A stretch of DNA of 64,000 bases from positions 96,001-160,000 of the IMG/VR virus record IMGVR_UViG_3300020048_000018. One strand, given 5' to 3'. The notes beneath the pieces were generated by a model. That model was not told where the DNA came from. It did not search any database and was given only the letters and a program-made list of their open reading frames with translations. The DNA is from a virus. Positions 1-64,000 of the stretch are shown here, piece by piece. Every line of letters starts with the position of its first letter. Positions within the stretch are counted from its first letter, which is position 1. Made by a program: the position numbers and the translations under genes.

Positions 1-9
1 ACTTCCTCC

Positions 10-498
10 ATGAAAGCAGGTATCAGCCCCATCCGTGTTGTCTGCAACAATACCCTTACTGCCGCTCTCAATTCTTCACCCCGAGTCTGGTCTTTCCGTC
101 ACATGGGTGATCTGGAAAACAGAAAACGGGAAGCTATGGAAACCCTCGGTCTTGCTACCGACTACCTCGATGAACTCGAATCTTTTGCCGAGATGATGGC
201 TTCCAAAAAAGTCAACATCATCAAGTTCGTGGACAAACTTTTCCCTATCGACGAGGAAGCCACCGACCGCCAGATTTTTACCATCGAAGAAGAAAAACGG
301 AAGATTATCAGTCTGTCCGAAGTTGCGAACATCTCCAACTTCAAGGGTACTGCTTGGGGTGCTTGGAATGCTGTTGCAGACCATATCTCCAACTCTGACC
401 CGAAACGCAAAACTGACACCCTGCAACGTTCCAAGTTCGTGGACTTCATGGACGGTTCAAAACTTCTGGTTCGAGCACAGAAGATTCTTACCGCATAA
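10..498 (+). CDS. DUF932/DUF945-family phage protein (possibly N-terminally truncated by the window edge)
   Basis: Motifs PIRVVCNNTL, FRHMG and KGTAWGAWNAV are typical of DUF932. Codon usage is visibly more GC-rich than neighbouring genes. Confidence 0.8.
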   Translation: MKAGISPIRVVCNNTLTAALNSSPRVWSFRHMGDLENRKREAMETLGLATDYLDELESFAEMMASKKVNIIKFVDKLFPIDEEATDRQIFTIEEEKRKIISLSEVANISNFKGTAWGAWNAVADHISNSDPKRKTDTLQRSKFVDFMDGSKLLVRAQKILTA

Positions 499-502
499 CC
501 CT

Positions 503-533
503 AAGGGGGAGGAAACTCCCCCTTCATTTTTTT
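503..533 (+). terminator. Rho-independent terminator
   Basis: aaggggga-ggaaac-tccccctt hairpin followed by a T-run. Confidence 0.8.
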
Positions 534-543
534 GGAGGTTTTT

Positions 544-843
544 ATGAAAGAAAATAATGTTAATATAGATACAGGTAATGAAGGGGATGATATAGTTAAA
601 TCTGGATATCCCATACTTCGTGCAGACAAGATTCATTGCCTGTATGTCCCGTCTAAAGTTGCTCTGGAAGTTGATGCTATCGGAAATGGAAGTCATCCAA
701 ATCTTATGGTAACGGTTTCAGAGAAGTTTGGAAAAAGTTTTCCAATATCATTCACTGACTATGGAAGCATGTGGGACGTTTTTTCAGCTACGGCAGAAAA
801 GTCTGGAATACGAGTTACTCTCTATCAACCGGAGCATTCATGA
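544..843 (+). CDS. Hypothetical protein
   Basis: GGAGG RBS before ATG 544. ATGA overlap with the next gene. Confidence 0.6.
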   Translation: MKENNVNIDTGNEGDDIVKSGYPILRADKIHCLYVPSKVALEVDAIGNGSHPNLMVTVSEKFGKSFPISFTDYGSMWDVFSATAEKSGIRVTLYQPEHS

Positions 844-1016
844 ACTCTGAATCCAGTGATTTTAGCAAAGAAGTTGAAAAACAACTTTCGAATATGACTG
901 AACGGGTTTGTAATCTTTTAGGAGTTTCTGAAAAAGGGTACACAATCTCTCGGTGCAAAGTAATTACAAAAGAACAAATACGTGATGCGATATCTAATCG
1001 CCCCATAAGAAGGTAA
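840..1016 (+). CDS. Small hypothetical protein (MNSESS...)
   Basis: ATGA-coupled start at 840, in frame with the ORF-track entry 771..1016. Confidence 0.5.
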   Translation: MNSESSDFSKEVEKQLSNMTERVCNLLGVSEKGYTISRCKVITKEQIRDAISNRPIRR

Positions 1017-1018
1017 AT

Positions 1019-1678
1019 ATGACAGAAAAAAAAACAGACAAGAGCTATGGAGTGGTGGGACTTACCAGATGGAGCAGTTCCAAAAATGAAAATTTTTTTG
1101 GTACTGATGTTAAATCTTCTACTGGAGTGAAGCTTTCTATATCTCAGGCAAATATCCGAAGGGAAGGTTCTCAGGATTATATTTTCGACGAACAACTTCT
1201 TATTGAAGTGGAGTTATCCCCAATCCAATTTGCTGACATGGTTACAAATATGAATGTAGGTTGCGGAGTTCCTTGCACAATCAAGGCTTTTAAAACTGAT
1301 GAAAAAATAGAGCATTATAAATATGAAGTAACTGAACCAAAGGTTGATCTTTTCAAGAAAGAATACAATGAAAAAATCTCTAGTTCTAAAAGATTAATTA
1401 AAAATGCACAGGATATAATCAAGACCTCAAAGTTGAGTAAGAAGGAACAAGAATCAATAGGTAATCTTCTTTTCTCCATAGGAAATGAAATTGATAGTAA
1501 TAGCCATTTCATAAGAAAACAGTTCGAGGAATTCATTGACCTTTCTACCATGGAAGCAAAGAAAAATGTCGATTATCACATCGAAAATACGATGATCTCC
1601 CTTGGAAAAGAAAAACTTCAAGAAGTTATTGAATCAGGAACTTTCAATATATCTCTGCCTGAGACTACAGATGATTGA
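1019..1678 (+). CDS. Hypothetical phage protein
   Basis: 219-aa ORF, tightly packed, AAGG RBS. Confidence 0.75.
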   Translation: MTEKKTDKSYGVVGLTRWSSSKNENFFGTDVKSSTGVKLSISQANIRREGSQDYIFDEQLLIEVELSPIQFADMVTNMNVGCGVPCTIKAFKTDEKIEHYKYEVTEPKVDLFKKEYNEKISSSKRLIKNAQDIIKTSKLSKKEQESIGNLLFSIGNEIDSNSHFIRKQFEEFIDLSTMEAKKNVDYHIENTMISLGKEKLQEVIESGTFNISLPETTDD

Positions 1679-1820
1679 AACTAATCCCCGAGTTTGTACC
1701 CGATGTGGAAAAACTGTACCCTTAAACGAAGGGATTATTGATAACACTGACCCAAATAACAGGAGCTTGATTTGCGACGATTGTTATGAAATACTTTTCA
1801 GTGAAATAATGAACGATTAA
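1671..1820 (+). CDS. Small Zn-ribbon protein
   Basis: CTRC...CDDC pairs. Coupled start at 1671. Confidence 0.5.
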   Translation: MIETNPRVCTRCGKTVPLNEGIIDNTDPNNRSLICDDCYEILFSEIMND

Positions 1821-1832
1821 GGAGTTATAAAT

Positions 1833-2327
1833 ATGTTTGTAGCAGTACCTATTTACAAAAAAATTAATGGCATTTTTGGGATTGTCGATATCAAAATCCA
1901 CTCAGGACAACTCATATCTACTACTTCGGATTCAATATTCAACTACGAGATATTAAAAATAAAAATAGGTAAAAAGGACATACGAGTTTCATCTGAATTT
2001 GCAAATGAAGATAAGTATTTTGTATGTAAAAAAATAAGGTCTGATGTTGAAAAGGAACTTAATTCTCTTGTAATTATGGGGAATACTGCAAAAGCAATTC
2101 TTATTAATAACGGAGACACAAAAAACTTGGAAAAGAGAATTGAGAAAACAAAAAAGTTTTTTCAAAGAAAGTTGAGAACCATTTTATTCAAAGTGTCCTT
2201 TTGGGAATTTATTTATTTTATGTTTCCATCTGAGGAAAACGAAGACACTTATATCCATAGCTATTATAGGAGAGACAAATATAATGGTAAGAGTATCTAT
2301 TCTAAAAAGAAGTATTATGAATCCTGA
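1833..2327 (+). CDS. Hypothetical protein
   Basis: AAGGAG RBS, 164-aa ORF. Confidence 0.7.
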   Translation: MFVAVPIYKKINGIFGIVDIKIHSGQLISTTSDSIFNYEILKIKIGKKDIRVSSEFANEDKYFVCKKIRSDVEKELNSLVIMGNTAKAILINNGDTKNLEKRIEKTKKFFQRKLRTILFKVSFWEFIYFMFPSEENEDTYIHSYYRRDKYNGKSIYSKKKYYES

Positions 2328-2395
2328 TAATTGAAAGGCTAAATAGAAAGGAACAGGGAAACCCTGAAATAGCGTTTGTAGAAGTTTCCTATTAA

Positions 2396-2425
2396 AAAGG
2401 GTGTCCAGAAAACTGGACACCCTTT
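2396..2425. terminator. Bidirectional terminator
   Basis: aaaagggtgtccag-aaaa-ctggacaccctttt between convergent genes. Confidence 0.85.
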
Positions 2426-2435
2426 TGATTTAGAT

Positions 2436-4463
2436 TTAAGATACGTCTGGAAGTATCTTTTCGGAATATGTAACCCAATTAATAGCATTCTTGTATTCAG
2501 AATAAGACACAGATGGAACAATAATTTGTACAACAGAACTTGGAAATACCAAGGTTCCAATATTTGTAAGTGGTGAAGACCTATTAACTATTACGGTATG
2601 CAACGCATTGCACCCAAGGAAAGCCGAGTTCCCAATAACATTAACAGACTCAGGAAGGGTTATTGTTGTTATAGCTTGACAGCTTTGGAAAGAAGACTCC
2701 CCTATTGTTAAAATACCTGAAGGAAGTATCACACTTAAAAGTGCAGTACAACTCTGGAATAATTTATCTGCAATATTTGTAATTCCTTGAGGAAGTACAA
2801 GAGAAGAAATCTTTGAGCATCCTTGGAATGCACCAGAACCAATTGTGGTTACAGTTGAGGGAACCTCTAATACTTCAAGGTTATAACAATTTTGAAAGGT
2901 GTTAGAGTTTATTGAAACTAGATTATTCGGAAGTGTTACAGAAACTAGCTGAGTACAGGAAATAAATGCTCCTGCCCCAAGAGATAATACTGTCTGAGGA
3001 ATTACCATGCTCGTTAGCATTGAACACTGACTAAACGCATTTGTCCCTATTGAGGTTAAAGATGAAGGAAGGGTAACATTTACCATTAAGCTACACCCCG
3101 AGAAAGTTCCTGACCCAATAGTTTTCACGGAAGATGGGATAGATAAAGAAGTAATCCCTGAGTTCTTAAATGCATTGTCATCTATTTTAGTTAGACTGCT
3201 TGGAAGACCAACTGTAGAAAGGGATGTACATCCAGAGAATATTCCTTCTGGTAGGATTGAAATTTTATTTGGGACAACAATATCCGTTAGGGAAGTGCAA
3301 CCATCAAAGGCACTTGTTCCTATGAAAGTAAGGGTGTATGGCAAGTCTATTGAAGTTAGTTCAGTACAACCTGCAAAAACAGAAGACCCTAATAGGTTTA
3401 ATGTTGAAGGTAACACGATTTCACTTAATACTTTACATCCTGCAAAAGCGTTTTCTCCAATGCTATTTATTTCGTCCTGAAGTACAATTGAAGAAAGGGA
3501 TTCACAACCAAAGAATAAGTTTGAAGGAATAGTGGTTATTGAGGAAGGAATACTTATTTCAACAAGGGAGGAATTAGAAAAAGAACCAGAACCAATTGAA
3601 GTAACTGTTGGAGGAATTACAATATTTGTAAGACCAGAACAATTCTCAAATACACCAGACCCTATATAAGTCACCGATTCAGGAATTATTAGTGTAGTAA
3701 TAGGAGAGTTTTTGAAAGCATTATCTTCTATACGAACAATAAAATCTGGTATCGATACAACGGTTTCAGTTCCTACAAACGAAGTTAGATTAGTTCCTGT
3801 AATAACAAAACTGGATAGGTCTGTTGTCATAGGATAAATTATATCAGCATACATAGAAAAATATTCAGAACTTTTATAAGCTTCCACGCTCTCATTTGGA
3901 ACTAAAATAACAAAGTTTGGACTACACCCAAGAAATACATCTACTCCTTGGGTAGGTGGAGATATTTGATTGTAAATTGCATAGGAAAGGGACTCACAAT
4001 TCTCAAAAGAGCTTGAACCTATTGAATTAATATTTTCCATAAACTCGATGTGAGTCAAGTTAGTACCAAAAAAGGAGTTGCTTTCAAGAGTAGTAAGGCT
4101 TTGGGGTAATTTTATTCCTGATAGTTTTGTACATCCTTCAAAAGCTCCATACCTAATTTCTAATAAACCAGAAGGAAAAATAACATCTGTAATATATTCC
4201 TTATCCTTAAACACATTTTGATATATGCTTAATACTCCATCAGGTATTATTACATAACTACTTAAGCTGTTGTAAGAAGACAATCCAGATTCATCTATAA
4301 CAAAAGTAGGTACATCCCCTTGTACTGCGATAAGTCTAATCAAAGAACTATAAGTTCTAAAAGGTAACGAGGGTGATACTTCTACCCCTTTCTCAATTAA
4401 AGCTGACCTTATCATGGCTTTTGTTTCTCTTAAATATTCAAGTTTGTTCAATATGATGCTCAT
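2436..4463 (-). CDS. BspA-type (LRR_5) leucine-rich-repeat protein, putative receptor-binding/fibre protein
   Basis: Many (L/I)xxIxIPxSVTxIGxxAFxxCxxL repeats. N-terminus LNKLEYLRETKAMIRSALIEKGV resembles a phage fibre attachment segment. Confidence 0.85.
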   Translation of the reverse strand: MSIILNKLEYLRETKAMIRSALIEKGVEVSPSLPFRTYSSLIRLIAVQGDVPTFVIDESGLSSYNSLSSYVIIPDGVLSIYQNVFKDKEYITDVIFPSGLLEIRYGAFEGCTKLSGIKLPQSLTTLESNSFFGTNLTHIEFMENINSIGSSSFENCESLSYAIYNQISPPTQGVDVFLGCSPNFVILVPNESVEAYKSSEYFSMYADIIYPMTTDLSSFVITGTNLTSFVGTETVVSIPDFIVRIEDNAFKNSPITTLIIPESVTYIGSGVFENCSGLTNIVIPPTVTSIGSGSFSNSSLVEISIPSSITTIPSNLFFGCESLSSIVLQDEINSIGENAFAGCKVLSEIVLPSTLNLLGSSVFAGCTELTSIDLPYTLTFIGTSAFDGCTSLTDIVVPNKISILPEGIFSGCTSLSTVGLPSSLTKIDDNAFKNSGITSLSIPSSVKTIGSGTFSGCSLMVNVTLPSSLTSIGTNAFSQCSMLTSMVIPQTVLSLGAGAFISCTQLVSVTLPNNLVSINSNTFQNCYNLEVLEVPSTVTTIGSGAFQGCSKISSLVLPQGITNIADKLFQSCTALLSVILPSGILTIGESSFQSCQAITTITLPESVNVIGNSAFLGCNALHTVIVNRSSPLTNIGTLVFPSSVVQIIVPSVSYSEYKNAINWVTYSEKILPDVS

Positions 4464-5212
4464 TTCTTTTCCTCTTTATATGTAATTATTTTTGAAGTTG
4501 TTTTGCCAACAAGATACCAGCAGTAAAGGATGCAATAGAAGACAAGACTAATCCACCAATAAGTAGCTTGTTCTTTAAGATTAAAGATTTTATTTGTTTC
4601 TGGTCCTTGTCCACTGATTCCTGTAAGGTTGTTGAGGTCTCCTGTGATAGTGTCAACAAGTCGGATACTCCTTTCAATTCCGCTTCCAAGTTTGCTATTA
4701 TAAGCTTCAATTGACCTATTATATCCTGTAAGCTTGTCTGTTGAATCAAGGCTTGATCTAATTGCTTCTGAAGCTGTTGTATTTTCAACTCCGAGCTGTC
4801 CAGTAATTTCTTGGAGTTGGCTAAGGAAGACCTTGCTTTCAGTAAGAGTAATGTTAAGCTCTTTATTTCGTTCTGTGAGTTCTTCAACAGTACTTGTGAG
4901 AGTTCCAACTGTTTTGAGGCTTCCATCAAGTTCTGTTTTAGCAGAATCAAGTTGTCCACGGAGGGTTGAAACGAGTAGCTTTGAATCTGAATAGTTGTTG
5001 CTTGTGCTGATAATGGAAGTGATAAGAACAATGTTGAGAACAATAGATATGCCACAACCAATGTAAAATGCTTTCTTAATTTTATCATTAGAGATTTCCT
5101 TTATAGGGAGTATTTTTGAAAAGTTTTCTGCTGAAAAAGTTTCTTTTAATTTATCAAATGCTTCAGACTTTATCTTTTTTAGACCTGAGAAAAGTATTGC
5201 TCTTATATTCAT
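4460..5212 (-). CDS. Membrane-anchored coiled-coil protein (i-spanin-like, outer gene of an overprinted pair)
   Basis: TM at about aa 49-69, coiled-coil middle, hydrophobic C-terminus. AAGGG RBS and ACTAATT motif upstream. Confidence 0.7.
   Translation of the reverse strand: MNIRAILFSGLKKIKSEAFDKLKETFSAENFSKILPIKEISNDKIKKAFYIGCGISIVLNIVLITSIISTSNNYSDSKLLVSTLRGQLDSAKTELDGSLKTVGTLTSTVEELTERNKELNITLTESKVFLSQLQEITGQLGVENTTASEAIRSSLDSTDKLTGYNRSIEAYNSKLGSGIERSIRLVDTITGDLNNLTGISGQGPETNKIFNLKEQATYWWISLVFYCILYCWYLVGKTTSKIITYKEEKK
4486..5088 (-). CDS. Signal-peptide + coiled-coil + C-terminal TM protein, embedded in another frame of 4460..5212
   Basis: Own RBS (AAGGA, 8 nt before ATG 5088). Signal peptide ending SAQA, Leu heptads, C-terminal LLIGGLVLSSIASFTAGILLA. 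Confidence 0.65.
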   Translation of the reverse strand: MIKLRKHFTLVVAYLLFSTLFLSLPLSAQATTIQIQSYSFQPSVDNLILLKQNLMEASKQLELSQVLLKNSQNEIKSLTLLLLKARSSLANSKKLLDSSELKIQQLQKQLDQALIQQTSLQDIIGQLKLIIANLEAELKGVSDLLTLSQETSTTLQESVDKDQKQIKSLILKNKLLIGGLVLSSIASFTAGILLAKQLQK

Positions 5213-5337
5213 TTTTTACCCTTTCGCTTATGAATTAGTTGCAAGAAATTATTATTACTTTTTTTATAAATTTAATCAAAATTCCAAGTATCCCTGTTAA
5301 TATATCATATATAGACAATACGAATTAGGAGAAATTA

Positions 5338-5625
5338 ATGATCAGTGCTACCCTTCAAACAAACTTTGTAAAGGTTTTGAGTGACTTGAAACTATACAAT
5401 GAATCTCATGATGTTCTTGAGGTTGAATCAGATGACAACCTTATTGAAGTAACCCATAAAAATGGAAAGATTTTTACTTTTTATCTCGACCCTATCACAC
5501 AAGGTGGGTCAAAGGTTTCACAGCTAACTTACATCGACGATGAGGGAAAGAAATTTCTTGGATTTGTTCATGATGAAAATGATGAAAAAGATATCCGATC
5601 TGGAATTAAAAAAGTTTTCATGTAA
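5338..5625 (+). CDS. Hypothetical protein
   Basis: AGGAG RBS, preceded by a TGTTAATATA motif. Confidence 0.7.
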   Translation: MISATLQTNFVKVLSDLKLYNESHDVLEVESDDNLIEVTHKNGKIFTFYLDPITQGGSKVSQLTYIDDEGKKFLGFVHDENDEKDIRSGIKKVFM

Positions 5626-5640
5626 ACTAAAGTTTGTTTT

Positions 5641-5672
5641 GGCTCCTTGCTTCGGCAAGGGGCTTTTTTCAT
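5641..5672 (+). terminator. Rho-independent terminator
   Basis: gctccttgc-ttcg-gcaaggggc followed by T-run. Confidence 0.85.
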
Positions 5673-5764
5673 TTAAATACTTAATAGCTAAACTACCTAC
5701 TAATTCTACATAGGCTAAAAACCTAATCAAAATATACGAGGGTTAATTAAAGGTATAATAAATT

Positions 5765-7042
5765 ATGAATAGAATACAACTTCTCAGATCACAAACCAAG
5801 TCAAGCTTGCCTGAACTTAAATATGGTGAACTTGCCTATCTAAAAAACAAAGAACTTATTGTAGGAAATGGGGGAGATGGCGAAGACCTAGTTATTAATG
5901 ACTGGAAAAATATCATCAACAAACCTGTAGCTCTCCTTGAGTTAGCAAGTACAAGTCTAATAACCGAATCCCAACATTTCATGAGAATTACCAACGCCCA
6001 AGGATGTAGATGGGAGATAGTCTACAGAGACGAATCAAACTCAAATGTTAGATTCGATACAATCATGTCCGTACTTGGCTCAAATGAAACCATTAAATGG
6101 ACAGAAACCTCAACCGGATCTATTGGAGACACCTCAGGGATATCCCCCATGTTTACCGTTGTAGATAGAGATATTATCTTGAGTTTTGAAGTTACCTCAG
6201 GAGTTTGGAATGTATCAGTTAATCCAAGCCCCTTATCTTTTAATAATTCAACAGTAATCGTACAACTTCTTGAAGACGCTGTTTCAAATGGTGGGTATAG
6301 TTTTACTCCACCCTCATATGCTCAAGTTGGTTTTAGAATTGACCTCAATGCTACCCTAATTACAAACCCAATACCCGGAACCTACTCAGGAGTCTCCTTC
6401 ACAAATCCTATCTCACTTAATACCTATGGAAATTATATTTTTAATGACTGTGATTTTCCTCTTGGATTTGAAAACATTTCCGGTGGTGCAGGAGTATCAA
6501 GAACAGTAGAATTAAATCACTGTAGAGTTAGTTCCTCAGGTTTATTTTTTGAGGATGGTGGTCAAAAAGATTGGAAAGTTACTTGGAGTTATATTTCAAG
6601 CGATAGAGAACAAGCCTTTAGTGCAACAGGTGTATTAGGTATAACTGATTATACTTCACCAACCCCTTGTATAGTAGAAGACTGTATTATTGAACTACAT
6701 AATTTAGGTACTCCTGAAATAGAAGTAGAAGCCTATATCTCAAGCGGGGGTAATGGACTCACTTTCAAGAGAGTTCGATTTATTACTCAAGGACCAAAAG
6801 TTGATGGAATAACTGGTCAATTTGCTGTTATCGCACACTCAGGAAATAACGCACTGTTCGATACCTGTGAGTTCCTTACAGAAAACTGTGCTGACTATAC
6901 TGTATTCTCAGATGGAACTAATGTACTGTTTAAGGATTGTAAGTTTGCAAAGGGTAAACTCGGATACTATGACACTCTGTACCCAGTAGATGAGACATAC
7001 TTAAGATGTGTAGATATAACTTCTGGTGAATCAATACACTAA
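5765..7042 (+). CDS. Putative virion structural/tail protein with beta-helix-like C-terminus
   Basis: N-terminus IQLLRS...LKYGELAY resembles a tail-spike attachment segment. C-terminal FxxCxF-type repeats. Confidence 0.55.
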   Translation: MNRIQLLRSQTKSSLPELKYGELAYLKNKELIVGNGGDGEDLVINDWKNIINKPVALLELASTSLITESQHFMRITNAQGCRWEIVYRDESNSNVRFDTIMSVLGSNETIKWTETSTGSIGDTSGISPMFTVVDRDIILSFEVTSGVWNVSVNPSPLSFNNSTVIVQLLEDAVSNGGYSFTPPSYAQVGFRIDLNATLITNPIPGTYSGVSFTNPISLNTYGNYIFNDCDFPLGFENISGGAGVSRTVELNHCRVSSSGLFFEDGGQKDWKVTWSYISSDREQAFSATGVLGITDYTSPTPCIVEDCIIELHNLGTPEIEVEAYISSGGNGLTFKRVRFITQGPKVDGITGQFAVIAHSGNNALFDTCEFLTENCADYTVFSDGTNVLFKDCKFAKGKLGYYDTLYPVDETYLRCVDITSGESIH

Positions 7043-7067
7043 TTAGATAATATAAAGGAAGATACAA

Positions 7068-8918
7068 ATGAGTGAACTACTGAACAAAATAAATTACTTG
7101 ACTGAAACGAAAAACCTGATGAAAGCAAAATTAGGTACAACCTCTGACATCTTGAGAGACTATGTTCCTCTCATGAAATATGATGACGGAACAGCTCCAA
7201 AAGAATGGAGCGAAGCTGATTGGTTAGATGTTTATAATAGTTACCAAAGACCTGCTGATTGGTTAACAATTCCTACAATTTTGGAATCTGAACAAAAAGT
7301 AATTGGTCTCTATCCAGTTTACGACCATGACTCAAATTTCGTTGCAGTTACAATCTCAGGAAATTATTCCGTAGACTGGGGTGATGGAGTTACAGAAAAC
7401 TTCGTAGCAGGTGTGAAAGCTGAACATAGTTATGACTATGCAACTTGTGGAAATCTTTCTACATTAGGCTACAAGCAGGTATTAATTACGATTACTCCTC
7501 AAGCAACTTTTAATTTGACCTCAGTAAACTTAGGGGTTTTTCATACTTCAGCACCAAATAGCCCCAATTCATTTTTAGACATTTCTGGGAATGGAAGTTT
7601 AATTACTCTCTTTAATGTTCAAAACTTACCTATATTAAACTCTTTTAGTTTAGGATTAAATAATATTACAAACTTTTCTTATTTGTTTTATGGTTGTCCT
7701 TCTTTACAAACTATCCCACTTCTAAATACAAGTTTAGGTACAAACTTTCAATCTATGTTTTATACTTGTCTTGCACTACAAACTATTCCACTTTTTGATA
7801 CAAGTAAAGGTACAAACTTTTCTCAGATATTTAGTAATTGTACTGCCTTGCAAACGATTCCACTTCTTAATACAAGTTTAGGTACTGACTTTTCTGGTAT
7901 GTTTATTAATTGTACTTCCTTAAAAACAATTCCACTTCTCGATACAAGTAATGGTACAAACTTTTCTGCTATGTTTCAGAATTGTTATTCCTTACAAACG
8001 ATTCCCCTTCTTGATACAAGTTTAGGTACAACCTTTTCTCAGATGTTTAATATGTGTAAGTCATTACAAACGATTCCACTTATTGATACAAGTTTAGGTA
8101 CAAATTTTTCTATTATGTTTACTAGTTGTTATTCCTTACAAACGATTCCACTTCTCGATACAAGTTTAGGTACAAACTTTACTTCTATGTTTAGTAGTTG
8201 TACTTCCTTACAAACGATTCCTCTTCTTGATACAAGTTCAGGTACAAACTTTACTTATATGTTTAGTGGTTGTTCTTCATTACAAATTATCCCACTTCTC
8301 AATACAAGTTTAGGTACAGGACTTGGGGCTATGTTTAGTGATTGTACTTCCTTACAAACGATTCCGATTCTTGATACAAGTAAATGTACAAACTTTACTT
8401 CTATGTTTCAATCTTGTAAATCATTACAAACTATTCCACTTCTTGATACAAGTTTAAGTTCAAACTTTTCTTCTATGTTTTATGATTGTCCTTCCTTACA
8501 AACGATTCCACTTATTGATATAAGTTTAGGTACAGACTTCTCTTATATGTTTTATAATTGTAAATCCTTACAAAGTATTCCACTTCTCAATACAAATTTA
8601 GGTACAAACTTTAATTCTATGTTTAATGGTTGTCCTTCCTTACAAAGGATTCCACTTCTCGATACAAGTAAGGGTACGAGCTTTACGGCTATGTTTCAAG
8701 GTAGTTCTTCATTAGGGAAAGCAACTTTACTAAACACGAAAACAACAATTTCATTTGAAAGTTGTAAGTTGAGTAAATCCGCTCTTGTTGATATTTTTAA
8801 TAATTTAGCAACAGTGACTGGTCAGACTATTACTATTACAGGAAATTACGGTGCATCTTTATTAACCGCAGAGGATAGATTAATTGCAACAAATAAAGGT
8901 TGGACAATAGTTGGATAA
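7068..8918 (+). CDS. Putative receptor-binding fibre protein with DUF285/BspA-like 24-aa LRRs
   Basis: 14 repeats of CxSLQTIPLLDTSLGTNFxxMFxx. VDWGDG PKD-like motif. N-terminus is similar to that of 2436..4463. Confidence 0.75.
   Translation: MSELLNKINYLTETKNLMKAKLGTTSDILRDYVPLMKYDDGTAPKEWSEADWLDVYNSYQRPADWLTIPTILESEQKVIGLYPVYDHDSNFVAVTISGNYSVDWGDGVTENFVAGVKAEHSYDYATCGNLSTLGYKQVLITITPQATFNLTSVNLGVFHTSAPNSPNSFLDISGNGSLITLFNVQNLPILNSFSLGLNNITNFSYLFYGCPSLQTIPLLNTSLGTNFQSMFYTCLALQTIPLFDTSKGTNFSQIFSNCTALQTIPLLNTSLGTDFSGMFINCTSLKTIPLLDTSNGTNFSAMFQNCYSLQTIPLLDTSLGTTFSQMFNMCKSLQTIPLIDTSLGTNFSIMFTSCYSLQTIPLLDTSLGTNFTSMFSSCTSLQTIPLLDTSSGTNFTYMFSGCSSLQIIPLLNTSLGTGLGAMFSDCTSLQTIPILDTSKCTNFTSMFQSCKSLQTIPLLDTSLSSNFSSMFYDCPSLQTIPLIDISLGTDFSYMFYNCKSLQSIPLLNTNLGTNFNSMFNGCPSLQRIPLLDTSKGTSFTAMFQGSSSLGKATLLNTKTTISFESCKLSKSALVDIFNNLATVTGQTITITGNYGASLLTAEDRLIATNKGWTIVG
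7695..8702 (+). repeat. Tandem array of 14 x 72-bp coding repeats
   Basis: The acaagt(tta)ggtaca core recurs every 72 nt (e.g. 7728, 7800). Confidence 0.9.
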
Positions 8919-8986
8919 ATATTAAAAAGTAACTACTAATTTAGACAGGAAAGAGTGAACTCTTACCTAAAAATAAGGAGCCAAAC

Positions 8987-10381
8987 ATGGCAGCAATTTC
9001 AAAGAAAGCGAACGATTTTCTAACATCAGGTATCGCATTTAGATCGGGAGTAAACGGCGTAAATGCCAATGGTAGAATTATTTCTTCTGTTGGTGATCCT
9101 AACGGACAGACTATTGTACCTACTCCTAGTGCGGGTACGGTTTGTATAGATGCAAACACTGGTGCAATGTACCAGTATGTATCTGGTACTTCATGGAATA
9201 CCTTCACAGTTGGTGGAACGGTAACAACCCTAGACTTTAAGAACTCAGTAAGAGTAGCTTCAACTGCCAACGTTGCAACCCCTCTTACTACTGCACCTAA
9301 CACGTTGGACGGGATTTCTCTTATACAAGGGGATCGTGTTCTCTTAAAGAATCAGACACTTGGTCAAGACAATGGTATCTATGTTGTTACAACTTTAGGT
9401 ACTGGTGCCAATGGTGTATGGACTAGAGCATTAGACGCAGATTCTTCTGCTGAGTTTAATACTGGAGCATTTATTCCTGTTGAAGAAGGAACCGTAAATG
9501 CAAGTTCATTCTGGCTCTTAACTACTGTAGCCCCAATCGTTCTCGGTACTACTCCAATTGTATTCAAGAACTTTGGTACGTATGTTGCAGGTAATGGTAT
9601 TACCCTTACAGGTAATTCAATCTCTGTTACAGCTCAAGCCGCTAACGCTGTTCAAGTTACGGGATCTGGTGTTGGTTTAGTTCTTCCTGCCGTGTCGGGT
9701 TTAGCTCAATCAGCTTCTGGACTTAACGTTGTTGTTGACCCTACAACTCCAACTTTATCAATGACTGCAACTGGTCTTAAAGTACTTATTCCTACTGCAT
9801 TAACAAGTGGTTTGACTGCTACTGCCGCAGGTCTTGTGGTAGAACTTGATGAAACAACTGGTGCATTAGCTCACAGTGCTTCAGGTCTTAAAGTTGTAAC
9901 CCCTGCTGTTGAAACAAGTGGTTTAACAATCTCTGGAACCGGTATCGCAGTTACTCTTGACCCTTCGTCAGGTCTTGTACATAGTGCAACGGGTATTAAA
10001 GCTGTTGTTGATACAACCAATGGTTCTACTGCACTTGTTGGTAATGCTATTGTAGTACCGGGTCTTTCAAGAAAAACAATTGCTTCCTCAACTGCTTCTC
10101 AAATTGTGGATACTATCCCTCTTGCATCTTTCACAGGTGCTAAATGGTTAGTAAATATTAAAAATGCAACTGGTGCAAGATATCTTACTGAAATCCTCAG
10201 TGTAGGGGCAGGTCTAGGACTTGTTGATTCAACTGAGTATGGTACAGTTGTTCTCTCTGGTGCAACACCTTTTGTTGCTAATCCCGTTCTTACTGTAACC
10301 GCAGATGCAACTAATATGATTCTCACGTATACTGGTGACGCTTCAGTCGCTATCAATGTTGAAAGAACTGCATTAGCTTAA
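8987..10381 (+). CDS. Virion fibre/decoration protein
   Basis: KNSVRVASTANV...GDRVLLKNQT..DNGIYVV..WTRA.DAD..VEEGT is a common phage structural domain. Ala/Gly/Thr-rich GLxxSxxGLxV repeats. Confidence 0.75.
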   Translation: MAAISKKANDFLTSGIAFRSGVNGVNANGRIISSVGDPNGQTIVPTPSAGTVCIDANTGAMYQYVSGTSWNTFTVGGTVTTLDFKNSVRVASTANVATPLTTAPNTLDGISLIQGDRVLLKNQTLGQDNGIYVVTTLGTGANGVWTRALDADSSAEFNTGAFIPVEEGTVNASSFWLLTTVAPIVLGTTPIVFKNFGTYVAGNGITLTGNSISVTAQAANAVQVTGSGVGLVLPAVSGLAQSASGLNVVVDPTTPTLSMTATGLKVLIPTALTSGLTATAAGLVVELDETTGALAHSASGLKVVTPAVETSGLTISGTGIAVTLDPSSGLVHSATGIKAVVDTTNGSTALVGNAIVVPGLSRKTIASSTASQIVDTIPLASFTGAKWLVNIKNATGARYLTEILSVGAGLGLVDSTEYGTVVLSGATPFVANPVLTVTADATNMILTYTGDASVAINVERTALA

Positions 10382-10398
10382 CAGTTTAAGTTTTTAAT

Positions 10399-10429
10399 GG
10401 AGGGATACTCAAAAAGAGTATCCCTTTTT
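10399..10429 (+). terminator. Rho-independent terminator
   Basis: agggatactc-aaaaa-gagtatccct plus T-run. Confidence 0.85.
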
Positions 10430-10464
10430 AATTAAGCACTAATTAAATATAGAGGTTTATTAAA

Positions 10465-11298
10465 ATGAGTTCCAATTTAGATTTTACAGTTAAGGGTCTT
10501 GGGATTAAAACAGGTCCCTCGGGATTAAACACCTCTGGTAGAATTATATCTTCGATAGGAAACCCAAATGGTCAAACAACTCTCCAGTCACCTGATGTAG
10601 GGACACTATGTATAGATTCAACTACTGGGGATGTATATAAGTTTGTCTCTGGTACAATTTGGAATCCCTATGTTAGTAGAGCTTATTTTGAATCTGTTTT
10701 AGGTACTAATCCTCAAGGAGGTGCCTCAACAGTACAAGAAAGGTTAACAACTATTTCAAACTTTGCTTCACCAAATGCCGGTGGATATATTTCAGGAAAT
10801 TATTATGACAATAGTTTTCATGGATTAACAAGTGGGACTAGAAGAAGGGGTTCTAATAATACTTTAGAGCTTTCACCTTTTTTTACAAATATTTTTTTAA
10901 CAATAGATCAACTAGGTGTAGCGGTTTCAACTTCAAATGGTACAGGAACTGTTTCAATTTATACCTCTGGAAATGATGGATGGCCCTCAGAAAAAGTATT
11001 TGAGACTCCAACAATAAATATGGGTTCTACTGGATACGCTGGAGCTACAGTAAGTTTCACATTCTTGCCGGGTGTATTATACTGGTTTGGAACATTTACT
11101 ACAACTAGACCAACATTAAGAGCAGTTAATCTAGGAAGTTCAGTAAACTTAGGGTTAGCAAGTAATAATGGGACAGGAACAAACTCAATAATATCTCTTA
11201 CAGAACAAAGCACTCCAACCCCTACAACCTTACCAGTTATTATTGATAGTATGTTACTTTCCCTTACCCCAATATCTGTAAGATTTAGAGCTGTTTAA
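10465..11298 (+). CDS. Virion fibre protein, N-terminal paralogue of 8987..10381
   Basis: Shared GRIISS(V/I)G(D/N)PNGQT...GT(V/L)CID..TG..Y..VSGT.WN segment. Confidence 0.7.
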   Translation: MSSNLDFTVKGLGIKTGPSGLNTSGRIISSIGNPNGQTTLQSPDVGTLCIDSTTGDVYKFVSGTIWNPYVSRAYFESVLGTNPQGGASTVQERLTTISNFASPNAGGYISGNYYDNSFHGLTSGTRRRGSNNTLELSPFFTNIFLTIDQLGVAVSTSNGTGTVSIYTSGNDGWPSEKVFETPTINMGSTGYAGATVSFTFLPGVLYWFGTFTTTRPTLRAVNLGSSVNLGLASNNGTGTNSIISLTEQSTPTPTTLPVIIDSMLLSLTPISVRFRAV

Positions 11299-11308
11299 GG
11301 AGATTATA

Positions 11309-11743
11309 ATGAGAAGTACAATTAATAATAATGGAATAGAGGAAGTCGAGTTTTCAGGAGACTTAGTACAAAACAGAGCGGAAGCTTTTTTAATTGTAAA
11401 AGAGAATTTTGAACATATAGCAAAAACAAATACTTTTATAACTTCTTTAGGTTTTGAGGCAGACAATAGATGGATAGATAAAAATGATATTGATAATGCT
11501 ACCTGTTGTATTGAAGCATGGTTTGAGGGTCAAGAAATCGCCTATTTTAGGGATACACAAAATGAGACTCACGTAATTAATTTAGAGCAATTAAAACTTT
11601 TGAAAAAAGAAGCACAACAAAATAGACTTTTAAAACTTTCAACAAAATGGAAAAGAGAATATTTTATCGAACTTGCAACCAGCTTAGAACAGGTGTGGAA
11701 TTTAGTAGATGCTTCTGAGGAGTATATTCAGTCAATTGTCTAA
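11309..11743 (+). CDS. Tail-fibre assembly/chaperone-like protein (DUF4376-like)
   Basis: Directly follows the fibre gene. FRDTQNETHVINLEQL motif. Confidence 0.5.
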   Translation: MRSTINNNGIEEVEFSGDLVQNRAEAFLIVKENFEHIAKTNTFITSLGFEADNRWIDKNDIDNATCCIEAWFEGQEIAYFRDTQNETHVINLEQLKLLKKEAQQNRLLKLSTKWKREYFIELATSLEQVWNLVDASEEYIQSIV

Positions 11744-11770
11744 AAAAAGAGGTCTTAAAGACCTCTTTTT
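11743..11770. terminator. Bidirectional terminator
   Basis: aaaaagaggtc-ttaaa-gacctcttttt between convergent genes. Confidence 0.8.
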
Positions 11771-11773
11771 AAT

Positions 11774-12625
11774 TTAAGAAAACTTAATTGCAAAATAAAA
11801 TATTATACTAAAAACAGAAAGTACAGAAATACCAACTATCAAGGGGACTCTCATTATCCAAATCCATTTTTTTATTTTTGTACTTAGATAATTTCTTTCT
11901 TTATAAAGTTTTGCACTATCTCCATCTACTGCACTCCAAGCCTCTTTAATAAACTTAAAGTCTTCATAAGGAAGAATAGTATAGCCCTTGTTTGCCCAAG
12001 AAGTGCCCCAGCTATTCCTTACAATAAATCCTAATTCATCATATCCTACAATTGTCATTGCATGTTTACCTACCTTTATGTCTTCTACTCTTTCTTTTTT
12101 CCAAAGAGAAGATCCATAATTGTATACATCAACAACTATCATGCAAGGTCCATAGGCAATTAAAGCTTTTTTCATACCATCAATTGTTTTAACCTTTGCA
12201 TAGCTTTTTATTGCGAAAGGAAGCGAGTTTTTAATTAATTCTGAGGAAGGGATACTGATAAGCTTTTCGTTATCAACATAAGGAAACTCCTTTTCCAGAG
12301 AAATTCCTTTTGTGTATAAAATTGACATAGCATCTCTTGGATACATACCACTAAAAGGTTTAGTCATTCGTTGGGAATATACATATAAGGGGCTAGTGTA
12401 TCCTTCAATTTTAGAATCAATCTTCTCTTGATAATCTTTTATTGTGGAAACCGTCATAGCAACACAAGAGCCTAGAGTGCCTTGATTTCTGACAGGAAAA
12501 AGTTTATCTACCAATGAAAAAGTTTCTGGTAGATTTGAAGAAAATGCAATTGACTTGAAAACTTTTTCAATTTTCCAATCACGCAAATCAAATTTAGACT
12601 TTAAAGAACCTAAATAAAAATCCAT
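11774..12625 (-). CDS. C1 (papain-like) cysteine peptidase with C-terminal TM
   Basis: VRNQGTLGSCVA (Gln/Cys), KHAMTIVGY (His), VRNSWG (Asn). Hydrophobic tail. Confidence 0.9.
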   Translation of the reverse strand: MDFYLGSLKSKFDLRDWKIEKVFKSIAFSSNLPETFSLVDKLFPVRNQGTLGSCVAMTVSTIKDYQEKIDSKIEGYTSPLYVYSQRMTKPFSGMYPRDAMSILYTKGISLEKEFPYVDNEKLISIPSSELIKNSLPFAIKSYAKVKTIDGMKKALIAYGPCMIVVDVYNYGSSLWKKERVEDIKVGKHAMTIVGYDELGFIVRNSWGTSWANKGYTILPYEDFKFIKEAWSAVDGDSAKLYKERNYLSTKIKKWIWIMRVPLIVGISVLSVFSIIFYFAIKFS

Positions 12626-12631
12626 AATAAA

Positions 12632-13279
12632 TTACTCCTTATCCCCAAAAATAGATTCACCTTTAACAAGCCAAGATGTACCAAAAGCATATAACATAAT
12701 AAACTCAATGATTAAAATAATAACATTGTCCTGCATTTCTACTCTACTTATTATCAAAGTCATAACAGATAAAATAATAAAACCAACAGCCATAATTAGA
12801 CCACAAGAAATATAAATTAAGTTTCTAAGTTTCTTTTTATCTGTCATGGTCTCTTTATTTCCTGTCCTTGTGAATAAAAAAATACAATTATAAGATAAAA
12901 GTAAAAAGAAGGTAGTAGCAAAGAACAGATGAATCCAACCCGAAATGAAAGGAGGTAATTGAAATACTCCTATAGGTAAAACTCCGTCATTAACCGTAGA
13001 TGCAGGAACAAGAGCAATAATTATTCCAGATATTCCAATTAGGGTTGTAATTATGTTATCCAATTTTGAGTATCCAAAATAAGTTATACAAAACAGACTT
13101 ATACCAAATAAAATTCCTACAAACACATCTTGCATATTAGTATAATAATATGCGCTTATATTTGGTTGTATACCATGTTTACTTAATATTCCCCCTATCA
13201 AACATGACAAAGGCAATAAAAAAGCTAAAAACCCTATCAACCTTCTTAAGCTTCTATACGAGATAATAATTGAATCCAT
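12632..13279 (-). CDS. Multi-pass membrane protein (DUF998-like)
   Basis: SYRSLRRLIG, ISAYYYT and HLFFA motifs, about 5-6 TM segments. Confidence 0.7.
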   Translation of the reverse strand: MDSIIISYRSLRRLIGFLAFLLPLSCLIGGILSKHGIQPNISAYYYTNMQDVFVGILFGISLFCITYFGYSKLDNIITTLIGISGIIIALVPASTVNDGVLPIGVFQLPPFISGWIHLFFATTFFLLLSYNCIFLFTRTGNKETMTDKKKLRNLIYISCGLIMAVGFIILSVMTLIISRVEMQDNVIILIIEFIMLYAFGTSWLVKGESIFGDKE

Positions 13280-13359
13280 TTAATAACTCCTTCTGAATTA
13301 GTTGGTTTTTAAATCTATTTTTAAAAAAGCAACTAATTTTTCAGAGAAGGATTTTAAAA

Positions 13360-14064
13360 TTGAATAATAGTTATACTAAAAAAGCAAAAGATATTGTTCT
13401 TTCAATAAGTAGCAATTTAACACATGACACAATAGAAGAACTTATAGATATATCTATAGATATGTATGAAATGTTTGTTGAAAACTTAGATGAAAGAAAA
13501 GGGATTATTTATCACATGATGGATATTTTACACAAGGATATTCCCTTACAAGCCAAATGCTATTTAATTTCTCATAAGCTTTATGATAAGTTTATTAGAT
13601 TAGTTAAAACAGATTTACGAGAAACAACAACCTCAGGAGCTTTTTCAGGATTTACACCAGAAAATGCATTAAGGGTTTCAAGGCTTGGATATATTTATGC
13701 TAATCCTCAAGACTATCAATATAAATTAAGAGAATCGTCTGAGGATATACTTATACCTTATGATATAAGTCTTGAACACTTTTATTTTACCTATGATAAT
13801 GGGAAAAATCCTAAAGGAAACCCCTCAGACAAAACCCTTTCAGGAGATAAGGAACTAATTGCTAAGGAATCTTTTTCAAATACTTTTCCAGAGGGTTTAG
13901 AGGGACAAGCAGTACGAGTTCTCATAGACTATACTGATATAGTTGAGTTAAGACTTTTAATTACCTTAACTAAATTCTTGGAACTTGAGAAGAAGGTCTA
14001 TGCAAAAACTGTTTTGATATTCAAGGACATTGAAGAAGCAAGAAGTCTTGGTTGGGAAATATAA
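13360..14064 (+). CDS. Hypothetical (putative late/inner-head) protein
   Basis: TTG start after AAGGA and ACTAATT. LRE motifs. Confidence 0.6.
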   Translation: MNNSYTKKAKDIVLSISSNLTHDTIEELIDISIDMYEMFVENLDERKGIIYHMMDILHKDIPLQAKCYLISHKLYDKFIRLVKTDLRETTTSGAFSGFTPENALRVSRLGYIYANPQDYQYKLRESSEDILIPYDISLEHFYFTYDNGKNPKGNPSDKTLSGDKELIAKESFSNTFPEGLEGQAVRVLIDYTDIVELRLLITLTKFLELEKKVYAKTVLIFKDIEEARSLGWEI

Positions 14065-14074
14065 AGGAATTACC

Positions 14075-14374
14075 ATGGGATACAATTACTCAAACTTTTC
14101 AACAGAAAAGAAACAAATTATTAATGATTATATCATGAGATTATTAGATATTTGCTATCCTGAGGGTGATTATCTGGGAGCTGAAGAAACCACCCTAAAA
14201 AATGTTGCTTTAGACCTTGTTTATCATATATTAGATGTTGGCTATAACGAAGAAACACTTCTTGTATATGTTGTAAACTACGTGGATTCCAACTTTGAAA
14301 GCTTCGAAAAAGACCTTATTATTGAGGTATTGATGGATTTAGCAGTAGAATTTAGAAAAAGTACGAATTCTTAA
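14075..14374 (+). CDS. Hypothetical protein
   Basis: AAGGA RBS before ATG 14075. Confidence 0.6.
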   Translation: MGYNYSNFSTEKKQIINDYIMRLLDICYPEGDYLGAEETTLKNVALDLVYHILDVGYNEETLLVYVVNYVDSNFESFEKDLIIEVLMDLAVEFRKSTNS

Positions 14375-14377
14375 AAT

Positions 14378-14413
14378 AGTTTTGAACTTTTTCTAAAAAT
14401 GCTATATATTATA
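14378..14413 (+). promoter_or_regulatory. Sigma70-like (early) promoter TTGAAC-N17-TATATT
   Basis: TTGAAC at 14382-14387 and TATATT at 14405-14410. One of four near-identical copies. Confidence 0.8.
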
Positions 14414-14439
14414 AGTGTAAGGTAAAGGGGAATAAAAGA

Positions 14440-14790
14440 ATGGTATATTTTATTGACACAGAGGCACTTTTAACTCTCCAAAAGCTCTTTAATCTCTTTT
14501 CTTACGAAATTATTGGAAAACGGCTAGTTTGCATCAAAAAACTGGATTCGTCCTTCTCACCCCTACAATACAGCAAAAAATACCGGAAAATTACCCTTAA
14601 ACTGTATGGAAAAATCTTTTTGGCTTGGACACCAGAACTTCTTCAGAAAGTGTGCATTGATAGTAATAAACTTGTTACCAAACTTATTGCTGAGTTCGGA
14701 GACTTCACAAAAGATCCTGCTTGGGATTCCATAGACACCCTTGACAGGCTAACCCTTACTGATATTGCAAAGTCAACCATGACTAAATGA
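14440..14790 (+). CDS. Hypothetical early protein
   Basis: Follows the conserved promoter and an AAGGGG RBS. Confidence 0.7.
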   Translation: MVYFIDTEALLTLQKLFNLFSYEIIGKRLVCIKKLDSSFSPLQYSKKYRKITLKLYGKIFLAWTPELLQKVCIDSNKLVTKLIAEFGDFTKDPAWDSIDTLDRLTLTDIAKSTMTK

Positions 14791-14828
14791 GAAAAAAGAC
14801 TTGTTGAGTCTTCTAAAATACTTCGCAA

Positions 14829-14905
14829 CGGGGAGGAATCAAAAGGGTTCCTCCCTTTTCTTTTTTAAAATAAAAAAGAGGAACTTTTTCAAGTTCCTCT
14901 CCTTT
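14829..14905. terminator. Pair of terminators between convergent genes
   Basis: ggggaggaa...ttcctccc+T and gaggaact-tttttc-agttcctc hairpins. Confidence 0.7.
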
Positions 14906-16321
14906 CTAATTTGCTTTTCCAAAAAGCTGTTGGTAAACATTTGCAAGTGATTTTCCAGAGTTGCCCCCAGATAGTGCAGTCTGTAAATATCCGTTTCTTT
15001 CTAATTGGATGGCTAACGCTCTTTTAATATTACTAAAAAGATTCATAATATGTTCTTTGTTTTTACTTCTACTTATATAGGAATTCAACTTAATGATTTC
15101 TTGATTAGCAGTTAGTTTAATGTACAGACTATTTAAAACCGAGTTAACGGTATTAGAAGCGGCAACATCAGAAGAAACCTTTCGACCGGTCTCAGAGTCT
15201 ATTATCAATCCATTTTCTGCTTGACCTATAGTATTTCTTAAGGAAATATATATTTCATTCGGGTTTTGAATAGACTTTAAAAAACTGGATTCTCCAATAA
15301 CATTTCCACCTTTTTCAATAACAGGAACCTTAAAATTATTTATCAGTTTAGCTAACTGAGTATAAAGACCTTTTGTTGAAGTCTCAGTTAATTTTTTTTT
15401 TGACTCTGCAAGTAAGCAGAGTGCATCAATGATATTTCCATTAGTTTCTTTTAAGGCTTGCTTGTTTGAGGTTTCATCGAAACCAAATCTATCACACACA
15501 AACTCAAAAAGACCCTCATCGGATGGCTTTTCCTCATTAGAGTAATAGTCATCAAAACTTGCTTCGTAAGCTTCATCACTATAGTCATTATAATAAGGGG
15601 GTTCTAAATCAATATCATTGCTAAAATCAACTTCATTGTCGTTATCTATCATAACATTATCTTGGTCATAAATAATTGAATTAATAGTTTCTTCAATTAT
15701 ATATCTATCTGTTTCTACCCCTGCTGAAATTACCATATCAACAAGTTCATCAACTTCCATAGTTCCTACATAAGGGCTTATGATGTTTAAAATCTCAAGG
15801 TCAGCATCATAGAGTGAGTCCTGTATAGCCCCAGTGTAATCATATGATTCAAGAGTATCTTCCATAACGGCATCTGCAATCTCAGTTGATTCTTGCATGG
15901 ATTGTGCTTTATCATTTAGATAGTTTGTAAGAATTTTGGTTTCTGAGGAAGTTCCACTATTAACTTGTGCCTGTAGTAAAGCCGCATCAATCTTAGATTT
16001 AACTTCGGTTTCATTTTTCTTAGCATCATCGCCTAAAGATGAAATGATTGCTTGGGTAATCTTATCTTTATCAGTAGTAGATGCACTTGAAATTTTATTT
16101 ACATCAAGTCGCCCCATCATGGCATCGATAGAATCCTCAAGTTCCTCATTTAACTTTTTCCCAGTTAGTTTAACTTCACTTAGCTTATTCAAGCTAATCC
16201 ATTTTCTGGATTCATTAATAACGATTTTTTCACCATTCTTTTCAGAGATATAACCGTTAAAAGAGGTTCCAGTTTTAGTAGTTGCAGAAACTGTTTGTCC
16301 ATTTAAATATTTTTTCAACAT
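14906..16321 (-). CDS. Acidic hypothetical protein, putative inner-head protein
   Basis: 471 aa. Repeated INES, LNEE, MQES, LKET, LAES, LTET motifs. Confidence 0.6.
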   Translation of the reverse strand: MLKKYLNGQTVSATTKTGTSFNGYISEKNGEKIVINESRKWISLNKLSEVKLTGKKLNEELEDSIDAMMGRLDVNKISSASTTDKDKITQAIISSLGDDAKKNETEVKSKIDAALLQAQVNSGTSSETKILTNYLNDKAQSMQESTEIADAVMEDTLESYDYTGAIQDSLYDADLEILNIISPYVGTMEVDELVDMVISAGVETDRYIIEETINSIIYDQDNVMIDNDNEVDFSNDIDLEPPYYNDYSDEAYEASFDDYYSNEEKPSDEGLFEFVCDRFGFDETSNKQALKETNGNIIDALCLLAESKKKLTETSTKGLYTQLAKLINNFKVPVIEKGGNVIGESSFLKSIQNPNEIYISLRNTIGQAENGLIIDSETGRKVSSDVAASNTVNSVLNSLYIKLTANQEIIKLNSYISRSKNKEHIMNLFSNIKRALAIQLERNGYLQTALSGGNSGKSLANVYQQLFGKAN

Positions 16322-16375
16322 AGCGTTTTAGTCCTTAAACAAGAGATATATAGTTAGTTGTATATCTTTTATTAG

Positions 16376-16741
16376 TTAATTATTCGTATTTTTAAAAGTA
16401 TCAGAGGTTTTATCGAACTCTAACGTAGCTTTTCTTGAAAAAATAGCAGACGATTTAATTCCTTTCTCAATCTTACCATCAGGAAGTCTTCTAAGAACAA
16501 GAGCAACAAATCCATTCTCAGGTTTTGAATAAGAAAAATCTAAGTTTAAATCCGTACCACCTAAGTCTTTAGGTAACTGTACCGTCCTTTCATCAACTGC
16601 CAGACATTCAATAGCTACTGCTTTATCTAAAGGTAGATTGGATAAAAACTCTTGAAAAGATTTAGTTATTCCATGAGCTAATAGAATATCATTTTCAATA
16701 TTCTTTTTAAATCTTTCTTTTTTTTCTTTTCTTTGACTCAT
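16376..16741 (-). CDS. Hypothetical protein
   Basis: Packed minus-strand operon. Confidence 0.65.
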   Translation of the reverse strand: MSQRKEKKERFKKNIENDILLAHGITKSFQEFLSNLPLDKAVAIECLAVDERTVQLPKDLGGTDLNLDFSYSKPENGFVALVLRRLPDGKIEKGIKSSAIFSRKATLEFDKTSDTFKNTNN

Positions 16742-17272
16742 TTAAGTCCCGTCCTTTGGCTTTCTTGTTTCTTCATCATACTCAAGGGTTGCATATAGTC
16801 TACTGCAATCTTCTTTTATCATAGGTTTTCCACCTTTAACAAAAATAAAGTTTGCCATACCATCTTCATCAATAAAACCATTCTCTTCCAAGTAGTCAGA
16901 TAGAATATTTAATCCGTCAGAACCTTCTAATACTCCGAAAAATACTTCAATAAGAATTTTCATACTTAAAAAATATTTTCCCTCTACGTATTGTATAAGA
17001 GAAGACCTTGAACCCTCTTGCACAGTACCCATTACAAGAATTGTCTTAAAATCAAATTTTTTGCATAGGTCAACAAGCTCTTCCATGTTTAACCCATTAG
17101 AAAACATTGTCCATGTGTTTATAATCTTAAAGTCAGTATCACTCATAGATAAAAACTTGCTGATTAAAAGGCTATACATCCTAACTACTTCTTCATATAC
17201 GTCAAGAGTCTTACTAGCCTGTTCGTTGAAAATTTCATTTTGTGTTTTTTCTTTCTTCTTAAAAAATCCCAT
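16742..17272 (-). CDS. Hypothetical protein
   Basis: Packed minus-strand operon. Confidence 0.65.
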   Translation of the reverse strand: MGFFKKKEKTQNEIFNEQASKTLDVYEEVVRMYSLLISKFLSMSDTDFKIINTWTMFSNGLNMEELVDLCKKFDFKTILVMGTVQEGSRSSLIQYVEGKYFLSMKILIEVFFGVLEGSDGLNILSDYLEENGFIDEDGMANFIFVKGGKPMIKEDCSRLYATLEYDEETRKPKDGT

Positions 17273-17627
17273 CTTTTAACCTTCTTCTGAGGATATTCTG
17301 ATGTGTCCCAGACCCTTCTCGTCTACTCCAAGCAATATCATAATCAGTATTTTTTGTACAAAAGGAATCACGTTCTTCATCAGAGTCAAATCCCCCAAGA
17401 GTTTGGAACCTTTTCACATGATTTCTTGGTGAATCTTTCATATGTACTACAATTACATCTTCATAATTCTGTCTATCCAGATATTGCTGAACCAACAAAT
17501 CTGCACCTTCGTAATCACAGACATATATTGTATCTTCATTAATCATTGCCAAATTCAATTCTATGTAATAATGAAGATTAAACTCTTTCATGGTCAAATC
17601 TCTATGACCTGATACAAAAACTTTCAT
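17259..17627 (-). CDS. SLOG/YspA-like nucleotide-binding protein
   Basis: KVFVSGHR, GAD, RD...K and SGT motifs. Confidence 0.6.
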   Translation of the reverse strand: MKVFVSGHRDLTMKEFNLHYYIELNLAMINEDTIYVCDYEGADLLVQQYLDRQNYEDVIVVHMKDSPRNHVKRFQTLGGFDSDEERDSFCTKNTDYDIAWSRREGSGTHQNILRRRLKDGIF

Positions 17628-17681
17628 ATATTGTTCCTCTCATATTCAGATACATAAGGAGTTACACAAAAAGGTTTTTGT

Positions 17682-18215
17682 TTAGGTTTTGATTTTCGAA
17701 ATAACTTGTTCAACAACACTATTATAACCTTCTTCATTTCCTTCTATCTCCCTAAATCTAATCCAGTTTTCATTCAAGAATGTTTTAATTGTCTTAGCAA
17801 TCTGGTCACTTTCATCCTCAGTTTGAAAACGTCCTACAGGATTATACTCTTTAACTCTCTTTACAAAAAAGTTTAAGTTATTATAAGTATTAAATACCTC
17901 TAAAACTAATGCGTCAAACTTGGTTTTAAGCTGACCTTCATAAGGATTATATATGCTTGAAACATACAAGGGTGCATCCGTTATAATTACATCTACTTTA
18001 CCAGATGCTCGGCTTATCTTAAACGATTGTTTACCAAATATGTAGAGCTGATTTTCGAATACGGCTTTTGTATCTTCCCACTGTTTATCTTTGCAAAATT
18101 CACTCACATACTCACAATTAATCCCTGCCATTTTAAGCTTAGAAAAAATATAGGCTGACCCTGTACTTTTCCCTGCTCCCGGTTGTCCTGACAAATTCAC
18201 AATTAATGTTTCCAT
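17682..18215 (-). CDS. P-loop nucleotide kinase-like ATPase (AAA_28/NadR-like)
   Basis: NLSGQPGAGKST Walker A, VIITDAP, R.Q.EDES. Confidence 0.75.
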   Translation of the reverse strand: METLIVNLSGQPGAGKSTGSAYIFSKLKMAGINCEYVSEFCKDKQWEDTKAVFENQLYIFGKQSFKISRASGKVDVIITDAPLYVSSIYNPYEGQLKTKFDALVLEVFNTYNNLNFFVKRVKEYNPVGRFQTEDESDQIAKTIKTFLNENWIRFREIEGNEEGYNSVVEQVISKIKT

Positions 18216-18216
18216 T

Positions 18217-19167
18217 CTACACCCTCCACATCTTTTCAATTATTTTTTCAAACTTATATATCTCAGATTTTGAGAAATTATATTTAGATACCACATTAGA
18301 ATAAAAGAAGTCTAATGGTTCATTCCTATTTTCTTCACTCATTGCACAATAGTCTGCACACATCTCTACAAGAGAGTAATCATCTATTGGTTCTGTCCTA
18401 TCAGTAAACTTCCAATAATCAGGATGATGTTTATTCTCTATTCTATGAATAGAAGTAGCTTGTTTTAAGATAACCGAAAGTTCATTTCTTGTTGCATCAT
18501 CCATGTAAGGTAAAAATTGTTCTCTACCAAATTTGCATCGCATCTTTTCAGTAAGCAAAGCATATTCTACGATTATTTCTCTACTAAACTTATGACTATC
18601 ATGTTTTATTACGGTATTGTATAGTTCCTCAAAATCCATTTTCTCAACAAAATCTTTTCCGAAACCTGTTTCATCAAGTTTTATATCAGCAATAAACTTC
18701 TTGGTGAATTTGATAACTCGTTGAATATGATTAATTGTCCTATAGTAAAAGTATTCCCGCATATCGTCAGTTATGAGCTGTGTTAAAGGGTTTCTATTAT
18801 TTCGAGGGTTTGAAAAGTTCCTGAGACTTACATAATAAGGAATGAATCTCCAATCAATATTAAGTAGGCAGTTATCATCAATGCAGGTATCTCCAAAAGC
18901 TTTTGGATAGGGCTTATATTCAAGGTAAGGACAATTCTCATTAATCTTATCATACTTAACACCATTATTGGTTAGGAAGTTTTTCACATCTTCAATATGT
19001 TCGTCCATGAATCTTGCAGTCCAGATAATAATGTAGTATCCATCATCATGTAATTTATTTATAGCTTCTTTTGCATAGGGCTTTAATTTCCCTGTTTCGC
19101 AGGAGAAGGGCCAACTTTCAGTTGCACAGGTATCGTCAAAGTCTATGAGTAAAACTTGAGGTCTCAT
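18217..19167 (-). CDS. HAD-family phosphatase fused to DUF5662-like HD domain
   Basis: N-terminal LIDFDDT, IIIWTAR, IDD motifs. C-terminal HIQRV, KHDSHK, NKHHPDYW, EMCADY motifs. ATGA-coupled to the upstream HNH gene. Confidence 0.7.
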   Translation of the reverse strand: MRPQVLLIDFDDTCATESWPFSCETGKLKPYAKEAINKLHDDGYYIIIWTARFMDEHIEDVKNFLTNNGVKYDKINENCPYLEYKPYPKAFGDTCIDDNCLLNIDWRFIPYYVSLRNFSNPRNNRNPLTQLITDDMREYFYYRTINHIQRVIKFTKKFIADIKLDETGFGKDFVEKMDFEELYNTVIKHDSHKFSREIIVEYALLTEKMRCKFGREQFLPYMDDATRNELSVILKQATSIHRIENKHHPDYWKFTDRTEPIDDYSLVEMCADYCAMSEENRNEPLDFFYSNVVSKYNFSKSEIYKFEKIIEKMWRV

Positions 19168-19535
19168 TTTGGTTTCCTTTTTGGTATAAACTTCTTTGTA
19201 GAAGTCTCTTTCAATTCCTTTATCCATTGAATCTTCTTTGACTCAAATACCCTACTATTATACATTGTAATACAAGATTCTTCTCTTAACAAGAACAGAT
19301 TAAAAGCACAAAGCATCTTGTAGTGGTTATCACCTTTTGCATGTATTTTACACAATAAATAGTGAGCAAGGAAATGTTCTCTAGGGGTTAGTAAAACTAA
19401 GTTAGCCTTGGTGTTTTTCCCACCAAGACTTCTAGGCTTAATGTGATGTTCTTCGTAATAGACACCCTTATATTTTTCTCTTTTAAGGGTTTTAATAAAC
19501 TTCACATAATCGGTATAATTTTTTTTATAATTCAT
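19164..19535 (-). mobile_element. Free-standing HNH homing endonuclease
   Basis: EEHHIKPRSLGG.N...NLVLLTPREHFLAHYLL. Confidence 0.85.
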
Positions 19536-19553
19536 ATGTAAAGTTTAGTATTA

Positions 19554-19883
19554 CTATTCAGTTTTCACAATAATAGGAACTTCTGAGATTCCAACCTTAT
19601 TGAAACGTCTAAACCATTTCATATAAATTTTCCAGTCTTCTTTAAGTTCCTCAGTAATTTCTCTTTTTGTTTCAACTTCTGGAACAACTGGCTGATCAGG
19701 TGTAGCAACCTCTGATTCTTTCAAAGCCTTTTTTTCAATGTAATACTTTTCGAGAAACTTTTTAATACCTTCCTGATCTGCGTCAGTAGCATTAGAAAAA
19801 TCAATCCCCTCAATAAGTGTTCCATTTTCTGTTGTGATAAAAACTTTTCTCTTTTTACCTGTGTACATAAACTCTCTTAACAT
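19554..19883 (-). CDS. Hypothetical protein
   Basis: AGGAGG RBS. Confidence 0.7.
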   Translation of the reverse strand: MLREFMYTGKKRKVFITTENGTLIEGIDFSNATDADQEGIKKFLEKYYIEKKALKESEVATPDQPVVPEVETKREITEELKEDWKIYMKWFRRFNKVGISEVPIIVKTE

Positions 19884-19904
19884 ATAAATACCTCCTATGT
19901 ATTT

Positions 19905-20168
19905 TCATTTATACAAACTTTTCACTGTTACCTTTGGTTTTTTAATTTTCTTTGGTTCCACAAAATATTCTATTTTGCACTCTTTACATTTCCAAATATT
20001 TTTCTTCCTTGATAACTTAGAGGGTTTCTTTAAGTACAGAAAGCATTTAGGACAAACCTTAAACTTAATTATAATAGCCTTGAAAATAAGTATAAGAACT
20101 GAGAAAAAAACCGAACTTAACCCTAATTCTAATAAAAACAATTCCATAACTAACCCTCCCTGTAAGAG
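19905..20168 (-). CDS. Small membrane protein with Zn-ribbon
   Basis: Hydrophobic N-terminus, CPKC...CKEC. Start uncertain. Confidence 0.45.
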   Translation of the reverse strand, partial: LLQGGLVMELFLLELGLSSVFFSVLILIFKAIIIKFKVCPKCFLYLKKPSKLSRKKNIWKCKECKIEYFVEPKKIKKPKVTVKSLYK

Positions 20169-20181
20169 AGTTAGTAGAAGA

Positions 20182-22038
20182 TTATATTGAATCGTAGGAA
20201 AAAACAAGTTCCTTTAATACATCTTTTCTTAATTGGGAGTCCTTACCAAACCAAAGATTTAATGAACTCTCAGTATCATCATCCAATTCGAAAGTTTGAA
20301 TCATTGTATCTAAACCGTCTTTTGCAATAATAAACTGCAAATCAGTTTTCTTCCAAGAACCTAAACCTTTTGAGTAGTATACCGGAGGTTTCAAATCCTT
20401 TCCATCTTTCATGGAGTAAACCCATTTGTCAGGTTTTCCATCCTTACCTTTCGTATTCATAATTGGGGTATTAAGAAATCGAATCTTACCTTCCCTTAAA
20501 AGAGTTTTTGCAAACCTGAAAAAGAAGGCTATAAGTAATCCACGAATATGAAGACCATCCGTATCTTGGTCGGAAGCAATAAGAACATAATCAAATTCCA
20601 TAGTGGTATTGTCATCTTTTGACATACTAATACCCATAATAGAACATACATTAATAAGCTCTTCATTTGCAACTAGGTCTTTCATCTTTGCTTCATAAAC
20701 ACTTAAAGGTTTTCCTCTCAAGGGGAAGTACCCATAGTCCTGTCTCCCTAAAATATCAGAAAGTGAGTTTGAAGCGGAATCCCCTTCAGTAAGTACAATG
20801 TACTTATTTTTATTAATACTTGGTAAATATTTTGGAATTATTTTTTTCTTATTTACTTTCTCTGCGGAACTAAGTTCTTTTCGTAAAGCAAACTCTTCTT
20901 TAATCTTAAAGTTTTCTTCAATAGAAAATAGAATATCTTTATTCTTCAATAATTGGGAACCCAGTTTATCCAGATCAATCCCTGTTAAATAATCCTTAAC
21001 TTCTGGTATTGAATTTGATAAAAATTCTTTTGTTTGTGAATCAAATCTCATATTAATAAAATCATTAAAAAATGCAAATACAAAAAGTTTGTTTTTAATA
21101 TCAGAAGGTTTTATTGTCTTATATTTCTTTTCCAACTTTACCTTCAAGAAGTTTACCACATAACTTGAAATGTAATCAAGATGTATTCCTCCTTTAGAAA
21201 GATAGAGTGCATTTACATAAGAAAGAAATTTAAACTCTTCGGCAGAACCTACTGCAATAGTTACCTTATCATTTGAGATAGTCTCAAAGTTTGACATGAA
21301 GTAAGATAGGAACTGTTTATCTTTACAGGAAGGAATCTTTTCTCCGTTGAAGGTAAAACTGATGCCCGGGTGTATAAAACTTAGAAATACTAATCTGCTA
21401 TAAATAACATCTGAGTATATTGAAGAAAAGCCTTTAATCTTAAACCTTACAAAGTCTGGAGTAAAGGTAACAGTTGTACCCTTTTTTATAGAGGAGGTAA
21501 CTTTAACTGTATGAGAAGAATTATTATCTTTAACTTTTAACTTAAGTTGATTCTCACCATCAGAGGTAGTTACCTCAAAAAGTTTTGACCATATGCATGT
21601 TAAAGATGCGCCTATTCCATTGACGCCAATTGAGTTTCTATCATCATCACTAAAATTACTTCCAGCTTTCAGCTCTGTAAACATAGCTTCTGGAATATAC
21701 TTCTCAGAACCTTTAAGGATTTTAACTGGTATCCCTCTACCATTATCCTCAATTGTTATTGAGGTTTGATCTATTGTAATTTTTATTTTATTTGAAAACT
21801 TCTTACCAGACTTTGTGTATTCATCAATAGAGTTATCTAAAACCTCATCAATCATTTTTCTAAGTCCCGGTATATAAGAAACCTTCTTCATCTCAAACTT
21901 AGTTTCTTTTCTGTTAAAAAGATATTCTTCAATCTCATTGATATCTACAGAACCTAAATAGGTATTAGGTCTGAGCAAAACATGTTCTACGTCAGACAAT
22001 ATTCTATAATCATCTTCTCTATTTTGTTCTTTTTTCAT
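20182..22038 (-). CDS. Type II DNA topoisomerase large (ATPase + TOPRIM) subunit, T4 gp39/60-like
   Basis: EHVLLRPNTYLGS, EVLDNSIDE, DNGRGIP, GVNGIGA, LTEGDSA, PLRGK, SDQDTDGLHI, KGLGSW. Confidence 0.95.
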   Translation of the reverse strand: MKKEQNREDDYRILSDVEHVLLRPNTYLGSVDINEIEEYLFNRKETKFEMKKVSYIPGLRKMIDEVLDNSIDEYTKSGKKFSNKIKITIDQTSITIEDNGRGIPVKILKGSEKYIPEAMFTELKAGSNFSDDDRNSIGVNGIGASLTCIWSKLFEVTTSDGENQLKLKVKDNNSSHTVKVTSSIKKGTTVTFTPDFVRFKIKGFSSIYSDVIYSRLVFLSFIHPGISFTFNGEKIPSCKDKQFLSYFMSNFETISNDKVTIAVGSAEEFKFLSYVNALYLSKGGIHLDYISSYVVNFLKVKLEKKYKTIKPSDIKNKLFVFAFFNDFINMRFDSQTKEFLSNSIPEVKDYLTGIDLDKLGSQLLKNKDILFSIEENFKIKEEFALRKELSSAEKVNKKKIIPKYLPSINKNKYIVLTEGDSASNSLSDILGRQDYGYFPLRGKPLSVYEAKMKDLVANEELINVCSIMGISMSKDDNTTMEFDYVLIASDQDTDGLHIRGLLIAFFFRFAKTLLREGKIRFLNTPIMNTKGKDGKPDKWVYSMKDGKDLKPPVYYSKGLGSWKKTDLQFIIAKDGLDTMIQTFELDDDTESSLNLWFGKDSQLRKDVLKELVFSYDSI

Positions 22039-22045
22039 AACTAAC

Positions 22046-22471
22046 TCATCCCCAATTAGGTAATATTCCATGCTTAATTTGGAACTCAATATTATTGTCT
22101 TTCAAAGCAGTTATTATATCTTCAAGATCTACTTCACTTGCCCTATCAGGTATATCAAGAAACTTATCACAATCCCCTTCAATCCAAAAATGAAACTTAT
22201 TCTTTTCATTGAATACAATATAGTTTGGTATATATTCATCGAGTGACGTGTAAGTATCCTCAAAATTATTTTCTTCTAGAAAATTGCTTATATCAAAATC
22301 TACGAAAACTTTCCTAGTTAGTGAACCTCTTCGTCCTCCACAAGAGGAGCAGAACGGTGTATTTATTTTTTTCCCACAACCTTCACAAACACTTAATTCC
22401 TCTTCTGTCTCAATTTTTTTGGATACAATTTTTATGGCTGTTCCAACGTACACACTAAAATTACTTCCCAT
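22046..22471 (-). CDS. Hypothetical Zn-ribbon protein
   Basis: CEGC...CSSC. A TGTTAATATA motif lies upstream. Confidence 0.65.
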   Translation of the reverse strand: MGSNFSVYVGTAIKIVSKKIETEEELSVCEGCGKKINTPFCSSCGGRRGSLTRKVFVDFDISNFLEENNFEDTYTSLDEYIPNYIVFNEKNKFHFWIEGDCDKFLDIPDRASEVDLEDIITALKDNNIEFQIKHGILPNWG

Positions 22472-22541
22472 AGTATTTTCCTTCTTATCTTAGATATATT
22501 AACAAAAAAATAGAAACCCTAAGGTTTCTATTCTTTTATTT

Positions 22542-22796
22542 TTAATCTAGGTCATTACACCAGATTGGAGTTTGTTCTCCCATATAAGCATCACCAATAT
22601 TAAAATCAAAGAACTCAAGAGCATCATCATAGGACATATCATCACGGGACATAAAAACATTTAATACTGCCTGTATAGAGTATATTATCCTTCTTGACCG
22701 AGTTTCTACTCCAAGAATCGCATCATCCAATCCCTCTGCAAATAAAGTTGTTTCATCTAAATCAAAGGATTCAAGAATCTTTTCTTTAGTTATCAT
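22542..22796 (-). CDS. Conserved small phage protein
   Basis: GLDDAILG...ALEFFDFNI...YMGEQTPI pattern. Confidence 0.65.
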   Translation of the reverse strand: MITKEKILESFDLDETTLFAEGLDDAILGVETRSRRIIYSIQAVLNVFMSRDDMSYDDALEFFDFNIGDAYMGEQTPIWCNDLD

Positions 22797-23068
22797 AGCG
22801 GTTTTTCTTCATAGATAGGAATAATTTCTACTTTTCCAAACTCACCAGAGTCTTGAAACTTTTTAAGTAAATCATTAATGCACTGTAAGCAGTAGATATA
22901 ATGAGTTTCATGAACTTTACCATCAGTGTGCTTTGTAGCAAAGTTTAGACACACTGAACCGTTGGTTATATCTTCATGTTTTTGACATCTAAGTTTAAAG
23001 TTCTTAAACTCTTTTTTTCCATCCGAGATAGATTGTTCTGTTTCAATCCTAGTTACATTTTCATCCAT
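22793..23068 (-). CDS. Hypothetical protein
   Basis: AAGGA RBS before ATG 23068. Confidence 0.6.
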   Translation of the reverse strand: MDENVTRIETEQSISDGKKEFKNFKLRCQKHEDITNGSVCLNFATKHTDGKVHETHYIYCLQCINDLLKKFQDSGEFGKVEIIPIYEEKPL

Positions 23069-23069
23069 A

Positions 23070-23612
23070 TTATTTTCCTTTTTTAGTATCAAGATTTTTT
23101 CCAAAATCCTTACCGTATTTTTCCACGTAATCTGAAACTCTTTCACCCATATAATCTTTATTCTCTTCCGTAATAATTGAACCATTAAGGGTACTTGTAT
23201 CTTCCAATTTAATGTGTTTCATTTTATTACTCTTTTTATAACTGTCAGAAATTACAGGGGAACCATCTTCTAAAAGGACATAGCCTTCCTTTATATAAGT
23301 TTCATATTGTTTTGGAGTTAAGTCAATTACCTTCTCATTTTCCCCTAATTCTGACAGTCTAATTTTTGTGTTATTTTCTTCCACATACTTTTCCCATTTT
23401 TTATATTCAATAACAACAAGAGAAAAAATTCCCATACCAACAATATTTACAACTGATAATATAATACCAAGTATCTTGAAATTAAATGCATATAAAATAC
23501 AATTAATAGAAATAGTAAAAATGAGAATTGATACTACAATAAACTCAATCCTACGACAAAAGAAGGTAATAAGATCCAGTTTTGTAAATTTCTTTTTTTT
23601 AAGGGTGATCAA
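23070..23612 (-). CDS. Membrane protein (2 TM)
   Basis: Two hydrophobic segments in the N-terminal half. Confidence 0.6.
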   Translation of the reverse strand: MITLKKKKFTKLDLITFFCRRIEFIVVSILIFTISINCILYAFNFKILGIILSVVNIVGMGIFSLVVIEYKKWEKYVEENNTKIRLSELGENEKVIDLTPKQYETYIKEGYVLLEDGSPVISDSYKKSNKMKHIKLEDTSTLNGSIITEENKDYMGERVSDYVEKYGKDFGKNLDTKKGK

Positions 23613-23901
23613 ATTCTAACCTCGTAATAGTAAGAGTGACTACTGCGGTTTTTACATAATCCTCATTAAGCATATTGTCATTAAGGAAAAGTTTTGCAGG
23701 GTCTAAAATCTTTTCTTTAACAAGCCTGTTTAAAAAAATAGGAAGGAAGTCCGTAGCTTCAGTAGGTGTTATAAACACTTCTTTTGAATCCAGAGGGTAT
23801 ACACTTTGGATTGTCTTAAACAATTTTTTCTCTGTACGAATCATCAAAACTCTTGGTTGATAAAGATTTGATGATTCAGGTTGCTTAAAAATATTTTTCA
23901 T
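23599..23901 (-). CDS. Hypothetical protein
   Basis: GGAG RBS before ATG 23901. Confidence 0.6.
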   Translation of the reverse strand: MKNIFKQPESSNLYQPRVLMIRTEKKLFKTIQSVYPLDSKEVFITPTEATDFLPIFLNRLVKEKILDPAKLFLNDNMLNEDYVKTAVVTLTITRLEFDHP

Positions 23902-23917
23902 AAAAGTCTCCTTAATT

Positions 23918-25591
23918 TTAAAGCAATGCTTGCATATTAAACTCGTCCATAACAGGGTCATTAGACTCTTGTCTAACATTTTTTGCTTCGTTGGTTACTA
24001 CGCATTGAGTAGTCAATAAGGTTGATGCAATTGATACAGCATTTGAAAGAGCAGTCCTTGTTACCAAGATAGGGTCTATTACCCCTGCATCAAAAAGATT
24101 TTGAATCTTATCATCCTTGGCATTATAACCATATTCAAATTTTTTCTTTTGAACCGATTCTACAATACCATCAATTGACTTAGATGCATTCTGAATAATT
24201 CTTTTAAGTGGTGCAAGTATTCCAATTTTAACCAGTTTATATCCTGCAAGAATAGAAGACTTGGCTTCATCATTATAGGACTTATCAAGTTTAGGTTCTT
24301 TCATTGATTTAGATATATGTGCTAAAGCACATCCTCCACCAACTACTACACCCTCACTAACTGCCGCCCTGACTGAGTTAACAGCATCCTCATATCGATG
24401 CTTAAGTTCTATCATTTCAATTTCAGTTGTTGCACCTACAAGAATAGTAGCAATACCACCATTGAGTTTAGCAAGTCTTTCTTTATATGAATCAATTTGT
24501 GATTGACTCATTGAATCTTTTTCTGTTTCCAATTCTGCAATAAGAATATTACAGTAAGCGTCAAGGGCATCATCATTTGTATTAGCTCCAGTTATTATTG
24601 TTCTTTGGGGCCACATACGAATTGATTCACAGGTTCCTAAATGTTTTACATCAAAGTTTTCTGGGTACAATCCGTCTTTGTATAAGGGTGATGCACTTGT
24701 AAGAATCGCAATGTCATCGGTGTAGTCCTCAATCTGAGTTATTGACCAACCGGGTGTTTTTACCATGCACAATTTTACAACACCTTTTTTTTGATTAGCA
24801 AGAAGGAATGCTTCAACTTCTTCCTCGAATTCAGGTGCAATAATAACTAGATTAATTTTCTGTTTAGAACAATAATCTACAACAGAAATAATATCCTTGT
24901 AGTCATTAATAGGTTTTAATGAAAGTAAAATTTTAGGATCTTTATATTCACATGAGCCATCTTTGAGATTTGCAAAGGCAGAACTGATATACCCTTTGCT
25001 CAACTCAAGACCACTTGAAAACTTTACTTGAGTTTTTTCATTTAAGGAAGTTCCTATTGAAACAATTCCTAAATCTCCAATACCCTCAAAGGCTTCACGA
25101 ATACTCTTTCCTACATTTGGGTCATTGTTTGCCGAAATCATTGCTACATTATAAATAGACTCGGCGTCTTTAATAACCCGTTTATTTTTTTCGAGCTTCT
25201 CAAGAATTTCTGTAAGTGCTAAGTTCATTCCGATTTTAATAAGGTGAGGGTCGTATCCACCAACACTTGAAACAAGTCTCATACCTTCTCTTGCAAATTG
25301 AGATGCAAGAACTGTAGCTGTAGTTGTACCATCCCCTGCAATATGATTTGTTTTAATGGCGGCATCTTTTACAACCTGACAACCTAAGTTCATATATTTA
25401 TCTGAGAAATTAATTTCTCTTGCAACAGATACACCGTCTTTTGTAACAATAGGATGAGTACCCTTGTCTAATAAAACATTCCTACCCTTTGGACCAAGCG
25501 TAGTTCCTACTGCTTCATCTAAAATATTAATGCCCTTCATCAAGCGTTCCCTAACTGAATCTCCAAATAATACTTCTTTTGCTATTCCCAT
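23918..25591 (-). CDS. groEL: Chaperonin GroEL
   Basis: TLGPKGRNV, TKDGVSVA, AGDGTTTATVLA, ERLAKL.GG, GVVVGGG, GVIDP. Confidence 0.95.
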   Translation of the reverse strand: MGIAKEVLFGDSVRERLMKGINILDEAVGTTLGPKGRNVLLDKGTHPIVTKDGVSVAREINFSDKYMNLGCQVVKDAAIKTNHIAGDGTTTATVLASQFAREGMRLVSSVGGYDPHLIKIGMNLALTEILEKLEKNKRVIKDAESIYNVAMISANNDPNVGKSIREAFEGIGDLGIVSIGTSLNEKTQVKFSSGLELSKGYISSAFANLKDGSCEYKDPKILLSLKPINDYKDIISVVDYCSKQKINLVIIAPEFEEEVEAFLLANQKKGVVKLCMVKTPGWSITQIEDYTDDIAILTSASPLYKDGLYPENFDVKHLGTCESIRMWPQRTIITGANTNDDALDAYCNILIAELETEKDSMSQSQIDSYKERLAKLNGGIATILVGATTEIEMIELKHRYEDAVNSVRAAVSEGVVVGGGCALAHISKSMKEPKLDKSYNDEAKSSILAGYKLVKIGILAPLKRIIQNASKSIDGIVESVQKKKFEYGYNAKDDKIQNLFDAGVIDPILVTRTALSNAVSIASTLLTTQCVVTNEAKNVRQESNDPVMDEFNMQALL

Positions 25592-25615
25592 TTTAATTTC
25601 CTCTACTATGATATT

Positions 25616-26935
25616 TTAGTTGTTGTTTGCTTTTTTCAAGAGTTTCAGGTCTTCTATCCAAAGGTCTTTTTCAGTTTTCAAAGTAAGAACTTCAAGTTCT
25701 TCTTTCGATTTTACAAGGTCTTCCTCAAGCTTTTTATATTTCTCTGTAGTAAAACTATCAATCCTCATAGCCAAAAGAAAATCATAGGAGTCATATACCT
25801 TTTCATACTTACCTGCTACTAGAAGTTTTTCAATATCAGACTTTGATTTCTTATACACTATGAGTTTGTCAGACATTATTTCTTTTAGAAATCTAATCTT
25901 GTTTTTTAATTCTATACTCTTCTCAGTAAGATTTTTTATAAGATATTTCTTTCTTAGATCATAATATTTGAGTCTGATTTTAATAAAGGCTTTCATTAAT
26001 TCAATCTCATTCTTGAATACTACAATAGTATCCTTTTCAGAAATGCAGGAAAAGTTTTCGGTTTGCTTATCAACCAACTTCAAAGTCGATAGGATTTCTT
26101 CATCAGGAAGAGAACAAAACTCTCGGGTACATTTAATATCAAATCGGTATATTCCATGTTCTGACAAATCTTTATAAGATTTTATGAGGTCTTTTTCTAC
26201 CAGATTTTCCAGTTCTTTAATATAAGCATCACGCTCATAAGAAAAAGGTAAATCAGTTATAGTAAGCTTTGCATCACCCTTCTCGAATTTACCCACAATC
26301 TCAACTCTGTTATCACCCAAGATTATTACATTTCCATTAAAAGAATTTAAGGAGGGTGTAATATTTTTTACCTTCTTATCATTGAGAAGCTTTTCAAGAG
26401 CATCAATAACAAATTCAAGTTTTCTAGGTAAAATCTTCTGAGCATACCCAGAGCCAATTCCCGAGGAACCATTTACTAAAATAAGAGGTACTATAGGTAC
26501 ATAGAAAAAGGGTTCAATTGAATCACCCTCGAAAAACCGATAATTTATTATATTCCTATCATCAGGATTAAGAATAAGGTCAAACCACTTCGATTTCTTG
26601 GTAAAAATATATCTTGAAGCGGAGGCATTATGTGCTAGTGAGTTCCCAAAATTTCCCTCAGGGTCTAATAAATTACAATTATTACAAAAGTCTTGTGCCA
26701 GACCAACAGTAGCACCTTCAAGTGATACGGCTCCATGTAAATAAGAAGTCAACTCAGCCGCTGATGAAGCTAAATTGGCTACTTTCATATTTTGAGTAAT
26801 GTTTCGCTTGTCAACAGTAAAAATTAATTTTCTTGTTGAGGGTTTTAATCCATCTACAAAATTAGCAATACCTCGGAACGAAGAATAAAGACTAAAATCC
26901 TTAAACTGATTGAGAAAGAAATGTGATATTTTCAT
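25616..26935 (-). CDS. Type II DNA topoisomerase medium subunit, T4 gp52-like
   Basis: DGLKPSTRK, YLHGAVSL, GNFG, catalytic ASRY, LVNGSSGIGSG. Confidence 0.95.
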   Translation of the reverse strand: MKISHFFLNQFKDFSLYSSFRGIANFVDGLKPSTRKLIFTVDKRNITQNMKVANLASSAAELTSYLHGAVSLEGATVGLAQDFCNNCNLLDPEGNFGNSLAHNASASRYIFTKKSKWFDLILNPDDRNIINYRFFEGDSIEPFFYVPIVPLILVNGSSGIGSGYAQKILPRKLEFVIDALEKLLNDKKVKNITPSLNSFNGNVIILGDNRVEIVGKFEKGDAKLTITDLPFSYERDAYIKELENLVEKDLIKSYKDLSEHGIYRFDIKCTREFCSLPDEEILSTLKLVDKQTENFSCISEKDTIVVFKNEIELMKAFIKIRLKYYDLRKKYLIKNLTEKSIELKNKIRFLKEIMSDKLIVYKKSKSDIEKLLVAGKYEKVYDSYDFLLAMRIDSFTTEKYKKLEEDLVKSKEELEVLTLKTEKDLWIEDLKLLKKANNN

Positions 26936-26945
26936 ATAGTATAGA

Positions 26946-27527
26946 TTAACATAAAGGGCTTAATTTATTCTTCTGAAGGTGGTCACGACATTTCTTGCAT
27001 AAAACCTTGTACACTGTATCACCCACTTCAATATCTGAGGTCTTAGTTCCTGTATGAAAGGAATAATTACCTAATTGAGAACCACATTCCATACAAACCC
27101 CATTGAGTTTAATTATTGTCTCACAATATGGAAGGAGCTTTGCCACTTCTTCAAATACAATGTTATCTGAGGAAGCAAGAAGTCCTGCATAATAAACGTC
27201 CATCATATCTCCAAAGAGATCCGCAATTTTATATACGTCTTTAATCATGAAACATTCATCAATGAAGACTGAATCAATTTCATCTCTCACTAAAATATTT
27301 AGACCTTCTTCATCTCGTAAGTCCTCAAATTTATCAATTTTAATAACCTTGATATCGTAATTGTTGTATCCGATGTTTACTGCATCTGAATGTGAAAAAT
27401 ATGACCTATCATCTTTCACTGGTCTAATTAAAATAATTTTCTTTTTCGCAAATAGATTCCTTTCTATATGCTTAAACAGCTCAGAACTCTTAAATGAAAA
27501 CATGGGGCCTGTAATAAATGTAACCAT
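26946..27527 (-). CDS. tdk: Thymidine kinase
   Basis: TGPMFSFKS P-loop, FIDE, CMECG...YKVLCKKC Zn site. Confidence 0.85.
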   Translation of the reverse strand: MVTFITGPMFSFKSSELFKHIERNLFAKKKIILIRPVKDDRSYFSHSDAVNIGYNNYDIKVIKIDKFEDLRDEEGLNILVRDEIDSVFIDECFMIKDVYKIADLFGDMMDVYYAGLLASSDNIVFEEVAKLLPYCETIIKLNGVCMECGSQLGNYSFHTGTKTSDIEVGDTVYKVLCKKCRDHLQKNKLSPLC

Positions 27528-28043
27528 AAACTCTCCTTTTCCTAATCAAAATTATATTAACATAAAATTGAAAACCTGTTAAAAACACAAGAATTTCCAA
27601 AGTGTGGAACATATGGGTAAGAAGATGATGTACCATGACTACCAAATATGTGACGAGGTTACTTAAAGAGGCTATAAATAGGATTTTAGAGCTATAGAGC
27701 TTGTCTTACTGAATATAGAAAATAGCTTAACAAATCTGGAGGCGAAAAGTTTAAAATTTTTTTGAGTCCTGAAATTTTTATTTTTACTTTTTTTTAAAAC
27801 TTTACAAACCTATTTTATTTGTCATTTTTTAGTGTCTATACTAATTAAAAATAAATGTTAATCTCTAGTAAAGGGAAACCTATTAAAGGCGAACAACTAA
27901 TTAATATAACCCACTACATAGTGGTAAACGACATATATGCTACGGTAAATCAATATTTGATTGTTAGAACAAAATCTACTATTAAATATTTGAGATAGTT
28001 CTCTTCGTATGAAGGAACACATTTATTTTCTTGGAGTCTCATT

Positions 28044-28595
28044 ATGAAAAATGGACACAGCTACGATTCACCCTTTTCTTTCTTTGATGATGTAATGGAT
28101 ATTTTCAATTCATCAGTCGCAAGAACCCAACACACAGGTAACAATTCGTTCCCTCAACAAAGTCCAGATTGGGTTATCAAACAAGTATTTCCTATTGGAA
28201 ATATTTTTGATACTGTAAGCAAGCTACCAAATTGTTTGGTTTCTTCTGCTTACCCTCCCTCAAATGTTTTTATTGATAAGGATAAAAATTACCGAATTCA
28301 ATGTGCTTGTGCAGGATATGATGAAAATTCGATTGGTCTTGATTTTGATAAAGACCATTTGGTAATTACATTATTAGGGGATTCACCTTTTGAGGCTTCT
28401 GAAATAATGCTTCAATCTGGGGTAAAAAGTAAAACTAAGGATTACAAAGTAAATTTCTTTATTGATACGAGAAATTTTGATGTAGAAAAACTAGAGTCTT
28501 CAATGGCTAATGGGCTTCTTGACATTAAGATTCCTGCGGTACCTACCAAGAAATTCACCGTTGGTGTAGGAAAACCTCTCTCAAAAGCTGAGTAA
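28044..28595 (+). CDS. Small heat-shock protein (Hsp20/alpha-crystallin)
   Basis: YPPSNV, ACAGY, SMANGLLDIKIP. Confidence 0.85.
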   Translation: MKNGHSYDSPFSFFDDVMDIFNSSVARTQHTGNNSFPQQSPDWVIKQVFPIGNIFDTVSKLPNCLVSSAYPPSNVFIDKDKNYRIQCACAGYDENSIGLDFDKDHLVITLLGDSPFEASEIMLQSGVKSKTKDYKVNFFIDTRNFDVEKLESSMANGLLDIKIPAVPTKKFTVGVGKPLSKAE

Positions 28596-28769
28596 TCAGG
28601 AAAGGGAACTACAGAAATGTGGTTCCCTATCATTTTAAAAGGTAACAACTAATTACCTGAGCTTACCACAAAAAGCGAAAGCAGAGTAAAATCTGTAATA
28701 GATTTCTCGTATGAGTAAATCTTAATGTGAGCAGAGATTAAGACCTAATCTCAAAAAGGAAAAAGAAAA

Positions 28770-29930
28770 ATGGTAGATTTTTCAAAATATGTAAAGATGT
28801 ACGAGAGCTATAAAGATCGTAACGACTTAGGGACTGGCATTACTCGTTCTGAGATTAAAGAACTTCGTGAGTCATATGCTACTGAGTCTAAGAAAGAACG
28901 TATCATGGAATCAAGACGTGGAACCGGTTATGCCAAGAGACTTGAGGAAAATGCTAAGGTAGATTCTGAACGCAAATCCCTTAAAGAAAAAGCTGATCTC
29001 AAAGATTCACGTATGGAAAGAATTAATGCTCTCCGTGAAGCTCGTGAGAACTCGGTTGTTGCTCCAGTAAAAGGTGTAGATAAAGTAGTTGCTACTCTTG
29101 ATGAAAAGAAAGCCCAAGAAGCTCGTTCTGCAAGAATTCAATCAATCCGTGAAGCTCGTGTTGCAAAACCTGCAACCTCTTCTGTTGAAAAGAAACCTGT
29201 ATCCAATGTAAATGAGAAAATCAATGAAGCTCGTTCTGCATACTTCAAAGCAAGAAAAGCTCTTCGTGAAGGTGACATGGGTATGGCAGGTGAACAAGCT
29301 GGAATCGCAACACAAGCTGTAGACGCTGTGAATGTAAACCAGACTGTAGTAAGCCCAGAAGTACTTGCAATTATCGAAGACCTTAAGAACAAAGTTGATA
29401 ATCTTGCTACCACTGTAGGTATCGTACCTGCTGATACTGGCATGACCGCAGAAGCTGACCCGAACGCTGGAGTTCCTGCACAAGTAGGACAACCTCTTGA
29501 CCAAGTTCAGGTTATGGAATCCGCTCAGTTGACTGCTGTAAAAGCAAGAATTGCTGAACGTAAAGCTATGATGGCTAAGACTTCTGCCGAAGTAGAAGCT
29601 CTTAATGAATCAGAAGCTGGACAAGCACAGATACTTGCAGTAATGAAAGCAACAACCCCAAAGGATATGAGCTTGGCAACTGTTGACAAGAAAGAATCCG
29701 TTCTTCCTAAGATGCCCTCAGTAGCAGAAATCGTAAAAGGTACTGCAAAAGGTGTTGAAAGATGGCCCAACAAAGCAATTAAGAAAGACCCTTCTGCCGC
29801 TTTACTCGGAAAAGGTATCACGATTAATGAAGCTGAAAAACCATTAGACGAACAAATGGTTGACAAAGTTCTGAATGAAGAAAAACTTAATTTCAGAGAT
29901 ATTTATAGAAATGGTGCTCTTACCAAATAA
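28770..29930 (+). CDS. Highly expressed helical protein, putative prohead core/scaffold or inner-head protein
   Basis: Ala/Glu/Lys-rich with repeated LRES, IMES, LREA, INEA, VMES, LNES, LNEE motifs. Strong codon bias. Confidence 0.55.
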   Translation: MVDFSKYVKMYESYKDRNDLGTGITRSEIKELRESYATESKKERIMESRRGTGYAKRLEENAKVDSERKSLKEKADLKDSRMERINALREARENSVVAPVKGVDKVVATLDEKKAQEARSARIQSIREARVAKPATSSVEKKPVSNVNEKINEARSAYFKARKALREGDMGMAGEQAGIATQAVDAVNVNQTVVSPEVLAIIEDLKNKVDNLATTVGIVPADTGMTAEADPNAGVPAQVGQPLDQVQVMESAQLTAVKARIAERKAMMAKTSAEVEALNESEAGQAQILAVMKATTPKDMSLATVDKKESVLPKMPSVAEIVKGTAKGVERWPNKAIKKDPSAALLGKGITINEAEKPLDEQMVDKVLNEEKLNFRDIYRNGALTK

Positions 29931-29946
29931 GATGATGTAAAATTAT

Positions 29947-29977
29947 AGGGGTCTCTATTTTTGGAGACCCCTTTTTT
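29947..29977 (+). terminator. Rho-independent terminator
   Basis: aggggtctc-tattttt-gagacccct plus T-run (one extra G in the loop region). Confidence 0.85.
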
Positions 29978-29994
29978 ATGTTAATATAATTGAT

Positions 29995-30744
29995 ATGAAT
30001 ATTAAAAATAAGTTTGGTTTTACTTCTTTCTCTATGGTAGATTCACCTAATGGTACAATTTCTTCTGTTATATATACACTAGGTTGTACAATGAGATGCA
30101 ATTATTGTTACAATAATACTTTGGTTTTGCCAGAGCTTTTTTCCTCAAATGACCCTCTATATTCAAAAGAAGAAATAAAGAGTTTAATACTTTCTAAAAG
30201 AACCTTAAACACTAAAAATAATACTTTTTTTAATAAATCAGATTATATTGTCCTTTCTGGTGGAGAACCTTTAATGCATTATGATGATGTAGTAGACTTC
30301 GCCATTTATGCAAAGTCTTTGGGATTTAAGGTTAAATTAAATACTAATTCATCTATTGATGTAACAAGACTTTTAGAAACAAAGTCGGTTGACTATGTTT
30401 CAATAGATTTTAAATTCCCCTTTCAGGATTACAATAATGAAAGTGTCCAACAAAATTTTAAGTATATACAACAGTCAAAAACTAAAAAACTTATTAATGA
30501 ATTCGAAATTCATACTGTTATATTAAAAGGTTTTATTGATAAAGAAACCATTATTAAAATGGCTGAGGAACTCAATACCTTAAGTATTTCTGCTTCTTGG
30601 TATCTGGTAGGTTACAAACATATGGACACGGTTCTTGATAAAACACTTTCCCCCAATAACCGATTTTTTGAGCCTGAAGCAAAAGAACTTTACCAAACTG
30701 CTCTTATGCATTATAATGGAAAAGTAATTCTTTCGGGATACTAA
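29995..30744 (+). CDS. nrdG: Anaerobic ribonucleotide reductase activase (radical SAM, NrdG2 type)
   Basis: GCTMRCNYCYN (CxxxCxxC), SGGEP, KLNTN, VSIDFK. Confidence 0.8.
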   Translation: MNIKNKFGFTSFSMVDSPNGTISSVIYTLGCTMRCNYCYNNTLVLPELFSSNDPLYSKEEIKSLILSKRTLNTKNNTFFNKSDYIVLSGGEPLMHYDDVVDFAIYAKSLGFKVKLNTNSSIDVTRLLETKSVDYVSIDFKFPFQDYNNESVQQNFKYIQQSKTKKLINEFEIHTVILKGFIDKETIIKMAEELNTLSISASWYLVGYKHMDTVLDKTLSPNNRFFEPEAKELYQTALMHYNGKVILSGY

Positions 30745-30763
30745 AACCCTTTGGAGGTTTATA

Positions 30764-31303
30764 ATGAGTAGATCACTTAAGAAAGTTGCTTCGGGCAATC
30801 GTCATGCAAGTGATAAATATACAAAACAAAAAGCCTCCCGAAAAGTAAGACGAAAAAATAATATCTGTTTAAATTCATTTGAATCCAGTAACGATGAAGA
30901 CTTAATAGCCTTACGGGACTCTAAGGAACTTTGTTCTGTAGCATGGAGTGGAGAAAAAGAATCTTGCCATGGGGTATATACCGAGAAAGAATCTAGGAAA
31001 TATATCTTAAAAGAAATTGAATATGCTAAGAGAGAAATCTCTATGGGCAGATGGGAAAAGATTCGTAAATATGTCCTTAATGTTGACGCAGAGGATTATT
31101 GGGATGGTCACTATTTACATTCTTGGAGACAATTACCTAAGAGACCTTGGGACACTATTAAAAAAAATATTTTCTATAATTGGAACAACAAACTCTTAGT
31201 AGTCTTAAAGATTAAAGTTCCAAGTGACCTCTGGAAAATAACTGATAAAGACATAGAAAAAGCTGTTAAATTAACTCACAAATTTGAGTATTTAATGAAA
31301 TAG
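30764..31303 (+). CDS. Basic hypothetical protein with MSRS N-terminus
   Basis: MSRSLKK...KQKASRKVRR. GGAGG RBS. Confidence 0.65.
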   Translation: MSRSLKKVASGNRHASDKYTKQKASRKVRRKNNICLNSFESSNDEDLIALRDSKELCSVAWSGEKESCHGVYTEKESRKYILKEIEYAKREISMGRWEKIRKYVLNVDAEDYWDGHYLHSWRQLPKRPWDTIKKNIFYNWNNKLLVVLKIKVPSDLWKITDKDIEKAVKLTHKFEYLMK

Positions 31304-31355
31304 TTTCAAGAGTTTATGTTAATATATCCTTATCACGTTTAAGGATGTATTAAGT

Positions 31356-31979
31356 ATGAGTTCACTTGAGTTATTGAAAATTAGAAATGTAAAAAGTCCA
31401 AATAGGGGAACCTCTCATTCAGCAGGAATAGATTTTTATATGCCCGAGTTTGATGAGGATTTCCTTATGGAAATGTTTATGAAAAATAAAAAAGTTTTTT
31501 ATTTTATGGCATTAAACTCTTTATCAATCAAAGATTTTGAGACTTTTGTAGAAAGTGTTAGTTTGGATATAACTAAAGATGTTTTGATTGGAATAAAACT
31601 ATTATGCAAACAAGATAATACTGAGTTTTATTTTGAGTTACCTGCTCTCAAGGATTTCTTAATTCCTTCTGGAATTAAAACTAAGTTTCTCAATGGTGTC
31701 TTTATTGCCTTTAATAAAGGTGGAGTTGCCACAAAACAGAAGCTTACCGTTGGAGCCTGTGTTGATGATGAAGATTTTATGGGAGAACTCTTTATTCATG
31801 TCGTGAATAGCTCTGATGAACCTCAGAGAATTACCCTTGGAAATAAACTTGTACAGTTCTTGTATATGCCAATAAACTATGATATTCCTGTAATCAAAGA
31901 AAATATTACCTCAGAGGAATTTTATGTAAAAGTAACAGACCGTGGAGAAGGTTGCTTAGGTTCCACCAGTATTAAATAG
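31356..31979 (+). CDS. dut: Trimeric dUTPase (divergent)
   Basis: SAGIDF (motif I), DEDFMGE (III), VQFL (IV), RGEGCLGST (V). Confidence 0.85.
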   Translation: MSSLELLKIRNVKSPNRGTSHSAGIDFYMPEFDEDFLMEMFMKNKKVFYFMALNSLSIKDFETFVESVSLDITKDVLIGIKLLCKQDNTEFYFELPALKDFLIPSGIKTKFLNGVFIAFNKGGVATKQKLTVGACVDDEDFMGELFIHVVNSSDEPQRITLGNKLVQFLYMPINYDIPVIKENITSEEFYVKVTDRGEGCLGSTSIK

Positions 31980-32027
31980 GTCTAAAATTAAAGTCTGAGA
32001 TTATTCCTCAGACTTTAATATTTAAAA

Positions 32028-32063
32028 AGTTTTGAACTTTTCCAGAAATTTCTATATATTATA
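32028..32063 (+). promoter_or_regulatory. Early promoter TTGAAC-N17-TATATT
   Basis: TTGAAC at 32032-32037 and TATATT at 32055-32060, just after the terminator at 31991-32016. Confidence 0.8.
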
Positions 32064-32134
32064 CAAGAAGATAATTTCGGATAATATCCTTTCCGTTAAT
32101 AACTAAAGTCTTCTAAATTAAAGGATTTACTTTC

Positions 32135-32857
32135 ATGAATTTTACAAAAGTACTGCTTTTAGCAGTAGGTTTATTTTTATTTTGTTCTACAATAACCTTA
32201 AATCTTATTATGTTTTCCAAAACAATTTCACCTATCAAACTAATAAGTGATTTAGGAGAACCTCAAAAAGCTTCCATGGAGGTATCCCCTTTTATTGGTC
32301 TAATTCCTGAGGTTGATGAGGTATATTCACCTTCCTTTGATGACATATACTTGTATATAAACTCAATTAGTAAAAAAAATCCTTCTAAGAATCAGCTCTC
32401 AAGAAAACAAATTTCGGATATAATACACTCTGTTGAGAAATATTGTGTTAAGTATGGAATTAATAAACTAACTATTTTTTCAATGATTAAAGTAGAATCA
32501 AATTATATCCTCACTATCCCTTCTTGGAAGGGTTCTGAATATGGTAGAGGATTACTTCAAGTAAGTAAAATAGCATTATTAGATTTTAATAACTGGACAG
32601 GTAATGAATACACCTCAGAAGATTTATATACTATAGAAAAAAATATTGAAGTAGGAATTTGGGCTTTTAATCAAAATTATCACTATGGTGTTGAAAATGG
32701 TTTTGAGGAAGGGGCTATAGTTGCCTATAATGTCGGGGTAGGTGATTATAAGAGACATAAAAAAGATTTATTATCAAATCAAATGTTTAAGGGTTTAACT
32801 TATGAATATTCAAGTAAAGTTCAGACTCAATATCAAATATTAATTTCATCCAACTAA
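32135..32857 (+). CDS. Lytic transglycosylase (SLT domain) with N-terminal TM
   Basis: MIKVESNY (catalytic Glu), GLLQV, NIEVG, AYNVG. Confidence 0.85.
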   Translation: MNFTKVLLLAVGLFLFCSTITLNLIMFSKTISPIKLISDLGEPQKASMEVSPFIGLIPEVDEVYSPSFDDIYLYINSISKKNPSKNQLSRKQISDIIHSVEKYCVKYGINKLTIFSMIKVESNYILTIPSWKGSEYGRGLLQVSKIALLDFNNWTGNEYTSEDLYTIEKNIEVGIWAFNQNYHYGVENGFEEGAIVAYNVGVGDYKRHKKDLLSNQMFKGLTYEYSSKVQTQYQILISSN

Positions 32858-32867
32858 GGGGTTACAA

Positions 32868-33188
32868 ATGGAAAACTTCACGAATCTTTGGTCTTATCAA
32901 AATGAACAGATAATAAAATTTCAGGGTTCAATAATTTCTCTCTCAAACTTTTCAGCTATACGTCCCATAATAATAAAAAATATGGGGTATGAGGTTCCTG
33001 CAATTAAGTTTTTTGGTAAGAAAGGTATAGAGTCTCAAGTATTTAGCTATGTTGACTTCCCTGATTTTACGGGATATTCCAAGGAAGCTTTGGACAAGTC
33101 GGTGGAAAAACTGATATCAGAAGCAAATACTCAATGTGATTCAGACATCGAATGGCTTTGGGATAATTGCTTTAAGGGGGCTAAATGA
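32868..33188 (+). CDS. Hypothetical protein
   Basis: ATGA-coupled to the FliM-like gene. Confidence 0.65.
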   Translation: MENFTNLWSYQNEQIIKFQGSIISLSNFSAIRPIIIKNMGYEVPAIKFFGKKGIESQVFSYVDFPDFTGYSKEALDKSVEKLISEANTQCDSDIEWLWDNCFKGAK

Positions 33189-34378
33189 ACTCAAAAGTAA
33201 CACAAAAAGACTTAGAGGCTATCTTAGCAGGTCAATCACCTTTCTTGAAAAATAAACCTCCTATTCCTCTTTCAGATGAAGAACTTCTGGCATTGGTAGA
33301 TACAGATGAAAGTAGGGAGAAGACAAGGAATGCTAAAATTATAACCGAAGATTTTGTTCCTCCCCCACACAAGAGTACTACAGAGGTTCTCTCACAGGCT
33401 GAAGTTGATCAGCTTCTTGATGCCATCTCCTGTAGGGATGATGAATCAGATAACCTCAGAAGTGAAAAAGAAAATAAGAAACTTCGTGTTAAAATTGTAG
33501 ACTTTGGTAATTACTTGAGATACACTCAAAAAAATATGAGAAACTTATCCTCCCTTCATGACGATCTTGTTAGTCATGAAATGTATGCTTCCTTAAAAGA
33601 ACTTTATGGTTTTGATAATAATTCTCATATGCACCTTGTCAGTGTTGATCAGATGAGATTTTCAAACTTCCTTACCAGTCTTCCTTCCCCTTTCTTCATG
33701 GGAGTTGTTAAGTTTAATAAGTTTTCAAACCCTCTTATTATTGAAGCTGACTCAAATATAATCCTTCCCTTAATGAAAAAAGAAATCGTTAGTGTGATGT
33801 ATCCTACTCTTTTTGAGAAAGATGAACAGAACTTTTTCTCAAAGGGGATTTTGTTAAGAGTAATAGACTCTCTTATTTCTCAAAATAATAAAGTGTTTAA
33901 GTCCCCACCTAAGAGTGTGGAGATTATTGATAATTTTTCCAGTTTTAATACAGACCTTTTTAAGAAAACAGGGGTTTTACTTACCATTGAACTAGAAAGC
34001 CCTACTGACAAGGTAAGCGGTATGATAAATATCTGGTACTTTGAGGAATTTGTAAATGAGTTTATTAAAGCTTATGAGTCAAAAGAAATAAAAACTATTG
34101 GAGATACTGAAATGGAAATAACGTATAATAAACCTTTTGATGAGAAAGGGATTAAACTTGAAGTTCTTGCAGAACTTGGTAGATCCAAGCTAACTTTGGA
34201 TGAACTTAGGGCTGTCGGAGAAGGGTCTATAATTAAACTAAATACTGTCATGGGAGAAGTAATAAAACTTACAATTGATGGAAAGCTCTTCGCTAAAGGT
34301 GAAGTTGTTGCAATAGGTGAAAATGAAAACTTTGGTATCAGAGTAATTGAATGTATTACTAACGGTGAAACTAACTAA
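33185..34378 (+). CDS. FliM/FliN-like flagellar motor switch hybrid protein
   Basis: EVLSQAEVDQLLDAIS (FliM N-terminal motif). KIVDF...HLVSVDQMRFSNFLTSLPSP (FliM middle domain). ELGRSKLTLDEL...GEGSIIKL...GKLFAKGEVVAIGENENFGIRVIE (FliN/SPOA). Confidence 0.85.
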   Translation: MNSKVTQKDLEAILAGQSPFLKNKPPIPLSDEELLALVDTDESREKTRNAKIITEDFVPPPHKSTTEVLSQAEVDQLLDAISCRDDESDNLRSEKENKKLRVKIVDFGNYLRYTQKNMRNLSSLHDDLVSHEMYASLKELYGFDNNSHMHLVSVDQMRFSNFLTSLPSPFFMGVVKFNKFSNPLIIEADSNIILPLMKKEIVSVMYPTLFEKDEQNFFSKGILLRVIDSLISQNNKVFKSPPKSVEIIDNFSSFNTDLFKKTGVLLTIELESPTDKVSGMINIWYFEEFVNEFIKAYESKEIKTIGDTEMEITYNKPFDEKGIKLEVLAELGRSKLTLDELRAVGEGSIIKLNTVMGEVIKLTIDGKLFAKGEVVAIGENENFGIRVIECITNGETN

Positions 34379-34402
34379 TTATATAATTAGGCAGGTTTCA
34401 AG

Positions 34403-34822
34403 ATGGGAAAGAATTTAGATATTGAAAAAGATTTTGGTATTGATATAGATGGTGTATATGATTTTTTTGATGACTTAATTGAAATAGAAATTGATTATTC
34501 AGGTAAACTTCCTTCCTTAAGCGACCTTCTTACAGCAGGTAAGAGAAATTGGAAGGATATACCCGTTGAAGCTTTTGAGCATTATGCTAAAACTTCACTT
34601 AAAGTTATGTCTGAAAAGCCCTCTACAAAACTTACTGAGTCAATATCTCCCTTAAAGAAAAAGACCTTTGATGAAAGCTCTATTAGAAGTGACGCAGAAC
34701 AAATTATAAAATTAAGTGAAGCTTCCCTAAAAATCAGACCTAGTGCAAGTATTGCATTAAGGTCTGAATCCGTTTATTATTGTAAAATTAATGGTGTTAA
34801 AACTGCCATTATTAAAGATTAA
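34403..34822 (+). CDS. Hypothetical late protein
   Basis: ACTAATT upstream. LTES, FDES, LSEA motifs. Confidence 0.6.
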   Translation: MGKNLDIEKDFGIDIDGVYDFFDDLIEIEIDYSGKLPSLSDLLTAGKRNWKDIPVEAFEHYAKTSLKVMSEKPSTKLTESISPLKKKTFDESSIRSDAEQIIKLSEASLKIRPSASIALRSESVYYCKINGVKTAIIKD

Positions 34823-34844
34823 ATCTCTAAAGAAGGACATAAAA

Positions 34845-35618
34845 ATGAAGGTACAATTACAAGAAGGAAAGTTGGTTAGATGCAGTAAGGGTCATAAATA
34901 CCTTACGGAAAAAGGTGATTTCGTAGAGGTTAAATCTATCGAGAATAAAAACTCTAAGCTTAAAGAAAGCTATGATGACTATATCAGTGATAAAGTGTTA
35001 CCTATGATAAAGGGTATCATGGAAGAGTTTAAAGATGGAATAATGTCAAAGTATGAGTGCTATAATTATGATGGTGAACAAGTTGAAACCACTGATGGCA
35101 GGTCATATGATGGTTTCATGAGTTCTACAGAAGGAACTGTAACATTCTGTGGATTTACTCTCCTTGACTATCTTGAAGGTTCTGGATCTTTCCCTTCTAA
35201 CGAAAAAATTAATAAAGTTATTCAAGAGAAACTTGAATACTTACATAAATCTGCAAAAGAGGATTTTATCAGTGAGAATAAAGAAGAAATAGAATCTTTA
35301 GGTCTTGAGGATTCCCAAGTAAATTATCGTGACCTTGAAGAATTAGGTCATAGAGAGCTGGCTGAAAATCTTGATGAATATGAGAGAGGTTATATCAGTG
35401 AACAACTTTCTTTTGATGTTCATGTTTATTTTAGACAAGACCGACATGATGAAAACAGCTATAATTTTTACACCTTCTCCGAATTAATTTTTGGTGATTA
35501 TGGTAGATATGGTAGTGGAACACAGGCATTTGAGGGTGAGTTCGACTTTAAGAAAGGTGAAGATATTTCTACTAAAGCAAGAGAACTAATCGAACAAGCT
35601 TTTAGTAGTTTGGAATAA
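34845..35618 (+). CDS. Acidic hypothetical protein (putative inner-head protein)
   Basis: AAGGA RBS. LQEG and LKES near the N-terminus. Confidence 0.6.
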   Translation: MKVQLQEGKLVRCSKGHKYLTEKGDFVEVKSIENKNSKLKESYDDYISDKVLPMIKGIMEEFKDGIMSKYECYNYDGEQVETTDGRSYDGFMSSTEGTVTFCGFTLLDYLEGSGSFPSNEKINKVIQEKLEYLHKSAKEDFISENKEEIESLGLEDSQVNYRDLEELGHRELAENLDEYERGYISEQLSFDVHVYFRQDRHDENSYNFYTFSELIFGDYGRYGSGTQAFEGEFDFKKGEDISTKARELIEQAFSSLE

Positions 35619-35630
35619 GGGGATATTAGC

Positions 35631-36581
35631 ATGAAGTTTATAAAGAAAGCAGGAAAGCTCAATGAAGCTTTTGAGGATGACCAATCAATTGAAGATGCAT
35701 ATAAGGATGAGTTTGAGGAAGGTGATGGCACCAATGTAGAGGAATCACATTGGGATGATGATGACCAACATATAGAAGACCATGATGATGATGATGATGA
35801 TGATGAAAAGTCAACCAAGATTAAAGCCTTAATGAAGTTTCTTGATATCTCAGGAGAAGAATATGATTCTGTAGAACAATCTTCCTACAATGATAACCTT
35901 TTCACCTATGGTAGAACTGAGTTTCTTGTATGCACTGACTCTGAGGCAGATGATGAGTTTCGTGAAAACCAAGAGTCTCTTTGGGATGATATGGGAATAG
36001 ACTCCTATAGTGAATATATGCAGAATTGGATTTTAGATTTTGCAGTAGATGAAGAATCTTTCTGGAGTGATCATAGTTCAGATAATGAAGAAGCTATAAG
36101 GGAAAGTCCAGATAGCTATTCTCAATATTTTGATATTGAAAAAATGAAAGAAGACATTATTCTTGATTTGGATGACAAAGGCTCTGACTCTAAGTATAAG
36201 GGGTCTGCTTACCTTTCAACCGACCGAGATGATTTTGATGATGAAGAGTCTTTCAAAAGTGCTATTGGTGAAGAAGTTGATGGTTTGGATGATGATGATA
36301 TTCTTTCAATAATTAAAGAGGATGATGACATTGATAATTATGCCTCTGAAGCTAATGAAAAGTATATGCGTGATCAGGGAACCCCTGCTCAGTATCTTAG
36401 GAGTTTAGGTTATGATGGTAAACAACTTGGTTCACAACTAAGTCCTTATCTTAAAATGGAAGAAATCTTCGAAGAAGTAAAATCTGCTGACGGAAGAGGA
36501 CACGCACTTGCAGGCTATGATGGTCATGAAAATGAAGTATCTTTTGAGGATGAAACCTACTATATTTACAGAATAAACTAA
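35631..36581 (+). CDS. Extremely acidic protein (putative inner-head protein or DNA mimic)
   Basis: Basic tip MKFIKKAGKLNEA followed by a D/E-rich body with a D7 run. Confidence 0.65.
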   Translation: MKFIKKAGKLNEAFEDDQSIEDAYKDEFEEGDGTNVEESHWDDDDQHIEDHDDDDDDDEKSTKIKALMKFLDISGEEYDSVEQSSYNDNLFTYGRTEFLVCTDSEADDEFRENQESLWDDMGIDSYSEYMQNWILDFAVDEESFWSDHSSDNEEAIRESPDSYSQYFDIEKMKEDIILDLDDKGSDSKYKGSAYLSTDRDDFDDEESFKSAIGEEVDGLDDDDILSIIKEDDDIDNYASEANEKYMRDQGTPAQYLRSLGYDGKQLGSQLSPYLKMEEIFEEVKSADGRGHALAGYDGHENEVSFEDETYYIYRIN

Positions 36582-36616
36582 TAAAAAGGTGATTAATTTC
36601 AAGATAATCACCTAAA

Positions 36617-36652
36617 AGTTTTGAACTTTTTAGATAACTCCTATATATTATA
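36617..36652 (+). promoter_or_regulatory. Early promoter TTGAAC-N17-TATATT
   Basis: TTGAAC at 36621-36626 and TATATT at 36644-36649, following the aggtgatta...taatcacct hairpin. Confidence 0.8.
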
Positions 36653-36694
36653 TATAGGATGTTATAACCTAAATAGAGGAAAGGTGGTAAGAAT

Positions 36695-37477
36695 ATGAAA
36701 AACAACTATAGCGAGGGTGTTTCTAACCGATTAAGGGAGAATAGAGATACTGCAAGGTTATATGCGCTTCTTACTGGATGGGATTATTCTCATATTTACT
36801 CTATGGGGATTATAACCTCTGACAATCCTCGGGGAGAAAAGACTTCAAGTGCAGAAAACCAGAAAAAATGGTCAGAGCTTAAGGTCTATCTTTCAAGGTC
36901 AAACTTTGTATATCTTCAAGTAAAAGGGAAATATGGTAACATGGAGAATAGTGTTATTATTCAGAATGTTACCCCTCAGTTTATGAGACAATTGAGTATT
37001 AAGTACAATCAAGCGGCTTTTATTTATGGTGAAGTATATGAACATAAAGAAGAGCGAGGTATGAAGTTTGAGTATTTCGTTCAGGAAACTGAGGAAAAGT
37101 CTCTGTTTAATCCAAACTATGGAAGGAAGGAACTGGTACAAACCCCGAATGGTGTTTACCGTTTAGGTTCTACTCGATTCACCTATCTTAAATTTGATAA
37201 TCCCGATGATTATTATACGAGATTTAAAGGTTTTACCTTTCAGATACCTTTTTTCGATGATGATTATGACCCAAATAAATTAGGTGATGAAAAAGGTTTC
37301 ACCCTAAAGTCTAAAGCTTTGGAATCTATTGATAAGGAAGAACTTTTTAGTAGGATTAAAGAGCAAAAAAGAAGTCATAATAAAACTGAAAGGTCAGTAT
37401 GGGAAAACCGTGGAATGATAAAATTAATGCTAAATGGAGAATTCCAAGGCATGAAATATGCTAGAGTTTGTGAATAA
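36695..37477 (+). CDS. DUF3293-like phage protein
   Basis: GIITSDNP...EN...L...KGKYGNMENS...KYNQAAFIY. Confidence 0.6.
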   Translation: MKNNYSEGVSNRLRENRDTARLYALLTGWDYSHIYSMGIITSDNPRGEKTSSAENQKKWSELKVYLSRSNFVYLQVKGKYGNMENSVIIQNVTPQFMRQLSIKYNQAAFIYGEVYEHKEERGMKFEYFVQETEEKSLFNPNYGRKELVQTPNGVYRLGSTRFTYLKFDNPDDYYTRFKGFTFQIPFFDDDYDPNKLGDEKGFTLKSKALESIDKEELFSRIKEQKRSHNKTERSVWENRGMIKLMLNGEFQGMKYARVCE

Positions 37478-37493
37478 GGAAAAGGAAGGAAAA

Positions 37494-38246
37494 ATGGAAA
37501 AATTAAATGAAAGCAGGGAAAATGATCTATTCTTCGAGTTTTTAAACTTCGATGAAAGGGATTATTATCATATGGGAGACTCCTATGGAGAAGGTAGAAG
37601 TCTTGATACTTTTTTGGAAGATGTAAAAGATTTTTCTTGTGATCTTTACATAGTAGGTTTTGACAGTGGAAGTTATGATTTTATTCTTGCAACCGAAAGT
37701 AATTCTGAAAGAAACCCTTCGTATACCGAGAGTAAGGTTCTTGAAGATTTTTCAGAAATGTTAAGCGAATCTGAAAGATATGGTTATCAGAATCACAATG
37801 AAGAAGATGGAGAGGAATATGAAGGTGTTTCCCTTGATGTAATTACCAAATTGGACATGGGACAGTTTGTTGAAATTACTTTTGGGGAGATTGACAACCG
37901 AACATTTGAAACCGTAAAAAAGGACGTTTGGAATCTTGCAAGCCTTGAAAACGCTCTTGAGGATTCTGGGTATTACCGAGAACATAATTTCAAGACAAGC
38001 ACCAAGACTTTTGGGGTAATTGAATTTATTCAGTGGTGTGAAAAGCTTGATAATAAGTTTACTGAGAAAAGTACTATTACTCATAATGTACTTGATGATT
38101 GCCTAGAGTTTACCTTATCGGATGATTACGAAACTAAGTTTTATTCTATCGGCGCACCAGCAGGACAGTATCTTAAGCAGAAAATGTTCGAGAGGATTTT
38201 CAACTTTATTACCAAAGAAATAGAGTATTCAAGAAACAATAACTAA
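37494..38246 (+). CDS. Acidic hypothetical protein
   Basis: AAGGA RBS. KLNES near the N-terminus. Confidence 0.6.
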   Translation: MEKLNESRENDLFFEFLNFDERDYYHMGDSYGEGRSLDTFLEDVKDFSCDLYIVGFDSGSYDFILATESNSERNPSYTESKVLEDFSEMLSESERYGYQNHNEEDGEEYEGVSLDVITKLDMGQFVEITFGEIDNRTFETVKKDVWNLASLENALEDSGYYREHNFKTSTKTFGVIEFIQWCEKLDNKFTEKSTITHNVLDDCLEFTLSDDYETKFYSIGAPAGQYLKQKMFERIFNFITKEIEYSRNNN

Positions 38247-38269
38247 CAAACTTAGTTACTTGTGTTAAG

Positions 38270-38299
38270 AAGGGAGAAACCTAGTGTTTCTCCTTTTTA
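38270..38299 (+). terminator. Rho-independent terminator
   Basis: agggagaaac-ctagt-gtttctcctt plus T-run. Confidence 0.75.
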
Positions 38300-38347
38300 T
38301 TTTAAAATATTTCAACCTGTACTCCTTTTTTTTGTTAATATATAATC

Positions 38348-40539
38348 ATGAGATTCACTTTAAGTAAAAGGATGAAATCTTATGGGAGAACAAATATGAA
38401 ATACTTTCCGATATTACAAGGATATAATCACTCGGCACCTAAGATAGAACTTAAAGTTCCTTGGGAATTAATCGCACTTCATGAAAAGCAAGCATATAGG
38501 AATCATGGTCAAACCTTAGAGCGTCTTGCTGAACGTGGAGGTCTTTGTTCATCTGAGATATTATCCGTAATATCGGATATTACATGGCAAGCCAACCTCG
38601 ACGAAGATTGGTGTCTTAATATTCTTGATGGGATTGTATCCGCTTTCAATAAACTTCAAGCAGTTAAAGACCTTCATAAAAAAATAGAGGAAATAATATA
38701 ATGGCAATTATAATAAGTTTTATTCTCGGAGTAATATTCCTTACAATTACCAGTTTTAGACTTGGAGTTCAATTTTCTGGAAATGGTGTATATAATTCTT
38801 TAGCTCCATATGTTGCAGATTACACTATCTGTAAGGAACTCGAAAGACGATACCCTTATCTCAGACTTCGAGAGAAGGTAAAAATGAAAAAAAGAGTACG
38901 ATTAGGTTTAGACATGGTTAGAAACTTAGATTATAGGTTTGATACAGAAATAAATATTGAAAGGTCTCTAAAAAATATAGAGGCTATACTAGAACAATAT
39001 ATAAAGGAAAGAGACGTATGAATGAAAGAATTGTGAAAAGGTTTAATTCTATTACCAAGAAATTTGATGTTATTGAATTTAGTGAATTAAAAGATGGAGA
39101 TTTTTTTCTATTGAGTGACCAAGAAACTTTTGGGTATCTGGCTAAAGCTGATGCTTACAAAAATGCTGAGGGTGTGTTTGGTATACATTGTGAAGCATAT
39201 AATCGAACCGAAATGCCTGAGTTTGTTAATGAAATACAGGATAAGTAATTATGAAACCCGAGATTGATAGGTTAACCTCAGTGGATTTCCCTGAGGCAGT
39301 TGGTAATTTAATCGAGGAAAACATTCTAACAGAAGATGAAAAAGAACTTCTTTGGGATTTTCTTTCCTCCTCATACGTAAGAATGGCAAATGGAAGTTAT
39401 GTTCCTAATCCTTATAAGAATATTGAATCCTTTACAAGTGACATCACTATGATTAGGCTGGGGGATATTTTTAATACGAGTTTTCCTTGTGATATTCTTT
39501 ATGTGTATTGGTGAATAGATGGGATATCATATTACTAAAATAGAAAAAGGTGAGTTGGGTTGGATTTCTAAAGTTCAAGAAGAAGTTGACGAGTTTAAGG
39601 ATGCACAAAAACAAAAATGTAAAATAATGGAAGACTTAGAACTTTCAGATATTTATGGTGCATTGGAAGCAGTTGCTGTTCAACGGGGTCTTACTATGGA
39701 AGACCTGAGGGTAATGAGTGATATTACTAAAAGAGCATTTTTAGATGGTACAAGAAAAAGTGAGATAAAATTATGAATGATTTAGCCCAAAGTAATCCAA
39801 CAATAAAAGATATTGTTACAGCAGACTCTCCAACTTTAGATATTAACTCAAACCTTAGAAGTTCAACTTTAATTTCTGTTAGACTTGAAAGTACTGTCCC
39901 CTCAGCATATAGGCTAGTTAGATATCATCACAACTCTGAGCCTATTCTTCAAGGACAATATTTCTGGAATCAAGGATTTAATCAAGGATTTGAATGGAGA
40001 GATATCCCCACAATAAACCTTAATGAAGAGGTGAATAAGAAATGAACAGGACTAGAAAAAATAAAACAGTTATTGATGCTTTTCAAAAAGCCTTTATAGA
40101 AGCACAGAAGTTTAAATCCCGAGGCGAAGATGTTTCACTTTTAAGATCCTTAATGTCTACACCTTTTCGCTCAAAGGTTAATACTTTTTGCGAAGAATTA
40201 ATTTTAGAAGCAAAAGAAACAGGAAGAGTTGGTCAACAAACTTTTTGTATCTCAATAAATTTGGATGAAGAATTTTCTTCTGAGAAAATAAAGTATTATG
40301 ATAAGAAAGATATAGATTTATTAATTCAAGTTTTTCTTCAAGCAAGGATATTTGATTTAGCAAACTCTCCATCCTTAGGAAGCTATGAGTCTTATGCGTT
40401 CAGTATTATTAATGATGTCTGTGAATTATTGGCAAATGATACTTATGAAGGTGTTAGCTTTGGGAGCATACATTTTAGTGGTAGTGAAAATACATTAAAT
40501 ATTGTGCTATGTCTCAAGGAGTATAACTTTGTGGTATAG
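38348..40539 (+). other. Cluster of small tightly coupled hypothetical ORFs (38348, 38701, 39018, 39251, 39519, 39773, 40042)
   Basis: Overlapping start/stop codons, preceded by a TGTTAATATA motif. Confidence 0.7.
39519..39776 (+). CDS. MazG/HisE-like all-alpha NTP pyrophosphohydrolase
   Basis: KVQEEVDEFKDA...ELSDIYGAL (EExxE...ExxD). Confidence 0.55.
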   Translation: MGYHITKIEKGELGWISKVQEEVDEFKDAQKQKCKIMEDLELSDIYGALEAVAVQRGLTMEDLRVMSDITKRAFLDGTRKSEIKL

Positions 40540-41062
40540 AACTGGAAAAAAAGAGTTTCCTCAAGTAGGGGAAGAGTGTTTAGTATATTTTGCCTATACA
40601 GGTTATAGCATAGAAACCTTCTCATATGAAACAGATGAGTTCGGAACTTCCTTTTGTTTTAGTGGAGCTAAAGGTTGGCTCAGTGATGAAGATTTACTTT
40701 GGATTCCTATCTCAAGTATAGAAGGTTTCAAAGATTTAAATAAATCAATTATTGCTTTATACCCCATTCCAGAATCTTATTGTAAAGACCCTAAGTTTAT
40801 GAAGTGGGATAATCCAGATAAAATATTTAAAGCTGTTATGCTTAATGAAGAGTATGTCCATCCAACAGTAGAAGAACCAATCTTCTTAAAACAAGGTGCA
40901 GTATTTGGTGTAACTGGAGACTGGAATGATACCTATAATTGTGTTCAAACCATTGAAGGTGATACGACCGGATATCAAATTCCAAAAGCACTTTGCTCTG
41001 AGATAGAATTATCAGTTTATAAGGCTATTGGTGAACTGGGAAAAGAATATGGTAGATTATAA
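40502..41062 (+). CDS. Hypothetical protein (DUF551-like N-terminus)
   Basis: W...PQVGEECLV...W.PI pattern. Confidence 0.5.
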   Translation: MCYVSRSITLWYRTGKKEFPQVGEECLVYFAYTGYSIETFSYETDEFGTSFCFSGAKGWLSDEDLLWIPISSIEGFKDLNKSIIALYPIPESYCKDPKFMKWDNPDKIFKAVMLNEEYVHPTVEEPIFLKQGAVFGVTGDWNDTYNCVQTIEGDTTGYQIPKALCSEIELSVYKAIGELGKEYGRL

Positions 41063-41633
41063 ACTCTTAGGTGAATCTGTAGACTTTTATAAAAAGGAAG
41101 GTTTCAATTATATTGAAGCTCCTTGGTATGTGTCAGATGAAATAAAGTCTATCACCCGACCAGAGAACTGTTCTAAAGAGTTTGATTACTATTTACCCTT
41201 AAATAATAAGTTTCTGGTTGCAAGTGGTGAACAATCCTTTTTGTATCTTTATTCAAAGGGTTTTATATCTGAGGGGACATACCAAACAATAACTCCTTGT
41301 TTTAGGTTTGAGGAAATAAATATTCTTCATAAAAAAGTTTTTATGAAAAATGAACTAATAAAACTTTTCAATGTTAGACTATTAGATTCTGAAATAAAGT
41401 CTACCGTTTTGGAACAGCTTGATATTGCAAATGCTTTCTTTAGTGTTATTGGAATTAAAAACATTGAAGTACGAGAAGTTAAACAAAGTAATTCAATAAT
41501 GAATTATGATATTGAAGCGGATGGTATTGAATTAGGTTCATATGGTTACAGAGAATATAAAGACATGTATTGGATTTATTCAACAGGATGTGCAGAACCT
41601 AGAACAAGTATTGTCTTAAGGATGCAAAAATGA
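41047..41633 (+). CDS. Minimal class II aminoacyl-tRNA-synthetase-like catalytic domain
   Basis: LVASGEQSFL, TPCFRFE (motif 2), FMKNEL, DIEADGIELGSYG, TGCAEPR (motif 3). No anticodon-binding domain. Start approximate. Confidence 0.65.
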
Positions 41634-42421
41634 TTAACAGTATTATTTTTATTGTTTTGTTTGGTTGTTTAATTGGGATTTATTTTTTCTTAAACTTGTT
41701 ATGGAAAAGACATCTTTCTATTCTTGAAGGTAACTGCTACAAAGATGGGACAAAGCTTGAGCATTGTCTTCTTGGATTTTCAGTTTGTCCTAAGTGTGGA
41801 AAAATCTATAATTTTTCATTGGAAAAAATGTTGTGATAGTATCCTCAGCAGTACAATTAAATGATGGAAGAGTTTTTGTGGGACGAAGACATGGAGATGC
41901 ATATAAAGCTATAAAGGAAATATATGACCCATCTGATATAAACAAAATTGAGGTTCTTTCTTTACTCCGAGGGAATATTCAGGGATTTTTAACAGATACT
42001 TTAGTATTCCTCACTCGGGAAGAAGCTTACATTGAAGCAAAAAAATGTGGACAGCTTCGAGGTCTTTGTGAAGAACATCCCCTTTATTCTGAGGATCTCT
42101 GGACAAACCAAGTAGAAACAAAAGAATTATTAGACCTTCATGTGAAAAATTTAAGTAAGTCATTATTAGACTCAATAGATTTTTGTGAGTTAGTTTCTAC
42201 AAATCTTAAAAAAGCTCAGGAGAGGTGAAATGGGACACAAATCTAAACTACATCCTTTTATTACTACGATATCCAGAGAAGTTTTATTTGGACGTTATGA
42301 GGAAAGGGATTATACAACCTTTCCCTTAAAGATTATTAGGTTAGCTAAACCTATATGTGTTAGAGATCGGATATATTCCGAGTATGCTTTAGAAGAACCT
42401 GTTGGAATACTTCCCCAGTGA
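41630..42421 (+). other. Three small ORFs (41630 membrane/Zn, 41833 conserved phage protein, 42230)
   Basis: Coupled starts. GRRHGD...QGFLT...TREEA...LYSEDLW pattern in the 41833 ORF. Confidence 0.6.
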
Positions 42422-42487
42422 AATCTTAAAAGATTGTTAATCTAACTAATAAGAATTAAAAGTATAAAACTTACATGGAGGTTTAAT

Positions 42488-42664
42488 ATGATGAAAATGG
42501 TTGACCTTGTTAAAGGTACAAAAGTAGTAGATATTTTCTATCGAGAAAATGGAATAGGTGAAATTACCAGTATTAAGAGAACTGTTCTTAGAGTTAAATT
42601 TGATAATAAAACTGTAGCATATGATATTAATAAAGCTCTAAAAGATTTAGAGGTTTCAGTATGA
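42488..42664 (+). CDS. Small ORF missed by the track (58 aa)
   Basis: GGAGG RBS, ATG at 42488, TGA overlapping the ATG of 42661. Confidence 0.6.
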   Translation: MMKMVDLVKGTKVVDIFYRENGIGEITSIKRTVLRVKFDNKTVAYDINKALKDLEVSV

Positions 42665-43218
42665 AATACTGGTTTATTTCCGATTGGCATTTCGGGCATG
42701 ACAGAGACTTCATCTGGGGTAAACGAGGGTATTCCTCTGTACAAGAACATGATGAAGATTTAATCTCTAAGTTTAATTCAAAAGTTGGAACAAAGGATAT
42801 CACCTATTTTCTTGGAGATTTTTGTTTTAACAAAGAGTTTGATAAATACCTTAGTAGACTTAATGGTAATTTTATTATCCTTTGTGGAAATCATGACAAG
42901 GACTTTTTCAGGCATCTTAGCAGTATTAGCTGTAAAACAAAACAGAAAATTATTAAGTTTACCACAGGTTTTATTGATATTTCTCTTCAAGGAAAGCCTA
43001 TAACTCTTTGTCATTTTGCTATGCACTCTTGGAACAAATCTCACTTTAATGCAGGACATTTGTATGGGCATCATCATTATGCTACAGATTTTGGAGGGAA
43101 AACCTTAAATGTTACTGTAGATGGTCATAATGGATACCCTTATTCTGAGGAAGAGATTACAAGTATTCTGGAAAGTCTCCCAAACAATTGGGATTATATC
43201 GAAAAGAAACGAGATTAA
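42661..43218 (+). CDS. Calcineurin-like metallophosphoesterase
   Basis: SDWHFGH, LGDF, GNHD, HLYGHHH. Confidence 0.9.
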   Translation: MKYWFISDWHFGHDRDFIWGKRGYSSVQEHDEDLISKFNSKVGTKDITYFLGDFCFNKEFDKYLSRLNGNFIILCGNHDKDFFRHLSSISCKTKQKIIKFTTGFIDISLQGKPITLCHFAMHSWNKSHFNAGHLYGHHHYATDFGGKTLNVTVDGHNGYPYSEEEITSILESLPNNWDYIEKKRD

Positions 43219-43361
43219 GTTTGTTTTAATTTGACCTTCCCTTTTTTGTGTTTTAGAAATATTTAGAATTTCACAATCTGAAAAACAAAGTCATTTTAAT
43301 TTCAACAACTAAATACCCTATCAGGCATTGTACCTGAAAATTAAATGTATAGGTGGTTATT

Positions 43362-43565
43362 ATGAGTCAAGAATTGTTCCTTATCAATTCACAAATTTCC
43401 GAGATTGAAAAGAATCTATCGGAACCCGAAAAGCTAGGTTCAGAAACGGAGGTATACTCCAGAATTTCGGGTTACTATCGTTCAGTTAAAAATTGGAACA
43501 AAGGCAAGTTTGCCGAGCTTCTTGAGCGTAAAGATTACAATGTTGCAGTAGGATGTTGTAATTAA
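43362..43565 (+). CDS. Standalone NrdD-type glycyl-radical C-terminal peptide
   Basis: TEVYSRISGYYRSVKNWNKGK.AE...RK.Y. Confidence 0.8.
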   Translation: MSQELFLINSQISEIEKNLSEPEKLGSETEVYSRISGYYRSVKNWNKGKFAELLERKDYNVAVGCCN

Positions 43566-43614
43566 CAAAGATTTAGTGAGAGATTTTTAGAGTCTCTCAC
43601 TATGGAGGTAAATA

Positions 43615-44070
43615 ATGTCAGCTTCTCTCTTAGATGAAGCCATTCGTGGTCTCACAATAAAAAAACAATTAGCAGAACCAGAATCAATTCTTCAACAACT
43701 TGTCTCCCGTGATAAATTAGGTAGGACTGGATGGGATTTAATTGTTTCACAAATAGAAAACTTGGAATTATATTATTATTATTTTTCTTCCTTCATCTTC
43801 TTAGATGTCCCGTTTAAGGATACTAACGTGTGGATTAAACTATCACATGGGATTCCTCAAGTTATGAGGGTCTCCTTTGACAAGGAATTAATCAGTGACA
43901 TGTATTCAAGTGATTATAATCCATTAATGTGTGAGGTTAGGTGTCCCGTGAAACATGACCAAATATGGGGAAACCTCTCAAGACTTATCGTCTCCTATGG
44001 CGAGAGTCCACAGTCTTGTACTTGGAAAAACTTGAAAGAAGTTTATCTTAAACATAAAAAGGGAGAATAA
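43615..44070 (+). CDS. Hypothetical protein
   Basis: GGAGG RBS. An agtgagaga...tctctcact hairpin lies upstream. Confidence 0.65.
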   Translation: MSASLLDEAIRGLTIKKQLAEPESILQQLVSRDKLGRTGWDLIVSQIENLELYYYYFSSFIFLDVPFKDTNVWIKLSHGIPQVMRVSFDKELISDMYSSDYNPLMCEVRCPVKHDQIWGNLSRLIVSYGESPQSCTWKNLKEVYLKHKKGE

Positions 44071-44073
44071 CAA

Positions 44074-44703
44074 ATGATCTTTACTGATGAACAGTATGAT
44101 AACCTGTTGGAATATACTCAGGAATTAAGTAAAAACTCCGGTACGTCTGTCTCAGATTATCACTATTCCAGAACTTATAAGCATAAGAATGACGTTAAAG
44201 ATTATTACAATTACCTTTTAAGCGTACTTCCTCCTTCCACAAAGTTGGTTAAGATAGATGAACATGATTTCGATAAGGTTAGTCTTATCTATCAAATTCT
44301 TCCCTACTGTTTAACTAACTGGAAATATAAATGCTTCCTTGAAAATATTACTTATGATATACCGGAAAAATATAAGGACATGTGCCATGAAGCAACTGTA
44401 AACCATGTTAAGTTTGGTAAGCATCATCCTGAGTATTGGGATTTTGACCAAGAAAATCTTATCTCAAAAGATAATAGAGATGGGGTTTCACGAGTTATTG
44501 ATGGTACCCAAATGCCCTTAGACTTCATTGAGGAAATGGCGGCTGATATTTGTGCAGTGGCTAAGGAAAGAGGAAACTCACCTGAAAGTTGGCTCGATAA
44601 AAATATTGGAACTCGATGGAAACTTAAGTCTAATCAGGAATCTCATCTTCGAGAATGTGTAGAAATAATTAAAGGATCACCTAAATGGAAGGATTTGCTT
44701 TAG
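44074..44703 (+). CDS. DUF5662-like HD-domain protein
   Basis: KHKND.V, EHDFDK, HVKFGKHHPEYW, EEMAADI. Confidence 0.6.
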   Translation: MIFTDEQYDNLLEYTQELSKNSGTSVSDYHYSRTYKHKNDVKDYYNYLLSVLPPSTKLVKIDEHDFDKVSLIYQILPYCLTNWKYKCFLENITYDIPEKYKDMCHEATVNHVKFGKHHPEYWDFDQENLISKDNRDGVSRVIDGTQMPLDFIEEMAADICAVAKERGNSPESWLDKNIGTRWKLKSNQESHLRECVEIIKGSPKWKDLL

Positions 44704-45428
44704 GACCACGTTCTGATGTTGAAGAAAAGTGTGTAGCTCTCTATGCGAGTTACTATAAAATACCTTGCAGAAAGTTTGTTAAGCCCAGTGAAGTACCTCC
44801 AAATTGGATTCCAGTTGGAACAGTAGATTGGTTTTTGAACTCTACCAATTGGAATGTAGAGGCAGACAATTATCCCGAGTTTCTTTCGTCTTGGCTAAAG
44901 AGAAAGGTTTGGAAAACAAATGATTGGCCCCTTGGACAAAAGGTTTTCATCAAGCCCTCTGACAAATTAAAAAGATTTAATGGTAGAGTTACTGATGGTT
45001 CCTATAAGGGAAAGAAAAAAGGTCCGTATTATTGTTCAGACATTGTACACTTCACTAATGAATGGCGGTATTATATTTCTCATGGAAAAGTTGTAAGTGC
45101 CTGTTGGTATGCAGGTCAGGACGAAGATAAACCTGCACCAGTTTTAGACGTAGTATATCTTGATTGGTGGGTAGGTAGTGCAGACTTTGGGGAAACATCC
45201 GATAGAGGAATTTGTCTTGTCGAAGCGCATGAGCCATTTTCGGTGGGGGCATATATGGGACTTAAGGACTTTAAAATTTATGGTCAATGGATTGTTGAGG
45301 GTTATGAATATTTAGAAAATAAATATAGTACGCATTGTACACATTGTATTCATGAGTTTGACTGTCCGATTGGATATAATACTGATGTGAGAAGATGTAA
45401 GACGTTTAAGGGGGTTGTTAATGGATAA
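44685..45428 (+). CDS. ATP-grasp domain protein (DUF4343/R2K-like)
   Basis: VFIKP...KRFNG, SD.V.FTNEWRYY, DFG...LVEAH. Confidence 0.7.
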   Translation: MEGFALGPRSDVEEKCVALYASYYKIPCRKFVKPSEVPPNWIPVGTVDWFLNSTNWNVEADNYPEFLSSWLKRKVWKTNDWPLGQKVFIKPSDKLKRFNGRVTDGSYKGKKKGPYYCSDIVHFTNEWRYYISHGKVVSACWYAGQDEDKPAPVLDVVYLDWWVGSADFGETSDRGICLVEAHEPFSVGAYMGLKDFKIYGQWIVEGYEYLENKYSTHCTHCIHEFDCPIGYNTDVRRCKTFKGVVNG

Positions 45429-45648
45429 AATGTCATTTTATGACTATCTTTCAACTTGGGATTCCGAGGATGGAAGTGTTGATGATAAATGGAAACAACA
45501 CTGGATAAAATCTGTTCCTAGTCTTCTTTCAGACAAAAATACCCAAGTCCATGTAGGGGATTGTACAAACCAATGTTGCTCCTGTTGCTTATGTACCGTA
45601 GAAACAATGCTTAGAGAATATAGAGAATACTTTTTTGAGAAATAATTT

Positions 45649-45670
45649 GAGCTACTCCTAGGAGTAGCTC
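45649..45670. terminator. Perfect 22-bp palindrome, bidirectional terminator
   Basis: gagctactcct|aggagtagctc between convergent genes. Confidence 0.75.
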
Positions 45671-45931
45671 TTTTAATTTAAAGATTTTTAATTTCTAAAT
45701 ATTCTATAGTTAGATCAGGATAATCTGCATCTTCAACCAGTTGATCGGTGAAACGGGTTAGCCTTGCCAACTTTTCTTTATAGTGTTTCACTTCCTTGTC
45801 ATACTCTGCAATAAGTGTTGAAAGGGCAATATACGTTTGATGTTCTGATAGATTACTTGCTGACATAACTGTATGAAAGGCAGGGTCTAACTTTGGCAAG
45901 ATGAAATTATTTGTAGTCATTTTATTTTCCT

Positions 45932-46729
45932 TCACATTGCTTTCAATGTTTCATTGTCTACCATATCAAATTCTTCTAAGAAGAACCAGAAGGTAAAACC
46001 ATCATTAAATCTAATAACATATTGATCTGGGTCATTAGAATCTCTACTTACTACACGTCCAATTTTACCTAAGTGATTTTTTAGTTTCTCATAAAGTTCT
46101 TTTGAACATTCACCTAAATCAGAAATTTGTACAAACCTTATATCATCTCCAATAAAAGTATTTTCCTCAGAACAATCCCCCTTGTGACCTAGTGTTTTGA
46201 AAGTATAATCTTTGTCATCTGGGTCGAAAGATGAAAACCCTTCATAGACTCTATCCACTATTTTTTCAATTTTTTTATAAGCTTCTAAAATCATTTCAGT
46301 AAAAAAATTCTCTGAAACAGAACTTATATTCTGAGAAGGTTTTACTTTGGATTTTCCCGTTGAAACACTATAATGTTTTTCATATTTCTGAGTAGTATGG
46401 TCTAACTCCACATAGAAGTTCCCACCTTTCTCTATAAGTTTAATTATAAAAGCACCTGAGTCTTGGTATACGTCAAGTTCCCGTGGACTTCGTTTTATAG
46501 TTTCTAAGACTATGCCATTATTAGGATTACCAAAGATACCGGGCAAGGCTATCTTAACATTATTAGCAAAGATTTTATTTATATTTTCAACCTCAAATAT
46601 TGAGTTTACTTCTATATTATCAGGATCTCTTCGGGATTTAAGGTCAGCGTTTCTTTGTACCCAATCAGGTTGTTTTGTAAGTCCCACAGTCCGTAAGGCT
46701 TCTTTTATGTTTTTCTTATAGATTTCCAT
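45932..46729 (-). CDS. Hypothetical late protein
   Basis: AGGAG RBS and ACTAATT upstream. Coupled to 45678..45935. Confidence 0.65.
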   Translation of the reverse strand: MEIYKKNIKEALRTVGLTKQPDWVQRNADLKSRRDPDNIEVNSIFEVENINKIFANNVKIALPGIFGNPNNGIVLETIKRSPRELDVYQDSGAFIIKLIEKGGNFYVELDHTTQKYEKHYSVSTGKSKVKPSQNISSVSENFFTEMILEAYKKIEKIVDRVYEGFSSFDPDDKDYTFKTLGHKGDCSEENTFIGDDIRFVQISDLGECSKELYEKLKNHLGKIGRVVSRDSNDPDQYVIRFNDGFTFWFFLEEFDMVDNETLKAM

Positions 46730-46790
46730 TTTAATTCTCCTGTTTAATTAATTAGTAGCGTTTTCATAAAATGTTCTAAATTAGTGAAAA

Positions 46791-46826
46791 AGTTTTGAAC
46801 TTTTCCTGAAAGTCCTATATATTATA
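46791..46826 (+). promoter_or_regulatory. Early promoter TTGAAC-N17-TATATT
   Basis: TTGAAC at 46795-46800 and TATATT at 46818-46823. Confidence 0.8.
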
Positions 46827-46850
46827 TATGTAAGGATAAAGGAGAATACT

Positions 46851-47975
46851 ATGGCAAATGCCACTATTTTTGATGTTATTACCCCCAAATGGGACTCACT
46901 TCAGGCAATGTATGGTCTGCGAGACAAAGATAAAGAACGTATCATAGAAGCCTGTCAGCTTACCGAGGAAGCTATCAGCGACCTTGATATTTTCACTGAC
47001 ACGGAATCCATCATTTATGAAACCGTCAGTGAATTGTGCTATAAAAAACACTGGAAGATGAATCAGGAACAGTGGGACAACTTCCTTGCCTGTGTCAAGG
47101 CAATTTTCTCCGACATGAAAAAGATGGATGAATAGTATGGAAAACATACCTATTGAGTCCGTCCCTTTCGAGGAAGACCAGATTGCTAAGTTTGATAAAC
47201 TTGGAAAACATGCCAAGATAATGGTACTTTGCATGGCAGATAATATGGAAACAATCAAAAAACAGAATAGAGAGATTCTAGACTGTTTTCATGACAAAGG
47301 GAAGGGTCTGTATGTTATCGGGGTTATCGAGGGGGTAGCAGTCCTTGAGTATACCTATAATGCCCCATTTGAAAACGCCGTATACACTTCCGCATTCAAG
47401 AATGAAAAAGGTGAATGGCAAAAAACACACAACTGTTGTGCCACTGGTGAAGAAGCCCTTTTGTATGCTCTGGGAGAAAAGCATTTGGGTAGTAATTCCC
47501 AATTCCCTTTCTTTGCCACAAGAATGCTTGATTTGGATAAAGTATATGATAAAAAATAAGGTAAAGCCAAAGTTTTTTATCTACTACACCGACCTTGAGG
47601 GTACACATCCTGCATCTCATTTACGGGAGTGTACCAGTTTTATGTTTATACATCTTAAACCCGCACTGGATGAAAAACTTAAGCTGGAGATACTTTATCC
47701 AAACTTTAAGATTAAAGTAATAGAGGAAGTATTTAATGCAGAAAATGAGTTTTCATTCACTTGAGGATTTAATTGATTATGAGTTTAGTGAAGCCTTAAA
47801 ACATCCTATACCTTCTTTTGATGCCCCGTTTTTGGATAGGGAGTCAAGAGTTCATAACTGGCATAATCATATTGTTACCAGATATAAAGAGTTTTGGAAT
47901 GAACTCACTGAACGAGAAAGAAAGATGCTGTTCATCCAAGCTGTGGAAGATGCCTCTAATGAAGAATGGGATTAA
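46851..47975 (+). other. Early-gene cluster (46851, 47128, 47546, 47736 hypothetical ORFs)
   Basis: Coupled ORFs after the promoter, with a strong AAGGAG RBS. Confidence 0.65.
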
Positions 47976-47987
47976 TAAGGAAGACTC

Positions 47988-48410
47988 ATGAAAAATATTT
48001 TATTCTCTCTTTTTCTTGTTGTTATTTTTACGTCTTGTCAAGAAAAGACTACGTATATTCCAATGACCGTTTGGGACAAAGGCTCCTATCAAATAATTAA
48101 GGTAGAGAAAACAAAGGACTATCCTGAGATATATTCCGTTGTTCTTAAAACCTCAATTGCTTCAGTTCCCGAGACAAGTAATGAAATACTTCCTGACTCA
48201 GAGGATAATTTTATACTTGACTATTCCCTTATAAAGGAAGAACATTCCAGTCTTTATAACAGGGTAATGGAACTAAGAAGTAAAAAACTTTCCAAGGAAG
48301 AAAGATATAGGCTTGTGTATCTCCTTGCTGACGAAACTGATAAATTAAATTCTTTGGCATTTAATCTTAAACAGGAAATCGAAAAACAATTCATGGAGGA
48401 AGGTAGATGA
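47988..48410 (+). CDS. Putative lipoprotein
   Basis: MKNILFSLFLVVIFTS-C signal. Confidence 0.7.
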   Translation: MKNILFSLFLVVIFTSCQEKTTYIPMTVWDKGSYQIIKVEKTKDYPEIYSVVLKTSIASVPETSNEILPDSEDNFILDYSLIKEEHSSLYNRVMELRSKKLSKEERYRLVYLLADETDKLNSLAFNLKQEIEKQFMEEGR

Positions 48411-48684
48411 ATCTATCCCAGATAACAATTGGTAAAATAGTAATGACTAGTAATTCCGATTGGGAATCCTTTGATAAAAATATGACACCCATAAAGCGTA
48501 GAAGGGTGGGTTTTATAAAAGGTCTCACCCTCAATGCTTGCAATGAGCCTATCTGTCTTGTTGAGTTTGCAGATTACGATTACAATTTTAAAATAATGGA
48601 TGGAATAGTAAAGGTTTGCTCTATGCACCCGTCCAACCTTGAAGACTATAATGAAAAACTGTATTTCAATTGGGTGTATCCCTG

Positions 48685-48924
48685 ATGAAAAAAATACTTA
48701 TAGTTTTAAGTTTCTATTTAATAGTTACCCTTGGGGGATGTAAAGACTTAGTGGTTGAGAAATCTACCGGACTATATCAAACCTCTTATGATGTGATATT
48801 CCCTCCAGACTCAATTCATATTAAAAAAGAAAAAGACAGTTGGTATTCCTTTGAGAGAAAGGGAAAAAAATATCTGGTATATTATCGTAACTCTCTGGAT
48901 AATGTAACTATAATGGATTACTAA
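48685..48924 (+). CDS. Putative small lipoprotein
   Basis: MKKILIVLSFYLIVTLGG-C. Confidence 0.55.
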   Translation: MKKILIVLSFYLIVTLGGCKDLVVEKSTGLYQTSYDVIFPPDSIHIKKEKDSWYSFERKGKKYLVYYRNSLDNVTIMDY

Positions 48925-49448
48925 TGAAAGTAACTATCAAGGGTAGACATGTAAATCTGGGTTGTCATTTATTCAAGCATAAATGGAAATATGTATTTAG
49001 CTCCATCGTATCTATCCCTTTTCCTGTTCGGGTGTGTACTCGGTGTAGTGAAGTTCAACAACATCTAACCCTCCCTGCTTATGGTACAAGTTGGTTTACC
49101 TTGTGTAGCTACACTGACAAGGGAGCTAAAGACTGGGCTGATAAAAGTGGTATTAAACTCTAGTAAGGGGATATAAATGGGACGCAGTATTGTAGTACAG
49201 CCTAATGGGTTATTTGGATGTTTTTCTTCTATGGTGGATGATTTTATTACTCTTGACCGTACTGAGGAAGAATACATAGAAGGGATGGCAAAAGAAGCTT
49301 ATGACGACATGAAAGATAAATTGAAAAAAATATTTCTTACAAGAAGGGATATTTATTTCTTGGATTGGGAACGGTCTCTTGAGATAATGGGAAATGTTCA
49401 TGGCAAAAAAGCAGTAACAAAAATGTTAAAAACATTAAAGGTAGTAAA

Positions 49449-49946
49449 ATGAAAAATATTATTTATGCAATCGGTCTTATTCTCGCAATCAGTTTGTTTA
49501 TTTCCTGTAAGGATGTTCCGGTAACTGCCACACCTACCGCTACAAGTGTAAATATTGAAGGGGAAGTTTTCAATATTGTAAAAATCTCAGGTACAGGAGT
49601 TCCTGACATTTGGGTATTAAAATCTGCTGAGGGGGTTTCTACAACTACCCAGAGGTATAATAACTCTACGGAAACAACAGAGACAATCTACTCTATCCTG
49701 AAGGCAGAGTCCAATTTTGAAGAGCTTCAATTGGATAGATTGGAATCTCTTGCAGATGTAATTAATTCCAAGACCACACAGATAACAAAGCTTCTAAAGC
49801 TTCTGGAAGAAAATAAGAACTTGACTTCTCTTGAGAAGTACAAAATTTCAAAACAGTTTGATGACAATCTCTATGCTGTGTACAGAGCTTCCAATCAATT
49901 AAATGATAAGTTCAAATTGGGAGCATTGGAAGAGATTGAAAAGTGA
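49449..49946 (+). CDS. Putative lipoprotein, paralogue of 47988..48410
   Basis: MKNIIYAIGLILAISLFIS-C. Similar IxK...P.I segment and helical C-terminus. Confidence 0.7.
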   Translation: MKNIIYAIGLILAISLFISCKDVPVTATPTATSVNIEGEVFNIVKISGTGVPDIWVLKSAEGVSTTTQRYNNSTETTETIYSILKAESNFEELQLDRLESLADVINSKTTQITKLLKLLEENKNLTSLEKYKISKQFDDNLYAVYRASNQLNDKFKLGALEEIEK

Positions 49947-50440
49947 ACGCACTATATGCAGGAAGCTTTGACCCCTTCACAAAAGGTCATGAAGATGTTT
50001 TGAAACAGGCTATTCTACTGTTCGATAAAGTAAAATTAGTTGTATGTGAAAATTCCTCTAAACACGCCTTTCTTACAATGAATGAAAGATATGATTCCCT
50101 GTGTAAATATGTTCTGGACAATAGTCTGTCAGACAAGGTAGAGATACTTTGGTTGGATGCAGGTAAAGCTGTAGTAGATATTTCTGCTGAACATGATGCA
50201 CAGTTTCTTATTCGGGGAATTCGAACGGTAACAGATTTTGAGTATGAATTGCAAATTTCTTCAATGAATAAGGTGTTAAACAATTCTGTTCATACCATTT
50301 ATTTTACACCATCGAGCGAGAATCAATTCACAAGTTCCTCTATGGCAAGAGAATTTATTCGGTTAAAGAAAACCCAACTAAGTTTCCTTCTTCCTGAATC
50401 AATAATTAACTTTATAAATAACAAGGGATATATATGGTAA
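49943..50440 (+). CDS. coaD: Phosphopantetheine adenylyltransferase
   Basis: YAGSFDPFTKGH, RGIRTVTDFEYE, SSSMARE. Confidence 0.9.
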   Translation: MNALYAGSFDPFTKGHEDVLKQAILLFDKVKLVVCENSSKHAFLTMNERYDSLCKYVLDNSLSDKVEILWLDAGKAVVDISAEHDAQFLIRGIRTVTDFEYELQISSMNKVLNNSVHTIYFTPSSENQFTSSSMAREFIRLKKTQLSFLLPESIINFINNKGYIW

Positions 50441-50961
50441 TCGGAGTAACTGGTAAATCGGGATCTGGTAAATCAGAGTTCAGTAGACGCTTGGCAAATC
50501 TCTTAAATGCAAAACATATAGACATTGATAAAGTTGTACATAAGGAAATAGAAAAAAACCATTCTAAGATATGTGAATTGTTGGATATTCCTAAAACATC
50601 TATGGTAACAGATATTGGTGAAATTATTTTCACTAATAGGGAGAAATATAATCTTGTGGTAGGCTTAGTATGGACTCCCACTTTGTACGAAATAGAAAAA
50701 TTGATGGGAGAACATGATCGGGTTGTTCTTGATCACATCCTTCTTCCTCATATGGGCAGTCTTTGGGAACGGTGCGAATTAAAGTATCTTATTGAATGTG
50801 AGCGTACATTACGCTACAAGAGAATTTTTAAGAGAGATGGGATTTCACTCCGTACTCTCAAATTGAGAGAAAGTGCTTCTATTGAATATCAGGAAAATAT
50901 GTTTGATAGAATACTTACTGAGGAAAGGATTGCAGATATTTTTAAAGTAACCTATCCATAA
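50434..50961 (+). CDS. coaE: Dephospho-CoA kinase
   Basis: IGVTGKSGSGKS, IDIDKVVH, R..R...RDG. Overlaps coaD. Confidence 0.75.
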   Translation: MVIGVTGKSGSGKSEFSRRLANLLNAKHIDIDKVVHKEIEKNHSKICELLDIPKTSMVTDIGEIIFTNREKYNLVVGLVWTPTLYEIEKLMGEHDRVVLDHILLPHMGSLWERCELKYLIECERTLRYKRIFKRDGISLRTLKLRESASIEYQENMFDRILTEERIADIFKVTYP

Positions 50962-51001
50962 AATAGAGTAATTACCGAGAGTAGTTTTAAGGAAAAAATT
51001 G

Positions 51002-52009
51002 ATGAGTGATTTTTATAATATTATCTATGACCTTGATGAAGTTAAAAACTTCTATGATAAAGTATTGGCTGTCAAACCCTTGCTTCCTAATGAAGTTCGT
51101 TACGTGAGTTTATCCGTTAGGAACAAGTATTTGAATGAGGAAGAACGCAAATATTATAATTGCGGCAGGTCAGAAATGTTTGGTAAGCAGGTTGTTCGCC
51201 ACGATACTTGGGAAGCTTACAAACAAGCCTTATATCGCTATGAATGTAATAAGCTTGGTTACTTAACAAAGAATGGCATCCCTTACCCAGAGAAAGCAAT
51301 GGTATGTTATGCCAATATAAATCCCTGTGACTCTTTGGAAACAGTTAATGAGATGATGAAATCTATAACTGAGAATAAGGATGCACTGGTATATGCCGCT
51401 CTCAAAAACTCCAAGTACGGTATTAGTGAAGCGTTTCATAAAATAAGAAAGATTGAAGATACCATGATTTCCCTGTATGCTAGAAATGTTGGTTCGAGAA
51501 ATTGGATTGATATGGATTTAGATATTGGAAAAGATAATGTTATGGACATTATTTCTTTCGTAGAACCTTTACTTACCTTTATGGGTTTCACTGACCACTA
51601 CTGGGTAGACACTAAAGGTGGAGTTCACCTTCTCTTAAAAAAAGACGAGATGAAGTTCAATCCTGCTTTGGTATGTGATGTATGTTATATTGCTTACTGG
51701 TTGTATTCAGGGTATTACCTGAAAGGGTCAAGGATTCTTTTCGATATGAACAATGAGGCTCACAGAGATAGTATGCTTACCCTTTTTAAGGAAGTGGAAA
51801 TCATTCAAAACAAGAATCAAATGGTACCCCTAAGTGGCACATTGCAAGGTGGACATCAAGTGCGGATTCTTAACTTGGAAGGTTTGACTCTACACTCTGT
51901 AGATTCCCTAGTATATGAAATGCAAAATTTCTGTGAAGAGATGTTTAAGAAAAAGAATGAGTTGCTTCGGGTGATTAATTTTAAGAATAATAAGGTGGCG
52001 GTGAAATGA
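51002..52009 (+). CDS. AEP-superfamily (primase/polymerase-like) protein
   Basis: WIDMDLD (DxD), VDTKGGVH (motif II), VPLSGTLQ. Confidence 0.5.
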   Translation: MSDFYNIIYDLDEVKNFYDKVLAVKPLLPNEVRYVSLSVRNKYLNEEERKYYNCGRSEMFGKQVVRHDTWEAYKQALYRYECNKLGYLTKNGIPYPEKAMVCYANINPCDSLETVNEMMKSITENKDALVYAALKNSKYGISEAFHKIRKIEDTMISLYARNVGSRNWIDMDLDIGKDNVMDIISFVEPLLTFMGFTDHYWVDTKGGVHLLLKKDEMKFNPALVCDVCYIAYWLYSGYYLKGSRILFDMNNEAHRDSMLTLFKEVEIIQNKNQMVPLSGTLQGGHQVRILNLEGLTLHSVDSLVYEMQNFCEEMFKKKNELLRVINFKNNKVAVK

Positions 52010-52515
52010 AAAAGATTTTAATACTTCTGTTTTTGCTTTCAGTGGTTTTGGTTTCCTGTGAACAAAAAAGAGAACGAGGGGATTCGGTTGAATCTGACCC
52101 TTATGAAAATGTAGATAAATATTTTCTAGGGGAGAATAGTGGAAAACATTATCTACAGAAGTTGAATCTGTCTGATATTAGTCGAGGAGTAACCTCTGTT
52201 TATTTTTTTACTGACACCGTGAACAATAAGAAACTTGTTTTCTTCCTTTGGGATGTTGAGGGTTATGAAAAAACATATTCGCTTTCTTCCCTCCCTTATA
52301 CAAATCTCAAGTTTGAATTTGTAGAAGATGAAAGTCAGAGACCTTATATAAAGTTTAAGTATAAGTCTCAAGTCACTATTGGGTCTTTTTCTAACACACA
52401 AGAGGTATTGGATAAAACAGTTATCTTTGCAGTAGTTGTGTGCAATTATAAAGATTATATCAACCAAGAAGTTTCAATCAATGAAAATTCTATCAATTTT
52501 ATAAAGGCAAATTAA
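52006..52515 (+). CDS. Putative lipoprotein
   Basis: MKKILILLFLLSVVLVS-C. Confidence 0.7.
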   Translation: MKKILILLFLLSVVLVSCEQKRERGDSVESDPYENVDKYFLGENSGKHYLQKLNLSDISRGVTSVYFFTDTVNNKKLVFFLWDVEGYEKTYSLSSLPYTNLKFEFVEDESQRPYIKFKYKSQVTIGSFSNTQEVLDKTVIFAVVVCNYKDYINQEVSINENSINFIKAN

Positions 52516-53829
52516 ATGAGAGATACCTTGAAAGAATGCGAGTTTCTGTACAATGAAAACAAAGAATTAATTGGGGTTGATTTAGGTGCTGACTATGCCG
52601 CAGAACATGAATGTGGAATTAAGGAATTAAGAGAGCTGTTTGGATGCAATCCTAAGAAAATGGGTCTTAATTCCGCTAAGATAGAGAATCTCTCAAACTT
52701 TTATTCTGGTAAACTCTCCTTGAAAGAAGCTGTGTGGTATTATCTCTCATCCTCAAATGTTGAAGATAACCCCTATCAATTGGATTGGAAAACCCAAACA
52801 GAGAAAACTACCTGTACCTTAATAAAAGCAGGGTGGGATAAAAAAGGATTTGCAGTTATCAGTACAAACAAGGAAGCTATTGAAACAATAAGATCTTTCT
52901 TCGATAAGAAGGATGTTCTCTTAGGGGTAGGTAATTCTTCAACTCCTTTTGGTAACGGAGGATTTATTATATTAAAGTTTTCTGCTGTCCCAAAAGAGAC
53001 TATGCAAAAATCAATTGATGCTCAGAAAGCTTATTCTAAAAATAAGAACTCCCTTGAAGAATCAAAAGCTTTTAAAAAACTAAAAGCCAAAGATGCAGAG
53101 TGGAGAGAGAAATATCCTTTCTGTAGTAACAGCCCTTGGTCCTATATGTATCTGGGTGCTGATAGTAATTCCGATAAGTATTGGATGAACCCTGAAAATC
53201 AACAACACATCAATTCTGGTTGGCTTTCACTAAAAGATATTGAAGACTGGGCTGATGAGAAAGTTGGCAAATGTATCATGTCTGCTGAGAAGTTTGACGA
53301 ACTTAAATACATGTGTTCTATGCCTTTTTATATGTACTCGTTTTCCCCTGAATCCTCTAGTGGTAGAAAACATTTTGGAGGAGTAAGTCACCTTCTGTAC
53401 TGTAAGAGTTCCAGAGTAAATCCTATTAAGCAGGGAAAGAAACTTAAGGGTGACAGATTCCTCACACTCCCGTTGGAATCAGAACAGATGTTCGAGTCAT
53501 TCATTAAATACAGTATTTTGGACGACCTTTTTTCCCAGATAGGTGCGTACAATTTCACTTCAATGTCTACCGAGGAACTAAAGTACTATTTTGTTAGGTA
53601 TATTGACAGTAAGCCAAAAGATAAGCTCACAATAAGAAAATCTACTGAAAACGAGATGTATGGATTTTTCAGAATGTTAAACCTTCTTGGATATGGAGAA
53701 TATGGTGCCTGTAATACAGATCAGGGAATGGGAAAACATAACATTGCTTGGTGGAAGGATTTGCTCAGTACTGAAGCAGATTTTGATTTTATTAATCTTT
53801 GTGGGATGCTTAGAGAGGACTGGAAATGA
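52516..53829 (+). CDS. Hypothetical protein
   Basis: 437-aa ORF in a packed operon. Confidence 0.75.
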   Translation: MRDTLKECEFLYNENKELIGVDLGADYAAEHECGIKELRELFGCNPKKMGLNSAKIENLSNFYSGKLSLKEAVWYYLSSSNVEDNPYQLDWKTQTEKTTCTLIKAGWDKKGFAVISTNKEAIETIRSFFDKKDVLLGVGNSSTPFGNGGFIILKFSAVPKETMQKSIDAQKAYSKNKNSLEESKAFKKLKAKDAEWREKYPFCSNSPWSYMYLGADSNSDKYWMNPENQQHINSGWLSLKDIEDWADEKVGKCIMSAEKFDELKYMCSMPFYMYSFSPESSSGRKHFGGVSHLLYCKSSRVNPIKQGKKLKGDRFLTLPLESEQMFESFIKYSILDDLFSQIGAYNFTSMSTEELKYYFVRYIDSKPKDKLTIRKSTENEMYGFFRMLNLLGYGEYGACNTDQGMGKHNIAWWKDLLSTEADFDFINLCGMLREDWK

Positions 53830-54219
53830 AAGAGTACTATATTCAGGGACAAGGTGATAGGGACTGGTTGTTTATTCTAATGATTATTCCTACTATTCAC
53901 TCAGACTATGCGTATACCCTGAAGAAAAAGTTTATTGAAATGGAAGCGTACCAGTTTATCAAGTACATCCAAAAAGAAATAAACGAAAAAAGAATTATTA
54001 GTTCAAATTACGAGAATGGTGTATATCATCTATCTTTAAGCAATTCAATTCTCAAGTAGTTTCTGTGAACTAGTTCGACCTTTCCTATGAATACATTGAA
54101 TAGCTAACCCAATCACTAAATAGCTATGAGTTATTTCAATCCTTTTTTAAAGGCTTAAAAATAACTCAAGCTACTTTTTTTGTTAATATATTACATATAA
54201 CTTTAATAGGGGTATCTCA

Positions 54220-54510
54220 ATGGAAAACGAATCTTCTGATATTCAAAATTACGTTTCATTTAAAATGCCGGTATGGAAGGATAGATTCAATCTGTCCAGT
54301 AAAGTATCCCCGAAATTAATATCTTCAATAATAGAAGATACAAGACTTGGATTAGAAGAATGTGAAATTTTCTCTGTTAGAGAAGAACTTTCTAATATTC
54401 TAGATATAAGTGATGAGTATCAGAAAGATAAAGTAAACCTTACAGATTCTGATGTTAGGTCTATTCGCTCAATTCTTATAGAGTCATCAACATGTAGCTT
54501 AAAAGCTTAA
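54220..54510 (+). CDS. Hypothetical protein
   Basis: TGTTAATATA at 54181 and a GGGG RBS upstream. Confidence 0.6.
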   Translation: MENESSDIQNYVSFKMPVWKDRFNLSSKVSPKLISSIIEDTRLGLEECEIFSVREELSNILDISDEYQKDKVNLTDSDVRSIRSILIESSTCSLKA

Positions 54511-54519
54511 AAGGTTAAA

Positions 54520-55440
54520 ATGAAAATATTACAAGCATGGTCGTCAGGTTTTGATTCTACCTGTCTCTTATATAAAAACTTGAGAGAGGGTAACGAAGTA
54601 TATCCAATCTACATAGACTCAAAAAGAATTGATAAAGTAAAGAGAGAATGTGAACTTAGAGCTATTAAGGAAATTACAGAAACCCTTGGTAAACAATTTA
54701 ATAATTATTATACAAAGTTATATTATCATGAAAATGTAGAGGTTTTCGTAGGATCAGAAGGAGTAGGGAACGGATATTCGTATCAACCATTTTTATGGAT
54801 AATGGGATTATTCAACCATGTAATATCCAACCCTCATATTGATTTTGACGAAGTTCATATTGGATATATTATGAACGATGACGCCCTCTCCTTTATTGAA
54901 GACCTTAAGATTTTGTGGAATCATTTGTTTAAGTTTAATAGAACTACAATCTTAGGTAATAAAAAAATACCAAGGCTTGAGTTTCCTCTTAAATATTTTT
55001 GTAAGCAAGATGTTCTAACTTCTCTTAAAGAAGCAAACTTACTTAATAGTTGTTGGACATGTGAAAACCCTGAGTTTATTAATGGGCAATTTTATCACTG
55101 TGCTACCTGTACTCCTTGTACACATCTTAAACCTTTTATTTACTTGTTGGACAAGTCCCATAAAAACAATGTTAGATTTGCTAAGTTTGAAAGAGATATC
55201 CCTAAAGATAAGAACAGTAAGTCATATGGAGAATGTGCATTAGATATTAAGATTATGACCGCACCAGAAAGAAAAATTGATAGTTATGAAACGGTAGATA
55301 AAGATATAGTTAGAGAATTGTACGCTTATGATTCCCAATTAAATCTAGGATTCTTACCTGAGGAATTATACTCGGTATTTCCTTCTGATTCAAAAAAATG
55401 TTGTGATGATGAAGGACCTCTTTTTAACAAACAACCATAA
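54520..55440 (+). CDS. QueC-like PP-loop ATPase with Zn site
   Basis: WSSGFDST PP-loop, FPL...K, SCWTC...HCATCTPC. Confidence 0.75.
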   Translation: MKILQAWSSGFDSTCLLYKNLREGNEVYPIYIDSKRIDKVKRECELRAIKEITETLGKQFNNYYTKLYYHENVEVFVGSEGVGNGYSYQPFLWIMGLFNHVISNPHIDFDEVHIGYIMNDDALSFIEDLKILWNHLFKFNRTTILGNKKIPRLEFPLKYFCKQDVLTSLKEANLLNSCWTCENPEFINGQFYHCATCTPCTHLKPFIYLLDKSHKNNVRFAKFERDIPKDKNSKSYGECALDIKIMTAPERKIDSYETVDKDIVRELYAYDSQLNLGFLPEELYSVFPSDSKKCCDDEGPLFNKQP

Positions 55441-55696
55441 GAGGATAAGAATTAATATGAGAAAAGAAAAGAAAGATGAAATGTATAGATACCCTAAGGA
55501 CGAATCTAAGGTTGATAATGTAAACTTTAAGATTATAGTTCCTACAGAAGAAGATAAGCAAAAACTTATTAAAGCTTTTAGGTATTTACATTATTGTGAT
55601 ATAGATACTGAATACGTTTGGGTTAATCAGCTCGTACATTCCTACTTAGAAGATTCAAGGGCTATTATTGTAGAGGATGAACTATTCGAGGTTCTT

Positions 55697-56333
55697 AATG
55701 AGTAAAAGTATTTGTGGAGCATTTAAACCAAATAGAAATGATGAGTTATATACTCCAAAAAGTTTGGTTGAAATTTTAGATCCCTATATAAACGTATTCA
55801 TAAAAGACTATGTATATCGTACAGAATCAATTAATCGTATGATAAAACCCGAGTGTCAAAGAAGTTTTACTCCTACAGTTTGGCTCCCATTTGATTTAGA
55901 GTCTAGTGAGTACGTTCATTACTTTAAGTCACGAGGGGATTTTAATATTGAGTTCTCTCATATATCTACTGGACAAGACTTCTTTACTTATGAGCCAAAG
56001 AATTGGGATATAGCTATATCAAATCCCCCCTTCTCACGAAAGTTGGATGTATTCAAAAGACTTAATTCTCTTGGGAAACCGTGGGCAATGTTAGGAAATT
56101 TAATGTCTCTGAATTACCAAGAAATTGGAAATTATTTTGCAGATAACCCTGTTCAAATGCTTATTCCTGATAAGAGAGTTTCCTTTGATGGAAATCCCTC
56201 TAGTTTTTGTTCTGGATATTTTTGTAAAAGGTTTTTATCAAGTGACTTAGTTTTTTGTCATATAGAAAATAATAATGCAAAACAGTATTATATTCCTTCA
56301 AGAATGTATTCGGGAGAAAATAATGATAAGTGA
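55697..56333 (+). CDS. DNA amino-(adenine) methyltransferase
   Basis: NDELYTP, VWLPFD, GQDFF, ISNPPFS. Start approximate. Confidence 0.8.
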
Positions 56334-58274
56334 AAAAGAGTTTTCTGATAATGTTGGTGAAGACATAACCAACCTTCTTAAAAATTGTATTCTAACAGGA
56401 GAAAATATATCCTTAGAAAAATACACTAACCTACCTATGAATTCCTATGAGGTTAAATTTATAGAACCATTGATTAGTAATGAAGCACTGATATGGAAAT
56501 TAGAAAAATCTATTAAGCAAACTAGGCAGTTAGGTAGGTACCAAGTTCCTCCAACTTACCCAGAGTATCTTGCAACAGACGGAATTAACGAATTGCTAAA
56601 AAGATTTAAATTGTTAATTTTAGAAAATAAAATGTACAAAGACTCGATATCTCTATGAAAAAAGTTAATATATAACAGAGGTTAAATGATATGAATAGTA
56701 CCGTAATGAATGAAAATGATGTAAGCACTGAATATGAAATTAAGCATGATGCTGAAACAATTAAAGAGATATATAACTTAAATAATTCCACCGTTGATGC
56801 AACTAATAAGTCAACAACCATAACATTAAATAATCGTCATGATAGACGAAGACTCAATGCCATTCTTAGAAAGAAAAGGAAATAATATGTCAACTGAATG
56901 CAAGTTCCCTCAATACATAAATCCAAAATTGGATACCTTCTATGATTGTTTTTGGTATTTGGAGAGTACTGCATTTTTTTCTGACCCTGAGTTTATTGGA
57001 AAAGATGGAGTATCAGAGGTATCGGTTTTCTCAAAGAACTTAAATCTCAATGTATGGAAAGTTAATCGAATAACTGGGGAAATCGAAAATGACTCTACAG
57101 TAAATACTGAATTAGCTTTTGTTGCCGAGGTGGGCGGTAAAGTTTTCGATAATATGTTTGATAGGTACATTGGGTGTCATTACTCAAATCTAGATTGTTC
57201 TGCTAAAACCTATGAAAAAATGATAATTAAAATTGCTAATCTAGTGGAGGATAATTACCCCCTTAGAGACTATGGTAAAATTAGTCACTTCATGATTGAT
57301 GATGACTATGAAGATATGAAAACTAAATTTGGTGAATATGAAGCACTTATACTTTTTACCAAAAAATATAATATCAAGTAATATGATAGGAGAACAACTA
57401 TGAAACTTTTTGAACAACTAAAAAACCTGTGTGATGCTCTTGGTGGAGCACTTTTTGGTGACGGTAGTCACTCTAAGGATAGGTACCCTTCGGAAGCTCT
57501 TGGAACTGATTGTAAAATTATTAAGGGCGAACATCATTGCACCTATACCAGTGCAGTAGTATGTAAAATCTGTGGAATGGAATTAGGGTGTCATAAGAAA
57601 TCAACTTATAATTGCCCTAACATGAATGAAACAAATGCAAGTGATGTTTGGTTGAAAACAAAATTCACTTTTATGGAGAAATAAATGTCTAAGAAAATAC
57701 TAATCCCCATTCCAGATGAAGAATGGATTTGTCCTGAATGTGGTTCACATGATATATTTGTTGACCCAACCGAAGAACATGACGCAGATGATGAAAGTGG
57801 TGATATCTTTTGGGATACTGATGCAGTAATATGCCCGTCCTGTAATAGAGATTGGAACTTGGCATCCTTTATCAGAAGATGGCTTAAGAAGAAAAATATG
57901 GTGAAGTGCCAGTGCTGTAATGGTACAGGATTGGTGAGATCAGAATGAAAGAAATATTTACCTTGAGAGTTCAAGGGGATGATGATGTTATTATCAATTA
58001 CCAAAACTGTCCTGTTGATTGTCTTAATTTGTATTTTACTTCTTTTGATGTGGCTAAATTTATTGAAATAATTAAGTCAATTTCCTTTACTCCCGTACCC
58101 AATAAAACAGGGTATGTTACTATCATGGAAAACTATATTAAGTTAATGATAGAGTTCCTTAACAATTATAATATAGAAAATATTCAATTCTTCTATGAGA
58201 AGTCATTTGGTGGAAACCAATACATTACACTTTCTTCTTCTTATATTCCAGAAGAAGCTGATTACGTTTTTTAA
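56326..58274 (+). other. Cluster of small hypothetical ORFs (including Cys-rich/Zn-finger 57400 and 57685)
   Basis: Coupled ORFs with CxxC motifs. Confidence 0.6.
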
Positions 58275-58286
58275 AAGGGATTATAA

Positions 58287-59117
58287 GTGATTTTAGATAA
58301 ATGTAAAAAAGAACATTTCTATGAATATGTAGATATCTGTGGAAAATTTGTGGATATTGATAAAGATAATTCGTATGAATTATCCGAAGTAATGATTAAG
58401 CATTGTAAAAATAATAAAGAACAGAGATGTTTGGATTTTATTGAGCTTGAAAATGTTTGGTATGAATCTTTCAAAACAGGAAATCCCGATTTTTCGGTAT
58501 ATGATAACCCTCTATTTGTAAGTGATCTTTGGGCATGTTGGGTTATGTATAGTAGAGATTATCTTAAAAGAATATCTTCCCCTAAGGGAATCTTAAACTC
58601 TCTTGAGGAAACTATAGTTTCTACAAGAAGTATTGTTGAAGATATGGGAGAGGTAAATGGGGTTGTAGACCTTGGTTGTGGTTTTGGTTATACTACTGCC
58701 GGTCTTAAGGAGATGTTTCCTAACTCGGATGTGTATGGTACAAATATCGAGACATCCTTTCAATATAAAATAGCTACATACTTTGGTAAAAAATATAACT
58801 TTTCAATCATACCTGATTGTTCTCATATAGGGAAAAAATTAGATGTTGTTTTTGCATCAGAATATTTTGAGCATATTGAAGATCCTATTAAACATCTTCT
58901 TGGGATATTAGATACTCTTAATCCAAAGTTTCTTATAATTGCAAATGCGTTTAATGCTAGAGCATTAGGACACTTTGATAGATATCTTTTCAATGGAGAA
59001 TATTTTGATGGTAAGACCATCAGTAGAATGTTTAATAAAACATTGCGAGATAAGGGATATAAAAAGGTACAAACCAACCTTTGGAATGATAGACCCTCCT
59101 ATTGGAAAAAAGTTTAA
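58287..59117 (+). CDS. Class I SAM-dependent methyltransferase
   Basis: VVDLGCGFG, VVFASEYFEHIEDP. Confidence 0.85.
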   Translation: MILDKCKKEHFYEYVDICGKFVDIDKDNSYELSEVMIKHCKNNKEQRCLDFIELENVWYESFKTGNPDFSVYDNPLFVSDLWACWVMYSRDYLKRISSPKGILNSLEETIVSTRSIVEDMGEVNGVVDLGCGFGYTTAGLKEMFPNSDVYGTNIETSFQYKIATYFGKKYNFSIIPDCSHIGKKLDVVFASEYFEHIEDPIKHLLGILDTLNPKFLIIANAFNARALGHFDRYLFNGEYFDGKTISRMFNKTLRDKGYKKVQTNLWNDRPSYWKKV

Positions 59118-59156
59118 AACTTAAAGTTAATATATTTAATAGATAAGGATTAAATA

Positions 59157-59435
59157 ATGAAAGAAAATGATAAACCTAAGTTTAAGTGGGGTGTTGAAAA
59201 ACCAGTTCAAACCAATGAACCTACTTGGAAGGATTCTTGGGGCGGTATGCCAGAGTTTGTTCAAGAACAACAAAAGCCTTATTCTCAGATAATGTTTAGA
59301 TTTAATAGTGAAGAAGAACTTCAGGAGTTCGCTGTTTTGATAGGTCAACCTCTTACAAATAAAACAAAGTCTGCATGGTATCCCCAACTTGTTAGGGGGC
59401 TACATTCAGGTAAGAGGTATGTAGATGAATCCTAA
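59157..59435 (+). CDS. Small partner protein of the TET-associated glycosyltransferase
   Basis: WGGMPEFVQE...FNSEEELQEFAVLIGQPLT.KTKSAWYP. Overlaps the glycosyltransferase gene. Confidence 0.6.
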   Translation: MKENDKPKFKWGVEKPVQTNEPTWKDSWGGMPEFVQEQQKPYSQIMFRFNSEEELQEFAVLIGQPLTNKTKSAWYPQLVRGLHSGKRYVDES

Positions 59436-60306
59436 GTATCCAATCTACATTGTTTCAAAAGGTAGATGGCTTACAAGACTCACCAGTAAATCCTTAGAAA
59501 GAATGGGTGTACCCTATCACATTGTGGTTGAATCTCAAGAGTTCGAGGAATATTCCAAAGTAATTGACCCTAAGAAAATACTTATTCTCCCTAATGAATA
59601 CCTAGAAAAGTATGATACCTGCGACTCGTTAGGTAGCTCCCTTAGTAAAGGACCTGGTGCGGCACGTAATTTTTGTTTAGCACACTCAAGAAGTTTAGGT
59701 GCAAAGTATCATTGGGTTATGGATGACAACCTTGACGCATTTCATAGATTAAACAACAATCTTAAAGTTGTATTAGAATGTGGTTCTGCTTTCCTTTGCA
59801 TGGAAGACTTCGTTGAAAGATATACAAATGTTTTAATTGCAGGACCAAATTATTATTCTTTTTGTAAAACTACTGACCCTGTTCCTCCTTACACAATAAA
59901 TACCAGAATTTATTCGTGTCTTCTTATTAGGAACGACATTCCCTACGAGTGGAGAGGTAGATATAATGAGGACACTGATCTATGTTTAAGAGTTCTTAAA
60001 GATGGTTTTTGTACAATTCAATTTAATGCCTTTTTACAAGGAAAGGTAACTACACAAAGAATGTCTGGTGGAAACACTAAAGAGTTTTATAAAGAGGGTG
60101 GAACCTTGAATAAGTCTCAAATGATTGTTGATCTTCACCCTGATGTATCCTCTGTTGTCTATAGATTTAATCGTTGGCATCATCTTGTAGACTATAAGCC
60201 TTTCAAGAAAAATGTCTTGATACGCAATACGAATATACCGGTAGCTTCCCAAATAAATAATTATGGAATGAAGCTTATTTCAACAAATAAAAGGGGCAAA
60301 GATTAA
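59425..60306 (+). CDS. TET-associated/GREB1-like GT-A glycosyltransferase (DNA base glycosylation)
   Basis: YPIYIVSKGR, GPGAARN, WVMDDN, RIYSCLL, WRGRYNEDTDL, TQ...GGN. Confidence 0.85.
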   Translation: MNPKYPIYIVSKGRWLTRLTSKSLERMGVPYHIVVESQEFEEYSKVIDPKKILILPNEYLEKYDTCDSLGSSLSKGPGAARNFCLAHSRSLGAKYHWVMDDNLDAFHRLNNNLKVVLECGSAFLCMEDFVERYTNVLIAGPNYYSFCKTTDPVPPYTINTRIYSCLLIRNDIPYEWRGRYNEDTDLCLRVLKDGFCTIQFNAFLQGKVTTQRMSGGNTKEFYKEGGTLNKSQMIVDLHPDVSSVVYRFNRWHHLVDYKPFKKNVLIRNTNIPVASQINNYGMKLISTNKRGKD

Positions 60307-60307
60307 T

Positions 60308-60832
60308 ATGAACATTCAATGTAATGGGGACTTAACTATTAATGGCGGTTCGGTGACAACTACCGGTCTAACTGTTATGTGCGATAGTAATCATGTATTT
60401 ATTAATGGGGAAGAAATACCAATTCCCCGAGGAATGAAAACAAATAACATTTCAACGGTTAATAATAAAGTATTTATTGGTGGATTTGAGTTTTTTGAAA
60501 AGGACAAGAGGTTTAAAAGAACCCTCGAAGCTTTCATTCATTCCGTAACCTAAATGATAGAATCTATTTTCCCAACAAAAGCTGAACTTTTTCCTATAGA
60601 TACTGAAGTATCAAAAAAGGAACTTAAGAAAAAATATGTACTAAATTTCTCATGTGGTTCATACAAAACTTACTGTCATGATTGTGGCTGTTTTGAATAT
60701 GGGTGTGATATCACAGAAGAGTTTAATACTGATGTGTTATGTGAGGAATGTGTTTGCTCGGGTCTTGGCAACTTAGATCCACACACAGGTAAACGAATCT
60801 ATAGGAGAAAAGAATGTGGAGAAAAGCACTAG
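60308..60832 (+). other. Two small hypothetical ORFs (60308; Cys-rich 60554)
   Basis: Packed ORFs. Confidence 0.55.
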
Positions 60833-61410
60833 TTGCAGTTATAAGTACCAGTTTGCTTATTTCATGTACAAACAAAAAAATTGTTGAGGTAATACCAGAA
60901 ACCAAAACAATAATCATTTATGAAACTGTTTATGAAACTGTTTTCAAAGAAGTTATCATAGAAAAAATAAAGTATACAGATGAGTATTCTCTGCCTACCG
61001 ATTTTTGTGAACCAATGAAGGATTATTTCATATCAAGTAAATTTGGATTTCGTCAAAGCCCGATGGGTGGAGTTGAAGGGGAATTTAATATGCACAAAGG
61101 TCTTGATTTAGTTGGTAAGAAAAACTCCCCTGTCTACGCAGTTAAAGAGGGTGTGGTAGCAATAAACTTTCCTCCCCCTAATGGTCATTATAAGGGTCAT
61201 CCTATCTATGGTGGATTAATTATTATTGATCATGGAAAAGGTCTTTATACTTTATATGCACACCTAAGTAAGGGATTTGTTACCGAAAAACAGGTTGTTA
61301 AAAAAGGTCAACAAATTGGTGTTCAGGGAAATACCGGACAATCTACAGGACCCCATTTGCATTTTGAGATATTAGTTGACCCCAAGTACGCATTAAGTTA
61401 TACTAATTAA
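60814..61410 (+). CDS. M23 family peptidoglycan peptidase with lipoprotein-like signal
   Basis: SSKFGFR, HKGLD, YAHLS, GNTGQSTGPHLHFE. N-terminus LLIS-C. Confidence 0.9.
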   Translation: MWRKALVAVISTSLLISCTNKKIVEVIPETKTIIIYETVYETVFKEVIIEKIKYTDEYSLPTDFCEPMKDYFISSKFGFRQSPMGGVEGEFNMHKGLDLVGKKNSPVYAVKEGVVAINFPPPNGHYKGHPIYGGLIIIDHGKGLYTLYAHLSKGFVTEKQVVKKGQQIGVQGNTGQSTGPHLHFEILVDPKYALSYTN

Positions 61411-61428
61411 GCTAAGGAAACTTTATTT

Positions 61429-61773
61429 ATGAAAAGATTAATTCTAGTACTGTTTGTTTCGCTGTTAGCTGTATCAAGTTCTTTCTCACATAAAAAAATA
61501 CTCGATGAAGAATCAGTAGAGTATTATGATGAGACTCCCGAATCAGGTGAGCATCTTAGACTTATATATAATAGTGTTTCAAGAAACCTAACCGTAGTTT
61601 ATACTTTGTCAGATGACTTTTATTTTGAGGGTGACGCATTTGTCTTAATTCGAGATAGAATTATTAAGTTTAAACTTGATAAAGGTTTTAAATATTATAA
61701 AACTATTAGTGAAGATATTATTAAATGGCATAATGATCAGGTAGAATATACAAGGTTTTTAATTTTATATTAA
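61429..61773 (+). CDS. Secreted hypothetical protein
   Basis: Signal peptide. ACTAATT upstream. Confidence 0.6.
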   Translation: MKRLILVLFVSLLAVSSSFSHKKILDEESVEYYDETPESGEHLRLIYNSVSRNLTVVYTLSDDFYFEGDAFVLIRDRIIKFKLDKGFKYYKTISEDIIKWHNDQVEYTRFLILY

Positions 61774-61775
61774 TT

Positions 61776-61967
61776 ATGAAAAAATTAATTATAAACCCTG
61801 AAGAAATTGATATACGGGAAAGTATCTTCCTTAATGGAGGGTACTGTATATCCTCTAAGATTAAAAATTCTACAACAAAATGTATGTGCGATTATGCAAA
61901 GAAATATCATGTTTGTAAGTGCGGTTTATTCTTAACAATCGAGGTTCCTGATGAACAACCTAAATAG
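61776..61967 (+). CDS. Ferredoxin-thioredoxin-reductase-catalytic-like mini protein
   Basis: GYC...TKCMC...CKCGLF. Confidence 0.5.
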   Translation: MKKLIINPEEIDIRESIFLNGGYCISSKIKNSTTKCMCDYAKKYHVCKCGLFLTIEVPDEQPK

Positions 61968-62251
61968 TATCGGGAAATTTTCCCTTCAGTTTTATTTTGA
62001 GGATGAAATATTCCAGATAACTGATTCCTCAACCAACAGAATATTCAGAGAAGAAGCTTTAATGCTTTCTGCTAATTATGCGGTTTACTTTGACCTTAAA
62101 TCTCAAGATGATACTTTATATACCTTAAAATCAAACTTTAAAGATTCAATATTATCCTACTTGTTAAACTTCTATGAAATAAACTCTGATAAATTTAGAT
62201 ATTGGAAATCTAGAATAAAGGAAGAACCGTTTTTATGTTAAGGAGAAAATT

Positions 62252-62692
62252 TTGAAAATATTTTTAGGAGGGACATGCCCCTCATTTGATGGAGATTTTG
62301 ACTATAGAAAAATACTTATTCCAATCTTAAATGAATTGGACATTGAATATTTTAACCCTGTTGTAGAAGATTGGACAGAAGAATGTATAAAAATTGAAGA
62401 AGATGAAAAGGAATTATGTGATATCCATTTATATCTTATAGCTCCAAATATGAAAGGGGTATATTCAGTAGCTGAAGCTTTCGGTTCATTAATGATTTAT
62501 GATGAAGAAAAAATGTCAATTCTTCTGGTATTAAAATCTATTTCAGATAAAACTTTTGAAAAATCTCAGTTGAAAAGTCTCTATGCTACTTTAGACTTGT
62601 TCGAGAGTTGTGGAGGAAGTTCTTGGAATGCCGAGGATATCAATTCCTTAAATGAAGACTTCTTACTAGAAATTCTAGAGGGTTATTATTGA
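62252..62692 (+). CDS. Nucleoside 2-deoxyribosyltransferase-like protein
   Basis: KIFLGGTC, YFNPVVEDW, GVYSVAE. Confidence 0.75.
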   Translation: MKIFLGGTCPSFDGDFDYRKILIPILNELDIEYFNPVVEDWTEECIKIEEDEKELCDIHLYLIAPNMKGVYSVAEAFGSLMIYDEEKMSILLVLKSISDKTFEKSQLKSLYATLDLFESCGGSSWNAEDINSLNEDFLLEILEGYY

Positions 62693-62705
62693 AAACTAAA
62701 TAAAG

Positions 62706-62733
62706 GTAAAGCACTCTATTGAGTGCTTTTTTG
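62706..62733 (+). terminator. Rho-independent terminator
   Basis: aaagcactc-tatt-gagtgcttt plus T-run. Confidence 0.8.
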
Positions 62734-62769
62734 TTTTTAACCCTTTGTAATTCTCTCAACTAACTTTTT

Positions 62770-63147
62770 ATGAGCAACATTGAGTACGCAATTAAAGATA
62801 CCGTCTGGGTTCTGTCAGCATTGGAAACACACTATTATAAGTTACCTATAGAAGCAGTTCTCTTAGGTATTAGCAAAACAGATAAAATTAATAAGTTTAA
62901 GGTTAAAGCTAACGGTCAAACCTTTTATGTTAAGCAGTTGTTTGATAAAGACTCTTGCATCGATACCTCATTGCTTGCTTTGAAAACTGCATTAAATGTC
63001 TTAAATGTTCTCAGATCAATGTATGGAAACTTAAAAGGTAAAGAAATTCTTAGAGTCTTAGATACCATTGATACCGAATCAAAAATAATTAAATCCCATA
63101 TCTTAAAAATTGAAGGCAATGATTTCATTTGGAGTGATATCGGTTAA
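62770..63147 (+). CDS. Hypothetical protein
   Basis: 125-aa ORF convergent with the endonuclease gene. Confidence 0.55.
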   Translation: MSNIEYAIKDTVWVLSALETHYYKLPIEAVLLGISKTDKINKFKVKANGQTFYVKQLFDKDSCIDTSLLALKTALNVLNVLRSMYGNLKGKEILRVLDTIDTESKIIKSHILKIEGNDFIWSDIG

Positions 63148-64000
63148 ATTCTGGATAAAAGTTTTTCTAAAAGTTTCTCAATATCTTCATCATATTTTAT
63201 TCTTATCAACTCTAAATTATTGTCTATACAATATTTAGTTTTTATTGTGTCATTAATCTGTCTTTTCTTGAAACCCTCAATTCCTCCAAACCATTTAACG
63301 GGAACATAATGCTGTTTTCCATCATATTCAATTAAGTGAGATAGCTTTCCATTTTCAAATATAGCAAAATCAAACGGAAGGGGTCTCTTGTTTTTGCAGT
63401 CTTTAATCTTGTACTGTTCTACAAAAGTAAGATTAGTTTTTTGCAGAATATTTCTAATCCCTTTTTCACCATGAGAGGATTGGCATCTCGGACAACCTGC
63501 CCCTGCTAAATGATGACTAGCTCTTTGGGAAAATCTCCCATGTTCTATGCAAATAATATCTATTTCAACCTTAGAGTTCACATAGTCAACTAAGGAATAA
63601 TCATATTTATCTCCATGAACTTTCTTAGCACCAAATATGTAATCTTCTGTATTTGATTTCTTGTTACCAAAACATTGAGGACACCCTTTTCCATTTAGGT
63701 GACTATTAGCCACTTGTGAAAAAACCCCATGCATTGAACAAATAATATCTATTTTGGATTCCTTCCCTACATAAGTAACAAGAGAATAGTCATAGGTATT
63801 TCCATGAACCTCTTTAGCTTTTTCAATGAATTCCACAGTTGTAGATTTCTTGTTTCTTGAACATACCGGACACCCTTTTCCCATTAAATGACTTGATGCA
63901 TTTTGAAAAAACTTCCCATGATTAGGACAGATAATCTCAATCTTTAAACTTGAATTAATATAATTCACTATCGAATAATCATACTTATTTCCATGAACAT
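63144..64000 (-). mobile_element. DUF723 Zn-ribbon repeat + PD-(D/E)xK homing-type endonuclease, 5' end beyond the window
   Basis: Repeats KVHG.KYDYS.V.Y......IIC..HG.F.Q.A..HL.G.GCP.C. C-terminal PFDF...IEYDGKQH. The frame stays open to the window edge (VHGNKYDYSIVNY). Confidence 0.85.

Follow-up and report, generated by a model that had tools for sequence, protein, structure and literature searches.

Two overlapping genes of a large phage probably encode oppositely anchored envelope proteins from the same 600 bases

A 64,000-nucleotide stretch of virus DNA (positions 96,001 to 160,000 of IMG/VR record IMGVR_UViG_3300020048_000018; hereafter the window) contains a 250-codon gene in which a second, 200-codon gene is wholly embedded, and we conclude that one run of 600 bases very probably serves both as real genes. 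The combined claim of dual coding and an envelope location of both products is probable, and a spanin-like role of the pair in membrane fusion or lysis, proposed by analogy, is a tentative possibility. To our knowledge, the accepted long same-strand overlaps in tailed phages are essentially short Rz1-type genes; long same-strand overlaps are otherwise familiar from tiny viruses. What we describe is a complete 200-codon frame of a predicted structured protein inside the gene of another such protein in a large-genome phage, an arrangement kept while the nucleotide sequence diverged to ~59% identity.

Gene arrangement and expression signals

A preliminary description, made from the letters of this DNA alone, had reported two same-strand frames open over about 600 nt, the shorter with its own AAGGA ribosome-binding site, and both observations are confirmed (Table 1). 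The two starts are offset by 124 nt, which places the inner gene in the +1 frame of the outer, and in the window an in-frame TAA lies 4 codons 5' of the inner ATG. The window is part of a contig of 178 kb or larger from an uncultured, distantly T4-like phage (topoisomerase II, ~35% identity) of which only metagenomic sequence exists. Sigma-70-like matches such as the one listed are no more numerous in the region than in shuffled sequence. The ACTAATT motif noted earlier upstream of the pair is indeed present (5233..5239, minus strand), but it has no statistical standing: the 8-mer ACTAATTA occurs 8 times in the window against 7.3 expected, which is no enrichment, and hence the motif carries no weight and ACTAATT(A) was ruled out as a promoter mark. 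In the arrangement that we favour, ribosomes would start separately at the two ATG codons, guided in each case by the Shine-Dalgarno site just upstream, and would translate one mRNA in two frames that differ by a single base, so that both proteins would be made together.

Table 1. The overlapping pair and its transcription unit, in window coordinates
Feature	Position	Strand	Remarks
Outer gene	4460..5212	minus	250 aa; stop overlaps start of next gene (ATGA)
Inner gene	4486..5088	minus	200 aa; +1 frame, wholly embedded in outer gene
Inner Shine-Dalgarno AAGGA	5097..5101	minus	8 nt 5' of ATG 5088
Outer Shine-Dalgarno AAGGG	5219..5223	minus	6 nt 5' of ATG 5212; read directly from the sequence
Dual-use DNA: outer TM 48-70 and, in +1, hydrophobic core of inner signal peptide	5003..5071	minus	
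Dual-use DNA: inner C-terminal TM 175-195 and outer YWWI...CW segment	4504..4566	minus	
Sigma-70-like promoter match	5251..5279	minus	9/12 positions; weak evidence
BspA-type LRR_5 fibre-like protein gene	2436..4463	minus	downstream, co-transcribed; start overlaps outer stop
Bidirectional intrinsic-terminator hairpin	2395..2426	none	14 pairs; closes the operon

Openness, coding signal and conservation of the two frames

The +1 frame of the outer gene is open for 204 codons, and the earlier assertion that this is unlikely by chance is borne out. When codons were resampled from genome codon usage none of 20,000 sequences reached 200 open codons (P < 5e-5), permutation of the outer gene's own codons gave P = 1.5e-4 and 4e-4 in two runs on the window, and the longest +1 open run among 126 other long phage genes was 121 codons. 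We considered it improbable that only one frame is translated and that the other is open as AT-rich heptad-repeat coding DNA avoids stops. Periodic coiled-coil DNA does open alternative frames: the homologous locus L003 carries an antisense ORF (192 aa, 198 codons open) with P = 0.34, which is not conserved and which we rejected as a gene, regarding it as a composition effect. Further, a scan of this kind covers very many genes, and therefore a P near 1e-4 in one genome is not decisive alone. The same calculation within each lineage, however, gave P = 4e-4 for the window and < 2e-4 for each of L003, L005 and L011, and thus the +1 frame is open, each time at P <= 4e-4, in three lineages that share only ~59% nucleotide identity. 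Chance is excluded as the cause of the open +1 frame in these three lineages.

Even when the outer protein, the codon usage and the freedom from stops are all allowed for, the inner frame resembles coding sequence more closely than expected (z = 6.3 and 3.5), and the reciprocal test of the outer frame is likewise significant (z = 5.1 and 4.0). Taken as a whole, the coding character of the inner frame is therefore no by-product of the outer, a result that speaks against a single translated frame. More compatible with that alternative are two other properties of the inner frame. Its codon usage correlates with that of the genome at r = 0.35, equal to an ordinary +1 frame, and the hydrophobic ends of its product have P = 0.3-0.6 given the TM-coding segments of the outer protein; these ends are a by-product of that DNA, and segments that are hydrophobic in both frames are what the overlap predicts. 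Of the two frames the outer seems to be the ancestral one because its codon usage is normal and its coding score of 26 lies inside the normal gene range, and the inner frame looks overprinted because it has 23% Leu, 12% Gln and the codon usage of any +1 frame.

In the last 100 nt the inner frame outscores the outer, with 2.7 against -1.1, and the C-terminal segment of the outer protein contains much Trp, Tyr and Cys and is written in rare codons. These features would be accounted for by a single gene in which a frameshift, either programmed or an assembly error, fuses the N-terminal part of the outer protein with the C-terminal TM of the inner. We regard this as highly improbable and rejected it on account of the conserved outer C-terminus, whose YWWI...CW segment and basic tail are kept in the homologue P0002, and of the inner gene's own start, which is accompanied in every lineage by a separate Shine-Dalgarno site and a signal peptide. 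Both frames are, moreover, open end to end, which a fusion would not require, and no slippery site was noticed on reading the sequence by eye.

An exhaustive HMMER search recovered two further lineages, both from metagenomes only, with the outer homologues P0002 (E = 8e-25) and P0003 (E = 7e-7). On the question, raised beforehand, of whether homologues keep only one frame open, the answer is that both lineages keep two, and that every ORF has a start codon and a Shine-Dalgarno site to itself. In L003 the inner-type ORF is embedded in the +1 frame as in the window, and its product is 41% identical to the inner protein. In the third lineage (L005-L012) the homologous ORF is overlapped, running 142 nt beyond the outer stop and 47 codons past the overlap. 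Between lineages identity is 33-40% for the outer and 30-41% for the inner protein, and an IGG motif is conserved in the inner C-terminal TM. The inner start is preceded by GGAGAGGAG before a TTG in L003 and by a shared AAGGA before ATGAATG in L005-L013, and in all three lineages the inner-type start with its Shine-Dalgarno site lies 0-4 codons past an in-frame stop. A premature stop in the inner frame occurs in L013, a low-coverage sewage contig.

Sequence variation within the third lineage provides a further test of dual coding. In the overlap pS is 0.19-0.21 in both frames; outside it, the tail covered by the inner frame alone has 0.48 and the flanking gene 0.61 (Fisher p = 0.005 and 9e-9); synonymous divergence is lowered 2.5- to 3-fold in both frames, only within the overlap, and we read this as a dual-coding signature. 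Variable sites number 25, 10 and 23 at outer codon positions 1, 2 and 3. The inner-only tail has pN/pS = 0.28 and is under purifying selection. Translation of one frame alone is difficult to reconcile with the 47 codons that continue under this constraint, with the localized fall in synonymous change, or with the conservation of starts and Shine-Dalgarno sites. Three marks by which dual coding is recognised are found here: 1) frames open beyond what composition and codon usage predict; 2) ORFs and starts that are kept; and 3) suppressed synonymous change.

Searches with tblastn of INPHARED phages, using both proteins and the L003 and L011 inner proteins, found nothing. A word-indexed search of 5.8 billion proteins matched the outer protein only to itself and the inner to nothing, and in two lineages the inner protein is missing from that database. 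When IMG/VR, JGI metagenome contigs and GTDB genomes were scanned for patterns, taken either from one protein or from an alignment, no relatives were recovered, and the neighbouring genes at 5765..7042 and 5338..5625 gave no syntenic ones. Neither protein has a significant Pfam, PHROG or NCBIfam match. Gene callers overlook such embedded genes. As a case from nature in which one sequence encodes two heptad-repeat proteins, the pair should be useful for understanding how overprinting creates folded proteins.

Predicted architecture and genomic setting

The membrane and coiled-coil features that the preliminary description had assigned to the two proteins reappear in our predictions. The outer protein is predicted to have a cytoplasmic N-terminus (residues 1-47), a TM at 48-70 that is preceded by a basic flank, a helical heptad-periodic region in the periplasm, and a C-terminal part consisting of an aromatic hydrophobic segment (218-236) followed by a basic tail. 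This tail fits a second TM returning to the cytoplasm, rather than an outer-membrane insert. The inner protein is predicted to have a signal peptide that starts with charged residues, continues through a hydrophobic core and has AQA at residues 28-30, followed by a short non-helical tip, one long helix, the C-terminal TM (175-195) and a 5-residue tail. Both proteins show a 3.5-residue periodicity. The AF2 model of the inner protein (pLDDT 81) is a single helix across residues 41-198; that of the outer (pLDDT 48) is of low confidence and too weak to use, and an Atlas model is helical-hairpin-like. PDB profile searches returned only generic coiled coils, and Foldseek against BFVD returned nothing below E = 2. 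In the ESM Atlas, look-alikes of the inner protein (0.92-0.93) fall in clusters of 177-179 aa from Uroviricota and Spirochaetota.

On these predictions both products are probably proteins of the cytoplasmic membrane that extend helical, heptad-periodic parts into the periplasm and are anchored at opposite ends. An N-terminal TM would hold the outer protein, with the N-terminus inside, and the inner protein would lose its signal peptide and be held by its C-terminal TM. A helix of ~135 periplasmic residues would extend ~20 nm, enough to cross the periplasm, and the two proteins would probably pair side by side. As a tentative possibility, the pair would act on the envelope of the host late in infection and, in the manner of spanins though lacking a lipoprotein, help to open the outer membrane once the wall has been cut. 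It is conceivable, and more doubtful than a spanin-like role in general, that they form a new class of lipoprotein-free outer-membrane-breaching device, in which oppositely anchored coiled-coil rods of periplasm length bridge or fuse both membranes at the end of infection. The pair might show how phages without recognisable spanins deal with double-membraned hosts and, being small and self-contained, is directly testable in the laboratory. At least 7 ORFs of this phage carry a lipobox, with G or S preceding the Cys, which suggests a host with two membranes; that this host is a spirochaete is no more than a lead.

The genes around the pair are different in each of the three lineages, and no fixed lysis cassette is recognisable. 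In the window the LRR fibre gene follows the pair, and the contig gave no match in searches for lysozyme, Amidase_2, Amidase_3 and M15_4. In L003 the genes before the pair encode two small multi-TM proteins, with 4-nt overlaps between genes, and a membrane-anchored papain-like peptidase is encoded 2.4 kb upstream of the pair; in L007/L008 it follows an ADP-ribosyltransferase. Such differing surroundings are what a self-contained cassette would show, and there is a considerable possibility, which we hold short of even, that the pair is real and no spanin analogue at all: it could be another envelope module that travels as a mobile accessory unit, for instance a superinfection-exclusion or receptor-masking pair, or a lysis-timing pair like the holin T and antiholin RI of T4. 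This reading gains from the basic C-terminal tail, which suggests that both outer TMs lie in the inner membrane, and from another candidate spanin-type pair in the same phage, a more conventional one in which a type II membrane protein is followed by a small lipoprotein. It is weakened by the modelled length of the inner rod, which matches a periplasm-spanning role. Further, the lysis genes of T4-like phages are scattered anyway, and the variable context of the pair thus says little.

Relation to spanins and other known systems

The resemblance to Rz/Rz1 spanins that the preliminary description pointed out holds for the nested +1 layout, and the overprinted envelope pair is upheld. As with lambda Rz1, the second gene is read in the +1 frame within the first, being embedded in the window and L003 and overlapped in L005-L012. 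The outer protein resembles an i-spanin, as predicted, in having one N-terminal TM, the N-terminus inside and a helical, coiled-coil-prone periplasmic part. The overlap of lambda Rz1 amounts to ~60 codons, against 200 here. Rz1 is a short Pro-rich outer-membrane lipoprotein, whereas the inner protein has 200 aa, a long helix, a C-terminal TM of its own and no lipobox, the defining element of o-spanins and u-spanins: in the window it has no Cys at all, in L003 its Cys precedes the hydrophobic core, and in the third lineage it has a non-canonical STLC/TLC. Also unlike the lambda system, two lineages add the second hydrophobic segment to the outer protein, and the window pair does not adjoin a recognised holin or endolysin. 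As to known spanin families, the Rz family PF03245 was not found in the contig. Counting against a spanin-like role are thus the missing lipobox, the absence of family matches, the differing surroundings, the basic outer tail, the hairpin-like Atlas model, the low-confidence outer AF2 model and the other candidate pair of this phage. Embedded and overlapped genes in this same +1 frame are two of the three spanin gene layouts, and the mature part of lambda Rz1 is 40 aa (PMC6139136).

The unimolecular spanins, of the T1 gp11 type, combine an N-terminal export signal, a periplasm-length middle and a C-terminal TM (PMC6139136). The inner-type protein has the same three elements, but its signal is of the signal-peptidase-I type, with AQA in place of the lipobox Cys and therefore no lipid anchor for the outer membrane, and it is always paired with an overlapping partner gene, unlike gp11.

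T4 holin T has an N-terminal TM and a large periplasmic domain, and RI is a secreted antiholin. The likeness of our pair to T/RI, which favours a non-spanin module, lies in a membrane protein of ~220-250 aa with an N-terminal TM and a large periplasmic part, an exported partner, and a distantly T4-like phage. Against this, neither protein shows sequence or profile similarity to holin, antiholin or exclusion families, the t and rI genes do not overlap, and the periplasmic domain of T is globular, not a heptad rod.

With regard to overprinting itself, the two genes resemble the A/B/K/E genes of phiX174 (PMC8227390) in same-strand dual coding, in having one genome-like and one atypical frame, and in suppressed synonymous change. 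They differ in that the phage contig, of at least 178 kb, is not short of coding space. New overprinted proteins tend toward disorder, according to Rancurel et al. (cited in PMC6139136), whereas both products here are predicted to be long structured helices.

Layout of the nested genes and their products

The source contig (178,053 bp; CheckV completeness estimate 69%), of which the window takes up bases 96001-160000, encodes a T4-type split topoisomerase II, about 35% identical to its counterparts in T4-like phages, along with GroEL and a FliM/FliN-like gene. The preliminary description had reported on it a 200-codon ORF nested in a 250-codon ORF of the same strand. Both ORFs, inner and outer, were recovered (Table), and as their starts are offset by 124 nt the inner lies in the +1 frame. 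The ribosome-binding site claimed for it is likewise present, an AAGGA 8 nt ahead of its ATG, with an in-frame TAA four codons before the start; the ACTAATT motif does occur upstream of the pair but shows no enrichment. The outer starts 6 nt downstream of AAGGG and ends in a TGA that shares bases with the ATG of the LRR_5 gene, the pair standing at the head of this operon. Another repeat protein of the window, with DUF285 repeats, is encoded on the opposite strand.

Features of the pair, its surroundings and its homologues (window coordinates unless a contig is named)
Feature	Position	Strand	Description
Outer	4460..5212	minus	ORF, 250 aa
Inner	4486..5088	minus	ORF, 200 aa, wholly within outer
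BspA-type LRR_5 protein	2436..4463	minus	fibre-like; follows outer, co-transcribed with the pair
Bidirectional terminator	2395..2426	both	14 pairs; closes operon
DUF285 protein	7068..8918	plus	
Papain-like peptidase and DUF998-like genes	11774..13279	minus	
SLT-domain protein	32135..32857		
Lipobox ORFs in window	47988, 48685, 49449, 52006, 60814		
Gene with second-longest +1 open run	contig 21782..22678		outside window; 299 aa
Type II protein and lipoprotein	contig 50822..51703 (L014:4823-5704)		outside window; 206 and 86 aa; L014, piece of same contig
DUF998-like gene and Peptidase_C1	L003:3-1225		papain-like
Antisense ORF	L003:2979-3557	minus	192 aa, over the pair
ATGAATG	L005:156-162		both starts
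ADP-ribosyltransferase	L007:213-482; L008:1-360		PF03496, E 6e-9; upstream of pair
Truncated inner-type ORF	L013:212-553		CAA to TAA

In every lineage, the hydrophobicity of both proteins has a sharp period of 3.5 residues. The outer is predicted to start with a basic cytoplasmic N-terminus and a TM segment (48-70), from which a helical stretch of about 145 residues leads to an aromatic hydrophobic segment (YWWI...CW, 218-236). The tail after it is basic, which suggests that this segment is a second TM returning the chain to the cytoplasm. For this protein the Atlas model resembles helical hairpins of the chemoreceptor type, and the AF2 model (pLDDT 48) is too weak to decide on the second TM. 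The inner begins with a charged start, a hydrophobic core and small residues ahead of a conserved Gln, followed by about 12-18 non-helical residues. Its AF2 model (pLDDT 81) is an uninterrupted single helix spanning residues 41-198, of which about 135 residues, roughly 20 nm, are predicted to be periplasmic, the remainder forming a C-terminal TM, in which an IGG motif is conserved, and a tail of 3-5 residues.

Homologous pairs in other lineages

A word-indexed protein search gave no match for the inner and only itself for the outer. Searched exhaustively with HMMER, 1.8 billion representatives yielded two relatives of the outer, P0002 (228 aa, E 8e-25), with 33% identity, and P0003 (154 aa, E 7e-7). 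A profile search added P0004; the aromatic segment and tail are kept in P0002. Homologous DNA came from eleven contigs, several of them from global sewage surveys, which with the window make up three known lineages, two of these on short contigs. In the second lineage (L003 and L004) a 196-aa ORF in the +1 frame, with a TTG start preceded by GGAGAGGAG, is 41% identical to the inner without gaps, and the accompanying outer is 33% identical to that of the window. In the third (L005-L013), a 154-aa outer-type ORF lacking the aromatic segment and tail is joined by a 200-aa inner-type ORF that starts 4 nt after it and ends 142 nt beyond its stop. Both starts lie in ATGAATG with one shared Shine-Dalgarno AAGGA, in L005 and at equivalent sites in L007-L013, so that a single initiation region would feed both frames. 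Judged from these sequences, the family has an embedded and an overlapped form.

By the preliminary description's own test, retention of only one frame in homologues would have refuted it; instead, both are open in the other lineages, except that in L013, a low-coverage sewage contig, a stop shortens the inner-type ORF to 114 codons and leaves the outer-type ORF intact. The change in L013 is either genuine variation or an error due to low coverage. Separately, the antisense ORF of L003 was rejected, its 198-codon openness being unremarkable (P = 0.34) and closed in other lineages; it illustrates that heptad-repeat DNA can yield long spurious ORFs.

Coding capacity and selection in both frames

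With the outer protein fixed and its codons resampled from the phage's own usage, the +1 frame stayed open for 200 codons in none of 20,000 redraws (median 40), and permuting the outer's own synonymous codons gave P = 1.5e-4 and 4e-4 in two runs. Across 126 further long genes of this phage, +1 open runs reach at most 121 codons. A Markov model with three-base periodicity, for which the contig's other genes served as training set, scored the outer frame at 26 (24th percentile of real genes) and the inner at about -3, versus -62 ± 14, and never above -19, for the +1 frames of other genes. The inner score lies 6.3 SD (genome codon usage) or 3.5 SD (own-codon permutation) above expectation from simulations stop-free in +1; reciprocally, the outer score exceeds expectation by 5.1 and 4.0 SD. 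Because TM-coding DNA in the outer automatically makes the ends of the inner hydrophobic, these ends were not counted as evidence. As very many genes were scanned, single-genome statistics are insufficient alone, and it is the comparative data that settle the matter. Openness exceeds chance in all three lineages (P <= 4e-4), bearing out the earlier statement that such a frame is unlikely by chance.

Between L005 and L011, identity at inner codon positions 1, 2 and 3 is 0.954, 0.855 and 0.855 in the overlap; in the inner-only tail it follows the normal single-gene pattern (0.761, 0.935, 0.652). By Nei-Gojobori counting, pS is 0.19-0.21 in both overlap frames, whereas the tail has 0.48 and a flanking gene 0.61, with pN/pS about 0.45 in both overlap frames and 0.28 in the tail; third positions differ between overlap and tail (Fisher, p = 0.005) and between overlap and flank (p = 9e-9). 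Variable sites in this lineage number 25, 10 and 23 at outer codon positions 1, 2 and 3, which makes the position where changes are non-synonymous for both frames the most constrained. Third-position identity between the window and L003 is 46-47% in ordinary genes, 62% in the outer and 50% in the inner. Such a pattern is what selection on the proteins of both frames would be expected to produce. The comparisons demonstrate, at the sequence level, that both frames are selected and that each possesses an initiation site of its own; translation of one frame only is unlikely, and a frameshift fusion of the two even more so. When codon usage is compared with that of the genome, the outer shows a correlation of 0.58 and the inner one of 0.35 (averages: real genes 0.75 ± 0.11, +1 frames 0.36 ± 0.13), which by the codon-usage criterion for overlapping frames (reviewed in PMC8227390) marks the outer as the older frame and the inner as overprinted.

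Genomic setting, possible role and relation to spanins

One mRNA would give both products together, and their pairing is likely; both would be inner-membrane proteins extending helical rods of opposite chain polarity into the periplasm. The spanin-like lysis role proposed earlier, here recast as a lipoprotein-free analogue acting late in infection on the envelope, is a tentative possibility. In its favor, the layout parallels Rz/Rz1 in the +1 frame and in both overlapping arrangements (PMC6139136), the modeled inner rod would have periplasmic length, and the L003 surroundings are rich in membrane proteins: the pair there follows two small multi-TM proteins (134 and 83 aa) with 4-nt gene overlaps, and the genes upstream of these encode a 356-aa protein with two TMs, a polytopic DUF998-like protein and a papain-like peptidase anchored by a C-terminal TM. 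The latter two are 49% and 59% identical to genes that are also neighbors in the window, in swapped order. Against it stand the lack of a lipobox and of any family match, the possible second inner-membrane TM of the outer, another candidate pair in the phage, and the context, which differs in each of the three lineages. The main functional rival is a lysis-timing pair of the T/RI kind or an exclusion module, a serious contender though short of an even chance.

The ADP-ribosyltransferase of L007 and L008 recalls T4 Alt/Mod. A homologue of the window phage's gene with the second-longest +1 open run (121 codons) sits directly upstream of the pair in L005. Rz was looked for on the contig and not found, and neither was any of the classical endolysin families searched for (lysozyme, Amidase_2, Amidase_3, M15_4), which makes the papain-like peptidase a candidate wall-cutting enzyme; an SLT-domain protein is also encoded. 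At least 7 contig ORFs bear a canonical lipobox (VVGC, FVSC, FTSC, LGGC, FISC, LVSC, LISC), an unusually high count for a phage that suggests a host with two membranes; for the spirochaete host raised earlier, Atlas look-alike clusters are only a lead. The other candidate pair, a type II protein with one N-terminal TM followed without a gap by a lipoprotein (lipobox FVSC), is possibly a more conventional spanin-like system of 'separated' layout.

An entire 200-codon gene embedded in another is an exceptional overlap for a tailed phage; each product is predicted to form a long structured helix, and the overlap is conserved across three lineages and missed by standard gene calling. With spanins it shares the genetic architecture, namely the nested +1 layout, and part of the topology, but because the lipoprotein feature that defines them was sought and is missing, the pair falls outside all spanin families.

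Follow-up and report, generated by a model that had tools for sequence, protein, structure and literature searches.

A gene located at positions 33185..34378 (+) of the window, i.e., the whole stretch of 64,000 nucleotides analysed here, encodes a 397-aa protein joining a FliM-type N-terminal peptide and middle domain to a FliN-type SPOA domain, as disclosed by ORF, Pfam, profile, AlphaFold, and Foldseek analyses. The contig harboring it belongs to a real huge phage. Many FliM-FliN fusions, as yet unpublished, occur outside flagellar operons, mostly on large phage contigs, and among these the hybrid has diverged the most. Judging from its sequence, the hybrid probably tampers with the swimming of the infected cell.

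The ORF is intact and embedded in a promoter-bounded unit; its start codon is preceded, 5 nt upstream, by a strong Shine-Dalgarno sequence (AAGGGGG) and shares an ATGA overlap with the preceding ORF106. Its GC content (0.34) matches that of the phage. Met310, which has a GGAG 8 nt before it, was considered as an internal start and dropped, the signal being too weak. The relative order of the parts is a 66-aa N-terminal extension, the docking peptide, the FliM middle domain, and one C-terminal SPOA. A FliM-FliN hybrid of this kind had been proposed in the earlier note on this DNA, and all the peptide strings quoted there are present in the translation of 33185-34378 (+), with the canonical motif starting at residue 67 (nt 33383); the joining of a FliM N-peptide and middle domain to a FliN SPOA was confirmed by Pfam and by local profiles, and the HMM search that the note had suggested placed both Pfam families, FliM and FliMN_C, above their cut-offs.

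It is known that the sequence LSQxEIDxLL at the N-terminus of FliM is the docking peptide of CheY-P. The canonical copy harbored by the hybrid (residues 67-82; 33383..33430, +) reached 29.5 bits (iE 3e-11) with a profile of spirochaete FliM N-peptides and is 70-82% identical to the N-termini of cellular FliM proteins. Two further, degenerate copies appear to lie in the N-terminal extension (residues 5-14 and 29-38; 33197..33298, +), as suggested by profile scores, shuffles, and predicted helices. A broad motif profile of 12 residues, built from 110 diverse motifs, found its best three matches in the whole protein at positions 68 (29.3), 28 (7.6), and 4 (2.7), and shuffles of residues 1-64 gave, with the same profile, P = 0.003 for the copy at 28 and 1e-4 for the copy at 4. 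The narrow 18-residue N-peptide profile gave no support for the two upstream copies. In the AlphaFold model, helices are located at residues 7-14, 31-38, and 71-86. The near-canonical peptide described in the earlier note is thus corroborated by its score, and the two upstream copies, as far as the broad profile can tell, seem to be weak but above chance. Tandem docking motifs are also present in five relatives (P0002, P0005, P0006, P0145, and P0160).

The middle domain (residues 106-283; 33500..34033, +) matches Pfam FliM (PF02154) with 42.7 bits (cut-off 27) and is modelled with a pLDDT of 85-95. According to a Foldseek search with the AlphaFold model, its fold corresponds to that of Helicobacter pylori FliM (4gc8; TM 0.83, rmsd 3.2), and the whole chain matches Salmonella FliM with E values from 2e-15 to 3e-12. 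The score on TIGR01397 (fliM), 82.5 bits, is far under the cut-off of 219.6. The contact between FliM and FliG consists of the GGXG motif of FliM_M and the EHPQR motif of FliG_M (PMC6700473). The GGxG loop is absent from the profile alignment of the hybrid middle domain; it is kept in 29 out of 29 cellular FliMs and in 12 out of 13 canonical metagenomic ones, and it is found in only 18 of the 78 fusion proteins related to the hybrid. The missing loop suggests that the hybrid may have lost the ability to bind FliG. The domain is only 23-27% identical to cellular FliM, and among cellular FliMs it is the best-conserved part (84% and about 60%). Since the N-peptide and the SPOA are conserved and the middle domain has diverged, the constraint on the hybrid sits on the two binding modules. 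No CheC/FliY phosphatase motif (D/S-x3-E-x2-N-x22-P) was detected anywhere in the hybrid, so that it would not turn over bound CheY-P; Pfam CheC and CheX gave no match either.

The C-terminal domain (residues 322-393; 34148..34363, +) is a single SPOA of the FliN type (SpoA2). Pfam FliMN_C (PF01052) covers residues 322-391 with 54.2 bits (cut-off 23.8). Two local profiles, constructed on 74 spirochaete FliY/FliN C-termini and 77 FliM C-termini, assigned it 54.3 and 13.5 bits, respectively; a canonical FliM used as control scored 70 bits on the FliM C-terminal profile and did not match the FliN one. The FliN of Thermotoga maritima aligns with this domain with 49 bits, 42-43% identity, and a TM of about 0.8, spirochaete FliY C-termini are 44-47% identical to it, and TIGR02480 (FliN) gives the hybrid 53 bits (cut-off 84). 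A linker of about 40 residues separates the SPOA from the middle domain. No second SPOA was found: each local profile recognizes one significant stretch (residues 323-393), as does Pfam FliMN_C, and a FliM-type SpoA1 is not found with the FliM_C profile (13.5 bits). In the alignment, Met356 and Ala376 stand at two FliN patch positions cited for the binding of CheY-P and FliH (PMC6700473), and both residues differ from those of FliN, which may have altered the partner binding of the hybrid SPOA. Since SPOA domains are, to our knowledge, known only as intertwined dimers, this one would have to pair with another SPOA, either its own or that of host FliM, FliN, or FliY. The pairing of FliM (SpoA1) with FliN (SpoA2) has been described, as has a Salmonella FliM-FliN fusion whose rings are fragmented (PMC4832279).

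The hybrid gene belongs to a transcription unit opened by a sigma-70-like promoter, TTGAACTTTT-N-CTATATATT (32032..32060, +), one of 26 near-identical copies scattered in the 178-kb genome, nearly all of them intergenic and located 19-50 nt before a gene (in the window, 6 matches were observed vs. 1.5 expected). Upstream of it, after the dUTPase gene, the intergenic sequence contains a hairpin with a 10-bp stem (AAAGTCTGAG/CTCAGACTTT; 31990..32016, +), a possible terminator closing the upstream unit, whose weak T-tail kept it off the list of the consensus scan. The first gene of the unit encodes a membrane-anchored lytic transglycosylase (SLT; 32135..32857, +), recognized by Pfam SLT (30.4 bits), by its hydrophobic N-terminus, and by a VES catalytic motif. 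It is followed by ORF106 (32868..33188, +), whose ATGA overlap couples its translation to that of the hybrid gene; this ORF matches no family, and the Atlas search returned only weak PH-like structural neighbours. Three co-directional ORFs (139, 275, and 316 aa, the last one very acidic; 34403..36581, +) without a significant family match form the end of the unit, and the Atlas search with ORF139 gave nothing useful. The promoter scan places the next copy of the promoter, opening the following unit, at 36621..36649 (+). The immediate neighbours of the hybrid show no synteny with other FliM-bearing loci. No fli genes, as already observed in the earlier note, and no mot genes flank the hybrid, its neighbours being the SLT gene and ORFs without a family, and neither FliG_C nor CheX, PilZ, or MCPsignal was found in the 178 kb of its own genome (a record about 69% complete).

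The contig, which derives from an aquatic metagenome, encodes a gp23-type capsid protein and a T4-type topoisomerase II. The capsid candidate (G000:C1:161521-163206) is a 561-aa ORF for which over 550 homologues were retrieved, about 50% identical to it and in many cases on contigs of 260-440 kb; among the 120 homologues listed, about 20 carry Pfam Gp23 (PF07068). The direct Pfam probe missed this capsid, and Pfam, PHROG, and tblastn capsid scans were negative before the homologue search; Pfam probes for terminase, portal, sheath, and baseplate gave no match in this record, whose completeness is about 69% and which is only very distantly related to catalogued phages. These negative probes would agree with a decaying passenger gene, with a non-phage contig, or with a chimera containing flagellar DNA of the host, and PhiMa05, the sole catalogued phage with a fliM gene, has been argued to be a bacterial fragment. 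Such an origin is nevertheless very improbable. Beyond the capsid and its many Gp23-bearing homologues, the genome encodes homing endonucleases, GroEL, a phage topoisomerase II, and an HMC glucosyltransferase. The same capsid type (50% identity) occurs together with a FliM-type gene in another phage, whose 306-kb genome is complete and has terminal repeats. The upstream junction is spanned by contigs of two sister samples without differences to the window, and no variants exist across three samples; moreover, the phage promoter, the matching GC, the lack of flanking flagellar genes, and an intact ORF with domain-specific conservation all argue against a passenger or a chimera. The phage origin claimed in the earlier note is thus upheld, and the contig is not the chimera that the note had considered.

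The search for homologues in other phage contigs, also suggested in that note, was successful. When the matches were clustered at 50% identity, about 100 of the first 150 clusters belonged to the FliM-FliN fusions, and the loss of the FliG loop and the multiplication of the docking peptide occurred repeatedly in the family. In all 11 genomic contexts that were seen, the gene of the fusion protein lies outside a flagellar operon. No relative of the hybrid above 50% identity was found. In P0002-P0012 (444-472 aa), a weak SpoA1 precedes the SpoA2, and P0145 is an orphan cellular paralogue located away from flagellar genes. With 2.4-3.5 substitutions per site, the hybrid has the longest branch of the family, and the tree assigns it no firm sister; the phylogeny was therefore rejected as a guide to host or donor. 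The spirochaete proteins among the top matches were likewise rejected as a hint of the donor, since the patterns used to retrieve them were biased towards spirochaetes and their identity is only 22-27%. A spirochaete host, at which the comparison with spirochaete FliM, FliY, and FliN suggested in the earlier note might hint, is not borne out, the source being an aquatic metagenome and the tree not resolving a donor. Some related phages harbor FliG beside a fuller FliM-FliN, one of them with CheY and CheX as well, which might indicate that the family has a constructive role and not a destructive one; another contig (L008) carries near-canonical fliM, fliN, and fliG.

No family was found for the protein in PHROGs, tblastn against catalogued phages returned SPOA-level matches only (one of them in PhiMa05), and the BFVD fold search revealed no viral structure resembling the model. 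Literature searches on phage FliM, jumbo-phage switch proteins, and viral fliM found nothing relevant, and no phage-encoded flagellar switch protein was found either in that literature or among catalogued viral protein structures. The opinion of the earlier note that this is no standard phage gene therefore stands for the catalogued phages and the literature searched; it does not stand for metagenomes, where a large family recurs in huge phages.

On the basis of these data, the hybrid might be a phage mimic of a C-ring subunit that captures CheY-P and/or fills the ring and is uncoupled from FliG, a reading to which even chances can be assigned. The modules that were kept are the CheY-P docking peptide (one canonical copy and two putative, degenerate ones) and the FliN-type SPOA; those that were lost are the GGxG loop for the contact with FliG and the SpoA1 of FliM. 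Expressed in the host from the sigma-70-like phage promoter, the hybrid would capture CheY-P and/or replace FliN/FliY-type subunits where they sit at the C-ring base of the host, acting either within the ring or as a dimer free of it. The signal would not be passed on to FliG, so that chemotactic signalling would be uncoupled from motor switching, and ring assembly might also be disturbed. Because both the GGxG loop and FliM's own SPOA are missing, the poison or sponge envisaged in the earlier note fits better than a working FliM. The block of assembly or export and the exclusion of other phages, also envisaged there, would be hypothetical effects.

The opposite reading, that a FliM/FliN-like subunit of the phage keeps the motor running or responsive during infection, when the host no longer makes protein and subunits of the C-ring are turning over, in the manner of auxiliary metabolic genes, would account for the conserved docking peptide and SPOA and for the related contigs with FliG and FliM-FliN, with CheY and CheX, or with near-canonical fliM, fliN, and fliG. 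It is considered unlikely for the hybrid itself, which is without GGxG and SpoA1, is accompanied by no FliG in the 178 kb available, and has a middle domain on the longest branch of the family. The FliN-type SPOA might instead bind FliH, the dock of the export ATPase complex, and thus block flagellar assembly or divert the export gate. Residues V111-V113 of FliN have been reported to be necessary for FliH binding (PMC6700473), and in the alignment the equivalent patch of the hybrid (Leu331, Val374, Val375, Ala376) is still hydrophobic; the gene also lies in one transcription unit with that of the membrane-anchored SLT. Many phages, on the other hand, possess SLT genes for unrelated purposes, and related loci have different neighbours; the retention of a near-perfect CheY docking peptide and of a FliM middle domain would also be left unexplained, which makes a target in the export apparatus improbable. 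Just as improbable is the re-use of motor parts for a phage function apart from motility, for instance as a scaffold or a regulator: the extreme divergence of the hybrid and the orphan paralogue P0145 would be in agreement with it, but no part of the protein is better conserved than the CheY docking peptide, which is also the one most specific to chemotaxis.

Phages use flagella as receptors and alter the behaviour of their hosts. Returning to the C-ring mimic, it can be tentatively proposed, with somewhat less than even confidence, that a widespread and undescribed class of flagellar rotor mimics exists in the huge phages that infect motile bacteria. In the reduced form represented by the hybrid, an array of docking peptides on a FliN-type dimerisation domain would act as a CheY-P sink or as a non-coupling ring subunit, giving the virus control over host steering. 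If this were true, no flagellar switch component would have been known before to be mimicked by a virus. A hybrid binding CheY-P and host SPOA without FliG would be a natural dominant-negative tool separating signal capture, ring anchoring, and torque coupling, and would show that viruses manipulate bacterial taxis directly at the motor. The fusion family is a ready comparative set for the structure-function analysis of the C-ring and for phage ecology, e.g., for asking if infection makes cells stop, run, or lose their chemotaxis.

The comparison with known systems starts from the only fliM annotation among 50,697 catalogued phage records, that of the Microcystis phage MaAM05/PhiMa05 (MW495066). 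Unlike the hybrid, this fliM is canonical and lies in a motA-motB-fliL-fliM-fliY cluster among housekeeping genes; its record has moreover been argued to be bacterial, so that it offers no parallel to the hybrid. With canonical FliM (TIGR01397/PF02154; the fliM-fliY operons of Treponema and other Spirochaetaceae; Salmonella 8UMD and 9N49), the hybrid shares the docking peptide and the fold of the middle domain, but it has a FliN-type SPOA in place of SpoA1, lacks GGxG, and possesses the 66-aa extension with extra motif copies; it is 22-27% identical, phage-borne, located outside a flagellar operon, and scores 82.5 bits against a cut-off of 219.6. With FliN (TIGR02480/PF01052), it has in common the SpoA2-type SPOA, whereas FliN is a small protein made up of a disordered N-terminus and the SPOA only, and the hybrid, with its 397 aa, adds a FliM N-peptide and middle domain. 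FliY of Bacillus, Thermotoga, and spirochaetes (4HYN; NF005995) is laid out like the hybrid, with a docking N-peptide followed by a middle domain with the CheC/FliM fold and a FliN-type SPOA; however, the middle domain of the hybrid is FliM-like and not CheC-like (Pfam FliM; TM 0.83 vs. 0.75), the CheC-type phosphatase motif is missing, and only the C-terminus aligns to NF005995. FliM-like and FliN-like parts are also joined in one chain in the SpoA1-SpoA2 fusions SctQ/Spa33 and in the engineered Salmonella FliM-FliN fusion (4YXB; PMC4832279). The hybrid cannot form an intramolecular pseudodimer, because it has one SPOA, of the SpoA2 type, and a linker of about 40 residues. The fusions on the L007 and L009 contigs and on the 174-kb contig of P0002 show the same architecture, frequent loss of GGxG, and, in some cases, tandem motifs, and these contigs share the gp23-type capsid, GroEL, and topoisomerase II with the phage of the hybrid at 30-50% identity. 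Compared with these other phage fusions, the hybrid is without FliG, CheY, and CheX, comes from an aquatic and not a gut sample, and is the most diverged, with three copies of the docking motif, two of which appear degenerate.

The ORF at 33185-34378 (+) is intact and encodes a protein of 397 aa, whose translation contains all the strings quoted from it in the earlier note. An HMM search matched both FliM and FliMN_C: residues 106-283 correspond to the Pfam FliM middle domain (42.7 bits, with a cut-off of 27 bits) and residues 322-391 to the Pfam FliMN_C/SPOA domain (54.2 bits). The alignment with the NCBIfam fliM equivalog spans residues 67-371 and scores 82.5 bits, i.e., below its cut-off of 219.6; the match with the NCBIfam fliN and FliY models is confined to the C-terminus, and no PHROGs family matches the protein. 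Since canonical FliM likewise ends in a SPOA domain, the type of this domain (FliM-type, SpoA1, or FliN-type, SpoA2) was tested with C-terminal profiles obtained from 77 FliMs of spirochaetes and 74 FliY/FliN proteins encoded downstream, taken from 80 named genome loci. The C-terminal domain scored 54.3 bits with the FliN/FliY profile vs. 13.5 bits with the FliM_C profile; the control, a canonical FliM (P0091), scored 70 bits with FliM_C and did not match the FliN profile. The best sequence match among solved structures is T. maritima FliN (49 bits). In the AlphaFold model (pLDDT 76; 85-95 in the middle domain), the predicted fold of the C-terminus resembles FliN (42-43% identity, TM ~0.8) and that of the middle domain is closer to H. 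pylori FliM_M (TM 0.83) than to FliY (0.75) or CheC (0.63-0.65); no viral structure in BFVD was found to resemble the model in the fold search. The description as a FliM-FliN hybrid, first proposed from the sequence alone, is therefore correct. The linker between the middle and SPOA domains is only ~40 residues long; thus, FliM's own SpoA1 is absent.

As to CheY docking, residues 67-82 scored 29.5 bits against a profile of the cellular FliM N-peptide. When a broader 12-residue profile, derived from 110 diverse family motifs, was run over the whole protein, the three top windows were at positions 68 (29.3), 28 (7.6), and 4 (2.7), that is, the same three sites singled out in the earlier note; in shuffles of residues 1-64, these two upstream sites had P values of 0.003 (position 28) and 1e-4 (position 4), and short helices are predicted by AlphaFold at all three. 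The two upstream copies are, however, degenerate, and the narrower N-peptide profile gave them no support. Clear tandem docking motifs exist among the relatives P0002, P0005, P0006, P0145, and P0160. The 66-residue extension preceding the canonical motif is probably translated, given the Shine-Dalgarno AAGGGGG located 5 nt 5' of the start codon and the ATGA overlap joining the gene to the preceding ORF. An in-frame ATG (Met310, window 34112) with GGAG 8 nt upstream is also present; by analogy with the alternative translation of SctQ/Spa33, a start there could yield a free 88-aa SPOA module, a suggestion too weak to be claimed alone.

A highly conserved sigma-70-like promoter, TTGAACTTTT...CTATATAT (also written TTGAACTTTT-N-CCTATATAT), occurs in 26 copies in the 178 kb, nearly always in intergenic regions and 19-50 nt 5' of a gene, and probably defines one temporal class of phage promoters. 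Copies within the window include those at 14382, 32032, 36621, and 46795. The promoter at 32032 leads a unit comprising a lytic transglycosylase gene, then ORF106 and the hybrid gene, and finally three ORFs of unknown function; the next promoter is at 36621. Further downstream, a listed ORF (37458-38246, 262 aa, no family match) contains a tRNA-Pro(TGG) (37578-37662) and may hence be spurious or have a shorter true extent.

Among catalogued 'phages', fliM occurs only in Microcystis phage MaAM05, or PhiMa05 (MW495066.1:107501-113713), where a FliY-like gene comes after fliM and the neighbours are ompA, fabI, and engB. A 2026 ISME J comment argues that this record is a bacterial fragment, and it was thus rejected as a phage precedent for fliM; for the same reason, the viral identity of the present 178-kb IMG/VR record, retrieved from an aquatic metagenome and 69% complete by estimate, was checked closely. 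Probing this ~69% complete record with Pfam models of capsid, terminase, portal, sheath, and baseplate gave no match. A 561-aa ORF (G000:C1:161521-163206; L096:1521-3206) has more than 550 metagenomic homologues at ~50% identity, many of them on 260-440-kb contigs, and about 20 of 120 among the matches listed carry Pfam Gp23. The ORF itself was matched neither by the direct Pfam Gp23 probe nor by tblastn against 50,697 phages; it is a highly diverged major capsid protein, whose homologues tie the record to a large clade of 260-440-kb phages. Topoisomerase II subunits of T4 type (scores of 565 and 404 bits) and a phage GroEL (412 bits) are encoded as well, and so are an HMC glucosyltransferase, HNH homing endonucleases, and a DnaB-like helicase. 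A chimera with host flagellar DNA, which the earlier note had considered, was not borne out: in two sister samples, contigs span the upstream junction with zero differences, and the GC (0.34) and GC3 (0.28) of the hybrid gene both match the phage background.

Other genes of the record deserve mention. FliG, CheX, PilZ, and MCP-signal domains were not found in the 178 kb available. A 396-aa protein encoded outside the window (C1:66362-67552; L005:1468-2658) combines a receiver, with the usual acidic pocket and phospho-acceptor Asp, and two PAS-like regions; this phage-encoded response regulator harbors the sole receiver domain of the record, in which no kinase was seen. Three large BspA-type LRR/DUF285 repeat proteins (window 2436-4463 (-) and 7068-8918 (+); L097:3037-4965 (-)) and an adjoining protein with tail-fibre or head-decoration-like domains (8987-10381) may serve in host recognition. 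QueC-like (54520-55440) and beta-glucosyl-HMC alpha-glucosyltransferase-like (59425-60306) genes suggest a hypermodified phage DNA.

Homologues were also sought in other phage contigs, and found. At E <= 1e-30, an exhaustive HMMER search over 1.84 billion cluster representatives retrieved nothing but the protein itself; with the threshold at E <= 1e-10 there were 88 proteins. Of the 150 top relatives, about 100 share the architecture with FliM N-terminus and middle domain plus FliN-type SPOA. None of the 11 genomic contexts examined for such fusions is a flagellar operon. Besides the 178-kb phage, they comprise a 33-kb IMG/VR contig (L007), a 306-kb phage, complete and with terminal repeats, whose capsid is of the same type (50% identity; L009), a 174-kb contig on which FliG immediately precedes the fusion and which also carries a receiver, CheX, primase, and RecA (P0002), small unannotated, phage-like ORFs (P0013), unannotated ORFs (P0092, and P0120 on a 74-kb contig), the vicinity of a phage-type topoisomerase II (P0110), T4 RNA-ligase/PNK and R-M genes (P0160), an LRR-AAA and type I R-M island (P0098), and ordinary chromosomal genes (P0145). 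The fusion family is therefore mostly, but not solely, phage-borne. P0145 (L093:735-2108), with two strong docking motifs and embedded among MatE, proline biosynthesis, and HrpB genes, is an orphan paralogue in a cellular genome, apart from flagellar genes. P0002 has a doubled docking peptide; on its contig, which is large, phage-like, and related (also L001), the CheY-like single-domain receiver and CheX adjoin primase and RecA ~5 kb upstream. In the 306-kb phage, the FliM-type gene (L009:9998-11136) is split into two overlapping ORFs by a one-base slip within a (CT) repeat (ACCTCTCTCTCC), the family consensus continuing in the second frame; sequencing error, recent frameshift, and slippage are all conceivable causes. 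Another locus, L008, harbors separate, near-canonical fliM, fliN, and fliG genes.

Canonical FliMs group in a single tight clade of the trees (SH-aLRT 97), with the fusions outside on long branches, the longest being that of the window protein (2.4-3.5 substitutions per site). No sister is supported for it, and no donor or host emerges from the trees. A spirochaete is a possible host at best; the top matches in spirochaetes are only 22-27% identical and came from biased search patterns.

FliM contacts FliG through the GGxG loop of FliM_M and the EHPQR motif of FliG_M (PMC6700473). The loop is kept by all 29 cellular FliMs and by 12 of 13 canonical metagenomic FliMs. Of the 78 relatives of fusion type, GGxG is retained in 18, 'GG' alone in 20, and neither in 40; the window protein likewise has neither, and the CheC/FliY phosphatase motif is also absent from it. 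Compared with cellular spirochaete proteins, its N-peptide is 70-82% identical, its SPOA domain 44-47% to the FliY and 24-30% to the FliM C-terminus, and its middle domain 23-27%. This is the reverse of cellular FliMs, where the middle domain is best conserved (84% between Treponema and Salinispira, ~60% vs. Sporomusaceae); constraint has thus moved off the middle domain and onto the two binding modules.

The only known form of SPOA domains is the intertwined dimer (PMC4832279), so that a protein with a single SpoA2 would have to pair with its own copy or with host FliM, FliN, or FliY. With the docking peptide kept and both the phosphatase motif and GGxG absent, the protein is most economically read as a decoy or as a ring subunit of non-coupling type; it would capture CheY-P and/or occupy FliN/FliY-type positions, the signal not being relayed to FliG. 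We infer every binding step and give this reading an even chance. A working replacement part for the host motor, which finds some support in relatives carrying FliG, CheY, and CheX, seems less probable than a decoy, and the same holds for interference with FliH and flagellar export, for a role unrelated to motility, and for a relic gene or artefact. The interpretation of the earlier note, a C-ring poison or CheY-P sponge, is partly supported, the protein's architecture and phage context being confirmed and its function a prediction.

That note knew of no standard phage gene of this type. This holds in that no PHROG was found and the literature searched yielded no paper on a FliM of phage origin, but a large, mostly phage-borne metagenomic family does exist. 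The protein is a variant of known flagellar switch proteins, placed in a huge-phage context not described in the literature searched. Following the nomenclature of McDowell et al. (PMC4832279), it is FliM(N+M) joined directly to one SpoA2, differing from canonical FliM in that SpoA1 is missing and SpoA2 is carried instead.
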